Source: a virus. Taken from it: a stretch of 64,000 nt of DNA. The position numbers were made by a program, and so were the translations under genes. The notes beneath the pieces are model-generated. The model was given only the letters and a program-made list of their open reading frames with translations. It ran no database searches and was not told where the DNA came from. This document shows positions 1 through 64,000 of the stretch, in pieces. Numbering within the stretch: position 1 is the stretch's first letter; every line of letters begins with the position of its first letter. The stretch lies in IMG/VR virus record IMGVR_UViG_3300025759_000072, positions 25,419 through 89,418 of that record; one strand, given 5' to 3'.

Positions 1-1058
1 ACAGTAACAGTATCAAAATCAAATGCTGCGCTAAGTGTTGTGTTTATATTTGCTGCAGCAAGATTTGTACCGATAACAGCAGTATTTGCGCCAGCAGAAA
101 CAAATGTTGGGCTTGTATTGAGAACAACATCTTTCATAGGTTCGATTGTATTATTATTCACAGAAATGATTTCTGTTGAACCAATCGAACTTACTACAAA
201 GTCTGCTCCTGTTCCGGAACCACCAGTAACTGTTACGGTTGCTCCGACTGTGTAACCGGAACCACCATCATTGATATTCCACTGAACAGCACTGGTATCT
301 GTTGTACCAGTAACAACACCATTTGCATTTACACCAGAAGTCGATGTGAATGAAACCACATCATCTGCACGATGGAAAGCACCACCATATGTTACTTCTA
401 CATCTTGAAGTGGACCAATCGTGTTGATAATAGTAGCACTAACCGTTGGATCGTTGAGTAACTGAATTGTTTCATTGTCTTGGAATATTCCATTGATATC
501 GAGAAGAACCAGTTCATTAACAACAGTACCGATAGCAAATGTTGTTGTGATTCTTTCTACACGAGCAGTTGCACCACTATCTAAACCTTCAATCGTATTA
601 CCAATCAGTAGATTTAAATCACCTACAATCGGACTACCAACACGAATGATTGTATCTTGAACCCAACGACCATCCGAAGCACGAAGAATATCTTCGCCTG
701 GATAATAAAACTCAATCTCTTCATTAAAAAGAATGCGGAATAAAAGTCGATATGATTGTTCTGAACCACGAGAACGATATAGGTCTTTAATGTGTTTTGC
801 AAGAAGTGGTTTGTTCGCAATCATATCTCGTGGAATCGAGTTCATGATTTCACGATGAAAATATTCAAAATACTTATCAGGTGATGTATCGATATCTTGA
901 TAGGAAAGCAAACTCTTTGTCGTATCAATTACATTATTTGCTTGTTCCGTCCACTCGTAGTATGCTTTTATGAACGCAACAAGATTTGGACCCTCATCTC
1001 TTACGAACTGAGGAAACTGTTGCTCTACGAGATTGGATATCTTTTTATCTGTAGACAT
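1..1058 (-). CDS. gp7: Baseplate wedge initiator gp7-like (runs off window start; missing from ORF track)
   Basis: ATG at 1058 overlaps the gp6 stop; reads MSTDKKISNLVEQQFPQFVRDEGPNLVAFIKAYYEW...KDLYRSRGSEQSYRLLFRILFNEEIEFYYP..ASDGRW, typical of marine T4-like gp7 N-termini; follows gp6. Confidence 0.8.
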   Translation of the reverse strand, partial: MSTDKKISNLVEQQFPQFVRDEGPNLVAFIKAYYEWTEQANNVIDTTKSLLSYQDIDTSPDKYFEYFHREIMNSIPRDMIANKPLLAKHIKDLYRSRGSEQSYRLLFRILFNEEIEFYYPGEDILRASDGRWVQDTIIRVGSPIVGDLNLLIGNTIEGLDSGATARVERITTTFAIGTVVNELVLLDINGIFQDNETIQLLNDPTVSATIINTIGPLQDVEVTYGGAFHRADDVVSFTSTSGVNANGVVTGTTDTSAVQWNINDGGSGYTVGATVTVTGGSGTGADFVVSSIGSTEIISVNNNTIEPMKDVVLNTSPTFVSAGANTAVIGTNLAAANINTTLSAAFDFDTVT

Positions 1059-2905
1059 TAATAAACGACCGGATATAGACCTGAATCAATTACGTTAGTT
1101 GTCACACCAGAAGTAGTTGCTGTGACTGTTTGTGCTGTCACTACCGTCGTTGCATCATCAACAACAGTAACTCTTGCGTTTGCAATTAAAAGAATCTGAT
1201 TTCGAATTGCTTTAATGTTATTATCTGCTGGATCAGCAAAAATACTTAGATAACTACCAGAATAAGCCGTAGGAGCAAATGAGTTAAGAGTTACAAGACC
1301 AGTTTGATAGTTTACAGTTCCTGCTGTCTCATCTAGATATACTGTTGTATTTGGTAACTGAATATAATAGATTCGAATATTACCATTACCATCATCATCT
1401 AGATAACATGTCTTTCCTTGATATGTAAACGTACTTGAACTAATCGCAAACCGATGCCCTGTGTGTGGATTATTAATTGCGTTATTAAAGGAAATGTTAT
1501 ATGTCGATGCTGCTGTGACAGAAGGATTGAATCTCTTTTCCATAACTATCGTGGTATTGTTACTCTTAATAGAGTTATCAGCATTATCAATCGCTGATGA
1601 AAACTTAGAATATCTAAATGTTGGATTCTCAAACACACCAAGATTATCATCTTCAAACTTTTCGATTGCATTAACAACCTTTGTCTGAACCGCAGTTGCA
1701 GATAGAGTTGTCAGAGAAGAATCCATATTGACTGTGGTTGTTGGTCTGATGTAAAGATAAGTAGCATTAACAAATTCTGGATCGATTGATAAGACGTTAT
1801 ATTTTTTCAGTTGTGTCTTAATAGCATCTTTTCTATCAGAAGAAATAATCGTGCCACCAATCGGTTTAATCGATATAAACACCTTACCATAAATGGCTGG
1901 TGTGTTTTGTTCTCCACCCCATACTGATACAGACTCAATATCACCATTGTTGTTTAGAATGATCTGTTTATAGTCACCAGCAAGAACAGCACGATTCTGT
2001 GTCTCGAAGTTCTTTGGAGCATTGAACTGAATCGATGTAACTGATTCAATACTTGATCCACCAGATGTTGCTGAGTTTACAAGAACAGAGAATGTTGACT
2101 CACCACCAATCGTTGATGGGTTTGTAAATGTAGAAATATCGTTACCATCTTCACCATTACATACACGATAACTAATGATAACAATATTACCGTTTGTTGG
2201 TGTTTTACCTAATACATTATCCCCGAAATAGATTTCAAACTGCGAGTCTTCTGTTTCTTGTAAAAAGTAAACTGGTGATGTTGCAGTAACTTCAGTGATA
2301 TCATTGGCAAGAGTATACGTTGTTGATGAAGTATCAACAGCAGATTCTTGAATAGTAACTGTAATAGATGTTGTATCAACGTTTTCATTGGGAAGAACAT
2401 AACGAACAGGATTACTTGTGTCAACTGTCCAACGATTTGTAAGTGGTCGACCTTCTACGATTGAAATCGTACCAGTGTAGTTAGCAGCAGAGGAAAAAGT
2501 ATACTCTTGTGGTGTTACAAACTTATAGATGATACCATCGACTGTAGCAGACCATTCTGTGTTTTTCGCAATCGTAATAGAGGCTGGTGAACCCACAGGT
2601 GTTACTGAAATATCAAGTGTTGTAGATGCTCCACGAGCAGAACGTGGCGTGTATCCAATCGCCTTTGCTCTTGAAACAACACTGTCCCGTAACTGAGCGG
2701 AGTCAAGAAACATTTCGTTACCGACCATGCTTGTATAGTAAGCATTCTGGTAAGTGTTATACGCTAAGATATCCAATAACAGACTGACGGTTGAACCTTC
2801 AAAGTTATAATCAAGAAACTCTGGCTTTCCGCTGATATAACCTTTCAACGATGTTTTAATATCATCGAAATCTAATTCTGTTACACTGATAGTCGATTCG
2901 GGCAT
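1058..2905 (-). CDS. gp6: Baseplate wedge subunit gp6
   Basis: LDFDDIK..DYNFEGS..LLDILAYNT..NEMFLDSAQLRDSVVSRAKAIGYTPRS; QNRAV..DY; follows gp25. Confidence 0.95.
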   Translation of the reverse strand: MPESTISVTELDFDDIKTSLKGYISGKPEFLDYNFEGSTVSLLLDILAYNTYQNAYYTSMVGNEMFLDSAQLRDSVVSRAKAIGYTPRSARGASTTLDISVTPVGSPASITIAKNTEWSATVDGIIYKFVTPQEYTFSSAANYTGTISIVEGRPLTNRWTVDTSNPVRYVLPNENVDTTSITVTIQESAVDTSSTTYTLANDITEVTATSPVYFLQETEDSQFEIYFGDNVLGKTPTNGNIVIISYRVCNGEDGNDISTFTNPSTIGGESTFSVLVNSATSGGSSIESVTSIQFNAPKNFETQNRAVLAGDYKQIILNNNGDIESVSVWGGEQNTPAIYGKVFISIKPIGGTIISSDRKDAIKTQLKKYNVLSIDPEFVNATYLYIRPTTTVNMDSSLTTLSATAVQTKVVNAIEKFEDDNLGVFENPTFRYSKFSSAIDNADNSIKSNNTTIVMEKRFNPSVTAASTYNISFNNAINNPHTGHRFAISSSTFTYQGKTCYLDDDGNGNIRIYYIQLPNTTVYLDETAGTVNYQTGLVTLNSFAPTAYSGSYLSIFADPADNNIKAIRNQILLIANARVTVVDDATTVVTAQTVTATTSGVTTNVIDSGLYPVVY

Positions 2906-3301
2906 TTATCGAACCCTTTCTAATAGAACATTGACTACAATTGGTTCTGGATCATTAGCGACTCTAAACCGTATTGTGACGTTTAAGGCATTTGAGTCTT
3001 GATTTGCAGATGTCTTAATATCGTCAATGATTGCTCTTGGTTCATAGTTATCTAATACTTGACGAATGTTCTTTGATATGTTATACTCTGTAAGAGGATC
3101 CATATTTTCAAACAATTGAGAAAGAACATCGCCGCCTAGAATAGGATTGTATGGTCTCTCATAAAAGTTCGTCAGAACTAGATTCTTTACACTCTGTTTT
3201 ACAGACTCACGATTTGTTAATACTTTTACATTACCTGTCACTGGATGAGCAGTAAACTTTAAAGGTATATCTTTAAATACTGGTTCTTTAAGTTCAGGCA
3301 T
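2906..3301 (-). CDS. gp25: Baseplate wedge subunit gp25
   Basis: SVKQSVKNLVLTNFYERPYNP..G..LFEN..YEPRA motif. Confidence 0.93.
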   Translation of the reverse strand: MPELKEPVFKDIPLKFTAHPVTGNVKVLTNRESVKQSVKNLVLTNFYERPYNPILGGDVLSQLFENMDPLTEYNISKNIRQVLDNYEPRAIIDDIKTSANQDSNALNVTIRFRVANDPEPIVVNVLLERVR

Positions 3302-3323
3302 ATTACATCTCTTTTGTTTTTAT

Positions 3324-3331
3324 TATTTATA
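3324..3331 (-). promoter_or_regulatory. T4-type late promoter TATAAATA upstream of gp25
   Basis: Exact consensus about 22 nt upstream of the gp25 ATG. Confidence 0.8.
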
Positions 3332-3335
3332 TTGA

Positions 3336-4664
3336 TTATCTACCAAGACCACCTAGAATAAATGAAGTGTGATGACCGGCTGAACCCCAAGCATTATCTG
3401 GTTTTGGTGCTGTTTTTATTTCTTCTAATTTTTTAATATCTTCATTTAATTCTTTCTGACTTTGTTTCATTTGTTCTGATAAATTACCCATAAAACTTGA
3501 AACACCTGAGTTAATGTTTTCTGTAGATACCAATCCACCAAGGTCTTTAAATAAACCATTAAATCCTTGCGAAGCTATCATAGCATCTTTTTGCACATCC
3601 CCTGTAGATTCTGATGGTAAGTTTCTCCAATCAGATCCTGTTGTAACTTCTTCCGTTTTTGGTACAGATTTTATTCTATCATTAATCTCTTGTAGTTGAT
3701 TTCTTTTCACTTGAAGTAGTTTATCCCTTTTTGCAAAGAATGATGCTTCATATTCCTCATTAGTTGTAAATCCTTCAGCTACTAAATCACCAAGACCAGA
3801 TGTTGTTTTTTCTATAACACCAGAATTTAATAATGACTGACCAGCTTCGGATAATCTATCAGTAATTTCCATAAATTTCACTTGCATACCACCCATTACT
3901 TCTGGAACAGGTACTGATTCTGTCTTTAAGTTTTTAGGCATAGTTGACAATTGAGGTGGAGCAAATGAACCAAATATTTTTTTGATTTCACCAGTTTTTG
4001 CAGTAATTGTTGGTTTTGCCTTGTTTACAACATCTTCGGCTTTCAATGCTACTTCTTCAAGACCCTTTTTCAACTTCTCTGTTGGCAACTTAATGGCATC
4101 TGTCGTTGGTACGTCTGGAACATATGCTTTTGTTGTGTACTCATATCCATTAATATTACCATCTTCATCATATGTTGGTGTTGCATCAATATTTGGAACT
4201 GCTTTGCAGATATCAAACGATGATAATGCGTTTTGAATTTCAGCAAACTTCGCTGTCAAATCTCCGGTAAATCCTGCAAGACTTCCCTGCAACTCACTCA
4301 GACCGCCTGTAATTTCTTTTAAGATATCTTCAAGACCACTTGTTGCTTCGCCAAATACTTCGCGAATCTCAGCAAGTTTACTATCAATCTGTGATGCATT
4401 TAATGGATTACCAAGCAGACCAACAAGTTCATTTAATTCTTTCTGAAGGTTTGGAAGTTCTGCTTTAATCTCTGGTATTAGACCATTGAGTTCGCCAAGA
4501 GCATCATCAAGTGCACCACCTAACTCGCTCTGTAGACTAGCAATAGAATCAGCAATACCACCCGCTCCTGATGTTAAATTTGCAAGAGCATCCTCAATCG
4601 CTTTTTGTGCGTCATCTAATGCTTGTAAATCTAAACTTATTCCACATAAACCTAAATCAGCCAT
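3336..4664 (-). CDS. Hypothetical helical protein in baseplate module
   Basis: 442 aa, coupled to the gp5 stop; Leu/Ala/Glu-rich amphipathic helices. Confidence 0.75.
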   Translation of the reverse strand: MADLGLCGISLDLQALDDAQKAIEDALANLTSGAGGIADSIASLQSELGGALDDALGELNGLIPEIKAELPNLQKELNELVGLLGNPLNASQIDSKLAEIREVFGEATSGLEDILKEITGGLSELQGSLAGFTGDLTAKFAEIQNALSSFDICKAVPNIDATPTYDEDGNINGYEYTTKAYVPDVPTTDAIKLPTEKLKKGLEEVALKAEDVVNKAKPTITAKTGEIKKIFGSFAPPQLSTMPKNLKTESVPVPEVMGGMQVKFMEITDRLSEAGQSLLNSGVIEKTTSGLGDLVAEGFTTNEEYEASFFAKRDKLLQVKRNQLQEINDRIKSVPKTEEVTTGSDWRNLPSESTGDVQKDAMIASQGFNGLFKDLGGLVSTENINSGVSSFMGNLSEQMKQSQKELNEDIKKLEEIKTAPKPDNAWGSAGHHTSFILGGLGR

Positions 4665-6193
4665 TATAGATTATCCACTGTTGAGTTGGTAGTATCATTG
4701 ATACCAGTTCTACCAATTGGTCCTGTTGCATTAGTATGATCATCAAAGTTATCTGCAATCCATGTATAAGTATCACCACCAACATGTTTATAGTATGCTT
4801 GGTCATAGCGAATATGAGCGTCACCATTGTAATCAATAGAAGACTTCGCATTGTATTTTCTTGTAGCAGCACCAGTAAATGTCATTGAAGATGTTGACTG
4901 AAACTCTTCGTTAGCAGCGCCAGTTGATGTATGTTTAAATGTACCACCATTTGCAATACTCATGTTACCAGCCGCAGCAAAGTCAATGTTTTTAATTGAA
5001 ACAATTTGTGTATTGCCAGTAACGGTAAGTTTACTGTTAACTTGAACTGTTTTTGCTTCACTATATTTAATCGTTGTTTTCTTATTTTTACCTACTATTT
5101 CAGTATAATTTCCATCAATAGTTGACCTACGATCACCAGTGACTCTTTCTGCTTTATTACCATTGATTTGTGTGGACTCGTTTGTCAATACTTCTTTTAG
5201 ATCATTACCTTGAATCTTTGTAACACGATCACCACGAACTGTGACGTACTGATTGCCATCAACTTCTGTGTAATGATCTCCTTGAATATATAACTTGGCA
5301 TTGCCTTTCACAGTAATGTTCTGTGTACCTTGAATGTATATGTTCTCATCACTAACTACAACTTCATAGTTCTTACCAACGACTTTGGTAACACGAGTAC
5401 CATCTGATTGAATTTCTTCAAATGTGCCAGCATTATGATACTGATGGATTCTACCAATACCTGGAGTATCATCAATTTCAAACACATGACCTGACTCAGA
5501 ACGATATACATGATTATATGGATAACTTGATGCTGAACCCTCTTCTCTTTGTGGACCTTCTCCACCATAACGAGCATTAGGTTCATGCCAATAAGGAGTT
5601 GTATCTTTACCTTCACTGTCTTCAGCATAGTCAGCATCAGCGCCAACTGTAGGACCAACAGCACCTTTTTGATAAGTGTCGCTCGTTCCATATCTTGATC
5701 TAAGAGAAGCAAGATCAGGAGCCGTTGCCGTTGGAACATCTCTTAATCGATTATTTCTTTTTGCGATTAATGAAGCATCTGATTCAGCGACTATTCCGTT
5801 ACGAGCGAGTCTTGGTGTATCTGGTTGAAACAAACTGTCAAGTGTTGGATAGTTACCTTTGGGATCTGAAAATCCATTTGTAGTCATTTCAGTTGGAATA
5901 CCAGCCAACGAACCCATAATGACAGGTCTTTGTGCTTCTTTACCATCAGCAAAGAAACCAACAACCCAAGTTCCTTCTAACAATCCAGTAGCAGACCTAC
6001 CAATACCACTATTAGCAGCTGATGTGATTGGTTGTATTGGTTGTGCCCAAGGTAAATCTTTTGTTGGCAACTCTTTTAGATCATCGGTATGCCAACCATA
6101 ACAACGAACTCGCACACGACCAAGTTCAAGAGGATCAGCACGATCCTCTACAACTCCATACCACCATACAAATTCTTCACCTAAGTTTTTCAT
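4664..6193 (-). CDS. gp5: Baseplate hub/central spike gp5 (OB-fold plus beta-helix, no lysozyme domain)
   Basis: WWYGVVEDRADPLELGRVRVRCYGWH..LPWAQP; YPYNHV..ESGHVFEIDDTPG; V-x-G beta-helix repeats. Confidence 0.93.
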   Translation of the reverse strand: MKNLGEEFVWWYGVVEDRADPLELGRVRVRCYGWHTDDLKELPTKDLPWAQPIQPITSAANSGIGRSATGLLEGTWVVGFFADGKEAQRPVIMGSLAGIPTEMTTNGFSDPKGNYPTLDSLFQPDTPRLARNGIVAESDASLIAKRNNRLRDVPTATAPDLASLRSRYGTSDTYQKGAVGPTVGADADYAEDSEGKDTTPYWHEPNARYGGEGPQREEGSASSYPYNHVYRSESGHVFEIDDTPGIGRIHQYHNAGTFEEIQSDGTRVTKVVGKNYEVVVSDENIYIQGTQNITVKGNAKLYIQGDHYTEVDGNQYVTVRGDRVTKIQGNDLKEVLTNESTQINGNKAERVTGDRRSTIDGNYTEIVGKNKKTTIKYSEAKTVQVNSKLTVTGNTQIVSIKNIDFAAAGNMSIANGGTFKHTSTGAANEEFQSTSSMTFTGAATRKYNAKSSIDYNGDAHIRYDQAYYKHVGGDTYTWIADNFDDHTNATGPIGRTGINDTTNSTVDNL

Positions 6194-7635
6194 TCTTCTG
6201 GTTCCATATTATCTGTAGTCAATTTTACTTCTTCACCAATTATATCTTTTGCGTACACGTCTTTGACACATTCTAATACAGTAAAAAAATTATCGTCTGC
6301 GCTGTTAATATTGTGACGAATTGCTGTTACGAAAAAACGATTTCCAAACAATAGATTTTCTTTATTTAAATATAATTCATTCTCTGTATTTTGGGGTATG
6401 TGTAAGTTGATGATATTTCCAATTTCAATATCAGTGTTGCCAGGAATAGTAACTTCAAGAACAATATTATTTAATTGTAATCTAGATGCATGATTGTATT
6501 TGAACCACTCATGAAGTTTTTTTGGATTTCGAATTTGCGAATCTGTTCCTTTTGCTTTTACAAGAAAATCTTGATTTGAATAATCTTCGCCTATGTTACT
6601 AATCATATACAAAGAAGCTGATGTATCAATGTCTTCCGAATATATTGATTTTTTTGAAAACAAAGATTTATTTTTCTCGGTATGACTAATATATTTTGCA
6701 TCTTTACTATACGTGAATGTATCCGTTTTGAACCTTTTTGTAATAGGATCAATCGATTCAATTTTATGAAAGAACATACCAGTGTTTAATCTTTCAAGAT
6801 TATCAAACTGACGAATCTTTTTAATCTCCATAATGATTTGATGAGATTTAATTTTTGATTTGATTTTATCTTGACCATCTAAAGAAGCATCCATTAGAAA
6901 AAAGTCTTCGACTTTTTCTTTATTTAATAAGTAATCAAGAGTATGTAGATACCATCCATCATAACTCTCATAAAATATGAAATTAGAAGCAAGACTCGTT
7001 TCTTCGAATTCTATTTCTTCTTGTGGTTTTGAATATTTTTCATAAGCGTATTTTTTAATTGTGCCTCGACTTTTTGACTGTGTTTCTATAGAAACTTGAT
7101 TAATAGCTTTTAAAGGAGAAACACCAGGAAAAACAAAAGACTTATTTTCAACCGTTTCTTGTAAATATAGATTTTTCTTTCTTACAATACCAAACTCTTC
7201 TTTTGGTTCTAGATAAGAAGCATATATTGCTTTAATAATATTATCGCCTGTCATATCTATATAAGATTTATTGACCGATTTTCTTCCATTATTAATTAGT
7301 TCTTGTGAACAAGCACACAACACAAACGCTTCAGACCTTCCACTTATTTCTCTTCTATTTTCGATTTTATATACACGAAAAACATATTGAAGAAGTTTTT
7401 CAGTATTCGGTGTTTTAAAACGAACAACAAGCAATTCATCACCGACAATCGGTGCCATCTCAATAATGCCTTTGGAATCTAATATAGCGACTTCACAATA
7501 CACACCCTGTTGGTACATGTCATGAAAAATTACAAACTCTTGCGCGATAAAGCGAAGAGGTATTATTGTTCCATTATATGTAATCAGTTCGATGCTGCGA
7601 ATATCAACAGCATTCGGTGCACCTGGTTTTGCCAT
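6190..7635 (-). CDS. Baseplate hub protein (gp27-like)
   Basis: 481 aa between gp53 and gp5; IPGNTDIEIGNIINL..FFVTAIRH hub-type C-terminus. Confidence 0.65.
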   Translation of the reverse strand: MAKPGAPNAVDIRSIELITYNGTIIPLRFIAQEFVIFHDMYQQGVYCEVAILDSKGIIEMAPIVGDELLVVRFKTPNTEKLLQYVFRVYKIENRREISGRSEAFVLCACSQELINNGRKSVNKSYIDMTGDNIIKAIYASYLEPKEEFGIVRKKNLYLQETVENKSFVFPGVSPLKAINQVSIETQSKSRGTIKKYAYEKYSKPQEEIEFEETSLASNFIFYESYDGWYLHTLDYLLNKEKVEDFFLMDASLDGQDKIKSKIKSHQIIMEIKKIRQFDNLERLNTGMFFHKIESIDPITKRFKTDTFTYSKDAKYISHTEKNKSLFSKKSIYSEDIDTSASLYMISNIGEDYSNQDFLVKAKGTDSQIRNPKKLHEWFKYNHASRLQLNNIVLEVTIPGNTDIEIGNIINLHIPQNTENELYLNKENLLFGNRFFVTAIRHNINSADDNFFTVLECVKDVYAKDIIGEEVKLTTDNMEPEE

Positions 7636-8201
7636 TATTCAAAAATACTTTCAGCTTCAGACAAAAATTGACCAAGATAATTTTTTTGTAAAATCTTTAA
7701 TGTTCTTTTCTTTTCGTTTTCTTCAACTTCATATGTATAACTATCTACTTCACGTTTCTCATCAACTGGCAATCCAGCATATGTGGTTGCATCAACATTC
7801 AATCGTTTTTCTGGTACAATGGTACCATCAAAAAGTTTTTGAAATGGTTGATAGATCCATTCATAATGGTGTGTTTGTTGCTGGGCTGTTTCAATAGAAC
7901 CATACTTTCCTCTAACATAGTTTACAAAATCTTGATAACCAAGAGGTAAGTCATATTGTGGATCGATAATATCATTTGTAATCATTATAACCCAATCAAG
8001 AGAAACATCACCATAATATCTATTAGCAACATATTGCAATGTTTGCCCTTCCTGTAAATCATATGTATAGTATAATGCAGTTCTATTTTTAAGAACATTA
8101 ACAAGTTTAAATCTAACAAGAGGATTTTGAATGACTCTGTTAGTACCATCCTTTAACAAATCATATTGAATTGTTGGATGATTTCGAAAATAAAAAGCCA
8201 T
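7635..8201 (-). CDS. gp53: Baseplate wedge subunit gp53
   Basis: YF..P.I.Y; ANRYYGD..LDWVIMITNDIIDPQYDLPL; E.EENEKKR.LKIL. Confidence 0.9.
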   Translation of the reverse strand: MAFYFRNHPTIQYDLLKDGTNRVIQNPLVRFKLVNVLKNRTALYYTYDLQEGQTLQYVANRYYGDVSLDWVIMITNDIIDPQYDLPLGYQDFVNYVRGKYGSIETAQQQTHHYEWIYQPFQKLFDGTIVPEKRLNVDATTYAGLPVDEKREVDSYTYEVEENEKKRTLKILQKNYLGQFLSEAESIFE

Positions 8202-8203
8202 TT

Positions 8204-9235
8204 TTACCTCTTATAATTATCGATTGATTCTTTTGTCAATGTCGTGACTTCTTGGAAAGACAAACCAATTTGAATTGATACTGGAACCTTTACAGTTTCT
8301 GAGGCTTGTTGTTCTTCTTCGCCGAGTTCATCTACAACAACTTCCTTTGTAAAGTATAATGGTTGACCTTCTGCATGGTAATTAACCGAAACATTTTTTA
8401 ATACAGATGGGCCAATATTAAACAAAAATTCATGGTGATGGAAATCAATTTCAAATTGTTCTGGATAATCATAGAAAAATTGAAGGAAACTACCAGCTCC
8501 TGCCGCTTGACTTGGAGCAGAATAGTATTTTAATAATTTAATAATATTCAAAATTGCTACAGATTCTTCAAAGTTTTTGGCAACGACTTTCCATGAAAAT
8601 TCGTGAACACGAAATTCTGGTTGAGAATATAATAACGCCATATATGGATTTCTTGCTAATCCAGCGCCGCCTAATGCTCCTTGACCATAAGGAGTTGCAC
8701 CAGCAGCACCAGCTAATGTGTATACTCCATATGCTCCGGCTGTTTTCGCTGCTGAAGCAGGATCAGTTTTATCCCAAACTTCTTTTAATTTTTTACCTAT
8801 AGTAGAAGCAGCGCCACCTGCAGCATCCAAACCTTTTGATAAATCTAAATTAAAAACAGCGTCAACAAGTTTATCAGCGTTATTTCCTAAACTATTTATC
8901 GTACTTCTAAGTTTAGCGCCAGCAAGAGCGTTACCAATAGGACCGATACCCTCAGCGTTATATGTTTGATTATATGCAGTTGCTAAGTTTAATGGTAAAG
9001 GTAAAAATATTCTGGCCAAATCTGCATTTAGTAGATAATCTTGTTCTCGCCGCAAACTGCTTGATGATCTTTTTATGATACGAATAGCCATCCAATGATC
9101 TATTTCTTGTATATTTTCTGGAAAATAAAAACTTTCAGCAGAATTTGTTCCACCAAGAGCGGCAGCAAGTTCATCGTGTGCTGGTTTTTCATACGAAGCA
9201 TTGTCTCCTAAAATTTCAGATGGTTTTTTGGACAT
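8204..9235 (-). CDS. gp48: Baseplate tail-tube cap gp48
   Basis: IFLPLP; NPYMALLYSQPEFRVHEFSW; LSFQE..LTKE; start set at MSKK (9235), downstream of the late promoter. Confidence 0.75.
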   Translation of the reverse strand: MSKKPSEILGDNASYEKPAHDELAAALGGTNSAESFYFPENIQEIDHWMAIRIIKRSSSSLRREQDYLLNADLARIFLPLPLNLATAYNQTYNAEGIGPIGNALAGAKLRSTINSLGNNADKLVDAVFNLDLSKGLDAAGGAASTIGKKLKEVWDKTDPASAAKTAGAYGVYTLAGAAGATPYGQGALGGAGLARNPYMALLYSQPEFRVHEFSWKVVAKNFEESVAILNIIKLLKYYSAPSQAAGAGSFLQFFYDYPEQFEIDFHHHEFLFNIGPSVLKNVSVNYHAEGQPLYFTKEVVVDELGEEEQQASETVKVPVSIQIGLSFQEVTTLTKESIDNYKR

Positions 9236-9272
9236 ATAAATAATCCTTGTAAACGGGGTTTGATTATTTATA
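9235..9272. promoter_or_regulatory. Face-to-face pair of late promoters: TATAAATA on + (9235-9242, for gp4) and on - (9265-9272, for gp48)
   Basis: Both exact consensus, in the short gap between the divergent genes. Confidence 0.8.
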
Positions 9273-9710
9273 ATGACTTCACTCAAAGGCAGATATCGAC
9301 CAACTCATCCACAGAAGTACAAAGGCGATCCGACGAACATTATCTATCGTAGTTCGTGGGAGTTAAAGTATATGAAGTGGTGTGATCATAATCAGGCTGT
9401 GATCCAGTGGCAGTCCGAAGAGTTTTCTATACCGTATCGTCATCCGATAGATGGTAAGGTGCATAGATATTTCCCTGACTTTCTTGTTAAAATAAAAACA
9501 TCACATGATATCGTTGAGACATGGGTGATAGAAATCAAACCTATGTATCAAGTCAAAGAACCAAAGCCACAGAATCGTAAAACAAAGAAGTATCTAACAG
9601 AAGTCAAGACGTATGCAATCAATCGTTACAAATGGGACTATGCTATTGAGTGGTGTAAAGATCGTGGATACAAGTTCATCATACTCACTGAGAAAGAGTT
9701 GAATGTTTAA
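9273..9710 (+). CDS. gp4: Head completion protein gp4
   Basis: KYKGDPTNIIYRSSWE..W.SEE..IPY..HRYFPDF..EIKP. Confidence 0.95.
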   Translation: MTSLKGRYRPTHPQKYKGDPTNIIYRSSWELKYMKWCDHNQAVIQWQSEEFSIPYRHPIDGKVHRYFPDFLVKIKTSHDIVETWVIEIKPMYQVKEPKPQNRKTKKYLTEVKTYAINRYKWDYAIEWCKDRGYKFIILTEKELNV

Positions 9711-9718
9711 TATAAATA
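9711..9718 (+). promoter_or_regulatory. Late promoter TATAAATA upstream of gp2
   Basis: Exact consensus followed by AGGAG and a TTG start. Confidence 0.8.
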
Positions 9719-9736
9719 ATCAAAAGGAGTACTGCT

Positions 9737-10324
9737 TTGGTAGCATACATATTCGATAAGATGTTAGTACAGGGTGTTCGTTCTGGTCAAATCCCCGCTC
9801 GAACACAACAGTCTCGTGATTGGTTTCGTGATAAGGCTAAGAATGCAAGTGTGACTCCAACAAAGTTAATGAAAGAAGACGTTTCTCGGTTTGTGAATCG
9901 AGCAACAGTTGGTAAGATGTATCACTTTTACTATGATCCAAAACATAAGAAGACACTACCTTACTATGATACATTTCCATTGATTTTTAAAGTGAAGAAT
10001 GTTCCTAATGGATTTCTTGGTCTCAATCTTCACTATCTTCCATTAAGACAACGAGCAGTGTTGATGGATGCATTATATGATTTGACAACAAATACAAAGT
10101 ATGATGAAACAACGAAGTTAAGAATCAGTTATGATATTTTGAATGGAGCGGCGAAGTATAAGTGGTTTAAACCAACATTGAAGATGTATCTAAACAAACA
10201 TGTGCGATCAAGGTTTTTAGAGATTAGTTCTGTCGAATGGGATATGGCATTATTCCTTCCAACAGAAAGATTTGAGAAATCAAGTAAACGATCTGTCTGG
10301 AAAGACAGCAGACAAATGGTATAA
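9737..10324 (+). CDS. gp2: DNA end protector protein gp2
   Basis: YDPKHKKTLPYYDTFPL..GFLGLNLHYLP; LPTERF. Confidence 0.95.
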   Translation: MVAYIFDKMLVQGVRSGQIPARTQQSRDWFRDKAKNASVTPTKLMKEDVSRFVNRATVGKMYHFYYDPKHKKTLPYYDTFPLIFKVKNVPNGFLGLNLHYLPLRQRAVLMDALYDLTTNTKYDETTKLRISYDILNGAAKYKWFKPTLKMYLNKHVRSRFLEISSVEWDMALFLPTERFEKSSKRSVWKDSRQMV

Positions 10325-10327
10325 CAA

Positions 10328-19194: not shown

Positions 19195-19461
19195 TTATTT
19201 ATTATAATTTACTTTTTTATCATTGTCAATAGATTTTTCAGTTTTATCCCATTCAAAGGTATCTCGCATTTCCAACAGACGTTTCTTATCCTTAGACCTA
19301 TCGATAATGATGTAGTTGTCTTCCTTGCACTTAATCTCTTTACAGATTACAGGCGAGAGAACAGCACCAGCAAGAGTAGCAATGATCGATACAGGCTCAA
19401 TCGCTTTTGCTGGTTGACTCAGGAAGACCAGCGGCAGCACGAAGAGAAGTCTTTTCTTCAT
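19195..19461 (-). CDS. Small exported/membrane protein
   Basis: Signal peptide MKKRLLFVLPLVFLSQPAKA. Confidence 0.65.
   Translation of the reverse strand: MKKRLLFVLPLVFLSQPAKAIEPVSIIATLAGAVLSPVICKEIKCKEDNYIIIDRSKDKKRLLEMRDTFEWDKTEKSIDNDKKVNYNK
19201..19229 (-). promoter_or_regulatory. Consensus sigma70 promoter for the tmRNA
   Basis: TTGACA-17 nt-TATAAT. Confidence 0.85.
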
Positions 19462-20059
19462 CCTTAACCTCCTTTGAAACCTTGTCTAGTTCTTTCCATG
19501 CTTTCTCAGACTGAAACTTAGACTGCATAGCACGAACGGTCATTAGACGATTACGAATGATCTTTGCTGCTTCCTTAGAGTCGAATGCAAGAAGAACATA
19601 TGAACTATACTGAATGCCATTAGGAATGACTTCAATCTTACGCTGCTCGTATCCATTGACTTCAGCATCAGAAACAATGTTCTTCGTCGCCTTTTCTACT
19701 TCATTAAGTACAGCAACATCAAAATCATCACCGCCGATCTTAGCAGTGTATGTCTTTGTCTGACTCCGCAATTTAGAATAGATACGATCTGCCAGTTGCT
19801 CCTTTGCATTCAATCGAGCGATATCGATTGATAACTGTAGATCAGGCATCGTTGCCGTACCAACAGAGAATACCACATCCTTATCCTCATGGTTCTCAAG
19901 GAACCAACTTGGAATCGAAGATGTAGTTTCCTTGACTTGCTTCTGCTTATACTCAAACATCTCTTTGTTCGCTACCATCTCAGGTGTGGTAGATGAACAC
20001 GCAGCCAGAGATAACGCTCCAGCAATCACACAAATATTCTTCATTTTATAATCCTCCAT
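19397..20059 (-). CDS. Lipoprotein (LPP20-like)
   Basis: Lipobox LAAC; IPSWF..SVGTA..DLQLSIDIA.LNAK.QLAD. Confidence 0.7.
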   Translation of the reverse strand: MEDYKMKNICVIAGALSLAACSSTTPEMVANKEMFEYKQKQVKETTSSIPSWFLENHEDKDVVFSVGTATMPDLQLSIDIARLNAKEQLADRIYSKLRSQTKTYTAKIGGDDFDVAVLNEVEKATKNIVSDAEVNGYEQRKIEVIPNGIQYSSYVLLAFDSKEAAKIIRNRLMTVRAMQSKFQSEKAWKELDKVSKEVKDEEKTSLRAAAGLPESTSKSD

Positions 20060-20167
20060 TCTGTATTTTTAACTCCACAAAACTTGTCATATACTTGATC
20101 AGTATATGGCATCCATTCAGGCATAGTATATACTAAACCAACACCAATAACAACACCAACAATAACC

Positions 20168-20695
20168 TTAATCATTACAAACTTCCTTGTAACCTTTCAG
20201 TCTATATCCTTCACCATATTGAACTGTTGCTTCTACTAACTTACATTTTTTATTCAAAACAACTTCCTGAACCTCACCATACTTCGGCAATCGATGGGGT
20301 AATGGAATCTTGAGTTGATTATCAGTCTTTCCAATCTTTGTATTACACTTCATAGATGTTGTTGATGAAAACATCTCAGGCGACACTCGGCGATAGATAG
20401 AATCTTTGGCTCTTGTAATAGCCCTATCACACGCCTCGTCTTCAGCCATGGATGTATCAAACACGAACGAAGAAATACCACGATGCCATTCACCATCGAC
20501 CTTGCTGCGAATAATAATAAGGCATTTCTTTGCACCATGAAAGTCAATTACCTTCCGCTTCTCAATATTCGTCTGTTCAATCTTCTTTACATGAACAGAA
20601 GAGACATCGCGGTCATAGTTACATTCACCATACGCTACTGTAGGAATGAGTAACAGAGGCGTAAACTTACTGTATCGAATGAGAGATTTTAACAT
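20168..20695 (-). CDS. Hypothetical exported Cys-containing protein
   Basis: Signal-like N-terminus, several Cys. Confidence 0.6.
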   Translation of the reverse strand: MLKSLIRYSKFTPLLLIPTVAYGECNYDRDVSSVHVKKIEQTNIEKRKVIDFHGAKKCLIIIRSKVDGEWHRGISSFVFDTSMAEDEACDRAITRAKDSIYRRVSPEMFSSTTSMKCNTKIGKTDNQLKIPLPHRLPKYGEVQEVVLNKKCKLVEATVQYGEGYRLKGYKEVCND

Positions 20696-21083
20696 CGATC
20701 TTATCGCTTTCCGGTTTCAACTTAGTTCTTGTTTGATACACTTTACCACCAAGTTCATATGTCACAAGGAATCCTTCAAGCACCGTTTGGACTTCTGTGC
20801 GGTGTAGAGTCTTACACTCCTCAACATAGATCGTCGCTGTTGGAGCAGTGACTTTCTTGAACATCCTTTGAAAGATATCATCTGTGTTATAGATTTGGTT
20901 CGCACCCTTTGTGATCGGGATTACCTTTCTTATCATATCACATTTTTCATATGGTATCGATACTGTTGTGTTTCGAGTCAAGGGTTGTGTTTCAATGATC
21001 GTGCCAGATAATGTTTCAGCGTTTGCTTGGTCAATCATTAAGATTGATGTGAAAAACATAATGGATGCTAGTTTATTTTTCAT
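20667..21083 (-). CDS. Hypothetical exported protein
   Basis: MKNKLASIMFFTSILMIDQANA signal; start trimmed to 21083. Confidence 0.6.
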   Translation of the reverse strand: MKNKLASIMFFTSILMIDQANAETLSGTIIETQPLTRNTTVSIPYEKCDMIRKVIPITKGANQIYNTDDIFQRMFKKVTAPTATIYVEECKTLHRTEVQTVLEGFLVTYELGGKVYQTRTKLKPESDKIDVKISHSIQ

Positions 21084-21174
21084 AACAAACTCCGAAATCT
21101 TGTTTATTATAAATAGTGTTAGTCGCGGAGAGGCAACTCCCACTAACTCTAAACCTGTAAAGGAGGTCCAGCAT

Positions 21175-21702
21175 ATGACTATATATCACAATCACCACAT
21201 CATTCCTAAACACATAGGTGGTACTGACGACCCATCAAATCTTGTTCGTTTGACTGTAGAAGAACATGCCGAAGCACATCAAAAACTCTATGAAGAACAC
21301 GGTCGTTGGCAAGATTATTGCGCATGGAAATCACTCAGTGGTCAAATAACTGATTCTGAACGTAATATACTTCGTTCTAAGAACAGAGATACCAGTTACA
21401 TGCAATCCGAAGAGTATAGTAAGAAAGTATCGGAAGCATGTAAGGGAAGGTCTCCAACTAAAGGTTGTTTTCAAAAAGGACACAAACGTTCCAAACAGTC
21501 TATTGAAAAACAGAAATCTAAAATAACTGGCAAAAAACGTGGACCTTACAAATACAATCATGAGAAATGTTCAAAAAAAGTTACTGTTTATGGTAAAGAA
21601 TACCCCAGTGTCGCCGCTGCTAAACGGGACACTGGGCACTCCTATTATACTATCATGCGGCTTCAGCCATCTCAATGGCAGTTTCAAGAGCCTTTGCTTT
21701 GA
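21175..21702 (+). mobile_element. Free-standing HNH homing endonuclease
   Basis: HNHHIIPKHIGGTDDPSNLVRLTVEEHAEAH; NUMOD-like basic C-terminus; late promoter 21108-21115; AGGAGG RBS; inverted relative to neighbours. Confidence 0.88.
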
Positions 21703-22600
21703 GTTTGGAGTTATAACCATACCAAGCAGAGGTTAGGCGAGTGTCGTCAGAACGACCCAGAGTGTGGTCGGTCATGTAGGTGACGGTATTGAATGCCGCC
21801 CAAAAAGTACCAGCACCAAACTCTGCACCAGGCTGAGTGTGAAGAACTTCCATTGCCTCTTTAGAGTTACGAGAGACAGCATTTTCCTTGCCCTTCGCAT
21901 TGGAGGTAACAGGGAAGATACGATTGAAGTACTCAACGATGTTATCGTTAGTGAACCGCTTGGAACCAAGGAACTGAGCAGCCTCCTTGTAGGTATCCAA
22001 CTTCTCCTTAGCAACACCGAGTTGTGCTTTCACCTCATCGGCGTCGAAGACACGACGGTGATTGACCTTCACAGCGTAGTTAGTCACACCCTGAAGAGCC
22101 ATCGAAAGCGTATTCCAGCAAACGACACGAGTCGGCGTCATCTTCACGTCAATGGTCTGACCATACTTGTGAGGATTAGAGAACAGAAGGTACTGTTCAA
22201 CAACATCGTTCTTAAACACTTCGAAAGCATCATTGACCTTCGCAAGTGCCCATACACGGGAACCATCAGTCAACGCACCAGCGGTATGCATTTCCATATC
22301 GCCAGCAGCAACGAAGTCATTAAAGAAATCGAATGCTTCGGTATTCTGAAGCGGATTCCAGTCTTCGCCGATAACGTCAAAGAACTTGTCATCGGAAGAA
22401 CGGTAGAGAGCTTTCTTGCCAGGAACGACGATTTGTTCGCCATCAGAACCAGTAACGGTCATGTCACGAACTTCGACTTCCCAGTCAAGACCAGCCTTTT
22501 CGAGCATCTGCTCTGGAGTCAGATCAGAACTGACCGGAACACCAAGACCGTGCCACGGAACTTCACCTGCGTATGCCATTGTTTCAACTGCTGCAACCAT
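21653..22600 (-). CDS. DUF932 / TIGR03299-type phage-plasmid protein
   Basis: VETMAY..PWHGLG..AGLDWEV..LQN.EAF.FF..TPTRVVCWNTL..NTVTYMTDH. Confidence 0.9.
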   Translation of the reverse strand: MVAAVETMAYAGEVPWHGLGVPVSSDLTPEQMLEKAGLDWEVEVRDMTVTGSDGEQIVVPGKKALYRSSDDKFFDVIGEDWNPLQNTEAFDFFNDFVAAGDMEMHTAGALTDGSRVWALAKVNDAFEVFKNDVVEQYLLFSNPHKYGQTIDVKMTPTRVVCWNTLSMALQGVTNYAVKVNHRRVFDADEVKAQLGVAKEKLDTYKEAAQFLGSKRFTNDNIVEYFNRIFPVTSNAKGKENAVSRNSKEAMEVLHTQPGAEFGAGTFWAAFNTVTYMTDHTLGRSDDTRLTSAWYGYNSKLKAKALETAIEMAEAA

Positions 22601-22690
22601 AATATATCTCCTGTTAGGTTGTTTCACTCAATCAATATAATAACTATAACTTATTTTGATAAAAAAGTCAATAGTTATTTTTAAAAAAGA

Positions 22691-23056
22691 TTAAGCGCCA
22701 GTCCAACTGGCGCTATAAGTTTCGTCAAAGATGTTGCCACGAGCAAAGTTCCGAGCAGGAGTTTTCCAACTTGCGGCTTTCAGAATGTCGCCAAAAGCAA
22801 ACTTTGGGTCATCGTGGGTGTTCACAATGAACGAGTGAACAGAACCTTTCTGAACAACCTTGACATATTTGCTACCCATCTTGAATGACAGACTTTCTGT
22901 AAAGTCGGCAATCATGCGTTCTTTCGTTTCAATCTTGCCAAACTTGCCACGATTCATCCATTCTGTGTAGTCAGTATAAATGTGGTCAAGATAACGACGA
23001 AGTGAGGTTTTGATTTCAGTGTTGCTCATTTGAGTCTCCGTTTGTTTTCTCATCAT
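22691..23056 (-). CDS. Early hypothetical protein (start at 23056 leaderless or 23029)
   Basis: GSKYVKVV..SVHSFI..GDILKAASWKTPARNFARGNIF, a recognisable phage small-protein family. Confidence 0.75.
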   Translation of the reverse strand: MMRKQTETQMSNTEIKTSLRRYLDHIYTDYTEWMNRGKFGKIETKERMIADFTESLSFKMGSKYVKVVQKGSVHSFIVNTHDDPKFAFGDILKAASWKTPARNFARGNIFDETYSASWTGA

Positions 23057-23087
23057 ATATACATTATATCTTGTTTTTAAAAATAAG

Positions 23088-23276
23088 TCAACCCCTAAAA
23101 TCACTTTTTTCAATAAAATGTATTTTATATGGAAAGTCTTCGCCGAACCGCCATTTAGCAAGTTCTCGTGCGATTCGTGTATTTGGCGCACGGACCACCA
23201 TCGTCTGATCTTTGCGGTTGGCAAAGTCATATCCAATCGTGTAGAGATCGTAGTCTTCGAACGTGTAGGTGCTCAT
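23088..23276 (-). CDS. Small early hypothetical protein
   Basis: 62 aa, GGAGG RBS. Confidence 0.6.
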   Translation of the reverse strand: MSTYTFEDYDLYTIGYDFANRKDQTMVVRAPNTRIARELAKWRFGEDFPYKIHFIEKSDFRG

Positions 23277-23279
23277 TAC

Positions 23280-23492
23280 TCAACCTCCAGAAATCTTAAC
23301 AGAACGTTCGAGAACACCATCAAGAGCATCAAGAGTCTTGACAAACGTCATCAACTGATCGTGTAAATCGTGTGATCCAGTGGTGGTTGTGTCTTGATCA
23401 AGAGCAGTAAGCACGTTCAGTTTCTGGCGAATCTGCTCAGAAAGACCAGACATGTTACCAAGAATTTCGAGTTTCATATGTTCGTTTTTCAT
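23280..23492 (-). CDS. Small early helical protein
   Basis: 70 aa, AGGAG RBS. Confidence 0.65.
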   Translation of the reverse strand: MKNEHMKLEILGNMSGLSEQIRQKLNVLTALDQDTTTTGSHDLHDQLMTFVKTLDALDGVLERSVKISGG

Positions 23493-23582
23493 TATATATC
23501 TCCTATCAAAGGTCTAAAAAGAGAGATTAGCAGTGGCTCTTAACCCTAACCCGAAGGTGCCAGAAATCTCTCTAATCGTTCG

Positions 23583-23822
23583 CTACTTTACAGCGCGAAC
23601 GTAACGTTGGACATCGCTGTCTACAAACTTGCCCGTGGAAGCCCACGAACGGAATGCAGAACACTCTAGGAAACCAGCTTCACACTTCTGAGCGTGTTCA
23701 CAAGTCTCACAGGGCATAGCCATGTCGTCAATCATCGTTTCAGGTTGAAACGATTTCTTAGTGGCTTTCTCGAACTGAAACTCAGAATCGTAGCCGATAG
23801 AAAAGTAATCACGAGACATCAT
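23583..23822 (-). CDS. Small Cys-cluster protein
   Basis: PCETCEHAQKC..LEC.AF; AAGGAG RBS behind a promoter cassette. Confidence 0.7.
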   Translation of the reverse strand: MMSRDYFSIGYDSEFQFEKATKKSFQPETMIDDMAMPCETCEHAQKCEAGFLECSAFRSWASTGKFVDSDVQRYVRAVK

Positions 23823-23912
23823 ATACTCCTTTTTTCATCTCATCATATACACAGTATATCTTATTTTTAAAAATAAGTCAACCCCTAAAATGCATTATTT
23901 TTAAAAAAAATT

Positions 23913-23965
23913 ATATCTTTGGATACTCGTCGGAAATCAAACGTTCGACGAGTATCCATTGATAT
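23913..23965. terminator. 13-bp perfect inverted repeat (terminator or processing hairpin)
   Basis: TGGATACTCGTCG (23920-23932) / CGACGAGTATCCA (23946-23958). Confidence 0.6.
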
Positions 23966-23967
23966 TT

Positions 23968-24189
23968 TTATGCTCGGCCCGCATAGTAACCCATAGAAGC
24001 AAGGTTTACTTGCTTACGGCCGCGATTGGTAACGCTGGAAGAATTACGGAAAGTCTTCACTTTCTTCTTTGAAGCGGGTAATACAGTAATCTTAATGCCC
24101 GTTTCAAGTTCTTTAGCGATCAGTTTACGGATTTCAGATTTGGTCATCTCAATTCTCTCTTTCGTGGTGTGTGTCTGTTTTCTCATCAT
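23968..24189 (-). CDS. Small basic early protein (start at 24189 or 24147)
   Basis: Behind a promoter cassette. Confidence 0.65.
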   Translation of the reverse strand: MMRKQTHTTKERIEMTKSEIRKLIAKELETGIKITVLPASKKKVKTFRNSSSVTNRGRKQVNLASMGYYAGRA

Positions 24190-24293
24190 ATACACAGTAT
24201 ATCTTGTTTTTAAAAATAAGTCAACTGTTTTTTTCAATAAAAACAAAAAAAGTTTTGTTTAAAATCAATAGGTTAGAATTTTTTTGTATTTTT

Positions 24294-24584
24294 TCAACCT
24301 ACCATCGAATCAACGAATTTCACCATATCTTCAGCGAAAACGTCTTCTTCACGTTTTAACACTTTGTATTCAAACTTGCGAACCTTACCGAACTCAATAT
24401 CGTATAGATCACGACCGTTCAGTTTGATGGTCACATAACCTTTATTCTTTACCATACCAGTGGTTTTAAACCGCAAACCATCTTCCATGGCAACCATATC
24501 TTTAGCGCCCCAAGCCCAAGTAGCCATCGGGTCAATCATCCTAATCTGTTCAAGGATCGTTTTTGCTATGCTCATTTGAATCAA
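24294..24584 (-). CDS. Small early hypothetical protein
   Basis: IAKTILEQI..WGAK..GL.F..V.I.LNG.DLYDIEF; recognisable phage family. Confidence 0.75.
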   Translation of the reverse strand: MIQMSIAKTILEQIRMIDPMATWAWGAKDMVAMEDGLRFKTTGMVKNKGYVTIKLNGRDLYDIEFGKVRKFEYKVLKREEDVFAEDMVKFVDSMVG

Positions 24585-24769
24585 CCTTTCAATCCGTCAG
24601 TGAGACCCATCATTTCACATTCGCGGGGAAATTCAATCCACATTTGCTTGATTAGGTCTTCACGCTGTTTCTGAATCTCGGGAATTTCACAAATTTCCGA
24701 AAGTTCGAAGACCAGTTCAATCATGCTTTTAAACTTTTCCATGTTCATCTCTCTCTGTTTTCTCATCAT
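24581..24769 (-). CDS. Small early hypothetical protein
   Basis: Behind a promoter cassette. Confidence 0.6.
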   Translation of the reverse strand: MMRKQREMNMEKFKSMIELVFELSEICEIPEIQKQREDLIKQMWIEFPRECEMMGLTDGLKG

Positions 24770-24817
24770 ATACACAGTATATCTTGTTTTTAAAAATAAG
24801 TCAACCCTTAAAATGCA

Positions 24818-25141
24818 TTATTTTGTTTTAATAATGTATGCAGGCTTAGACGAATCCATCTTGATATCGTCATTGATTACCTCTACATCTTCTTTAACGA
24901 AGACTCCAATAGGAGAACCGTTGATGGAGGTTTCACCTTCACGCTTGATTTCACCGAAAGGATAAGAGCAGGTGATCGTTTCAGCACCAGAGTACTCGTC
25001 TTCCTCTGCCCATTCTACGGTGTATCCGCTTTCAGTAACAGCGACAACAACACCTTCTGAGATAGGATACATCGCACCCCAGTTTCCGATAACTTCTGTT
25101 CCAACTTCAATCATGTTCATCTCTCTCTGTTTTCTCATCAT
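24818..25141 (-). CDS. Small early beta-rich acidic protein
   Basis: Behind a promoter cassette; VGTEVIGNWGAMYP..SPIGVF. Confidence 0.7.
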   Translation of the reverse strand: MMRKQREMNMIEVGTEVIGNWGAMYPISEGVVVAVTESGYTVEWAEEDEYSGAETITCSYPFGEIKREGETSINGSPIGVFVKEDVEVINDDIKMDSSKPAYIIKTK

Positions 25142-25216
25142 ATATACATTATATCTTGTTTTTAAAAATAAGTCAACTGTTTTTTTAATAAAAACTAAAA
25201 AAAGTTTTGTTTAAAA

Positions 25217-25348
25217 TCAATAGGTTAGAACTTTTTTGTATTTTTCTTTTCGAGTGTACTTCGTCCTATCCCGGACAACACGGGGCTTGAAGGCGCTATC
25301 CTTAGTGAACAGCATCTTGGCGAGGCGAATTTTCTTTTGTTTTCTCAT
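25217..25348 (-). CDS. Basic 43-aa peptide, ArfA-like (not in ORF track)
   Basis: MRKQKKIRLAKMLFTKDSAFKPRVVRDRTKYTRKEKYKKVLTY*; ATGA overlap with the upstream ORF. Confidence 0.55.
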   Translation of the reverse strand: MRKQKKIRLAKMLFTKDSAFKPRVVRDRTKYTRKEKYKKVLTY

Positions 25349-25749
25349 AATCTCAACGCAATGTCGTCAGCAATCATCTGGTCCATACCAGCGGGAGTCA
25401 TCGGATAACCACGCTGTTTGAGGATCTTAGCGACATGGGGAGATACGTAACCCTTAGTCTGAAGAGCCTGGAGAGGAGCCAAACCACTTTCTAACAGCGC
25501 AAGGTATTCTTCAACCGTGAAGTTTTCACACAAGAACTTTTTGAAAGCAACCATGCCACCACGCTTGAATCGAGCAATGAAGGCTTCTTTCGGCATACCA
25601 ATTCGACTAGGGTGGATCTTGTCTGCACCATAGACCTCATCGTATGTCTTCTGACCAGCAAAGGGTCCGACGTAGTTGAGGTACATACCGTCAAATTGGA
25701 AATTCTTGTTCACAAACTTAGTCATCTCAATCTCCTTATCAATCATCAT
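25345..25749 (-). CDS. Early hypothetical protein
   Basis: F.FDGMYL.Y..FIARFK..FKKFLCENFTVEEY..APLQAL..KGY. Confidence 0.75.
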   Translation of the reverse strand: MMIDKEIEMTKFVNKNFQFDGMYLNYVGPFAGQKTYDEVYGADKIHPSRIGMPKEAFIARFKRGGMVAFKKFLCENFTVEEYLALLESGLAPLQALQTKGYVSPHVAKILKQRGYPMTPAGMDQMIADDIALRL

Positions 25750-25828
25750 AAGTGTATAATAACTTATGCTGAGAAATAAGTCAACTGTTTTTTTAATAAA
25801 AACTAAAAAAAGTTTTGTTTAAAATCAA

Positions 25829-26308
25829 CTACTTAGCGTTTTTAGGGAATATTTTTTGAACTGGGAAGTCATAAAAGACGAAAATTTGATCAGACGTTTC
25901 AAGACGCTGATTCTTTTTACCCTCTTTTTTCTTCAATTTACCGACCTGAGGAATACCAGCCGCTGCTCGTTTTTGAGCCTTTTTGAGAGATTTCTGTTTT
26001 TCTTCGGACCACTCGAATCGAATCAGTTTATCGTCGGTATCATCGATGATCCACATAGTGATATATTTCTGCCCGTTAACCTTCGTCACTGAATATGACT
26101 TAAAAATAAACTCATCTTTCGGCATCTCGTATTTGGCTCGACCAATGAACTGCTCGTTAACCTGAAATGATAAAAAGACAGAAAATAGAATGAATGGTAC
26201 GGCAGCATACCTCAACCATGTCTTTTGTACAATAAAAGGAAGAAAGCAGATTGCGCCTGTCACGATCCATAAGATCATCAGGTTTGTGGTTGTGAACATC
26301 ATAATCAT
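25829..26308 (-). CDS. Membrane protein, third gene of the MotA/ExbB-like module
   Basis: Two N-terminal TM helices; overlaps the upstream stop. Confidence 0.7.
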   Translation of the reverse strand: MIMMFTTTNLMILWIVTGAICFLPFIVQKTWLRYAAVPFILFSVFLSFQVNEQFIGRAKYEMPKDEFIFKSYSVTKVNGQKYITMWIIDDTDDKLIRFEWSEEKQKSLKKAQKRAAAGIPQVGKLKKKEGKKNQRLETSDQIFVFYDFPVQKIFPKNAK

Positions 26309-26943
26309 GGCGCGCCGTACTTCATATACATTTGTTTTGATGTTGCAATTCTTGTCTCATTGTCTGTAAAAATAACGTTACCATTTCGAACATCAAATGA
26401 CGCTACAAACTTCTCGACGCCTTTCTCTTCAAGATCGAACTTTTTGACTTTAAGAATCTTATATGGATTCACTTGAATGATCTCTACAGTCACATCTTTC
26501 TCTATTCCATAACCGTCGTAGTAATGTGTGGTTACCGAAAACGATCTATCTGATTTTGAACGAATGCTAATCACTTCACGATTAACGAAGATTTCTTCTT
26601 TACTCTCTTGTGGTTTATTGTCAACTGAAGTATTAAGTGTATCATTCTTTTGGCCTAAATCATCTCTATCGAGATTCATTAGAGCGATATCTTTACTACG
26701 GAAACTTACGATGTTATCTGCATCATCCTTTATCCACAAATCAATATCGTTACCGCTTTCATCATTCCATTTTAGAACAATCAAATATTCAGCCTTTGGT
26801 TCAAAGGTATCCTTCTTAGCAACTGGATTGATTAGAATGAAAGCAAGCAGAAACAGAAATACGAATCCAATCAGCAGATTGAATAGTAAATCAACGAATC
26901 CAAGTGTGCTTTTATATCTACTCGTTTTGTTCACTGTTTTCAT
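26305..26943 (-). CDS. MotB/ExbD/TolR-like single-TM protein with periplasmic domain
   Basis: GFVDLLFNLLIGF (Asp at the TM start), then W..ESGNDIDLWIKD..LDRDDLG. Confidence 0.65.
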   Translation of the reverse strand: MKTVNKTSRYKSTLGFVDLLFNLLIGFVFLFLLAFILINPVAKKDTFEPKAEYLIVLKWNDESGNDIDLWIKDDADNIVSFRSKDIALMNLDRDDLGQKNDTLNTSVDNKPQESKEEIFVNREVISIRSKSDRSFSVTTHYYDGYGIEKDVTVEIIQVNPYKILKVKKFDLEEKGVEKFVASFDVRNGNVIFTDNETRIATSKQMYMKYGAP

Positions 26944-27379
26944 ACACCACCAACTGAATCTGTGTGAGAGTTGAGCAAACAAGGCCAACTAACGTAGTTA
27001 CCAGAGCGGTGCTCATACCAACTGCCATTGCCTGAATTGAATCTTGAACATTCTTAACATTTGATACATCAAGCGTCTCAAACGCTGTACCAAGCATAAG
27101 AAGGAATCCAGCAACAGTACCAATCATACCAAGACGTGTCATTGCTTCTGCAGCAAATGAAACATAATCAACGATCTTATCATTTGTCAGTTCCCATGTT
27201 GATCGAGAACTTAACCAACCAACAGAAAGTGTAGATAGAACGAAGATAAAAATAATCAGAAAACTGATCTTTGTAAGATCAGCATCATACATCATCTCCC
27301 ACCAATCATAGTGATACATCAGACCAGTGGCAAATGCGGTCAACGAAAACTGAATCCACCACTTCAACATTGCGTTCAT
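26918..27379 (-). CDS. MotA/TolQ/ExbB proton-channel family protein
   Basis: LGMIGTVAGF...MAVGMSTALVTTLVGL signature helices. Confidence 0.85.
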   Translation of the reverse strand: MNAMLKWWIQFSLTAFATGLMYHYDWWEMMYDADLTKISFLIIFIFVLSTLSVGWLSSRSTWELTNDKIVDYVSFAAEAMTRLGMIGTVAGFLLMLGTAFETLDVSNVKNVQDSIQAMAVGMSTALVTTLVGLVCSTLTQIQLVVYENSEQNE

Positions 27380-27705
27380 AATTTTGGTCCTTTATTTTTT
27401 TCAGGTTCACCATGACCCGTTGCTATGATACATGATACTTTTTCAATGTGCGTTTCGACTATCGAAAATGAACCTGTTTTAATATTACGAAAAATACTCA
27501 ACACTATTTTATCGTTTGGTTTATCATTAGGTCCAGAACTAAATCCAAAAAATTCAAAACTACTTTCACCAAACTGATTCAATTTATTCATAACATCATC
27601 ACTTGGACCACATATAATATTTTTCTTTGTTGGACCAATAGGTGGATGAGCATATACATTACAAGAAAACAATACCACAGTGATTATGGTAATTATTGTT
27701 TTCAT
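27376..27705 (-). CDS. Hypothetical exported protein
   Basis: Signal peptide; ICGP..N.KTGSFSIVE..SCIIATG. Confidence 0.65.
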   Translation of the reverse strand: MKTIITIITVVLFSCNVYAHPPIGPTKKNIICGPSDDVMNKLNQFGESSFEFFGFSSGPNDKPNDKIVLSIFRNIKTGSFSIVETHIEKVSCIIATGHGEPEKNKGPKL

Positions 27706-27708
27706 TTT

Positions 27709-28383
27709 TTATCCAATCAATCTGGATGTGAAAAATTCATGTTCTTTATATTTATATGGGTCCGACATAAAGATTTGTGGTGAATCCCCTTCAACAGCAA
27801 TCAATATGATATTTTGTTCTACTCTCTCGCCATACATCTCTTCTATCATATATGAGTATGTTGCACACTGTAGAAAATAGTCTTCAATCCATTCTCGTTT
27901 TTTTGTTTTACGAGATGTTTTAAAATCAAGCACGGTTAGTTTATTATTGATTTGACAAACCATGTCTACTCTTCCAGCCAATCGATACTCATGGCTGAAT
28001 AGAGCGCACTCCTGCATGAACACTTTTTGTATTGATTGTAAAAGAATTGGTTGAATATTAAAAAACATTTGAACAGCATCTGGCATCTGCCCTTTGATGA
28101 TGTCTTCTAAACTTACATTATCGATAAAGTCTTCGAGCATCTTATGAACAGCAGTACCACGAGATGCTGATTGATGACTGATACGATTGGCTTCTGCTTC
28201 ACCAACCTTTCGGCGCCACTCCATCAATCCTTCTTTCTTTCCAGGAAGGTTGCCGAGCGCAGTCGTTACTGATTCGTATAAGACTTCGGAAGGTCCATTT
28301 GGTACTCGATACCTGCGACCCTCCTCCGTCGTGATTGCTTCTATGTCGTACTTTTCAAATCTATCTTCATGTATAAATTGCAT
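27709..28383 (-). CDS. PD-(D/E)XK exonuclease (Cas4/lambda-exo-like phage exonuclease)
   Basis: SVTT..W..VGEAEANRI..RGTAVH..AGRVD..DFKTS..YFLQ..Y. Confidence 0.88.
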   Translation of the reverse strand: MQFIHEDRFEKYDIEAITTEEGRRYRVPNGPSEVLYESVTTALGNLPGKKEGLMEWRRKVGEAEANRISHQSASRGTAVHKMLEDFIDNVSLEDIIKGQMPDAVQMFFNIQPILLQSIQKVFMQECALFSHEYRLAGRVDMVCQINNKLTVLDFKTSRKTKKREWIEDYFLQCATYSYMIEEMYGERVEQNIILIAVEGDSPQIFMSDPYKYKEHEFFTSRLIG

Positions 28384-29134
28384 GATCGATTTTAGCCATA
28401 ATATAAGATTTCACAAGTTCGCTACGCACGATATCATCCTCATTAAAATAAATTGTTTTAAAGTACGGAATTGATGTTAATACCTTCATGAATGATAATA
28501 ATCCACTACCTTCTCTCATGTTCTGTAAATCACTTTGTCTAAAGTCACCGGAAAAAATAATACGACAGTTATCACCGATGCGAGTTATAATAGAGTCGAG
28601 TTCGTGGAATGTCATGTTCTGACATTCATCGACGATAACAATAGAATCATTAAGAGTAATTCCCCGTATGAAGGATGTAGATATAAACTCAACCATTCCT
28701 CGACTTTTAATCGTTTCATATGCGTCTCCGCGTCCAAATAATTCTGTAAAGATGTTATAGTATGGTTGCTCATACGCTTTCATCTTTTCTTTTTGGTTTC
28801 CTGGTAGAAACCCCATGTCCCTTGTTGGGACTATTGATCGTACAATGACTAACTTTTGTTTAGTAGATGAATGTGTTAGGATTTCTTTTAAAGCAAGATA
28901 TATTGAGATAAACGTTTTACCAGTACCAGCCAATCCTTGAAGTAACAAGTGTTTATCTTTACGGTATTCATCGAACGTTCTTGATTGGTTTTTTGTTTTT
29001 GGTTCGATATTTTTTAAGTTCAATCCTGTGTTAACACCTTTCTTTTTTGCTTTACGTTTTTGTTTTCTTGATAGTTTTTCTTCAAAAAAGTTATAGTTAT
29101 CTTCTACAAAAGCTAAGTTAGAGTGATTGTACAT
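28367..29134 (-). CDS. phoH: PhoH-family ATPase
   Basis: GLAGTGKT; MGFLPG; FIRGITL..IVDECQN; SGDFRQSDL; DIVRS. Confidence 0.95.
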   Translation of the reverse strand: MYNHSNLAFVEDNYNFFEEKLSRKQKRKAKKKGVNTGLNLKNIEPKTKNQSRTFDEYRKDKHLLLQGLAGTGKTFISIYLALKEILTHSSTKQKLVIVRSIVPTRDMGFLPGNQKEKMKAYEQPYYNIFTELFGRGDAYETIKSRGMVEFISTSFIRGITLNDSIVIVDECQNMTFHELDSIITRIGDNCRIIFSGDFRQSDLQNMREGSGLLSFMKVLTSIPYFKTIYFNEDDIVRSELVKSYIMAKIDHAIYT

Positions 29135-29153
29135 GATACCTCCTAGGTAATCA

Positions 29154-29474
29154 TTACAAAGTATCTGCGGCTCTTTTCTTTCTCCATTTCTCTACTGCAT
29201 CACGGGTCTTAACAGCCTTAACAGATTTTGCACCATATTGCTCGCCGAGTTTGCTATTTGGATTAGCCTCGGCGATTCTTGCAAGTTGTTCCCTCCAACC
29301 ATCATCAGTACGCAGTGATTTATTCACTGATGTACCAGCAACGATATTCATCTGTGTTGAAGGGAGTTGACGGATGTGTGGATTGTCAGAAAGGAATGCC
29401 TCACGTTCAGCCATAGACATGAATTCAGTAAACTCTTCTTTAGTTTTTTCATTAATAAAAGAATATGTAGGCAT
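29154..29474 (-). CDS. FmdB-like small protein lacking Cys
   Basis: MPTYSF.. start; lies before phoH. Confidence 0.6.
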   Translation of the reverse strand: MPTYSFINEKTKEEFTEFMSMAEREAFLSDNPHIRQLPSTQMNIVAGTSVNKSLRTDDGWREQLARIAEANPNSKLGEQYGAKSVKAVKTRDAVEKWRKKRAADTL

Positions 29475-29499
29475 TGCACCTCCTTATTTGTATTTATTA

Positions 29500-30063
29500 T
29501 TATGCTGTTTTACCCAAATACCAGTATGGAACTTGACGATTAGTCCATTTGGCAAACGATGCTTTTGCTACATTGTAGTAGTTACGATACGATTGAATAG
29601 GATCATCTGTTACGATACATTCTGGAAAGTTTTTCATAGCAATCGCAAATGGAGTTCGTGGACCTTCTGGAATATTACGAGGAGGCGCCATTAGATAACA
29701 ACCAATACCTTTATTTGACCAAGCACCATGTGTTTTACCATACCGACGATTGTATTCTACAGCAAGAGCCATATAATGCTGTACGTGCCATTTGTAGTTC
29801 TCTGTTGACTGCATGGTCCATACGGTACAAGGATGACCCATATGGACTGCTTTCATTAGAACGTCTTCTAGTGGACCATCGAGTTTCCAGTATTTGATCA
29901 TTCGCTTACCAGATTTAGATGGTCGCATTTCCATAACACCATCGAGCATACGATGCGCTGTTGATAACATCTGTGCTGATTCGGTAACCATTTTCACTAC
30001 GTGTTTGTCACACAGAGCACGAGCGGACTCTTGTGGGCAATCACTCACTGCAAAGATATTCAT
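29500..30063 (-). CDS. Pyrimidine-dimer DNA glycosylase-like protein
   Basis: MNIF..DKHVVKM..ESAQMLSTAHR..HPCTVW..EY..RYGK.H..YR.YY. Confidence 0.75.
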   Translation of the reverse strand: MNIFAVSDCPQESARALCDKHVVKMVTESAQMLSTAHRMLDGVMEMRPSKSGKRMIKYWKLDGPLEDVLMKAVHMGHPCTVWTMQSTENYKWHVQHYMALAVEYNRRYGKTHGAWSNKGIGCYLMAPPRNIPEGPRTPFAIAMKNFPECIVTDDPIQSYRNYYNVAKASFAKWTNRQVPYWYLGKTA

Positions 30064-30338
30064 CGTTTCGTTTTCCTACTTTTGATATTTTTTTCCCAAG
30101 TATTTTTTCCCCAAGTATTTTTCTTATTATAAACTCCATTATCTTTCGGTTTTTTAGATATATAAGACCCACCGAACATCGAACCGGTTTGTCCTTTATC
30201 AAATACTGGTCTATCCATCGGATAATCTTTATCTAATTGTTCCAGTCGTTCTTTAGTTTTCTTTTCTCGCCACCACTTATCTGCTGCTTTTTTTCCATCT
30301 TTCTTTAGAATTTTTCCGTATATATTATCCACAATCAA
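30060..30338 (-). CDS. Hypothetical basic protein
   Basis: 92-aa ORF in operon. Confidence 0.5.
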   Translation of the reverse strand: MIVDNIYGKILKKDGKKAADKWWREKKTKERLEQLDKDYPMDRPVFDKGQTGSMFGGSYISKKPKDNGVYNKKNTWGKNTWEKNIKSRKTKR

Positions 30339-30346
30339 TCCTCAAA

Positions 30347-30586
30347 CTAATAATTAAAACGAAAAGGAGACAACTTCTTCATCTCATCTTCTGTAGGGCG
30401 CTTAGTACCAGCGTACACTACCAGATCGTCATCTTCGTTTTCATAACATTCAACAATATTATCCTTAGCAAGGATCGAAAGTGATACTTGGATCATATGA
30501 TCGATATCATATGATTTACGACCAAGATAAAATGAAAGACCAACCAAAGATATTAGACCTGCAAGTATTAGAATATCATGATACAT
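30347..30586 (-). CDS. Hypothetical single-TM protein
   Basis: AAGGAG RBS; N-terminal TM. Confidence 0.6.
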   Translation of the reverse strand: MYHDILILAGLISLVGLSFYLGRKSYDIDHMIQVSLSILAKDNIVECYENEDDDLVVYAGTKRPTEDEMKKLSPFRFNY

Positions 30587-30637
30587 TTTTTTCTCCTTTA
30601 GAATATATATTCATTATACTTTAAAAACAAAAAAAAG

Positions 30638-31264
30638 TCAATGATTTTCCAATAATTTTTTTAACTCTTCTAAATTATTTCTGTATGAATTGCGAATCAA
30701 TGGTTGATATGACTTATTTTTTTCTGGATAAACAAACACGAAATCAACATCTTCGTGTTTTTCAATCAACCATCCAATATAATCTAGTCGATTACGAGTA
30801 TCGACCAGCGAGGCTCTTGTATTCTCTTCATACGCATTCGTACCATCAAATAGATTTGATAATGCCACTTTATTATCAACAATCATCGAATCAAATCCCA
30901 ACATGAACAATTGCTTGTATCCCATCTTGATTGCCTCAAGCATCGCATTGACACCAGCATTGGAACGAGAAGTTAAACCAGGTTTACCATTTTTCTTCCA
31001 ATGAATCTCGAAGGGTTCATACTGTTCATCTTTTGGAGGTACAATAAATCTTTTTGATGGAAAATCAGAAGATTCAATCTCCGTTATTATCTTATCATCA
31101 ATCGCCACAAGGTAATCTGGCAAATCATAATTTGGTCTGAACTCTCGATAAAGAGCATTGCAACCAAATACTGTACCTTTGTCTTTTAGATCCATCAAGT
31201 CAAAATCTTTTCTTGATGATCCGTTACCGATTATAAATGCTCTCTTCGCCATAGGCTTCATCAT
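30638..31264 (-). CDS. Rossmann-like protein (GNGxSR/GCNALYR; DUF115/glycosyltransferase-like)
   Basis: AFIIGNGSSR..GCNALYR..YLVAID..MLGFD. Confidence 0.6.
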   Translation of the reverse strand: MMKPMAKRAFIIGNGSSRKDFDLMDLKDKGTVFGCNALYREFRPNYDLPDYLVAIDDKIITEIESSDFPSKRFIVPPKDEQYEPFEIHWKKNGKPGLTSRSNAGVNAMLEAIKMGYKQLFMLGFDSMIVDNKVALSNLFDGTNAYEENTRASLVDTRNRLDYIGWLIEKHEDVDFVFVYPEKNKSYQPLIRNSYRNNLEELKKLLENH

Positions 31265-31385
31265 ATTTTTTCGCTTTTGGTTTACGATACTTCTTCACAA
31301 TTTGTTTGCGTTTAGTGGGTTTCTTATCAAAAGAATATTCATTGTCCCATGACTTTTCACGCCGAAACGTCTTACCCATTTTAGT

Positions 31386-31595
31386 TTATTTCTCTTTCTT
31401 TAACTTCCATAAAATATATGGATCGTTTTTTTCTACTTGTAGAGGAATTTGTTTTGCTTTTGGATCAATTGGTGTTGGACCAACATAATGCCATGTTGCT
31501 CCGTTGTTTACATCTTTTTCAACGGCTTTAATAAATTCTTGGTTATCAACGACAAATAATCCAAAAAATAATGCTAATACTGAAATTACAATCAT
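31386..31595 (-). CDS. Small membrane-anchored protein
   Basis: N-terminal TM. Confidence 0.55.
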   Translation of the reverse strand: MIVISVLALFFGLFVVDNQEFIKAVEKDVNNGATWHYVGPTPIDPKAKQIPLQVEKNDPYILWKLKKEK

Positions 31596-32045
31596 TTATT
31601 TATTTTCCTCTGTTTTCCATGTTGATGCTAATGTTGGCCATGCTTCTTCGAATAGTTTTTGTGTGATACCTTTATATGGCATCTTCTTATCTTTAATTGC
31701 TAATACTAATTTTGCATCATCTGGATCCAATGATTCAAGAAACTGAACAAACTGAGATTCTCTTTGGATAGATTTCATATCCGGATATGGTCCATCTTTT
31801 AGAAAGATGCGAAACTTACGTACATTTGCATACAACGATGTTTGTAAATCCGATTCTTTTGGTTGCGCTTTATATGGTGGATCTCCTTCTGGTAAAACAA
31901 ACTGATGCTTTGGATTGAAACAAATGTCAACCACTGCTTCAAGTGTTGTATTATGATCCTTCCTTAACGTTTCAATTTGTTGTTTTCGAGATTTAATATC
32001 TGAAACCCTCTTTAAGATTTCAGCCACACTTTCTTTCATTGCCAT
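31596..32045 (-). CDS. Conserved T4-like hypothetical protein
   Basis: LPEGDPPY..RE..F.Q.LE.L..DAKL..KDK; typically next to rnh. Confidence 0.75.
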   Translation of the reverse strand: MAMKESVAEILKRVSDIKSRKQQIETLRKDHNTTLEAVVDICFNPKHQFVLPEGDPPYKAQPKESDLQTSLYANVRKFRIFLKDGPYPDMKSIQRESQFVQFLESLDPDDAKLVLAIKDKKMPYKGITQKLFEEAWPTLASTWKTEENK

Positions 32046-32912
32046 TTAGAACTCCTGAATCACGTCCATAAGATTTTTCAATCTATTCTGAACAAAATAG
32101 TTAAATAATTTATCTCTACGATTACATTTATAATTTTCAAACTTTTCAAGTACCTGATCTTGAATCTCTTGAGGTACAAAATCAAGATTTACAAGTTGCT
32201 CATTGCGTCGATAGTTGCGAAGCATTCTTTCATTACAAAAGTCTTCCGGTGAATGACCGTTCCAACCATCGATCTTTTTAGCAGACAAAGGTTTCTGTCT
32301 CTTATCAACAACGAACGTATCGTCATCTGACAAAAAGTTAGGAACACCATCACCTCTATCGCCACGAAGAATATGCTCATGCATGTAACGAGCAGGATTG
32401 CTACACGTCACAAACTTCTTTTGCATTGGGCTGTACTGTTCAACGTTAGCATACTTCTGTAACTGAACAAAGTCTTTATCAGATGAAAGAATCAGAATCG
32501 GTTCAGATGATCCATTCGTAACACCAAGATGCCCATACTCATGACAGATGGTAGCAATGATATCATCAGCCTCTGCTCTATCAATCTGTATTACCTTGTA
32601 AGGGAAAACTTCTTTGAGATCATCACGAATACCATTGAGCACTTCAAAGATCGTATGCCAGTCAAGACCTGACTCTTCACGATCCTTCTTACGATGATGC
32701 TTATAGTATGGAAAAATATCTCGACGCCAGTAGTTCTTATCATCACAACAGATAACAAGTTCGCCATACTTCTCGCCAAACTTATTACGATATAGACGAA
32801 GAGAGTTGAGTACCATATGCCGAACCAAGTCAGGTTCGATAGGTACGTTTTTACCTCCAATCTGTTTCATAAGATTGGAAATCATAACTTGATTTAAATC
32901 AACGAGTATCAT
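32046..32912 (-). CDS. rnh: T4-type RNase H (5'-3' exonuclease)
   Basis: MILVDLNQ..YWRRDIFPYYK..EADDII..SSDKDFVQLQ..GDRGDGVPN. Confidence 0.95.
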   Translation of the reverse strand: MILVDLNQVMISNLMKQIGGKNVPIEPDLVRHMVLNSLRLYRNKFGEKYGELVICCDDKNYWRRDIFPYYKHHRKKDREESGLDWHTIFEVLNGIRDDLKEVFPYKVIQIDRAEADDIIATICHEYGHLGVTNGSSEPILILSSDKDFVQLQKYANVEQYSPMQKKFVTCSNPARYMHEHILRGDRGDGVPNFLSDDDTFVVDKRQKPLSAKKIDGWNGHSPEDFCNERMLRNYRRNEQLVNLDFVPQEIQDQVLEKFENYKCNRRDKLFNYFVQNRLKNLMDVIQEF

Positions 32913-32962
32913 TTTTTATCTCAGTTTCAATTCAATATACTATTATTATATATTATTATGAT

Positions 32963-33328
32963 TTAGAAGTCAATATCTTCTTCGTCTGTTTCTGAAACAA
33001 AATTCATCCTATCAATCTCTTCATTCGTTAACACTTCATATACTTTATCGATGTGACTTTGCAATGGATGTGGCATATTTAAAGTACCATAAACCGTTGA
33101 ACGAAGACACTCAATCGTAAACGAATAACGATCAATGAAACTATCTTCAAAGATAGGAAATCCATGTATACCGATTTTATTGATCAACTGTGTAGCATAG
33201 TGATCTACTATCTCATCAATGAATGCTTTCTTATTCTCATCCATAAAATCTCCAAGCTGCTCCTTATCCATAACCTTTGGGTTTGGAGACAGCAAGGGGA
33301 ATTTGATTACATTGTTTGCTTGTGTCAT
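32963..33328 (-). CDS. Hypothetical protein
   Basis: NVIKFP..HPLQ. Confidence 0.65.
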   Translation of the reverse strand: MTQANNVIKFPLLSPNPKVMDKEQLGDFMDENKKAFIDEIVDHYATQLINKIGIHGFPIFEDSFIDRYSFTIECLRSTVYGTLNMPHPLQSHIDKVYEVLTNEEIDRMNFVSETDEEDIDF

Positions 33329-34461
33329 TTAATTACTTTGAGCAAGATAGTTTCCTTATTCAACCTTCCGTTCATAGATGCTTCTTTTGTATTTATTTCA
33401 TCCATGACTTTGTTCATAACTCTTTTACCACCAGTCAGAACACGAGGTAGAATTTGGTCAGGTTTACGGAGTTTCTTACGAACAGAGTTCTCTTCATCGT
33501 AACCCTGTAGTGTGGTTCCTTTGATAGAAAATCCTGCAGGACCCAACGCATCATATCGAGTGAGCAATCGGTACTTAGTGTTGAAAGTCCACAACTGATT
33601 CGCTCCGATAATATCAGCAGGATTGATACTGACTAACTTGAACTCAGCAGCATCCTTTTGATACTGCACTTTAGCAATCTGTTTTTGTAAAGACGCAGGT
33701 TTCTTTGCGCGAGTTTTACGAACCGTTTTCTGATTCTGTGATTGCTTACGAGCATCATCTACAATCATACGAACGAAATCGATGAACCGAGTTACCCCAC
33801 GAGGTTTCATATTAGAGTAACCTTCAGTGAGTTGTTCGTCAGATTTTGACTTAACCTCTTCCAGTTCAGACAGCAGAGGTTCATAGTGATCAGCGATAGC
33901 ATTTGCCTGTTGCGATTTAACCTCTTTGCTACGCAACCATGCATACATATCAAACTCAGATTTATATTTGTTTTCAGTAAAAATATCAATCTCGTTTTCT
34001 AATTCTGCAATGTATTCACTGATCTGCTCACGAATACGATCTTGAATGGAAACGACGGGCGCTTTTCGTTTTTCCTGCTTCTTGATTTCAGACACAACTT
34101 TCTTAGCGAGTTTCAGATATCCTTCAATTTTATCATTGAAGAACTCCTGACTCTCGCTCGGCATTTTGCATCCGTTCGCGACCATACGCGCCTGATAACA
34201 GACAGTAGGGCTGATCTTATCGCTTACCTTGCGAAGCTGTGCGACCTCTTTCTTGTTACGAGGATAATTATCGAACAGCAATTTAAGAGCATCCTTCTGG
34301 TTGTAGAAATAGTTGTACCAGTTGTATGCTTTTAACATATCCATAGATGTAACTTCAACATCTGTCCACGTAGGTTCATCACCAAGATACTTGGTGTCAA
34401 AAGATTTCGGTCCAGAACGAACCTTCTTCTTTCGTTTTACAGCAAGAGTACTTTTAGCCAT
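33325..34461 (-). CDS. Conserved early hypothetical protein
   Basis: WYNYFY..SINPADIIGA..FNTKYR..KGTTL..KKLRKP..NGRLN; own promoter cassette. Confidence 0.75.
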   Translation of the reverse strand: MAKSTLAVKRKKKVRSGPKSFDTKYLGDEPTWTDVEVTSMDMLKAYNWYNYFYNQKDALKLLFDNYPRNKKEVAQLRKVSDKISPTVCYQARMVANGCKMPSESQEFFNDKIEGYLKLAKKVVSEIKKQEKRKAPVVSIQDRIREQISEYIAELENEIDIFTENKYKSEFDMYAWLRSKEVKSQQANAIADHYEPLLSELEEVKSKSDEQLTEGYSNMKPRGVTRFIDFVRMIVDDARKQSQNQKTVRKTRAKKPASLQKQIAKVQYQKDAAEFKLVSINPADIIGANQLWTFNTKYRLLTRYDALGPAGFSIKGTTLQGYDEENSVRKKLRKPDQILPRVLTGGKRVMNKVMDEINTKEASMNGRLNKETILLKVIK

Positions 34462-34477
34462 TATGACTCCTTTCATC

Positions 34478-34562
34478 TCTCATCATATATACATTTTAGA
34501 TGGAAAAGAAAAATAAGTCAATAGTTTTTTTAAAAAAAAATTTGTTTGAAATCAAAGGGTTG
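34478..34562 (-). promoter_or_regulatory. Dispersed copy of the early promoter cassette
   Basis: TTGACT-17-TAAAAT, TATATGATGAGA leader, upstream CAA-N4-TTGAT box. Confidence 0.75.
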
Positions 34563-35514
34563 CAAGAAAGTTTGACCATTCCCTTGCTCGGTTATCCCAG
34601 TTGAAGAAGTTATTCGCATAAATCTTTTGGAACTGGAGTTTCTGTGTATGCTGATCATGCCAATATTCATTCAACACAGCATCAAACAATTGAGCGAACC
34701 GATTTGCATGGGTATTAGTATCTTCGTGCCACTGATATGTATTTGCGAAACCAGCAGTCGTTTCAGGAAGAGCAGCATAGTTTGGGCAAATAATACACAC
34801 ACCAGCACTCATCGCTTCCATAGCAGCAATACAAGATGTCTCTTGCCAGATGTTTGGATAAGCAAAGATATGTGCTTTCTTCAATGCTTCACGAACCTCA
34901 TCGTTTGATACAGTACCATGATATGAGATACCAGGATGTTCTTTACATTTAGTAAACAACTCACGATACTGTTCATCTCGTTGTGGCCAGCCATAGATAT
35001 TGAATGATGAATAAACGTCAAGATGAATCTTATCTTTCCATCCATTATCCCACAGATACTCATATACAGGAACAAGAAGTTCTAAACCACGATGTGGTGT
35101 TGTATGATAGATTAGATTGATTACACCATCGTTTGGTTTCTCGTGTTCTTCAATTGGCACGATTGCATTCTTGAGAACAACAGATTTAGAATATGGAATC
35201 TGATGGGCAAGATGATATGTCTGCCATTGATAATCAGAAACGAAAACAAGTTTCTCAAATCGATCTAAAGATGATTGGTCGCGAATATGTTGTACTTCAG
35301 GATCAGACCAAGTATCGTGCAACCACAACACATTCTTCTTATCTTTTGGAACTTCACGAACACGAGATGAGATGATATTGATATTATCTGGAATGTTGAC
35401 ACGAGAGAATAGACCCTCTCGCATCATTTCAGTACCGCCTTTAGCACCAACCACATTGCCATTTGAATCAATAGAACCAGATTCTTCGTCCAGCCCTGTA
35501 ATTGTAAATTTCAT
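34552..35514 (-). CDS. Glycosyltransferase (GT4-like)
   Basis: GGTE; LWLHD; TTPHRGL; ETSCIAAMEAMSAG..ALPET. Confidence 0.85.
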   Translation of the reverse strand: MKFTITGLDEESGSIDSNGNVVGAKGGTEMMREGLFSRVNIPDNINIISSRVREVPKDKKNVLWLHDTWSDPEVQHIRDQSSLDRFEKLVFVSDYQWQTYHLAHQIPYSKSVVLKNAIVPIEEHEKPNDGVINLIYHTTPHRGLELLVPVYEYLWDNGWKDKIHLDVYSSFNIYGWPQRDEQYRELFTKCKEHPGISYHGTVSNDEVREALKKAHIFAYPNIWQETSCIAAMEAMSAGVCIICPNYAALPETTAGFANTYQWHEDTNTHANRFAQLFDAVLNEYWHDQHTQKLQFQKIYANNFFNWDNRAREWSNFLATL

Positions 35515-35523
35515 TTTTTTTCC

Positions 35524-35772
35524 TTATACCATAACTGTCTGTACCGATGATACAGAATCAACACGGAAAGAACGCCATGCATTCTTATCAATATCCCACA
35601 CTGGAAGAACCGACTCATTCACTGTTCTATTTCTTTCAGGTTTGTCAACAGGTGCTGGAACAAGATCAGATTTCAGAGTACAACGCATTACTCGTTCACT
35701 ACCATCGACTTTTGTGAAAGCAACATCAGCAACATGTTTTTGAAGAATTTCATAAATTTCATTTCGTGTCAT
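35524..35772 (-). CDS. SH3/WYL-like small protein (DUF2693-like)
   Basis: FTKVDGSERVMRCTL..VWDIDKNAWRSFR. Confidence 0.8.
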   Translation of the reverse strand: MTRNEIYEILQKHVADVAFTKVDGSERVMRCTLKSDLVPAPVDKPERNRTVNESVLPVWDIDKNAWRSFRVDSVSSVQTVMV

Positions 35773-35880
35773 AATATTTGTCCTATATCTATAATAACTT
35801 CAACTATGTGAATAACGATTTCAATAATCAATAACACAATTATAATGTTATATGGTGTAAATGTAAATAAATTTTTAAAT

Positions 35881-36168
35881 CTATTCACCAGAACTTATTT
35901 TCATCCTATAAGAAGAATTCTTTGGATCACCCCATACTTCAGTAGCAGGAACACGAATGAACGGCATCTTCTTAGCATCACCGCCAGTATTTGGCACAGT
36001 AAGCATTACACGCTTACCTTTCCGCCATGCTTTCTGTTGATTGATGATACGAAGCAAAGAATTTGCCATATACTCCCGACGCATCGCTTTTGTTAATGAT
36101 TTACTAACATTAGGGCGTTCGCCTTTAGAAATATATCCATTTGACTTACCGCCTTTTTTCTTACCCAT
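35881..36168 (-). CDS. Basic hypothetical protein
   Basis: SKGER..AW.KGK.V.LT.PN..PFIRV. Confidence 0.7.
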   Translation of the reverse strand: MGKKKGGKSNGYISKGERPNVSKSLTKAMRREYMANSLLRIINQQKAWRKGKRVMLTVPNTGGDAKKMPFIRVPATEVWGDPKNSSYRMKISSGE

Positions 36169-36169
36169 T

Positions 36170-36442
36170 TTAGTATTCCTCTTCTAATGTTTGAATGTAT
36201 TCGTTGAGTTTATGTTGTAGAGATTTTTCACAATACTGATTGCCGTCTAAAAACCTGTGAGTTCTACAATCTTCCTGCTTTATTTCACTGATCACGTGGT
36301 CTGTGGTTGTTTTTTCATCATTTATAATTGCTCCAATATCCCAGGTAGTTTTTGCGGTGCTTACTACGTTAAGTAATGGCGGCATTACACACCCTGATAT
36401 TATTATACAAGCAATTAGAAAAATCATCAACCTTTTTGCCAA
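36170..36442 (-). CDS. Putative lipoprotein
   Basis: Lipobox ISGC. Confidence 0.6.
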   Translation of the reverse strand: MAKRLMIFLIACIIISGCVMPPLLNVVSTAKTTWDIGAIINDEKTTTDHVISEIKQEDCRTHRFLDGNQYCEKSLQHKLNEYIQTLEEEY

Positions 36443-36475
36443 AACTCCACTCCAAATAATGCGCCTGCAACCACA

Positions 36476-36745
36476 CTATACTTCATCCGTGCCATTTTTT
36501 AATTTTTCAAATTTTTCTTTTTCCATATTATAACTTAGTACTTTTTCATATCCTTTTAGATGTTCTTCGATCTCAGCAATATCTTCTTCTTTGTCTGATG
36601 AAAAAATACCATAAATTTCTGTATCATCAGTTCTATTTTGTAAATCTTTTCGCAAACTCTTATACTGATCTTTTAATAACTCTAGTACGATTTTATCTGC
36701 TGTTTCATAATCTATTTCAATATTAAACCCCATTATATCATACAT
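36476..36745 (-). CDS. Hypothetical protein
   Basis: Acidic helical ORF in operon. Confidence 0.6.
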   Translation of the reverse strand: MYDIMGFNIEIDYETADKIVLELLKDQYKSLRKDLQNRTDDTEIYGIFSSDKEEDIAEIEEHLKGYEKVLSYNMEKEKFEKLKNGTDEV

Positions 36746-37055
36746 CCTTTCCTGTATCAAGTTGTTTTCTAACCCATTCAATCTTTTTGTCTTTAGTCCA
36801 GTCTTTAAGATAATCATTATCTTTGTCGAACAATTCCAACATCTCTTCTTCAGAGATAAGATTGTTATCTACAATATACTCGCCCATCCATTCCTGTGAG
36901 AACTCATCACACTCTTCCATATTTACTGTGTTATTTGCCCACTCAACCATATCTACTTCAGCATCAGGATTCATCTTCTGCAAATCATCCTTATGCATTA
37001 CGTAACGCATACGATATGATGAAATACAGGTTACAACAACATAATCTTTACTCAT
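36738..37055 (-). CDS. Hypothetical protein
   Basis: YVVVTCISSYRMRYV..EFSQ..GE.I..FD.DN.YL..W. Confidence 0.7.
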   Translation of the reverse strand: MSKDYVVVTCISSYRMRYVMHKDDLQKMNPDAEVDMVEWANNTVNMEECDEFSQEWMGEYIVDNNLISEEEMLELFDKDNDYLKDWTKDKKIEWVRKQLDTGKDV

Positions 37056-37292
37056 CTTTCTTTTCCATCATTTCACGATTTTTACAGTCTATTATTTCAG
37101 AAATTATTGGCGGCAAATTGTCTAAATTTTCCTCACGACCATGGTTACATCTGGGTCCCAAGCCCAGTGCTATAAGATTTGCCAAATACTTACAATCCTT
37201 ACAGTACTCAAGTTTCACTACATATCTCTTTTCTGTAAAATACAGGTTACAACAACATAATCTTTACTCATCTTTCTTCTCCACCATTTCAC
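37022..37292. repeat. 55-bp direct repeat (37022-37076 and 37238-37292, 2 mismatches)
   Basis: AAATACAGGTTACAACAACATAATCTTTACTCATCTTTCTT.TCCA.CATTTCAC. Confidence 0.9.
37048..37218 (-). CDS. Small Cys-rich protein between direct repeats (not in ORF track)
   Basis: GTG start; KLEYCKDCKY..RCNH..DCKNREMMEKKDE*. Confidence 0.55.
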   Translation of the reverse strand: MKLEYCKDCKYLANLIALGLGPRCNHGREENLDNLPPIISEIIDCKNREMMEKKDE

Positions 37293-37686
37293 CATCACGA
37301 ACAACGTAGTGTTTAACTTCACACATACTTGACTTAATATAAGCACGACCTCCGTCAATCATATTGCCGTTCTCAAACCGTTTATAATCATGGCGATGTG
37401 CGCTGTACTGTAGATTGCCATCATCATCTTCTATTAGACCAAACTCTGCTTGTTCAATCTTGTCAGCATTGGTAATCATAAGATTATCATTAAATGCGTC
37501 ACGAAAAAGACCAAAGTACCGATTACCAAACTCAGGGTGTGGAGTTTCTCTGTAAAAGATATCCATTGCTCGTGCTTCGCCTCTTAACGCACTGGTACAC
37601 ACATAGGTAACAGGAACACCATCTTTCTTAGAATAGAGTTCGCAAACCTTGTCAGTATCAAAAAGTGGTTCGTGTTGGATGTTCAT
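37264..37686 (-). CDS. Conserved phage hypothetical protein
   Basis: DIFYRETPHPEFGNRYFG..YS.HRHDY..IDGGR.Y. Confidence 0.75.
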   Translation of the reverse strand: MNIQHEPLFDTDKVCELYSKKDGVPVTYVCTSALRGEARAMDIFYRETPHPEFGNRYFGLFRDAFNDNLMITNADKIEQAEFGLIEDDDGNLQYSAHRHDYKRFENGNMIDGGRAYIKSSMCEVKHYVVRDGEMVEKKDE

Positions 37687-37921
37687 TGGGGTTCCTTTTG
37701 CTTGTTTTATCGTTTTTACGAGAAAGACAACTGTCGCATACAAAAATATTTAAAGTGCTTCCATCTAATGGATCAAAAAATGTAGAGCCATAATGGCCAT
37801 ACGTTAAGAAATGTAAACCTCCCACCGGTTGTAGGTCATCAATTTTTTCTAAAGGTATATCACAAACAATACAATTATAAGTCAATTGTTCAATCCCATA
37901 GTGATTCGTAGTATTTGCCAA
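37658..37921 (-). CDS. Small Zn-binding-like protein
   Basis: CIVC..GHYGSTFFD..VCDSC. Confidence 0.6.
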   Translation of the reverse strand: MANTTNHYGIEQLTYNCIVCDIPLEKIDDLQPVGGLHFLTYGHYGSTFFDPLDGSTLNIFVCDSCLSRKNDKTSKRNPNEHPTRTTF

Positions 37922-38513
37922 ACAGTCTAAAACCGTTGCTCATACGTTCTTGGTGTTTCTTTCTACCTTCGTCGTCTGTCCATTCAAAATGTCCGCCTAA
38001 GATTCCGTCACCTTCACCTTCAATATATGGACCGTAATAATCTTCTTCCCAGTCCTCACGGCACTTTTGTTCAAAAGCCCAAATCATTTCGTTCAAGACC
38101 CAATCCCAGCGTTCGAAATGTTTGTCATCTACCTCGCCCTGTTCTTTCTGCTTCTTGGTAAGTTTCTTACCGTGTAGTTCCTTGGGTACATCTTCCAAAT
38201 CAACATGTGGAGCACCGTGCTTGGTTTCCTTTAATTGTACTAGCATAGGCAAAATAATAGGAGCAAGAGTATGATCCATACTCCATGTGTCCCATGGATC
38301 AATACGCACTTTTACTTTTTGTGTTCGTCGATCAAACCAAATCCAGTTAAACACATTATAAACATCTTGCATACGATCTTCCACCCAGTCAAGTGTGTTT
38401 TCAAATCGTGAATGCTCATTGGGCCAACTCACATAACCATACTTCTTGCTCATATAGTTCTCATAAACACGAGATCGGAGTCTGTTTGGATAAGAGCTTA
38501 TTTTAACTTTCAT
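37890..38513 (-). CDS. Conserved phage hypothetical protein
   Basis: DTWSMDHTLAPIILPML.QLK..HGAP..W..VL.EMIWAF..GFRLFGKYY..LWD. Confidence 0.8.
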   Translation of the reverse strand: MKVKISSYPNRLRSRVYENYMSKKYGYVSWPNEHSRFENTLDWVEDRMQDVYNVFNWIWFDRRTQKVKVRIDPWDTWSMDHTLAPIILPMLVQLKETKHGAPHVDLEDVPKELHGKKLTKKQKEQGEVDDKHFERWDWVLNEMIWAFEQKCREDWEEDYYGPYIEGEGDGILGGHFEWTDDEGRKKHQERMSNGFRLFGKYYESLWD

Positions 38514-38520
38514 AATCGCC

Positions 38521-38844
38521 TCAAATAATCCAATCTATGGCTAGCCAGTCTGTTTCTTCTGGCATCATTTCAACTTTGTCACCGTGTAGTTCTTGCAACT
38601 GTGTCCAAATGTGAGCATTGTTCATGCGTAGAGTATAACTCTCCTTACCGCAACTATAGCAACTACCAGTTGATCCATAGAAGTTAAATCTATCACCAGC
38701 ATCCTCTACACGAGTAATGCCACTGTTCATACGCCAACTGCTGCCATAAAGGTAACTACCGCTCCAACCAGCGAGCACACGATAATGAGGATCATCGCCT
38801 TTGATCTTGATAACGACCCAATTGTCAGGATTATAATCAGTCAT
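38521..38844 (-). CDS. Conserved phage hypothetical protein
   Basis: PDNWVV..YRVLAGWSG.YL.G.SWRMNSGI. Confidence 0.75.
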   Translation of the reverse strand: MTDYNPDNWVVIKIKGDDPHYRVLAGWSGSYLYGSSWRMNSGITRVEDAGDRFNFYGSTGSCYSCGKESYTLRMNNAHIWTQLQELHGDKVEMMPEETDWLAIDWII

Positions 38845-38851
38845 TTTTGCC

Positions 38852-39190
38852 TCACTCATCCCAAGTAATTGTTGGATTACCATCATTGTAATAGGATTCT
38901 AGAATTTTGTCAAGTGTTTCTACTGTCTCTGTCTTGTATGAGTCTAACCAATTTGAGAAACGATTCCAATCTTCTCCCAGCATAACAGGCAGGCTCATCT
39001 CTTCTGGAAATACGCTTTCGGTTCCATAAATGTCAATACGACCACCCGACCATTGCTGAGTGATTTCTTCAGGTTCAATAGTCTGTTGTAATACCTCACT
39101 CCAACGTGGTTCGCTCTTTTGAGTCAACCCACGTTCACGAAACCATTGCATGGAGATTGGTCCCATCCAGTTTGTAGAGTATGATATCAT
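38852..39190 (-). CDS. Hypothetical protein
   Basis: YSTNWMGP.. ORF in operon. Confidence 0.65.
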   Translation of the reverse strand: MISYSTNWMGPISMQWFRERGLTQKSEPRWSEVLQQTIEPEEITQQWSGGRIDIYGTESVFPEEMSLPVMLGEDWNRFSNWLDSYKTETVETLDKILESYYNDGNPTITWDE

Positions 39191-39343
39191 CTTTACCTAC
39201 CTGTACCATCTATGTTATAATGTTTACTGTTTGACCAAGCATCTAACCACAACCAATGCGTAGGATACCAAGGTTTAAAGTAAAAGTCAACGGTAAGTTT
39301 ACACTTCCATTCAAAAAATCTACGAATACGATTCATCCTCGAC

Positions 39344-39577
39344 TCACCAGCCAGGAGCAGAATAGTCTTTGTGTTTCTTGTACATTGCCATACCATCTGC
39401 ACCATATGCAGGACATACTGAAATGTACTCAGGCAACCCCATGCTATCCTTCTCACCTGCTTCACCACAGATAAAGAACACACCAGTCTTTTCAGACATT
39501 GCATGCTTTAAGATAGTCTCGTACTTCTCAACTTTCTTGCGAAGGAGCAATACTTCTTCATAATAATCTTCAGTCAT
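39344..39577 (-). CDS. Hypothetical protein
   Basis: FICGEAGEKD..LPE.I.VCPAYG. Confidence 0.65.
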   Translation of the reverse strand: MTEDYYEEVLLLRKKVEKYETILKHAMSEKTGVFFICGEAGEKDSMGLPEYISVCPAYGADGMAMYKKHKDYSAPGW

Positions 39578-39831
39578 TATTCCATCACCGGATCTAATTG
39601 CTCTCCAACTGTCACTTGGCTGAACGGTATGTAAAACGTCCACCCCTTCTCCTTGTCTTGTACTTCATATATTTCTTGTTTACTATCTTGTGAAAGAATG
39701 ACACCTTCACGATCAAGTTCTTTATGTCCTTGAATAGGCAAATCTGCCATACTATACATGCCTCCTGGACGATTGTATCTGTCTACAGGAAACTTCTTGG
39801 TGTAAGTGCAACTGTATGTATAGTTTGTCAT
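39577..39831 (-). CDS. Hypothetical protein
   Basis: 84 aa, coupled to neighbours. Confidence 0.6.
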   Translation of the reverse strand: MTNYTYSCTYTKKFPVDRYNRPGGMYSMADLPIQGHKELDREGVILSQDSKQEIYEVQDKEKGWTFYIPFSQVTVGEQLDPVME

Positions 39832-39992
39832 TTTTTACTCACTTCTTCTATATCTGAATGAGACCAAGGGTGTGCTTCTACTTGAGCATCGGTCCAATCG
39901 TCGAACACTTTTGGTTCAAGTGTCTTTTCGTCTACCAAATAAAGCCAGTCCTCTTTATCTTTCGATAGATAAACTTTAACTTTCCAATTCAT
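39828..39992 (-). CDS. Small hypothetical protein (54 aa)
   Basis: [18 protein letters not shown]..; ATGA overlaps at both ends. Confidence 0.6.
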   Translation of the reverse strand: MNWKVKVYLSKDKEDWLYLVDEKTLEPKVFDDWTDAQVEAHPWSHSDIEEVSKK

Positions 39993-40432
39993 CCTCGCCT
40001 CATCTTCGCAATATCTTTGGCGCTCTCTTTGTCAAACACTGGCACGAGATTTGACTTATGCATCGTTGCAATCCCGAGAAGTTTACGTTCACCATTATAT
40101 ACCTTTGCTTCTTTCTTAGCCATACTTGGATGATAGAACGATTGGTCGGGGATGGAAGATTCGAACTTCCGACCCTCTGCTCCCAAAGCAGATGCGCTAC
40201 CAGGCTGCGCTAATCCCCGTGAATTGGCGATCCCGACTGGACTCGAACCAGTGACCGTCGGTTTAGAAGACCGATGCTCTAATCCAACTGAGCTACGGGA
40301 CCCAACACCCATGCGCTGAAGAAACTTGGCGTGTTCTTTCTCAGCAGCAATAAGTGACTTAGACTTATTCTTCTTCTTGCGTTTGCTGGTATTAGTGGTC
40401 GTGTAATATACAGGAAGCATATGCATAGTCAT
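39989..40432 (-). CDS. Phage hypothetical protein whose central segment is two tRNA genes
   Basis: [13 protein letters not shown].. N-terminus and ..[20 protein letters not shown]-terminus; ATGA overlaps at both ends; frame open through both tRNAs. Confidence 0.75.
40143..40219 (-). tRNA. tRNA-Pro(UGG)
   Basis: CGGGGAT acceptor; TCTGC-TTTGGGA-GCAGA anticodon arm; TTCGAAT T-loop; encoded CCA. Confidence 0.96.
40225..40302 (-). tRNA. tRNA-Arg(UCU)
   Basis: GGTCCCG acceptor; TCGGT-CTTCTAA-ACCGA anticodon arm; TTCGAGT T-loop; encoded CCA. Confidence 0.96.
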
Positions 40433-40545
40433 AACGATTTCCACCATTTCATAATCTGAAGATAAAACAAAGCAGACTGAGGATAATTAATCGGATTCGG
40501 GCAGTTTGGATATTTCTCCAACAACTCCTTTACCCAATCGTTCAT
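40429..40545 (-). CDS. Small hypothetical protein (38 aa)
   Basis: [38 protein letters not shown]; GGAG RBS; stop overlaps the next ATG. Confidence 0.55.
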   Translation of the reverse strand: MNDWVKELLEKYPNCPNPINYPQSALFYLQIMKWWKSL

Positions 40546-40656
40546 TTTCTAGATACTCCCACATCCACTCATATAATGTACTTAACTCACAGTTGTCAAC
40601 AGCCTCAGATATACGAGGATCTCTTAACCATCTTTCATATTCTAAACTATAAATTA

Positions 40657-40938
40657 TCATTTGTCAAGTAGTTTTAAAACTTCATTCCAAATTTTTTCAG
40701 GACCGTCATCGGTAGAAAATCCAATAGATTTCCCTTTCGTCATATAAACACCTCTGACAAATTCGGCAAGACCACCATCTTTCTTTACCATTTCAGCAAG
40801 TTCTTCTGGATTTTTACTCCAACCAATTCGACCATCATAATCAGCATTGTCGCTGTGTAATCTTATACCACCATTTCTAGCATGAATCAGTGTAATCATT
40901 ATCGTCTCCTCTTCAATCTTTCGATAATTGTTTTCCAA
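40657..40938 (-). CDS. Hypothetical protein
   Basis: ORF in operon; GAGGAG RBS before an internal Met. Confidence 0.55.
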   Translation of the reverse strand: MENNYRKIEEETIMITLIHARNGGIRLHSDNADYDGRIGWSKNPEELAEMVKKDGGLAEFVRGVYMTKGKSIGFSTDDGPEKIWNEVLKLLDK

Positions 40939-41016
40939 AAATTTCTAGACCATTCTGTAGACGAATTGTTGTAAGCTACGATAGCATTACAAATTCTCGT
41001 TTCCAACAGGTAGATA

Positions 41017-41508
41017 TTATTCATCAATAACACCTTTCACTTTTTCAATCAAGTCTTCCAACGAATCTTCATCTGCTTGATAACGAATACCGATACCACC
41101 AGATTCAATCCAACGGTCAATGTTTTCTGGACGATCATCGATCAGAATGTTTGGACGACCTTCAGAATCAAGAGCAAACTTCTCTTTCAACTTAGTGAAG
41201 ATTGCTTCTTTCGGATTATATCCATTTTTCTCAAGCCACTGACGTTTCCAGAACGTGCAGTTGTCATAATCGTTACGCAATGGAGCAGACAGAATGCACC
41301 ACTTACCGTTTGTTTCTTTATCGACAAAAGCAATCAGATCATCAGAGGTCTTGAACTTAGGCAACCGAGCAAAGAAATCGGTACCACGCAACTCATCAAT
41401 CGTTGCTTCTTTATCTGGTATTTCTTTCCAGTGTTTCGTTGCAGCATAGTTTGCTAACTCACTAAAGAAGTCAGCGATCACTCCATCCATATCAACATAA
41501 ATTGTCAT
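41017..41508 (-). CDS. 5'(3')-deoxyribonucleotidase, HAD family
   Basis: IYVDMDGVIADF..ILS.P..K..W..ILIDD..NI..W..GG.GI. Confidence 0.88.
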   Translation of the reverse strand: MTIYVDMDGVIADFFSELANYAATKHWKEIPDKEATIDELRGTDFFARLPKFKTSDDLIAFVDKETNGKWCILSAPLRNDYDNCTFWKRQWLEKNGYNPKEAIFTKLKEKFALDSEGRPNILIDDRPENIDRWIESGGIGIRYQADEDSLEDLIEKVKGVIDE

Positions 41509-41864
41509 TACACAACCTCTTCAAAACCAAAACTAGCAACCATATGGCGGGCACCGTCAGCATCCTCAACCACGTCACCAACGCTCAGGCTGTGCATGGG
41601 AAGGAACCGTTCAATGCTCTCTTCTGGACCCATATTACCAACGTGAAACACACCTTCAAGACTATCAGCGGTGATGTTGCTGACATGCTCGTAGTAGCCT
41701 TTCTCAAAGGCTTCCTTAACCAGATGACCAACTGGCTTACCAAACGACATTTCAATATCGAGACGCAGTTTGTTTTTGGGAACGGCGCCGTGATCGCCAG
41801 CGGCGTTGATCGTGTCAATCTCGTCGTCGGTGAGGTTGATCTGGTAAATCTTGTAAGCAGTCAT
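41508..41864 (-). CDS. YodL-like early protein
   Basis: YKIYQI..LE.VF..GN..MHSLSVGDVV..V..FGF. Confidence 0.7.
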   Translation of the reverse strand: MTAYKIYQINLTDDEIDTINAAGDHGAVPKNKLRLDIEMSFGKPVGHLVKEAFEKGYYEHVSNITADSLEGVFHVGNMGPEESIERFLPMHSLSVGDVVEDADGARHMVASFGFEEVV

Positions 41865-41873
41865 TTCATTTCC

Positions 41874-41971
41874 TTTCTCATCATATATAGATTATAATCT
41901 ATGCTGAGAAATAAGTCAACCAAAAAACGACATTTTTTTCAAAAAAAGTTTTGTTTGATATCAATGAGTTA
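41874..41971 (-). promoter_or_regulatory. Dispersed copy of the early promoter cassette
   Basis: TTGACT-17-TATAAT, TATATGATGAGA leader, upstream TAA-N4-TTGAT box. Confidence 0.8.
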
Positions 41972-42640
41972 CAAATTAATTTGCGTTGTCTCATGATAAT
42001 ATTCTCTCCAGAGGTCAGAATAGGGAGAATTTGAGTATGTTTCAAACCAGGGTCCACCAAGGGTAAAATGAACGTTGTAGACGTTATCTATCGTGAGGTA
42101 CTCATCAACCAGCCAATTCCACTCTAATGGAAGTCCACCTATTTCGTCATCCGATTCCAACCATTTAAACTGATGAAGTTCAAGACCGCTCGCCTCATGG
42201 ACGTAATCGCGTGTGAGAGCAGTGCATTTCTCACAGTTCATAATCATCAGCGACGACCAGTTCTTCTTCTCATATTTGGTTTGAGTTTGGTTTAGAAATT
42301 TAGTTTCTGATCTCGGCACGTAGTCATGTTTACATACTTGAACGGCATAACGATTATCTCTTAGAGACCAAAGACGGCTGATGTCTTCAGTTATAAGCAT
42401 GTCACAATCCATGAAGATTGCCCAACCAGAATATCCCATTAAATATGGAACGATAAATCGACTAAATGAAAATTCGGTTGATGATAGATTATTTTTTGGT
42501 CGATCAAAATATTTTTTAACGTTTTGAAGATTGACTGGTGTGATTGCGACAGGCTCACTACTGTTCTTCAATATGCTGTATGAAAGAACATCATACGCAA
42601 CCTTTTCTTTGTTATCGTAACCAATGAATATGTTAATCAT
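41969..42640 (-). CDS. Glycosyltransferase (GT-A/GT8-like)
   Basis: IFIGYD..STEFSFSRF.VP..FMDCDM..KNWSS..WNWLV..HFT.GGPW. Confidence 0.85.
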   Translation of the reverse strand: MINIFIGYDNKEKVAYDVLSYSILKNSSEPVAITPVNLQNVKKYFDRPKNNLSSTEFSFSRFIVPYLMGYSGWAIFMDCDMLITEDISRLWSLRDNRYAVQVCKHDYVPRSETKFLNQTQTKYEKKNWSSLMIMNCEKCTALTRDYVHEASGLELHQFKWLESDDEIGGLPLEWNWLVDEYLTIDNVYNVHFTLGGPWFETYSNSPYSDLWREYYHETTQINL

Positions 42641-43191
42641 TATTTTCTTTTAAAAATCCATAATGGACCAACTGAAGTTTGGTCGTTATTAAATCCTTGT
42701 TTATGAACAACAACATCAAACTCATTTGTTATTGCATTTGGTATTTTTAACTCTATAGATGTTTTTTCTGGTATACGTAAAACTAAATATTCATCAGCTA
42801 TTGATGTAATCATTTTTAAAAATCGAGTTTGATGCTTCAATTTTTGTATAATAGCTAATGCAATCACAACATCATATTTTTTATATTTTAAATTATCTTC
42901 GGTTAAATAGTCAATATTTTTTGATTCGAAATAATATTTTTCTTCATCAAAATTGGAAAATAATTTTTTAGCATAGTTTACTCTAAACCTAGAAACTTCA
43001 TAACCATGAACTAATTTTGCATTGCCTTCTGTTAATAACCAATGAGATATTAAACCTTCGGCGCAACCAAGATCAATGATAGTTTTGTTTTCCACTTTGT
43101 CTATTAGATAATCTAGACCAAATTTACTATCCTCTATATTTCTATCACCATTAGGATTTTCTTCTGTTTTAAACCATGCAACAGATCCCAT
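42640..43191 (-). CDS. Class I SAM-dependent methyltransferase
   Basis: IIDLGCAEG motif I. Confidence 0.8.
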   Translation of the reverse strand: MGSVAWFKTEENPNGDRNIEDSKFGLDYLIDKVENKTIIDLGCAEGLISHWLLTEGNAKLVHGYEVSRFRVNYAKKLFSNFDEEKYYFESKNIDYLTEDNLKYKKYDVVIALAIIQKLKHQTRFLKMITSIADEYLVLRIPEKTSIELKIPNAITNEFDVVVHKQGFNNDQTSVGPLWIFKRK

Positions 43192-43991
43192 TAAAAATGT
43201 TCCTTTAACAACTTATTTGTATAATACATAACATTAACCTTTTCAATAGTTTCTAGTTTTAATTCTTCTTCATAAGATCCAATTTTTGCTTTTCTTGTTT
43301 TTAATGCGTTTTCATCACCATTCCAATTAGCTTTCTTACCAAGAATACCTCCAAAATTTGATAGTTCTTTATTCCTCATTTGTTTGAAATCAGATTTTTC
43401 AATAGAATGAATAAATGCTTGTTCATCAACCTCATTAAAAATTAATTCAATGAGAGGTTTAAACTCATTATTATCTCTCAATACATCTTCATATTTTAAC
43501 ATTATTTTTGGTTGCTTGTGGTTATTAAAAAAATCTATTGCTTGCAAAACAAATTCACTCTGTCTTTCTATTCCATATATATTGTCTAATACAAAATTAT
43601 CGATATCAGAAAATTCAGCAGTATGATCTCTGTTCGTATGTTGATGGAAATAAGAAACCCCAACATCTCTTGGGTCTCGAATCATTAATATAAGTTTTTT
43701 GTCTAGATAGTCATTTTGATCAATGATAGAAACTGGGTAATCTATTCCTTGAAACCAATCAAAAAAATTATGAGTAAAATGTATTTTTGGATCATTTGAT
43801 CTAAAATAGATATCGTGTGGTTGTTTTTTAGCAATCTCAAAATAATTAGCTAAAAAATATCTTGTCCAAGTTCTTCCACTTTTAGGATAAGACAAAAATA
43901 CAACATCAGAATTCAAAAGATCCTTTCTTTTTCCTTCGTATTTTTTTATCCTAGGATTTATTTTTAACATATCATCAGTAAATTCAATCAT
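43191..43991 (-). CDS. Sulfotransferase
   Basis: SYPKSGRTW (5'-PSB), IRDPRDVGVS (3'-PB), RKAKIG. Confidence 0.9.
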   Translation of the reverse strand: MIEFTDDMLKINPRIKKYEGKRKDLLNSDVVFLSYPKSGRTWTRYFLANYFEIAKKQPHDIYFRSNDPKIHFTHNFFDWFQGIDYPVSIIDQNDYLDKKLILMIRDPRDVGVSYFHQHTNRDHTAEFSDIDNFVLDNIYGIERQSEFVLQAIDFFNNHKQPKIMLKYEDVLRDNNEFKPLIELIFNEVDEQAFIHSIEKSDFKQMRNKELSNFGGILGKKANWNGDENALKTRKAKIGSYEEELKLETIEKVNVMYYTNKLLKEHF

Positions 43992-44781
43992 TTTTTAACC
44001 TTTCCCACGCATAACCATTTTTTATTTCTTCGCTATTAAAACTATAATTGTCCATCGTACATAACCATTTATATATTAAATCTTGATCAGGATAATATGG
44101 ATTCTCTACTGTTGAAATATCTGTTGAACAAACTTCAACTCCTGGTCCATATGAACTTTGAATACAAGGTATACCATTTACCAATGCGTCAATCATCACA
44201 GTCGATTGAGTTGTTATCATACAGTGTGTGTCTTTTAATTGTTCTTCTAATGATTCGCTTGATCCTTTTTGACGAACAACAATATCTCGATCAGTATATT
44301 CCTGTAACGTTTCAATAAGAGTTTTTAACCATCCATCAAAATGAGACATGTAAAATGAACTCGTTTCTGCAACAGAAGGGCATATCAAAATTTTACTACC
44401 ATCTTTATATTTAGGTTTGATTGCAGGAATAGAATGCCTTGGTTGGCAATCTTCTATCTTACGAATATGTCTACCGTTTTTAATACAACGATATCTCCCT
44501 TTCGTACTATTTGGCTCTGCTCCAAAATATCCATGATCCCAAAAATAATAATCGATATCATTTGCTTCAGCTGCTTTAATTAAGTGCCCTGTTCCTCTCA
44601 ATATACCAAATACACTGATATCTTCTCTTCGAATTAACCATTGTTCATAATTAAAAAACCAGTTAGTCATTTCATGTGAAGCAACTGATTTTTCATAATT
44701 GACATAACGAGCATTCGCTGCATATGCAAAATTTTTTAACAGAGGATCATAAACTCCTCTTCCTGTTCCAAACACTAACAT
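43984..44781 (-). CDS. Capsule/glycan biosynthesis-like protein
   Basis: GILRG..DHGYF..ILICP..TDR.I.VR.K..ST..IDAL..GIP. Confidence 0.65.
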   Translation of the reverse strand: MLVFGTGRGVYDPLLKNFAYAANARYVNYEKSVASHEMTNWFFNYEQWLIRREDISVFGILRGTGHLIKAAEANDIDYYFWDHGYFGAEPNSTKGRYRCIKNGRHIRKIEDCQPRHSIPAIKPKYKDGSKILICPSVAETSSFYMSHFDGWLKTLIETLQEYTDRDIVVRQKGSSESLEEQLKDTHCMITTQSTVMIDALVNGIPCIQSSYGPGVEVCSTDISTVENPYYPDQDLIYKWLCTMDNYSFNSEEIKNGYAWERLKND

Positions 44782-45614
44782 ATTTTCATTAACCTATCAT
44801 ATATTTCTTGAGCAGATATTGACTCCATCACTTCACGGCAATGAGGACAAGAACGATGCATCGTGCCACAAGGCGAAAGTGGATGATCCGGATAAACTGC
44901 ATCATGAATAGGATAATTTGTCACATTTGGTGGAACGAACCCACCAAAAATTACAACACCAGGAATTCCCAATGCACCCGCAGCATGACTAGCTCCGCCT
45001 TCGGTTGTCACAATTACTTTAGCTAAAGATAAAACAGCAAACGCTATTCTTGGATTTTCGGTCACTACATGTTGAGTATATGGAAGCAATCTTCTCTCAA
45101 ACTTCACATTCCCAGAAACATCGTTGTAATCAGATGCGGGAATTGATTGAACTAATTTATATTTCGTGTCTTTTAAAAGTTCAGTTAATTCAACCCACTT
45201 ATGCCATCCCCAATCTTTATTGTCAGCAGATGTCGTATTCTTAATAGATGGGTTTATAAAAATAAATTCTTTTTCATCAACAAGAAGTTGTTTTGCTTCA
45301 TCTATTTCTTCATCTGTGAATATAAGTTCAGAAGGCATTACATGGAAATCATAATTGAACTCCATTTTACCAGCCATACTTTTAAGATACCATCTCAATC
45401 CTCTCATTCCATTTCCAGGAGCAGGATGTGTGTCAACAACTATAACATCATTGGGATCTTTTACGTCTTCATGTTTAACAATATATGGAATATTATTCCA
45501 CATTGGAGACCAAGAGTTATCTGGTGTTGTTACTAGTTTGCCTGTTTCTTCGTGAACCTTTTTTGCAAAACTGGTATACATGATGTCATCGCCTAACCCC
45601 ATTGCTTGCGCCAA
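44775..45614 (-). CDS. GT9 (heptosyltransferase-like) glycosyltransferase
   Basis: GLGDDIM; KDW..W..L; EGG.SHAAGALGIPGVVIFG. Confidence 0.8.
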   Translation of the reverse strand: MAQAMGLGDDIMYTSFAKKVHEETGKLVTTPDNSWSPMWNNIPYIVKHEDVKDPNDVIVVDTHPAPGNGMRGLRWYLKSMAGKMEFNYDFHVMPSELIFTDEEIDEAKQLLVDEKEFIFINPSIKNTTSADNKDWGWHKWVELTELLKDTKYKLVQSIPASDYNDVSGNVKFERRLLPYTQHVVTENPRIAFAVLSLAKVIVTTEGGASHAAGALGIPGVVIFGGFVPPNVTNYPIHDAVYPDHPLSPCGTMHRSCPHCREVMESISAQEIYDRLMKIC

Positions 45615-46255
45615 TATGTTTCCTTGCCAACTCGATTGCCATTACTATAACCAAGACCGTTTAATAGCTCTTCGATTTCATTGAAGTTTGCGATCTCAGC
45701 TTCATCGCGAACTGGCGTTTCAAGACATAAAACTGGAGAGTTTTCTTTCAAGGTATTTGTTGCACCTCTAAGTATTTCAATTTCGTATCCCTGACAATCC
45801 ACTTTGATTAAATCCACATCGGTGAATGAGAATGAATCCATCGGGACAATCGTAATGTTCTCTTCACGAAGAATTACGTCGCCTTCGCCTGTAATTGTGG
45901 CATGCCCTGAACTACCTTCAAGAATCTTAATCGTTACCTCTTCGTTTTTATTTCCAAGACCAACTCCATGGATAGTTTTGTTATTACATCCCTCAAGATT
46001 TTTCTTAAGTACCTCACGTGTAGAGGTTACAGGTTCAAAACAAATAACATGACTAAAGTAATTACAGAAATCTTTTGCCCATAATCCAATATTTGCTCCA
46101 ACATCAATTGCAGTACGTCTCGGATTTGAATGATTAATTGCAGCGATTCGCTGGTTTGGCTGGTAAATGCCACCGTTTTGCATCATGTATTCGATCTGAT
46201 GAGTCTCTTCATCAGTGAACCACCAATCGCCTAACTCTTTTACTTGTTTCATCAA
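45593..46255 (-). CDS. FkbM-family methyltransferase
   Basis: IDVGANIG..FEP..DLIKVDCQGYE..L.GA. Confidence 0.88.
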   Translation of the reverse strand: MMKQVKELGDWWFTDEETHQIEYMMQNGGIYQPNQRIAAINHSNPRRTAIDVGANIGLWAKDFCNYFSHVICFEPVTSTREVLKKNLEGCNNKTIHGVGLGNKNEEVTIKILEGSSGHATITGEGDVILREENITIVPMDSFSFTDVDLIKVDCQGYEIEILRGATNTLKENSPVLCLETPVRDEAEIANFNEIEELLNGLGYSNGNRVGKETYWRKQWG

Positions 46256-46978
46256 TTATTTTCCAATTATGTTATATTCGATTGGAGGATACTCACCAAC
46301 CAATCCATTATAACCCGCATCATTCGCTTCAATCAATAGATTTTCAAACAGTTTAACAAGATCGGATCTTGGATGTTCTTCTGGTGTTCCAGTAAACCAA
46401 CCAGGTCTCCAAGGTTGTGTTGCCATATTTGTCCAGTGAAGTTGCCAGATATCTTCGATTGCTAAATCTTCTCCATCAAGACAGTTCCATCTTGGATCAA
46501 GTTCATGTACAAGATTGTCATTGCCACTAAACTGACGAATACTTCTTTGATGAAAGGTATCCATATTTTTTTGTCTACTTGATGGAACAGCATATCTTTC
46601 AAATCGAGCACAATCAATCAGTGTAACACAAAATTCATGACCGCCGAATCTATTGCCTTTTCGAGCAGCGAGTGGTTTACCTTCCATATCGGTATTCCAA
46701 AGTTCAGCAATATCACGAAAGTTAATCATATCACAATCGGTGTATAATGCTCGACCTTTAAAGTTACAATACTCTGCGATAGCCCAACGATATCCACTGA
46801 ATGGCGTTGGCCAATTTACTGTGTTCCAACCATGCCAATATGAGTTGGGATCATTTGTTTGACGCATCCAAACAATATCAAGTTCTTCACTACAGTTTTT
46901 TCGTAATGTGTATTCGTAGATTGCTTCAGTAGGGCAGTCTTCACCATTTGATGAAGAACCAATAAACATTTTAATCAT
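46256..46978 (-). CDS. Glycosyltransferase (GT-A/GT8-like)
   Basis: TPFS.YRW.I..GRALYTDCDMI..WNCLD..H.T.M.TQPW. Confidence 0.8.
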   Translation of the reverse strand: MIKMFIGSSSNGEDCPTEAIYEYTLRKNCSEELDIVWMRQTNDPNSYWHGWNTVNWPTPFSGYRWAIAEYCNFKGRALYTDCDMINFRDIAELWNTDMEGKPLAARKGNRFGGHEFCVTLIDCARFERYAVPSSRQKNMDTFHQRSIRQFSGNDNLVHELDPRWNCLDGEDLAIEDIWQLHWTNMATQPWRPGWFTGTPEEHPRSDLVKLFENLLIEANDAGYNGLVGEYPPIEYNIIGK

Positions 46979-47678
46979 GTTCTTTAACTCTCACATAAGA
47001 TACTTTTGAACCACACTTTTCAATCATTTCAAAACCCTGTTCTAGAATTGTTGGTTCATATTCATCATGATTATACTTCTTCTTATACTTATCTATATCA
47101 TCATAAATGACTACACCACCAACTGGAATTCGAGGTAAGAAGAATTCAGATTCGTCAATCACGTCTTGCATACGATGAGGACCATCAATATGAACTAATG
47201 CATATTTGTTTACAATGTCTTTCCACTCATAATCTTCAGGTGTGTATTGATTCGTTTCCCAAATTTTTCTTTCATAAATTGGAATACCATCAGCAAATCG
47301 ATTAAAGAACTCAAAGTCTTCCATCTCTAACAATGTGAAGTCTTGTTCATTCATTGCCGCAAATGCCATTAAATTATACTTAGCGTGAATTTTTAATTTG
47401 TTTGAATACTGTTTACGAATATCACCATAACAATCGACACCAAAATAACGACGATGTTTATCATCGTTAGCAAGACAAGAGTTCATAATAGTGAAAGTGC
47501 CCATACCAAGTCGAACACCAATTTCTAGAATCAGACCATCAACGCCTTTAATCTTCTGGGCAGCATTCCATAAAACATGATAATCAGAACTATCACCTTG
47601 AATGTTTAGTTTGTTGATCTGTACTGGGATTTCAATATTGGGATACTGTTTAGTTGCCCACTCAGGAACTGGTTTCAT
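46971..47678 (-). CDS. SAM-dependent methyltransferase (Methyltransf_24-like)
   Basis: EIGVRLG; VHIDGPH; GG..IYDD; start trimmed to MKPV. Confidence 0.8.
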   Translation of the reverse strand: MKPVPEWATKQYPNIEIPVQINKLNIQGDSSDYHVLWNAAQKIKGVDGLILEIGVRLGMGTFTIMNSCLANDDKHRRYFGVDCYGDIRKQYSNKLKIHAKYNLMAFAAMNEQDFTLLEMEDFEFFNRFADGIPIYERKIWETNQYTPEDYEWKDIVNKYALVHIDGPHRMQDVIDESEFFLPRIPVGGVVIYDDIDKYKKKYNHDEYEPTILEQGFEMIEKCGSKVSYVRVKEHD

Positions 47679-48384
47679 TATTTTTTCCTTCAATAAATCC
47701 TGGCGTTTCATAAAAATTATATGTTGGTTGATATTTGTCTTTTGATGATCTAGTAGTCTCCATAACACCACCATCAACATCACCATACACACAAACACAG
47801 GGTGGAGGATCAACCGCAAGCAAATCGATATCTAGATATTTACCGATATGATTTGATTTTTGTCTCATAAAAAACCACTGATCAATACTATCCATCACAC
47901 CTTCTTTTTCAACATGATTAACAATTTTTTCAGCAGTTTTCGCAGTCATCGCATAACCATGACCACCAGCATTGTTTAATATTTTATAATACTTATCAGC
48001 TGGTTTTGGAGGTGTATAGAAATCTAATGATGGAACTCTTGGACCTAAACAAACAATGTGATCATTAGGTAATTCCATGTGCGTAAAATCAATTAATGGA
48101 AAACAATCGTGTTCAAAAAATGCAGTAGTTAAACCAGAACCTGCAGCTAGTTTCCACATATGTAGATGACTTGCATAATTTGATGCTGTGCCTGGACCTT
48201 TTGGACCGCCGTTATGATATGTACCAAGATCACGATACAACTGCATTGTATCTTCTACATGATCAAAATTTGCGTGAAGTGTATATTCTAATCCAAGTTT
48301 ATCACATTGGTTTACAAAAGTTTCTTTTAATTTTGCAGACAAAGGGTTGTTTGGCATATACCCATAAAATATTTGTTCAATCAA
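47662..48384 (-). CDS. GT25-like glycosyltransferase
   Basis: ASH..MW..FEHD..HGY.MT...A.K..D. Confidence 0.7.
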   Translation of the reverse strand: MIEQIFYGYMPNNPLSAKLKETFVNQCDKLGLEYTLHANFDHVEDTMQLYRDLGTYHNGGPKGPGTASNYASHLHMWKLAAGSGLTTAFFEHDCFPLIDFTHMELPNDHIVCLGPRVPSLDFYTPPKPADKYYKILNNAGGHGYAMTAKTAEKIVNHVEKEGVMDSIDQWFFMRQKSNHIGKYLDIDLLAVDPPPCVCVYGDVDGGVMETTRSSKDKYQPTYNFYETPGFIEGKNNETSS

Positions 48385-48773
48385 AAAGCAATGTCCTTTT
48401 TCTCAACATGTAATGTATTGCTATCTTTTACTGAACCACCAACAGTTTTACGCACGATATCTGCGCTGATTGGTTCTACATAATAAATTTCTAACACCTT
48501 TGCATCATTTAAATTAGTTTCAAACCAATGATACTCATTTGGTTTTACTGTTGTGAAATCACCTGAACGCAATCTAGTAACATCCACTAAATCATAATCA
48601 TTCTTACGAACATGAATTTCAATCACACCATCAACACAATAAAACGCATTCCACTTAAACTCATGTTTGTGTTCTGAGCATTTCATTTTTGGTTTCACAT
48701 CAATTCTATGAACTTCAATCATTGGAGTAACAATAAGTGATTCTGTAGTTCCCCATACTTTACCCATTAACAT
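48381..48773 (-). CDS. Cupin protein (sugar isomerase-like)
   Basis: KVWG..CS.H.H..K.N.F..YHWF. Confidence 0.75.
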   Translation of the reverse strand: MLMGKVWGTTESLIVTPMIEVHRIDVKPKMKCSEHKHEFKWNAFYCVDGVIEIHVRKNDYDLVDVTRLRSGDFTTVKPNEYHWFETNLNDAKVLEIYYVEPISADIVRKTVGGSVKDSNTLHVEKKDIAF

Positions 48774-49521
48774 GATATTTAATTTCCTTTACAACATTTT
48801 CAAAATCTTTTAAGTGTAACATATTTGGTCCATCGCTTGGCGCATTATCTGGATCTTCGTGAACTTCCATAAAGAAATTCTTTACACCGACGGCGGCGGC
48901 AGCGCGAGCCAGACCAGGAACATATACGCGATTACCACCAGAACTAGCCCCAAGACCACCTGGTTTTTGGACTGAGTGGGTAGCATCAAAAACAATAGGT
49001 ACATCAAAGGTATCAAGCATATACTGTATACCAGTATAATCGACAACGAGATTATTATATCCAAAACTCGTTCCCCTTTCTGTTATCATCACATTATCAG
49101 TACCAGTCTTTGAAAGAATACCTGTTACATCCCAAGGCGCAAGAAACTGCCCCTTTTTGATATTTACTGTATGACCTGTTTCTACTGCTGCTTTCAATAA
49201 ATCTGTTTGACGACAAAGGAATGCAGGTATCTGAATAATGTCTGGTAAATTTTTTGCTCTCCATGCTTTTTCAATTTGTTGTGGTTCATGAAAATCTACA
49301 CAAGTCTTTATACCTGTATCTAATCTAATTGAGTGAATCCACCATAGACCATCATTACCCGGACCACGAATACCCGATTCACTACTGCGATTTGCTTTAT
49401 CAAACGATGCTTTAAAATAATAATCAAATCCATACTTGTCACAGATTTCAGCGCAGTGATTGGCAATTCTTAATCCCTGCTCTTTACTCTCTATCTGGCA
49501 TGGTCCAGCAATAATAATCAT
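48760..49521 (-). CDS. kdsA: KDO-8-phosphate synthase
   Basis: IAGPCQIES; KASFDKANRSS; QIPAFLCRQTDL; KKGQF; ERGTSFGY; DATHSVQ; SDGPN. Confidence 0.96.
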   Translation of the reverse strand: MIIIAGPCQIESKEQGLRIANHCAEICDKYGFDYYFKASFDKANRSSESGIRGPGNDGLWWIHSIRLDTGIKTCVDFHEPQQIEKAWRAKNLPDIIQIPAFLCRQTDLLKAAVETGHTVNIKKGQFLAPWDVTGILSKTGTDNVMITERGTSFGYNNLVVDYTGIQYMLDTFDVPIVFDATHSVQKPGGLGASSGGNRVYVPGLARAAAAVGVKNFFMEVHEDPDNAPSDGPNMLHLKDFENVVKEIKYHVNG

Positions 49522-49817
49522 TTTGTTAATTCAGAAATACGTTGGTATGCTTCTTGTAATTGCTCTTGCAACTCTCTTACATTTTTTTTTAAAATATCGA
49601 TTTCTGAAACAGGAATGGGTGCACCCCACAATTCAACAGGAACATCTTCTCGACAAGGATAAACGTCATCACGTTTACCAATCAACGAATCATAAGCAGC
49701 CTGTGATTTTTCTTCATGATCATTCATTTTACGTTTCTCTACCATTTTACGAACTATAAACTGATCCCAACTTTCATTAGGATTTTCTTCACGGTAATCA
49801 AATTCATTATAAGTCAT
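49518..49817 (-). CDS. Hypothetical coiled-coil protein
   Basis: C-terminal heptads. Confidence 0.55.
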   Translation of the reverse strand: MTYNEFDYREENPNESWDQFIVRKMVEKRKMNDHEEKSQAAYDSLIGKRDDVYPCREDVPVELWGAPIPVSEIDILKKNVRELQEQLQEAYQRISELTK

Positions 49818-50242
49818 TTTTTATTCTTTGTCAATAGATGATTTCGATTAATTTTACAGCCAATAAACTCGTTGTAATATTCATCTGGTCGTAATAAACA
49901 TTCAGTCTCAAATTGTCTTTGCGCTTCATAATAACTCATTTCGCTTTTAGATTTACAGAGCCTAACTATTTCTCTCTTGAATGTATTCTTTCCTTCTTCT
50001 TCTACCAACTGCTTTACAGTTTCACTTGAACCGAAATAATCTTGCCAATCAGTTTCGACTATCTTAGTTCTCTTTCGAGTCTTCCCTTTCAATGGTGGAA
50101 GTCTTCTTTTTGACATCAAACCTTTCTTACCGATATATATCTTTCCATTACGAGTGTCGGTTATCTCATAAACAAAACCAACATTATCTTCAATCATCTC
50201 ACTGGTAAACGGTTTTCCATTATAATACCATGTCATTAACAA
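49814..50242 (-). CDS. GIY-YIG endonuclease (T4 EndoII/denA-like)
   Basis: GFVYEIT..NGKIYIGKK..DW.DY.GSS..F.REI..YYE..YYN. Confidence 0.8.
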   Translation of the reverse strand: MLMTWYYNGKPFTSEMIEDNVGFVYEITDTRNGKIYIGKKGLMSKRRLPPLKGKTRKRTKIVETDWQDYFGSSETVKQLVEEEGKNTFKREIVRLCKSKSEMSYYEAQRQFETECLLRPDEYYNEFIGCKINRNHLLTKNKK

Positions 50243-50663
50243 ATTCTTTTACTTGTTGTTCTGTTAAATATTCCGTAAAAACATAATCTGCGTTTTCTGG
50301 TTTCTCAAACATATTATCTGTTTGTTCATATGAAGAACCTTCAGCAGCAGGACCATTAACACTTTGTGATTTTTGAACAGTATCTAACCAAATAATAATA
50401 TCAGCACCAAATTGTTCTCGACTTTTTTCTGTAGGTGCTACAAAATCACAAACAACACGTCTACCATTTGAGGTTTCAAAATCACTAAATGTTTTCATTC
50501 TATTTGCTTGTCTTAACCTACCGCTTTCTGTAAAATCCCAATCATTTGCGGCTTTACGAATAACATCCGCATTAAACCAAGCACAATTATCAATATACTT
50601 TACCAGTCTTTCTGCTAACCATGTTTTACCAGCACCAGGTAATCCCATTACTAATATTTTCAT
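50220..50663 (-). CDS. cysC: Adenylyl-sulfate kinase-like P-loop kinase
   Basis: GLPGAGKT..NAD.IR..DWDF...GR.RQA.RM..FE.P. Confidence 0.75.
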   Translation of the reverse strand: MKILVMGLPGAGKTWLAERLVKYIDNCAWFNADVIRKAANDWDFTESGRLRQANRMKTFSDFETSNGRRVVCDFVAPTEKSREQFGADIIIWLDTVQKSQSVNGPAAEGSSYEQTDNMFEKPENADYVFTEYLTEQQVKEFVNDMVL

Positions 50664-50821
50664 TCGTACTCATCTCCATCTGGATCTTCCCATTCATCGA
50701 TATCTGATTCATAGGCTTCTGCTCCACAAAAAGGACAGTATTCGATATTTTCTTCTTCACTTATAATGATATAATCTGTTCCACAACTATAACATGATAC
50801 TTGTTGTTTTTGTTTTTCCAT
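50660..50821 (-). CDS. Small Zn-ribbon protein (53 aa; not in ORF track)
   Basis: CYSC..YCPFCG plus acidic tail; AGGAG RBS. Confidence 0.7.
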   Translation of the reverse strand: MEKQKQQVSCYSCGTDYIIISEEENIEYCPFCGAEAYESDIDEWEDPDGDEYE

Positions 50822-50830
50822 GTTTGCTCC

Positions 50831-51823
50831 TTATGCCCACACTTCATCCCAGGAACCTGTTAGTGCACCTTTCGCATAATCTGTGGCTCTATTCTCAAAA
50901 AAGTTTGTATGTGTTGGGGCGTTAATCATTGCCTCTACCCAAGGTAAAGGATTGTTTTTGATTTTAAAGATACCCTTCATACCCATCGAGATTAATCGAC
51001 GGTCGGCAATGTAACGGATATATTCTTTGACTTCTGTATCACGTAGACCTTCAACTTTTCCCATTTGAAATGCTAGGTCTACAAACTTATCTTCTAACTC
51101 TACCATCTTCGTTGCAATAGAATAGATTTGACTCTTTGTTTCATCTGTCCAAATTTCTCTGTTCTCTTCAACATATGTTCGAAACAGTTTAATGATACCT
51201 TCAGCATGCATCGTTTCATCAACGATTGACCAAGTGACAATCTGACCCATACCTTTCATCTTACCGTGCCGAGGAAAGTTTAGTAACATGATAAAGGAAC
51301 TAAACAAAGCAAGACCTTCAGTGAATGCTGAGATAGCAGCCATCTTTACAGGAAGAATAGCACCATTATCTACTTTAGAAACAAAGTACTCGTGCTTTTC
51401 TCTCATCGCATCATATTCTAGAAACTCGTTATATGTAGTATCTGGCATACCTAAAGATTCGATTAGATGTGAGTATGCTGCGATATGCAATGCTTCACGA
51501 GCAGCAAATCCAGTTAACATCATACGAACTTCTGGTTGTGGAAACGCTGGTAAATAATTCTTTACATAACCACCAGCAACATCAATATCTGATTGTGTAA
51601 AGAATCGAAAGATGTTTGTAAGAAAATATTTCTCTTCTGTTGATAGTCTATTCTTCCAGTCTTTTACATCTTCAATCATCGGAACTTCTGAATGAAGCCA
51701 GTGACTCTGTTCATGCTTTAACCAAAGGTCGTAGCAAAAAGGATATTTGAATGGCTTGAAGTAATCTCTTTCATCTTGTAGTTTGAGACTATCGTGTTTT
51801 TTTTGATTAAATTTACCTGACAT
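50831..51823 (-). CDS. nrdB: Ribonucleotide reductase class I beta subunit
   Basis: FFTQSD; EALHIAAY; FTEG..LFSSF; DETMH; NFFE. Confidence 0.96.
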   Translation of the reverse strand: MSGKFNQKKHDSLKLQDERDYFKPFKYPFCYDLWLKHEQSHWLHSEVPMIEDVKDWKNRLSTEEKYFLTNIFRFFTQSDIDVAGGYVKNYLPAFPQPEVRMMLTGFAAREALHIAAYSHLIESLGMPDTTYNEFLEYDAMREKHEYFVSKVDNGAILPVKMAAISAFTEGLALFSSFIMLLNFPRHGKMKGMGQIVTWSIVDETMHAEGIIKLFRTYVEENREIWTDETKSQIYSIATKMVELEDKFVDLAFQMGKVEGLRDTEVKEYIRYIADRRLISMGMKGIFKIKNNPLPWVEAMINAPTHTNFFENRATDYAKGALTGSWDEVWA

Positions 51824-51833
51824 TTATTTTACT

Positions 51834-53624
51834 TTACCCTTCACAAGCAATACATTCTTCACCAGCAGCAATCGCTGACATGTCTAGTTCTTTGATGATA
51901 TCTCTTTCAATGCGTTTTGATACACGATCTGCTTTACCAATCTTTTCAGAACGACAGTAGTACATTGTCTTCAAACCTTTTTTCCAAGCAAGAAAATGTA
52001 CGGCATGAATATAAGAAATATTAGCATTTGGTCTAAAGAAAACATTGAGTGATTGTGCTTGATCGATAAACTCTTGTCGATCAGCAGCATGTTCAATCAC
52101 CCAACGTTGATCAATTTCCATCGACGTTTTATATATGTCTTTCTCATAACCATCAAGACATTTTAAATGTTGAACTGAACCATCGTTGGCGATAATCGAT
52201 GACCAGATTTTATCGTAATCTAATGATGAATCTTCTTGACATTTCTTGTGAATTAATTTATCAAGATATTTATTTTTATTTAAAAAGGCGCCACTAAGAG
52301 TATCTTGACGGTACGCATTGGCTCGCCAAGGTTCAATAGATGGTGATGTATTTCCCATGATGATAGAACTCGAAGCGTTAGGGGCGACTGCCATAACATG
52401 AGAGCATCTAAATCCGGTCCCAGTAGCGTCAGGTGCTTCGCCTCTTTCTTTCCCAAGTTCTCGATTTGCCTCGTCCAATCCCTTCCGAATATGTCGAAAG
52501 ATTCGCATGTTGGCAGACTTAGCAAGAGCGGATTCCCAAGGCACTCCTCTTCGCTGAAGGTAAGCGTGGAATCCCAATGCACCGACTCCGACAGAACGTT
52601 CACGTTCTGCGCTGAACTTGGCACGGGCAATAGTGTCAGGAGCATTATCAATAAAAGTTTGTAGTACATTATCTAGCATCTCCAATACGTCTTTGAGGAA
52701 TTGTTTATTTTTTGACCATTCATCAAAGTACTCTAAGTTAAGGGAAGATAAGCAGCACACCGCTGTCCTATCCTTATTTGTCGGAAGAATAATTTCCGAA
52801 CAAAGATTTGACTGGTTGACTTTTAAACCTTTTTCTTTTAACCATTCTGGTAGTTTATCGTTTGATGTATCAACAAAGTGAAGATAAGGTTCACCAGTCT
52901 GCATACGCATCTCAAGAATACGCTGCCATAAATCACGAGCAGAAACTCTCTCACGAATCTCATTTGAATGTGGATCAATAAGATCCCAGGAGTCATCTGC
53001 TTCCGAATCTATCATACACTTTTCAATAAGTTCCATAAAGTCATTTGTAATATTAATACCGTGATGAAGATTCAAACACCGCTGATTTTGATCTCCAGTT
53101 GGTTTACGCATCTCTAAAAATAATAAAATATCAGGGTGAGAAATATTAAGATAAGCAGCATAAGAGCCACGACGAGTCCGACCTTGACGGTATGCCAAAG
53201 AAGAGGCGTCGTACATTTTGAGATGTGGCATAACACCGGTAGATTTGTCATCCGCTGATCGGATACCGAAACCGATTCCAACTCCTCCACCAAGCATTGA
53301 AAGCCAATTAGTCTCAGAAAGATTTTCGACCAATCCTTCGGCAGTATCATTGATATAGTTAAGATAACAAGAAATAGGAAGACCGCGCCGAGACCGCCCA
53401 AAAGAAAGGATTGGAGTAGAAAAAGAAAGCCAGTGGCGAGAAGCATAATCATATAATCTTTGTGCATGTTCAGGATTCGAAGAGAAAGTTTTCGAAACAT
53501 ATGCAAATCGTTCTTGTGGTGAAATCTCTCCATCCATCATATATGATTCTTTAAGACGTATTGCTCCAAGTTCATCAAACAAAGTATCACGATTTGGATC
53601 GATGGTAATTCCCATATGCTCCAT
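51834..53624 (-). CDS. nrdA: Ribonucleotide reductase class I alpha subunit (no ATP cone)
   Basis: LPISC; SNLCSEI; APNASSS; KTMYYCR; C-terminal CIAC. Confidence 0.96.
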   Translation of the reverse strand: MEHMGITIDPNRDTLFDELGAIRLKESYMMDGEISPQERFAYVSKTFSSNPEHAQRLYDYASRHWLSFSTPILSFGRSRRGLPISCYLNYINDTAEGLVENLSETNWLSMLGGGVGIGFGIRSADDKSTGVMPHLKMYDASSLAYRQGRTRRGSYAAYLNISHPDILLFLEMRKPTGDQNQRCLNLHHGINITNDFMELIEKCMIDSEADDSWDLIDPHSNEIRERVSARDLWQRILEMRMQTGEPYLHFVDTSNDKLPEWLKEKGLKVNQSNLCSEIILPTNKDRTAVCCLSSLNLEYFDEWSKNKQFLKDVLEMLDNVLQTFIDNAPDTIARAKFSAERERSVGVGALGFHAYLQRRGVPWESALAKSANMRIFRHIRKGLDEANRELGKERGEAPDATGTGFRCSHVMAVAPNASSSIIMGNTSPSIEPWRANAYRQDTLSGAFLNKNKYLDKLIHKKCQEDSSLDYDKIWSSIIANDGSVQHLKCLDGYEKDIYKTSMEIDQRWVIEHAADRQEFIDQAQSLNVFFRPNANISYIHAVHFLAWKKGLKTMYYCRSEKIGKADRVSKRIERDIIKELDMSAIAAGEECIACEG

Positions 53625-53625
53625 A

Positions 53626-54297
53626 TTATTCTCCTAGATTATTAATTAATGGAAATACCTTAGCAACTTCCACCGCACATTGTTTTGCGATATCCATATG
53701 CTCTCGTTGTGTTCCGTTTGCCGACCGTAATTCTATATAGTGTACCCAGGATCTTAGTGTTCCGTTCATGTACATACGAGACATTGTTAATCCTTCTGGC
53801 AGTACTGAACGTGCTTGTTCTTTTGCGATGCCTTTATCGATAGCCCATTGATAAACTTCTTTGCAAAGTTTGATTACTTCTTGCTGTTTCATATCCCAAT
53901 GATCTTGAACATCAATCGGCGCTGCTTCAATACTATTCTGTCTATTTTTTGGATCTTGAAGACGAGCACCTCTTCGAATAAACTGTAACTCTTTGACAGG
54001 ATCAGCATACCGTTGACTGAACTCTTGAAAAGAAAACGAACGATGACGAAGAATCTGCCGAGCAATATCACGTGTTGTTTCAATCTCAAGACAAACAGAA
54101 ACCATCTCAAGCGGCGACCAATGCTTGTGTTTAATAAGATATTGTATTAGTTTTTCAGACGTATCTTTATTATTTTGATTAGATGGATTTGATACACGAG
54201 CACAGTATGCAACCAAATCTTTCATATCAGCGATATCACTATAATCAACTGTTTCAGAAACTCTACTATAACTAATCAATTTCACAGACACTAACAT
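53626..54297 (-). CDS. thyX: Flavin-dependent thymidylate synthase
   Basis: HWSPLE; RQILRHRSFSFQEFSQRY; EQAR.VLP; TQ.EH. Confidence 0.96.
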   Translation of the reverse strand: MLVSVKLISYSRVSETVDYSDIADMKDLVAYCARVSNPSNQNNKDTSEKLIQYLIKHKHWSPLEMVSVCLEIETTRDIARQILRHRSFSFQEFSQRYADPVKELQFIRRGARLQDPKNRQNSIEAAPIDVQDHWDMKQQEVIKLCKEVYQWAIDKGIAKEQARSVLPEGLTMSRMYMNGTLRSWVHYIELRSANGTQREHMDIAKQCAVEVAKVFPLINNLGE

Positions 54298-55301
54298 TTA
54301 CTCCATTTATTAAGTTCTAGACGAAGACGCATTCCTGAATAGGTATGCTTATATATAATATCTTTTACTTCAACACCATTGATTATCATCTCATTGATAT
54401 CTTTTTCTTTTACTGTATTTGGCCAGACAACACACTTCCAACCATCAAACATTGCATTTCGAATAATCTTAACAAGAGTAGGATTCCGTGGTTGATTATC
54501 AAAGACTAATGTTGTATTTGATTTTGATACTAACTTTTCAACCTTCTTTAAATCTGCAGAATTTACTGCGATACTATTATCTAAAAACATTGAATCAAAA
54601 GGACCTTCAGTCACAAAGATTTCTTTTGACCTGTCAACATTATTGATATTATATATTAATGGTTGCTCTTTGTCAATCTTTATTGTAACATATCTTAACT
54701 TATTCTTACCATATACATCACGAGCTGTAACACCTACAAGATTATTCTTTTTATCAAAGAAAGGAATAAGTATACGAGGAGTATCACCATCTACAGTTTC
54801 TTCATACTCAGGAAATACTTCACCGAGTTTCGAAGTCTCAAATGTGAAATAAAGGTTGTTCCACTTATCGCGAGGAATCATTCTATGTTTTAAATATCGA
54901 ACACCTGGATTAGTATCTGGTAATTCTGAAATCTTATCAAATGCTCGATCAAGTACATTCTTCTCTTCAAACATAGGAGTGAAGTTACTAAATTCTAATT
55001 TTTTCTTTGGTTCAATATCACCATTCTCTTTGAATCGTTCAAGTGTATATTGCTTAAACAGAGATGGATTGATTTGTTTTAATAGATTACCAAAACTCAT
55101 ACCAGAACCACATTTATGGCACTTATAGAACAATGAGTTCAGTTTCTGGTATATATAACCACGAGCTTTTCGTTTGTTTTTCTGTGAGTCACCACAAATA
55201 GGACAACGAAAGTTACTAAGAAATGGATTATTACCTTTTACCTGAAACCGTTCTAACTGAACAGATAACAGATTAGTATACTTGATATCGATATATAACA
55301 T
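54291..55301 (-). CDS. gp61: DNA primase gp61
   Basis: FRCPICGDSQK..KARG..CHKCG; TEGPFDS; FDNQPRN; KDINEM. Confidence 0.95.
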   Translation of the reverse strand: MLYIDIKYTNLLSVQLERFQVKGNNPFLSNFRCPICGDSQKNKRKARGYIYQKLNSLFYKCHKCGSGMSFGNLLKQINPSLFKQYTLERFKENGDIEPKKKLEFSNFTPMFEEKNVLDRAFDKISELPDTNPGVRYLKHRMIPRDKWNNLYFTFETSKLGEVFPEYEETVDGDTPRILIPFFDKKNNLVGVTARDVYGKNKLRYVTIKIDKEQPLIYNINNVDRSKEIFVTEGPFDSMFLDNSIAVNSADLKKVEKLVSKSNTTLVFDNQPRNPTLVKIIRNAMFDGWKCVVWPNTVKEKDINEMIINGVEVKDIIYKHTYSGMRLRLELNKWSKC

Positions 55302-55368
55302 AACTAAACCTATTCATAAAAGCGCTACAAGCACTATTATAACGTAGTTTTCATAAATGTCAATAGAT

Positions 55369-55749
55369 TTAGTGAAATAACTTTGAAACGATTGAAGATT
55401 GTGCGGCAAGAAATCCTAATGCCATAGCAGCACCAACAACGAACCAACGCCATTTCTCTAACTTGTCAAGACGTTCACCGACTGCTTTATGTTGTTCTGA
55501 ATTTTCTCTGCGAAGTGCACGGAATTCTTCTAACATCTCTCTTTTAAAATCATTAATGCGAGAGTGAATAATCTCAGCCTGTTGTTCTTGATATGATAGT
55601 CTCTTTTCATGAAGAACAAGCATCTTATCAACTGAATGACTTACATCAGTTAATCTATCAATAGCGGTATCGAACTTCTCAGCAAGCCCAGCAAGGAGTT
55701 CCATATCTCTTTTGAGTAGTTCTACATCTGTTTTAACTTGTTCAGTCAT
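55369..55749 (-). CDS. Coiled-coil protein with C-terminal TM (holin-like candidate)
   Basis: RLDKLEKWRWFVVGAAMALGFL. Confidence 0.6.
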   Translation of the reverse strand: MTEQVKTDVELLKRDMELLAGLAEKFDTAIDRLTDVSHSVDKMLVLHEKRLSYQEQQAEIIHSRINDFKREMLEEFRALRRENSEQHKAVGERLDKLEKWRWFVVGAAMALGFLAAQSSIVSKLFH

Positions 55750-55900
55750 TTGTTTTTTCTTCTTTTATACAGTTACATTTTTCACATCCACATTTTGTAT
55801 ACTTATCAGTCATACCAATACCCATTAATTTTTGGCAAGAACTACCATAACAGTGACAACGATGGTAACAATCTTGGCAATATCTTTCTTCACCAATCAT
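55742..55900 (-). CDS. Cys/His-rich mini-protein (52 aa; not in ORF track)
   Basis: CQDCYHRCHC..C..CGCEKCNC. Confidence 0.65.
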   Translation of the reverse strand: MIGEERYCQDCYHRCHCYGSSCQKLMGIGMTDKYTKCGCEKCNCIKEEKTND

Positions 55901-56373
55901 CAATCATCATCCCTTGGAATAATAGACCAACGACCAAATAACCGTACAGCCCAGTATGCAGAATAAATTTTCCACTTAGATACTTTTGGATCAGCATCTT
56001 TCATACCCATTAAAAATACATCATCAGCAGCCTTCTTCGCTTTCTTAATAATTTTTTTATCATTATTATTTTTGCGATACAGACGAATTCTCCAGTATAG
56101 AAGATCATGAACGATTGCAGCACGAGCAATATCCCATGGAGCAAGTAACCACCAACATGCACGAGGAACAGAAGCTAAATCTGTTTTAAATCCTTGATGT
56201 ACCGGAATACTATCTTTTACTACATCGACACCAACTTGCTTCAATGATTCTACATCAATGTCTCTATTTGAGTATACAAGTTGTTTCAAAAGTTTCCATT
56301 GTTTAGGTGGATTAAATTCGGCTGACACGTTACTGTTGAATTGCCCCATTTTTTTTATTTCCTTGACATCCAT
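55900..56373 (-). CDS. DUF1353 family protein
   Basis: GFKTDLASVPR..AAIVHD.LY..AD.VF..M..Y.AVRLFG. Confidence 0.85.
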   Translation of the reverse strand: MDVKEIKKMGQFNSNVSAEFNPPKQWKLLKQLVYSNRDIDVESLKQVGVDVVKDSIPVHQGFKTDLASVPRACWWLLAPWDIARAAIVHDLLYWRIRLYRKNNNDKKIIKKAKKAADDVFLMGMKDADPKVSKWKIYSAYWAVRLFGRWSIIPRDDD

Positions 56374-56696
56374 GCTGACATGCCCATATATGCACCAACA
56401 ACACCAGCCATAGAAATATAAAACAATCCAGAAATATCACCGAGTAGTTTTAGTCTCGTTTCTGGAATCAAACCTGGTATCATAACCATCACTGTAAATA
56501 AAAACATTGCAATAAGAGCAGCTGTCGCCATTCTTCTTTGCGCTGCTTGTTTTCTTACATCAGCTTTTGCTTCGGCATCGAGACGTTGAATCTCGTGAAT
56601 TTTTTCTGCATGTTCTAATTCTTCATCACTCACAATACCATCACCATCCAAGTCAAATTCATTATACTGACTATCGTCTTGTAGTTTCTTTTGCAC
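56355..56696 (-). CDS. Two-TM membrane protein with EF-hand-like loop (holin candidate)
   Basis: DLDGDGIVSDEE plus two TM helices; in the lysis cluster. Confidence 0.6.
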   Translation of the reverse strand: MQKKLQDDSQYNEFDLDGDGIVSDEELEHAEKIHEIQRLDAEAKADVRKQAAQRRMATAALIAMFLFTVMVMIPGLIPETRLKLLGDISGLFYISMAGVVGAYMGMSAWMSRK

Positions 56697-57072
56697 TGTC
56701 TTTTCCCTCGTAGTATTCCTTGTATCGCATTAATACATCTCGATTCAAGATAATATACTTTCGGACCTGTGCAAAATTCACTGCTAATTGTTCATAACCA
56801 TCATCAGTTAGTCCAAACAACACAATGTCTTTATTATTCTTTTTGAGTTGTTCAAATACTTCTTTATAATTTTTTTCAGTAATAACTAACCATTCTACCT
56901 TTTCCATTTTCATGGACTTGGGTGGATCAAGATTTAAAGGTGTTCTTTCAACCTTCTTTGTAAATATCTCCAGTTCTTTTATGCTACTACAACCACTAAT
57001 CAGCGTAAGGCTGATAAGAAGGATTGGCAATATTAAAACATTCTGGATTAATTTCAGATTTCTTAGTAGCAT
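56671..57072 (-). CDS. Outer-membrane spanin-like lipoprotein
   Basis: Lipobox LISGC; overlaps the i-spanin 3' end. Confidence 0.7.
   Translation of the reverse strand: MLLRNLKLIQNVLILPILLISLTLISGCSSIKELEIFTKKVERTPLNLDPPKSMKMEKVEWLVITEKNYKEVFEQLKKNNKDIVLFGLTDDGYEQLAVNFAQVRKYIILNRDVLMRYKEYYEGKDSAKETTRR

Positions 57073-64000: not shown

Follow-up and report, generated by a model that had tools for sequence, protein, structure and literature searches.

Functional RNA genes and coding sequence are normally deemed to be mutually exclusive, and annotation pipelines enforce this exclusivity. The locus described here raises the question of whether one stretch of DNA can be both at once. In the window, the whole 64-kb stretch of phage DNA that was analysed, two tRNA genes lie on the sense strand in the middle of an open reading frame, and it has to be asked whether the tRNAs are functional, whether the surrounding protein is real and what keeps the frame open between its two ends. 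The answer that we consider probable is that the reading frame is a genuine family gene with functional tRNAs in a disordered linker, that selection maintains both readings, and that the linker itself is passive and serves as a safe landing site for the tRNAs.

The host frame, its tRNAs and its protein family

ARAGORN finds exactly two tRNAs across the 64-kb window, Pro(tgg) and Arg(tct), both on the minus strand. An earlier note, made from the sequence alone, had described them as intact, CCA-encoding tRNAs nested in a 147-codon ORF that stays open through both and shares ATGA overlaps with its two neighbours, and had invoked a tmRNA carried by the phage itself. All of these features are present in the window.

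40429-40545 (-): upstream ORF of 38 aa; its TGA and the start codon of the host ORF share ATGA at 40429-40432
39989-40432 (-): host ORF of 147 codons plus TGA stop, related to phrog_27048 and its relatives
40303-40432 (-): coding part of the N-block, a conserved segment, a basic run and then a helix, conserved across the family
40225-40302 (-): tRNA-Arg(UCU), found by ARAGORN and by Rfam RF00005 (68.3 bits against a cut-off of 29)
40220-40224 (-): inter-tRNA spacer of 5 nt, whose length puts the reading frame into the open phase of tRNA-Pro
40143-40219 (-): tRNA-Pro(UGG), found by ARAGORN and by Rfam RF00005 (66.5 bits against a cut-off of 29)
39992-40142 (-): coding part of the C-block, which ends in AKMRRG and has 19 residues invariant across the family
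39828-39992 (-): downstream ORF of 54 aa, whose ATG overlaps the stop of the host ORF (ATGA at 39989-39992)
18888-19233 (-): permuted two-piece alpha-type tmRNA, phage-encoded (RF04321, 89.8 bits; RF01849, 63.5 bits)

The encoded CCA directly follows the Rfam match in tRNA-Arg(UCU) and tRNA-Pro(UGG) alike. The minus-strand frame from 39989 to 40447 is free of stops across both tRNAs, and the start of the host ORF is placed at the ATG at 40432 because the N-termini of the family (MTMH...) fit there; the ATGA overlaps with both neighbours are read directly from the sequence. A further ATG lies within the C-block at 40121-40123, where it encodes the Met of SMAKKE. The tmRNA of the window is missed by ARAGORN and detected with the Rfam models; permuted alpha-type tmRNAs have been reported for pelagimyophage-like and Melnitz-like phages (PMC9004378). 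Each of the two tRNAs has a single stop-free sense phase, and this is the phase used by the host ORF. With one usable phase per tRNA, the chance of an open frame is about (1/3)^3, or ~0.04, when judged from the window only; once the comparative sequence data given below are added, it is by their evidence negligible.

DNA nearly identical to the window occurs mainly in freshwater metagenome runs, according to a search of sequencing runs. Sequencing material for the locus consists of low-depth Logan contigs from three RNA-library runs and one DNA run; those of the RNA libraries are sparse and could be carry-over of DNA. One low-depth contig from an RNA library spans 40220-40327 and reaches 25 nt into the N-block side, short of the 31 nt set as the rule for bridging. 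Peaks of depth at the window tRNAs in contigs from the RNA and DNA runs are the tRNAs of other organisms.

The host ORF matches phrog_27048 at E 6.9e-14, and a family search with the last 50 residues of the window protein as the query gives about 700 related protein clusters of ~110-190 aa, the best relatives having E values of 1e-23 to 1e-13. The N-block of the family consists of MxMHLxGPYxTTT, a basic run and a helix of the form AExEHxKxLxKMG, while the near-invariant C-terminal motif ends in DAxDIAKMRR(G), lies at the extreme end of the protein and is present in the window protein; 19 invariant residues are common to the window protein and 26 relatives. The window N-terminus aligns with the N-termini of the family, and the matches to the N- and C-block HMMs lie in one stop-to-stop segment. 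Between the blocks, many members have ordinary variable sequence with no tRNA, and others have a middle that reads like translated tRNAs. Gp114 of Delftia phage PhiW-14 is a tRNA-free member, and the members found in cultured phages (PhiW-14, ACP17, C48C1 and BUCT-ZZ01) are few, distant and all free of tRNAs; the family belongs essentially to uncultured aquatic phages. A tblastn search with the whole ORF mostly matched the translated tRNAs of unrelated phages and was rejected as misleading evidence of homology. Pfam on the window ORF gives nothing that reaches its cut-off, with only DUF776 below threshold, a PDB profile search gives nothing meaningful (E 0.55), and the ESM Atlas search returns only an unnamed viral cluster.

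AF2 gives a tRNA-free member and the window protein the same architecture, an N-block helix and a C-terminal helix with low-confidence coil between them. In these models the N-block helix is at residues 25-40 with a pLDDT of about 88, and the tRNA-coded residues 44-98 form a coil between the two helices with a pLDDT of about 46-55; the variable linker is predicted to be disordered. In the explanation favoured here, the host gene would be a genuine gene of a widespread small-protein family in uncultured aquatic myovirus-like phages, and its product would be composed of a short N-terminal one-helix block, a disordered linker whose sequence is arbitrary and a C-terminal motif that is strongly conserved.

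The open frame among relatives

Loci of relatives were fetched from IMG/VR and JGI metagenomes by means of the C-block alone, and the sample is free of ORF-calling bias as a result of this anchoring. The survey covers the best 80 loci per scan, from the more than 590 C-block-anchored loci that IMG/VR contains and the over 450 of JGI metagenomes. At each locus HMMs for the N- and C-blocks were applied in all three sense frames together with ARAGORN. A scan with a full-length query was left out of the statistics, being biased towards fused genes. The unique C-anchored regions are distributed as follows.

Both blocks in a single frame, tRNA-free: 162
A different N-terminus, tRNA-free: 84
Both blocks in a single frame, separated by 1-3 tRNAs on the sense strand: 38
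Blocks split, tRNA present: 2 (L421, L441)
Blocks split, tRNA-free: 1 (L230, frameshift)
Uninformative, tRNA present: 2 (L177, L188)

The earlier note had expected conserved N- and C-terminal blocks around a middle with a varying number of tRNAs, always inserted so as to preserve the frame. The survey agrees on both counts: members with 0, 1, 2 or 3 tRNAs are seen, and in the C-anchored sample all 38 unique genes with tRNAs between the blocks form one open frame, every one of their tRNAs being on the sense strand. Twelve tRNA combinations are found in these 38 genes, namely Arg+Pro, Arg+Ile*+Pro, Arg, Trp+Ile*+Pro, Trp+Ile*, Trp, a CUA-anticodon derivative of Trp, Ile*, Met+Pro, Met, Pro and Ala. 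The full-length-query scan provides a thirteenth, Arg+Met+Pro, and protein matches suggest that the family has yet more.

Flanks that are separate genes in relatives, or stops and frameshifts across the tRNAs, had been named beforehand as evidence that would speak against the nesting. Neither is seen: none of the surveyed tRNA-bearing relatives is interrupted by a stop or frameshift at the tRNAs, and the sole broken lineage, L421/L441, owes its break to an unrelated insertion upstream of the tRNA. Other small ORFs, about 330 nt in all, stand there in place of most of the N-block; the junction from the tRNA to the C-block is still in phase. Since the lineage has lost the continuous ORF, the fused protein must be dispensable at least transiently. 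The first uninformative region (L177) is a gene cut at the end of its contig. The second (L188) was considered as a split case and rejected, its upstream part being unrelated G+C-rich sequence and the assembly probably chimeric at the tRNA.

The same survey bears on the possibility of chance or an annotation artefact, that is, of a G+C-rich tRNA pair that happens to be stop-free between two unrelated small ORFs. Stop-free long frames through tRNA clusters do occur (L013 is an example), and their frequency can be estimated from a control set of 109 unique other tRNAs in the surveyed loci, of which 33 have no open sense phase at all and 12 (11%) lie in a frame that extends to either side for 20 codons or more without a stop. 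The comparison of 38/38 with 12/109 gives a Fisher p of 5e-25, to be read with the reservation that the sequences are related and the 38 genes are not independent events. The embedded tRNAs of the relatives and of the window mostly have a single stop-free phase, and the in-frame phase is always that one. To account for the genes, tRNA content must have changed by indels at least 11 times, each time with the length kept divisible by three, for which p <= (1/3)^11 = 6e-6; a rough tree built on the two blocks has 22 changes of tRNA combination. As both flanks moreover belong to one conserved protein family, an accident of this kind can hardly be credited.

A second alternative takes the gene to be split, with the N and C parts made separately, the C part from the Met of SMAKKE, and the frame across the tRNAs unused. 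A conserved Met is indeed found just past the last tRNA in most tRNA-bearing members, so that separate expression of the C-block is possible in those members, and at four relatives (L164, L167, L393 and L086) JGI annotates a 44-aa protein from the equivalent ATG. The long ORF is nevertheless open at the same four loci, and the short calls probably reflect gene calling that bars a CDS across a tRNA gene. The annotation of these loci depends on the pipeline: JGI calls only the 44-aa stub, and elsewhere the long ORF is annotated with the tRNAs disregarded. In at least seven unique tRNA-bearing genes there is no in-frame ATG, GTG or TTG from the last tRNA to the C-core, and in these the C-block can be reached only by reading through, because no start follows the tRNA. 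No Shine-Dalgarno-like GGAG precedes the internal ATG of the window, and, with a control rate of only 11%, frames that were not used would not remain open and in phase in every one of the 38 genes. Separate production of the two parts is, on this evidence, quite improbable as a general account of the family.

Selection on both readings and the fate of the transcript

A check of selection on the flanks, proposed in the earlier note, gives pN/pS values of 0.28-0.32 for the tRNA-bearing members (0.30-0.32 in the N-block, 0.28 in the C-block), and by this measure the flanking blocks are under purifying selection. The tRNA-coded codons have a pN/pS of 0.63-0.67 with pS halved, a pattern of substitution that is the expectation for constraint on the RNA rather than on the peptide. 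The stems point the same way. In tRNA-Pro, both-sided changes occur in 15 of the 22 stem pairs among 13 embedded homologues, with almost no broken pairs, and the Trp-type tRNAs of relatives have both-sided changes in 10 of 23 stem pairs (nine sequences). To the extent that substitution patterns can tell, selection is preserving intact cloverleaves as well as an uninterrupted, in-phase frame that joins two conserved blocks.

These data are difficult to reconcile with the proposal that the tRNA-like stretches are mere remnants, once tRNA genes and now linker codons only. An intact protein frame is what such relics would leave, and the 92-96-nt 'Ile(UAU)' elements of some relatives do fail the general tRNA model. 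The two window tRNAs, on the other hand, score 66-68 bits, encode their CCA and are the sole tRNAs, Arg(UCU) and Pro(UGG), of the whole 89-kb record, and abundant compensatory changes in the stems, almost without broken pairs, together with suppressed synonymous change in the tRNA-coded codons, make decay to mere linker very unlikely.

Another proposal would be that the tRNAs are excised and the two halves of the mRNA re-ligated in a splicing-like manner, so that the protein has no tRNA-coded residues. T4-like phages encode RNA repair enzymes, which lends the idea some general support. None of the tRNA lengths (74, 76 and 77 nt) is divisible by three, however, and excision at the tRNA ends would therefore shift the frame; nor would any constraint on the internal phase be expected, yet the sole stop-free phase is always the one in frame. 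We give this proposal almost no credence.

A more subtle alternative accepts the open frame and differs on what it is kept open for. The frame could be maintained mainly for ribosome traffic, that is, for coupling to the downstream genes and for avoiding the polarity or degradation that an untranslated gap would bring, with the fused protein as a by-product. The ATGA overlaps at both ends of the window ORF are in accord with this view, and Mukai 2021 makes an equal argument for selB-ORF2. In about half of the family, the gene ends on or directly beside the start codon that follows (as ATGA, GTGA or TAATG), and this overlap of stop and start sets the last residue, which is fixed as G or N. The overlap is, however, not commoner in genes with tRNAs, being found in 17 of 38 tRNA-bearing genes and in 108 of 224 of the family overall. 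Because tRNA-free members already fuse the two blocks and both blocks are under purifying selection, the fused product is the simplest selected trait, and ribosome traffic as the main reason for the open frame seems unlikely.

In the preferred explanation, with a real fused protein and real tRNAs, the 160 bases would be kept in both readings, the cloverleaves for tRNA function and the spacing and phase for read-through. Ribosomes on an unprocessed transcript would read through the tRNAs and produce one polypeptide that joins the N- and C-blocks, in which the 55 tRNA-coded residues would act as a passive, tolerated linker. Each copy of the transcript would presumably meet one of two fates, being either translated in an unfolded state or folded and then processed into the tRNAs by RNase P and 3' nucleases, and the tRNA and protein products would be in competition for one RNA. 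A copy that is cut would be left as a 5' fragment without a stop codon and a downstream part that is no longer coupled, and the tmRNA of the phage could rescue ribosomes on such non-stop fragments.

How far these events amount to regulation is a separate matter. A dual-fate transcript or switch is plausible, and the idea of a tolerant linker as a safe insertion site fits the predicted disordered-linker models at least as well as a dedicated switch does. The stronger proposal is of a regulatory device, in which translation and tRNA processing reciprocally set the levels of tRNA, fused protein and the translationally coupled early genes downstream, the tmRNA clears the fragments and homing endonucleases, as in the HNH-bearing relative P0143, move the cassettes into the linker; we regard it as a tentative and rather doubtful extension. 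Self-referential attenuation, in which the nested tRNAs would read codons upstream of themselves, was considered and rejected, as the ORF has no AGA codon and its Pro codons are ordinary.

The surroundings of the family gene give some clues to how the tRNAs arrive. Other tRNAs often adjoin the gene, and at one locus (L164) three more end 31 nt before the start codon. One relative (P0143) has an in-frame HNH endonuclease with part of a tRNA-Pro on one side and a complete tRNA-Pro on the other; a scan of IMG/VR with this protein gave no locus with an HNH insertion among the best loci listed. The neighbouring tRNAs and the HNH insertion suggest mobile tRNA cassettes, with the disordered linker as a tolerated landing site. 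The linker would thus offer such cassettes a safe place in a tightly packed, translationally coupled early operon.

Nested tRNAs here and in known systems

The family can be viewed as a replicated natural experiment, in which one stretch of DNA is selected as tRNA and as coding sequence in at least 13 tRNA combinations, and in which translation and tRNA processing on a single RNA become directly testable against each other. It bears on the tolerance of disordered linkers for arbitrary inserts and on the gain and exchange of tRNAs by phages with tightly coupled operons. The regulatory-device reading, if true, would describe a general route by which streamlined phages can add tRNAs without intergenic gaps.

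Several known systems share some of these properties. In the T4 tRNA region with segB, clustered tRNAs share their transcripts with small ORFs and with genes for homing endonucleases. The present family is similar in its polycistronic phage transcripts, from which the tRNAs would be released by host RNase P and 3' processing, in the mosaic tRNA content among relatives and in the association with an HNH endonuclease (P0143). The tRNAs of T4 are intergenic, whereas those of the family are inside conserved coding sequence and in frame with it. Inteins and homing-endonuclease insertions likewise place foreign DNA in a host gene with the frame preserved. Unlike inteins and self-splicing elements, the insert of the window has no splicing or endonuclease domain by Pfam and consists of two tRNAs and a 5-nt spacer, and unlike in inteins the product of the insert is an RNA, while the translated insert stays in the protein. 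In octocoral mitochondria, a putative tRNA-Pro nested in mutS has been described as dual coding (Heuchel et al. 2024, PMC11353228). The likeness is that of a tRNA-like sequence inside a protein-coding region; the octocoral case is a single organelle tRNA-like element, with no swappable cassettes and with its function unproven.

Literature searches gave no report of nested tRNAs in phage genes, and the only published bacterial precedent is selB-selC, a single fixed case at the C-terminus of a protein. In Alphaproteobacteria, selC (tRNA-Sec) is nested in the selB ORF (Mukai 2021, Int J Mol Sci 22:4605, PMC8124441), an arrangement described as the first nested tRNA gene in a bacterial ORF and accompanied by a model in which folding and processing of the tRNA lead to a non-stop mRNA and an uncoupled downstream ORF (PMC8124441). 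The phage family resembles it in several respects. In both, a whole sense-strand tRNA lies in an ORF, in frame and stop-free, and would be translated as extra residues; the ORF ends in a stop that overlaps the start of the following ORF; relatives share the arrangement; and an equal non-stop and uncoupling model is proposed, both cases being bioinformatic predictions.

There are also differences. In selB-selC the tRNA lengthens the protein at its C-terminus and nothing conserved follows it, whereas in the phage family the tRNAs are mid-gene between two conserved blocks, which would make read-through obligatory for the C-block. The selB-selC tRNA is single and fixed, and its length is often divisible by three; a phage gene has between one and three, which come in at least seven kinds, are exchanged between relatives and have lengths not divisible by three. 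The tRNA of selB-selC is functionally tied to its host protein, and no such tie is known in the phage family. The carrier in the one case is a bacterium and in the other a phage. The window locus thus works like selB-selC but is not a member of that locus type.

Gene junctions and a putative promoter

In about half of 224 unique genes of this family of small phage proteins, the following gene's start codon is overlapped or abutted (ATGA, GTGA or TAATG). The forms of overlap linked to the last residue of the protein are GGATGA or AATGA, as found at window 39989-39994 and family-wide, and it seems to be this overlap with the next start that sets whether the protein ends in G, N or neither. At the other end of the host ORF, about 200 nt upstream, a promoter-like site overlaps the start of a 57-aa ORF and may be where transcription of the tRNA-bearing operon is started.

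Window 40639-40667 (-): near-consensus sigma-70-like site, TTGACA-17-TAGAAT, 11/12 matches

Elsewhere in the window a further RNA gene is matched by two Rfam models and is absent from the ARAGORN output.

Window 18888-19233 (-): phage-encoded permuted tmRNA, two-piece, alphaproteobacterial-type (RF04321, 89.8 bits; RF01849, 63.5 bits)

Unusual tRNAs nested in relatives

Four related loci, from IMG/VR or JGI metagenomes, bear unusual elements.

L172:1416-1489: CUA-anticodon tRNA of the Trp(CCA) lineage, labelled 'Pyl' by ARAGORN
L084:1398-1489: Ile(tat) tRNA-like element (ARAGORN)
L175:1373-1468: Ile(tat) tRNA-like element (ARAGORN)
L165:388-480: Ile(tat) tRNA-like element (ARAGORN)

The CUA tRNA, which looks like an amber-suppressor derivative, occupies the equivalent site of the family gene, and the frame stays open through it. 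The Ile(tat) elements are 92-96 nt long, with a long variable arm, a UAU anticodon and an encoded CCA. No match to the general Rfam tRNA model is listed for these three, and their best Rfam match, to the tRNA-Sec model at 30 bits, lies below the cut-off of that model. These elements represent an unusual, class-II-like kind of tRNA, whose anticodon is that for isoleucine AUA.

Clusters, broken genes and possible mobility

Two tRNA clusters lie near family genes.

L164: 722-1017: tRNA-Leu, tRNA-Gln and tRNA-Arg, directly upstream of the family gene (start 1048)
L013: 3890-4968: eight sense-strand tRNAs in a row; the family gene, itself without tRNAs, lies ~1 kb upstream

In L164, 31 nt separate the end of tRNA-Arg from the start codon and, with three tRNAs nested in the gene, six fall within ~900 nt. 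The L013 cluster has a stop-free frame of >130 codons across its Ile, Pro and Glu tRNAs, without an ATG; this was taken as the baseline for frames that stay open across tRNA clusters by chance.

Among the C-block-anchored loci listed, the sole broken tRNA-bearing lineage is that of L421 and L441 (about 1003-1623), where an insertion of ~330 nt with other small ORFs follows 14 N-block residues; the tRNA-Met and the C-block are still in phase with each other but lack an upstream start. A further locus, L188 (741-973), has unrelated G+C-rich sequence upstream of its tRNA-Pro. Assembly has probably fused two unrelated sequences here at the conserved tRNA, a warning for counts based on metagenomes.

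The relative P0143, a family member of 329 aa from a 1657-nt ENA contig, encodes in a single ORF an Ile*-type tRNA (the long Ile(tat) element) and, downstream, an in-frame HNH endonuclease with weak HNH_2 and HNH_3 matches, flanked by a partial and a complete tRNA-Pro. This arrangement hints that the tRNA cassettes are moved by homing endonucleases.
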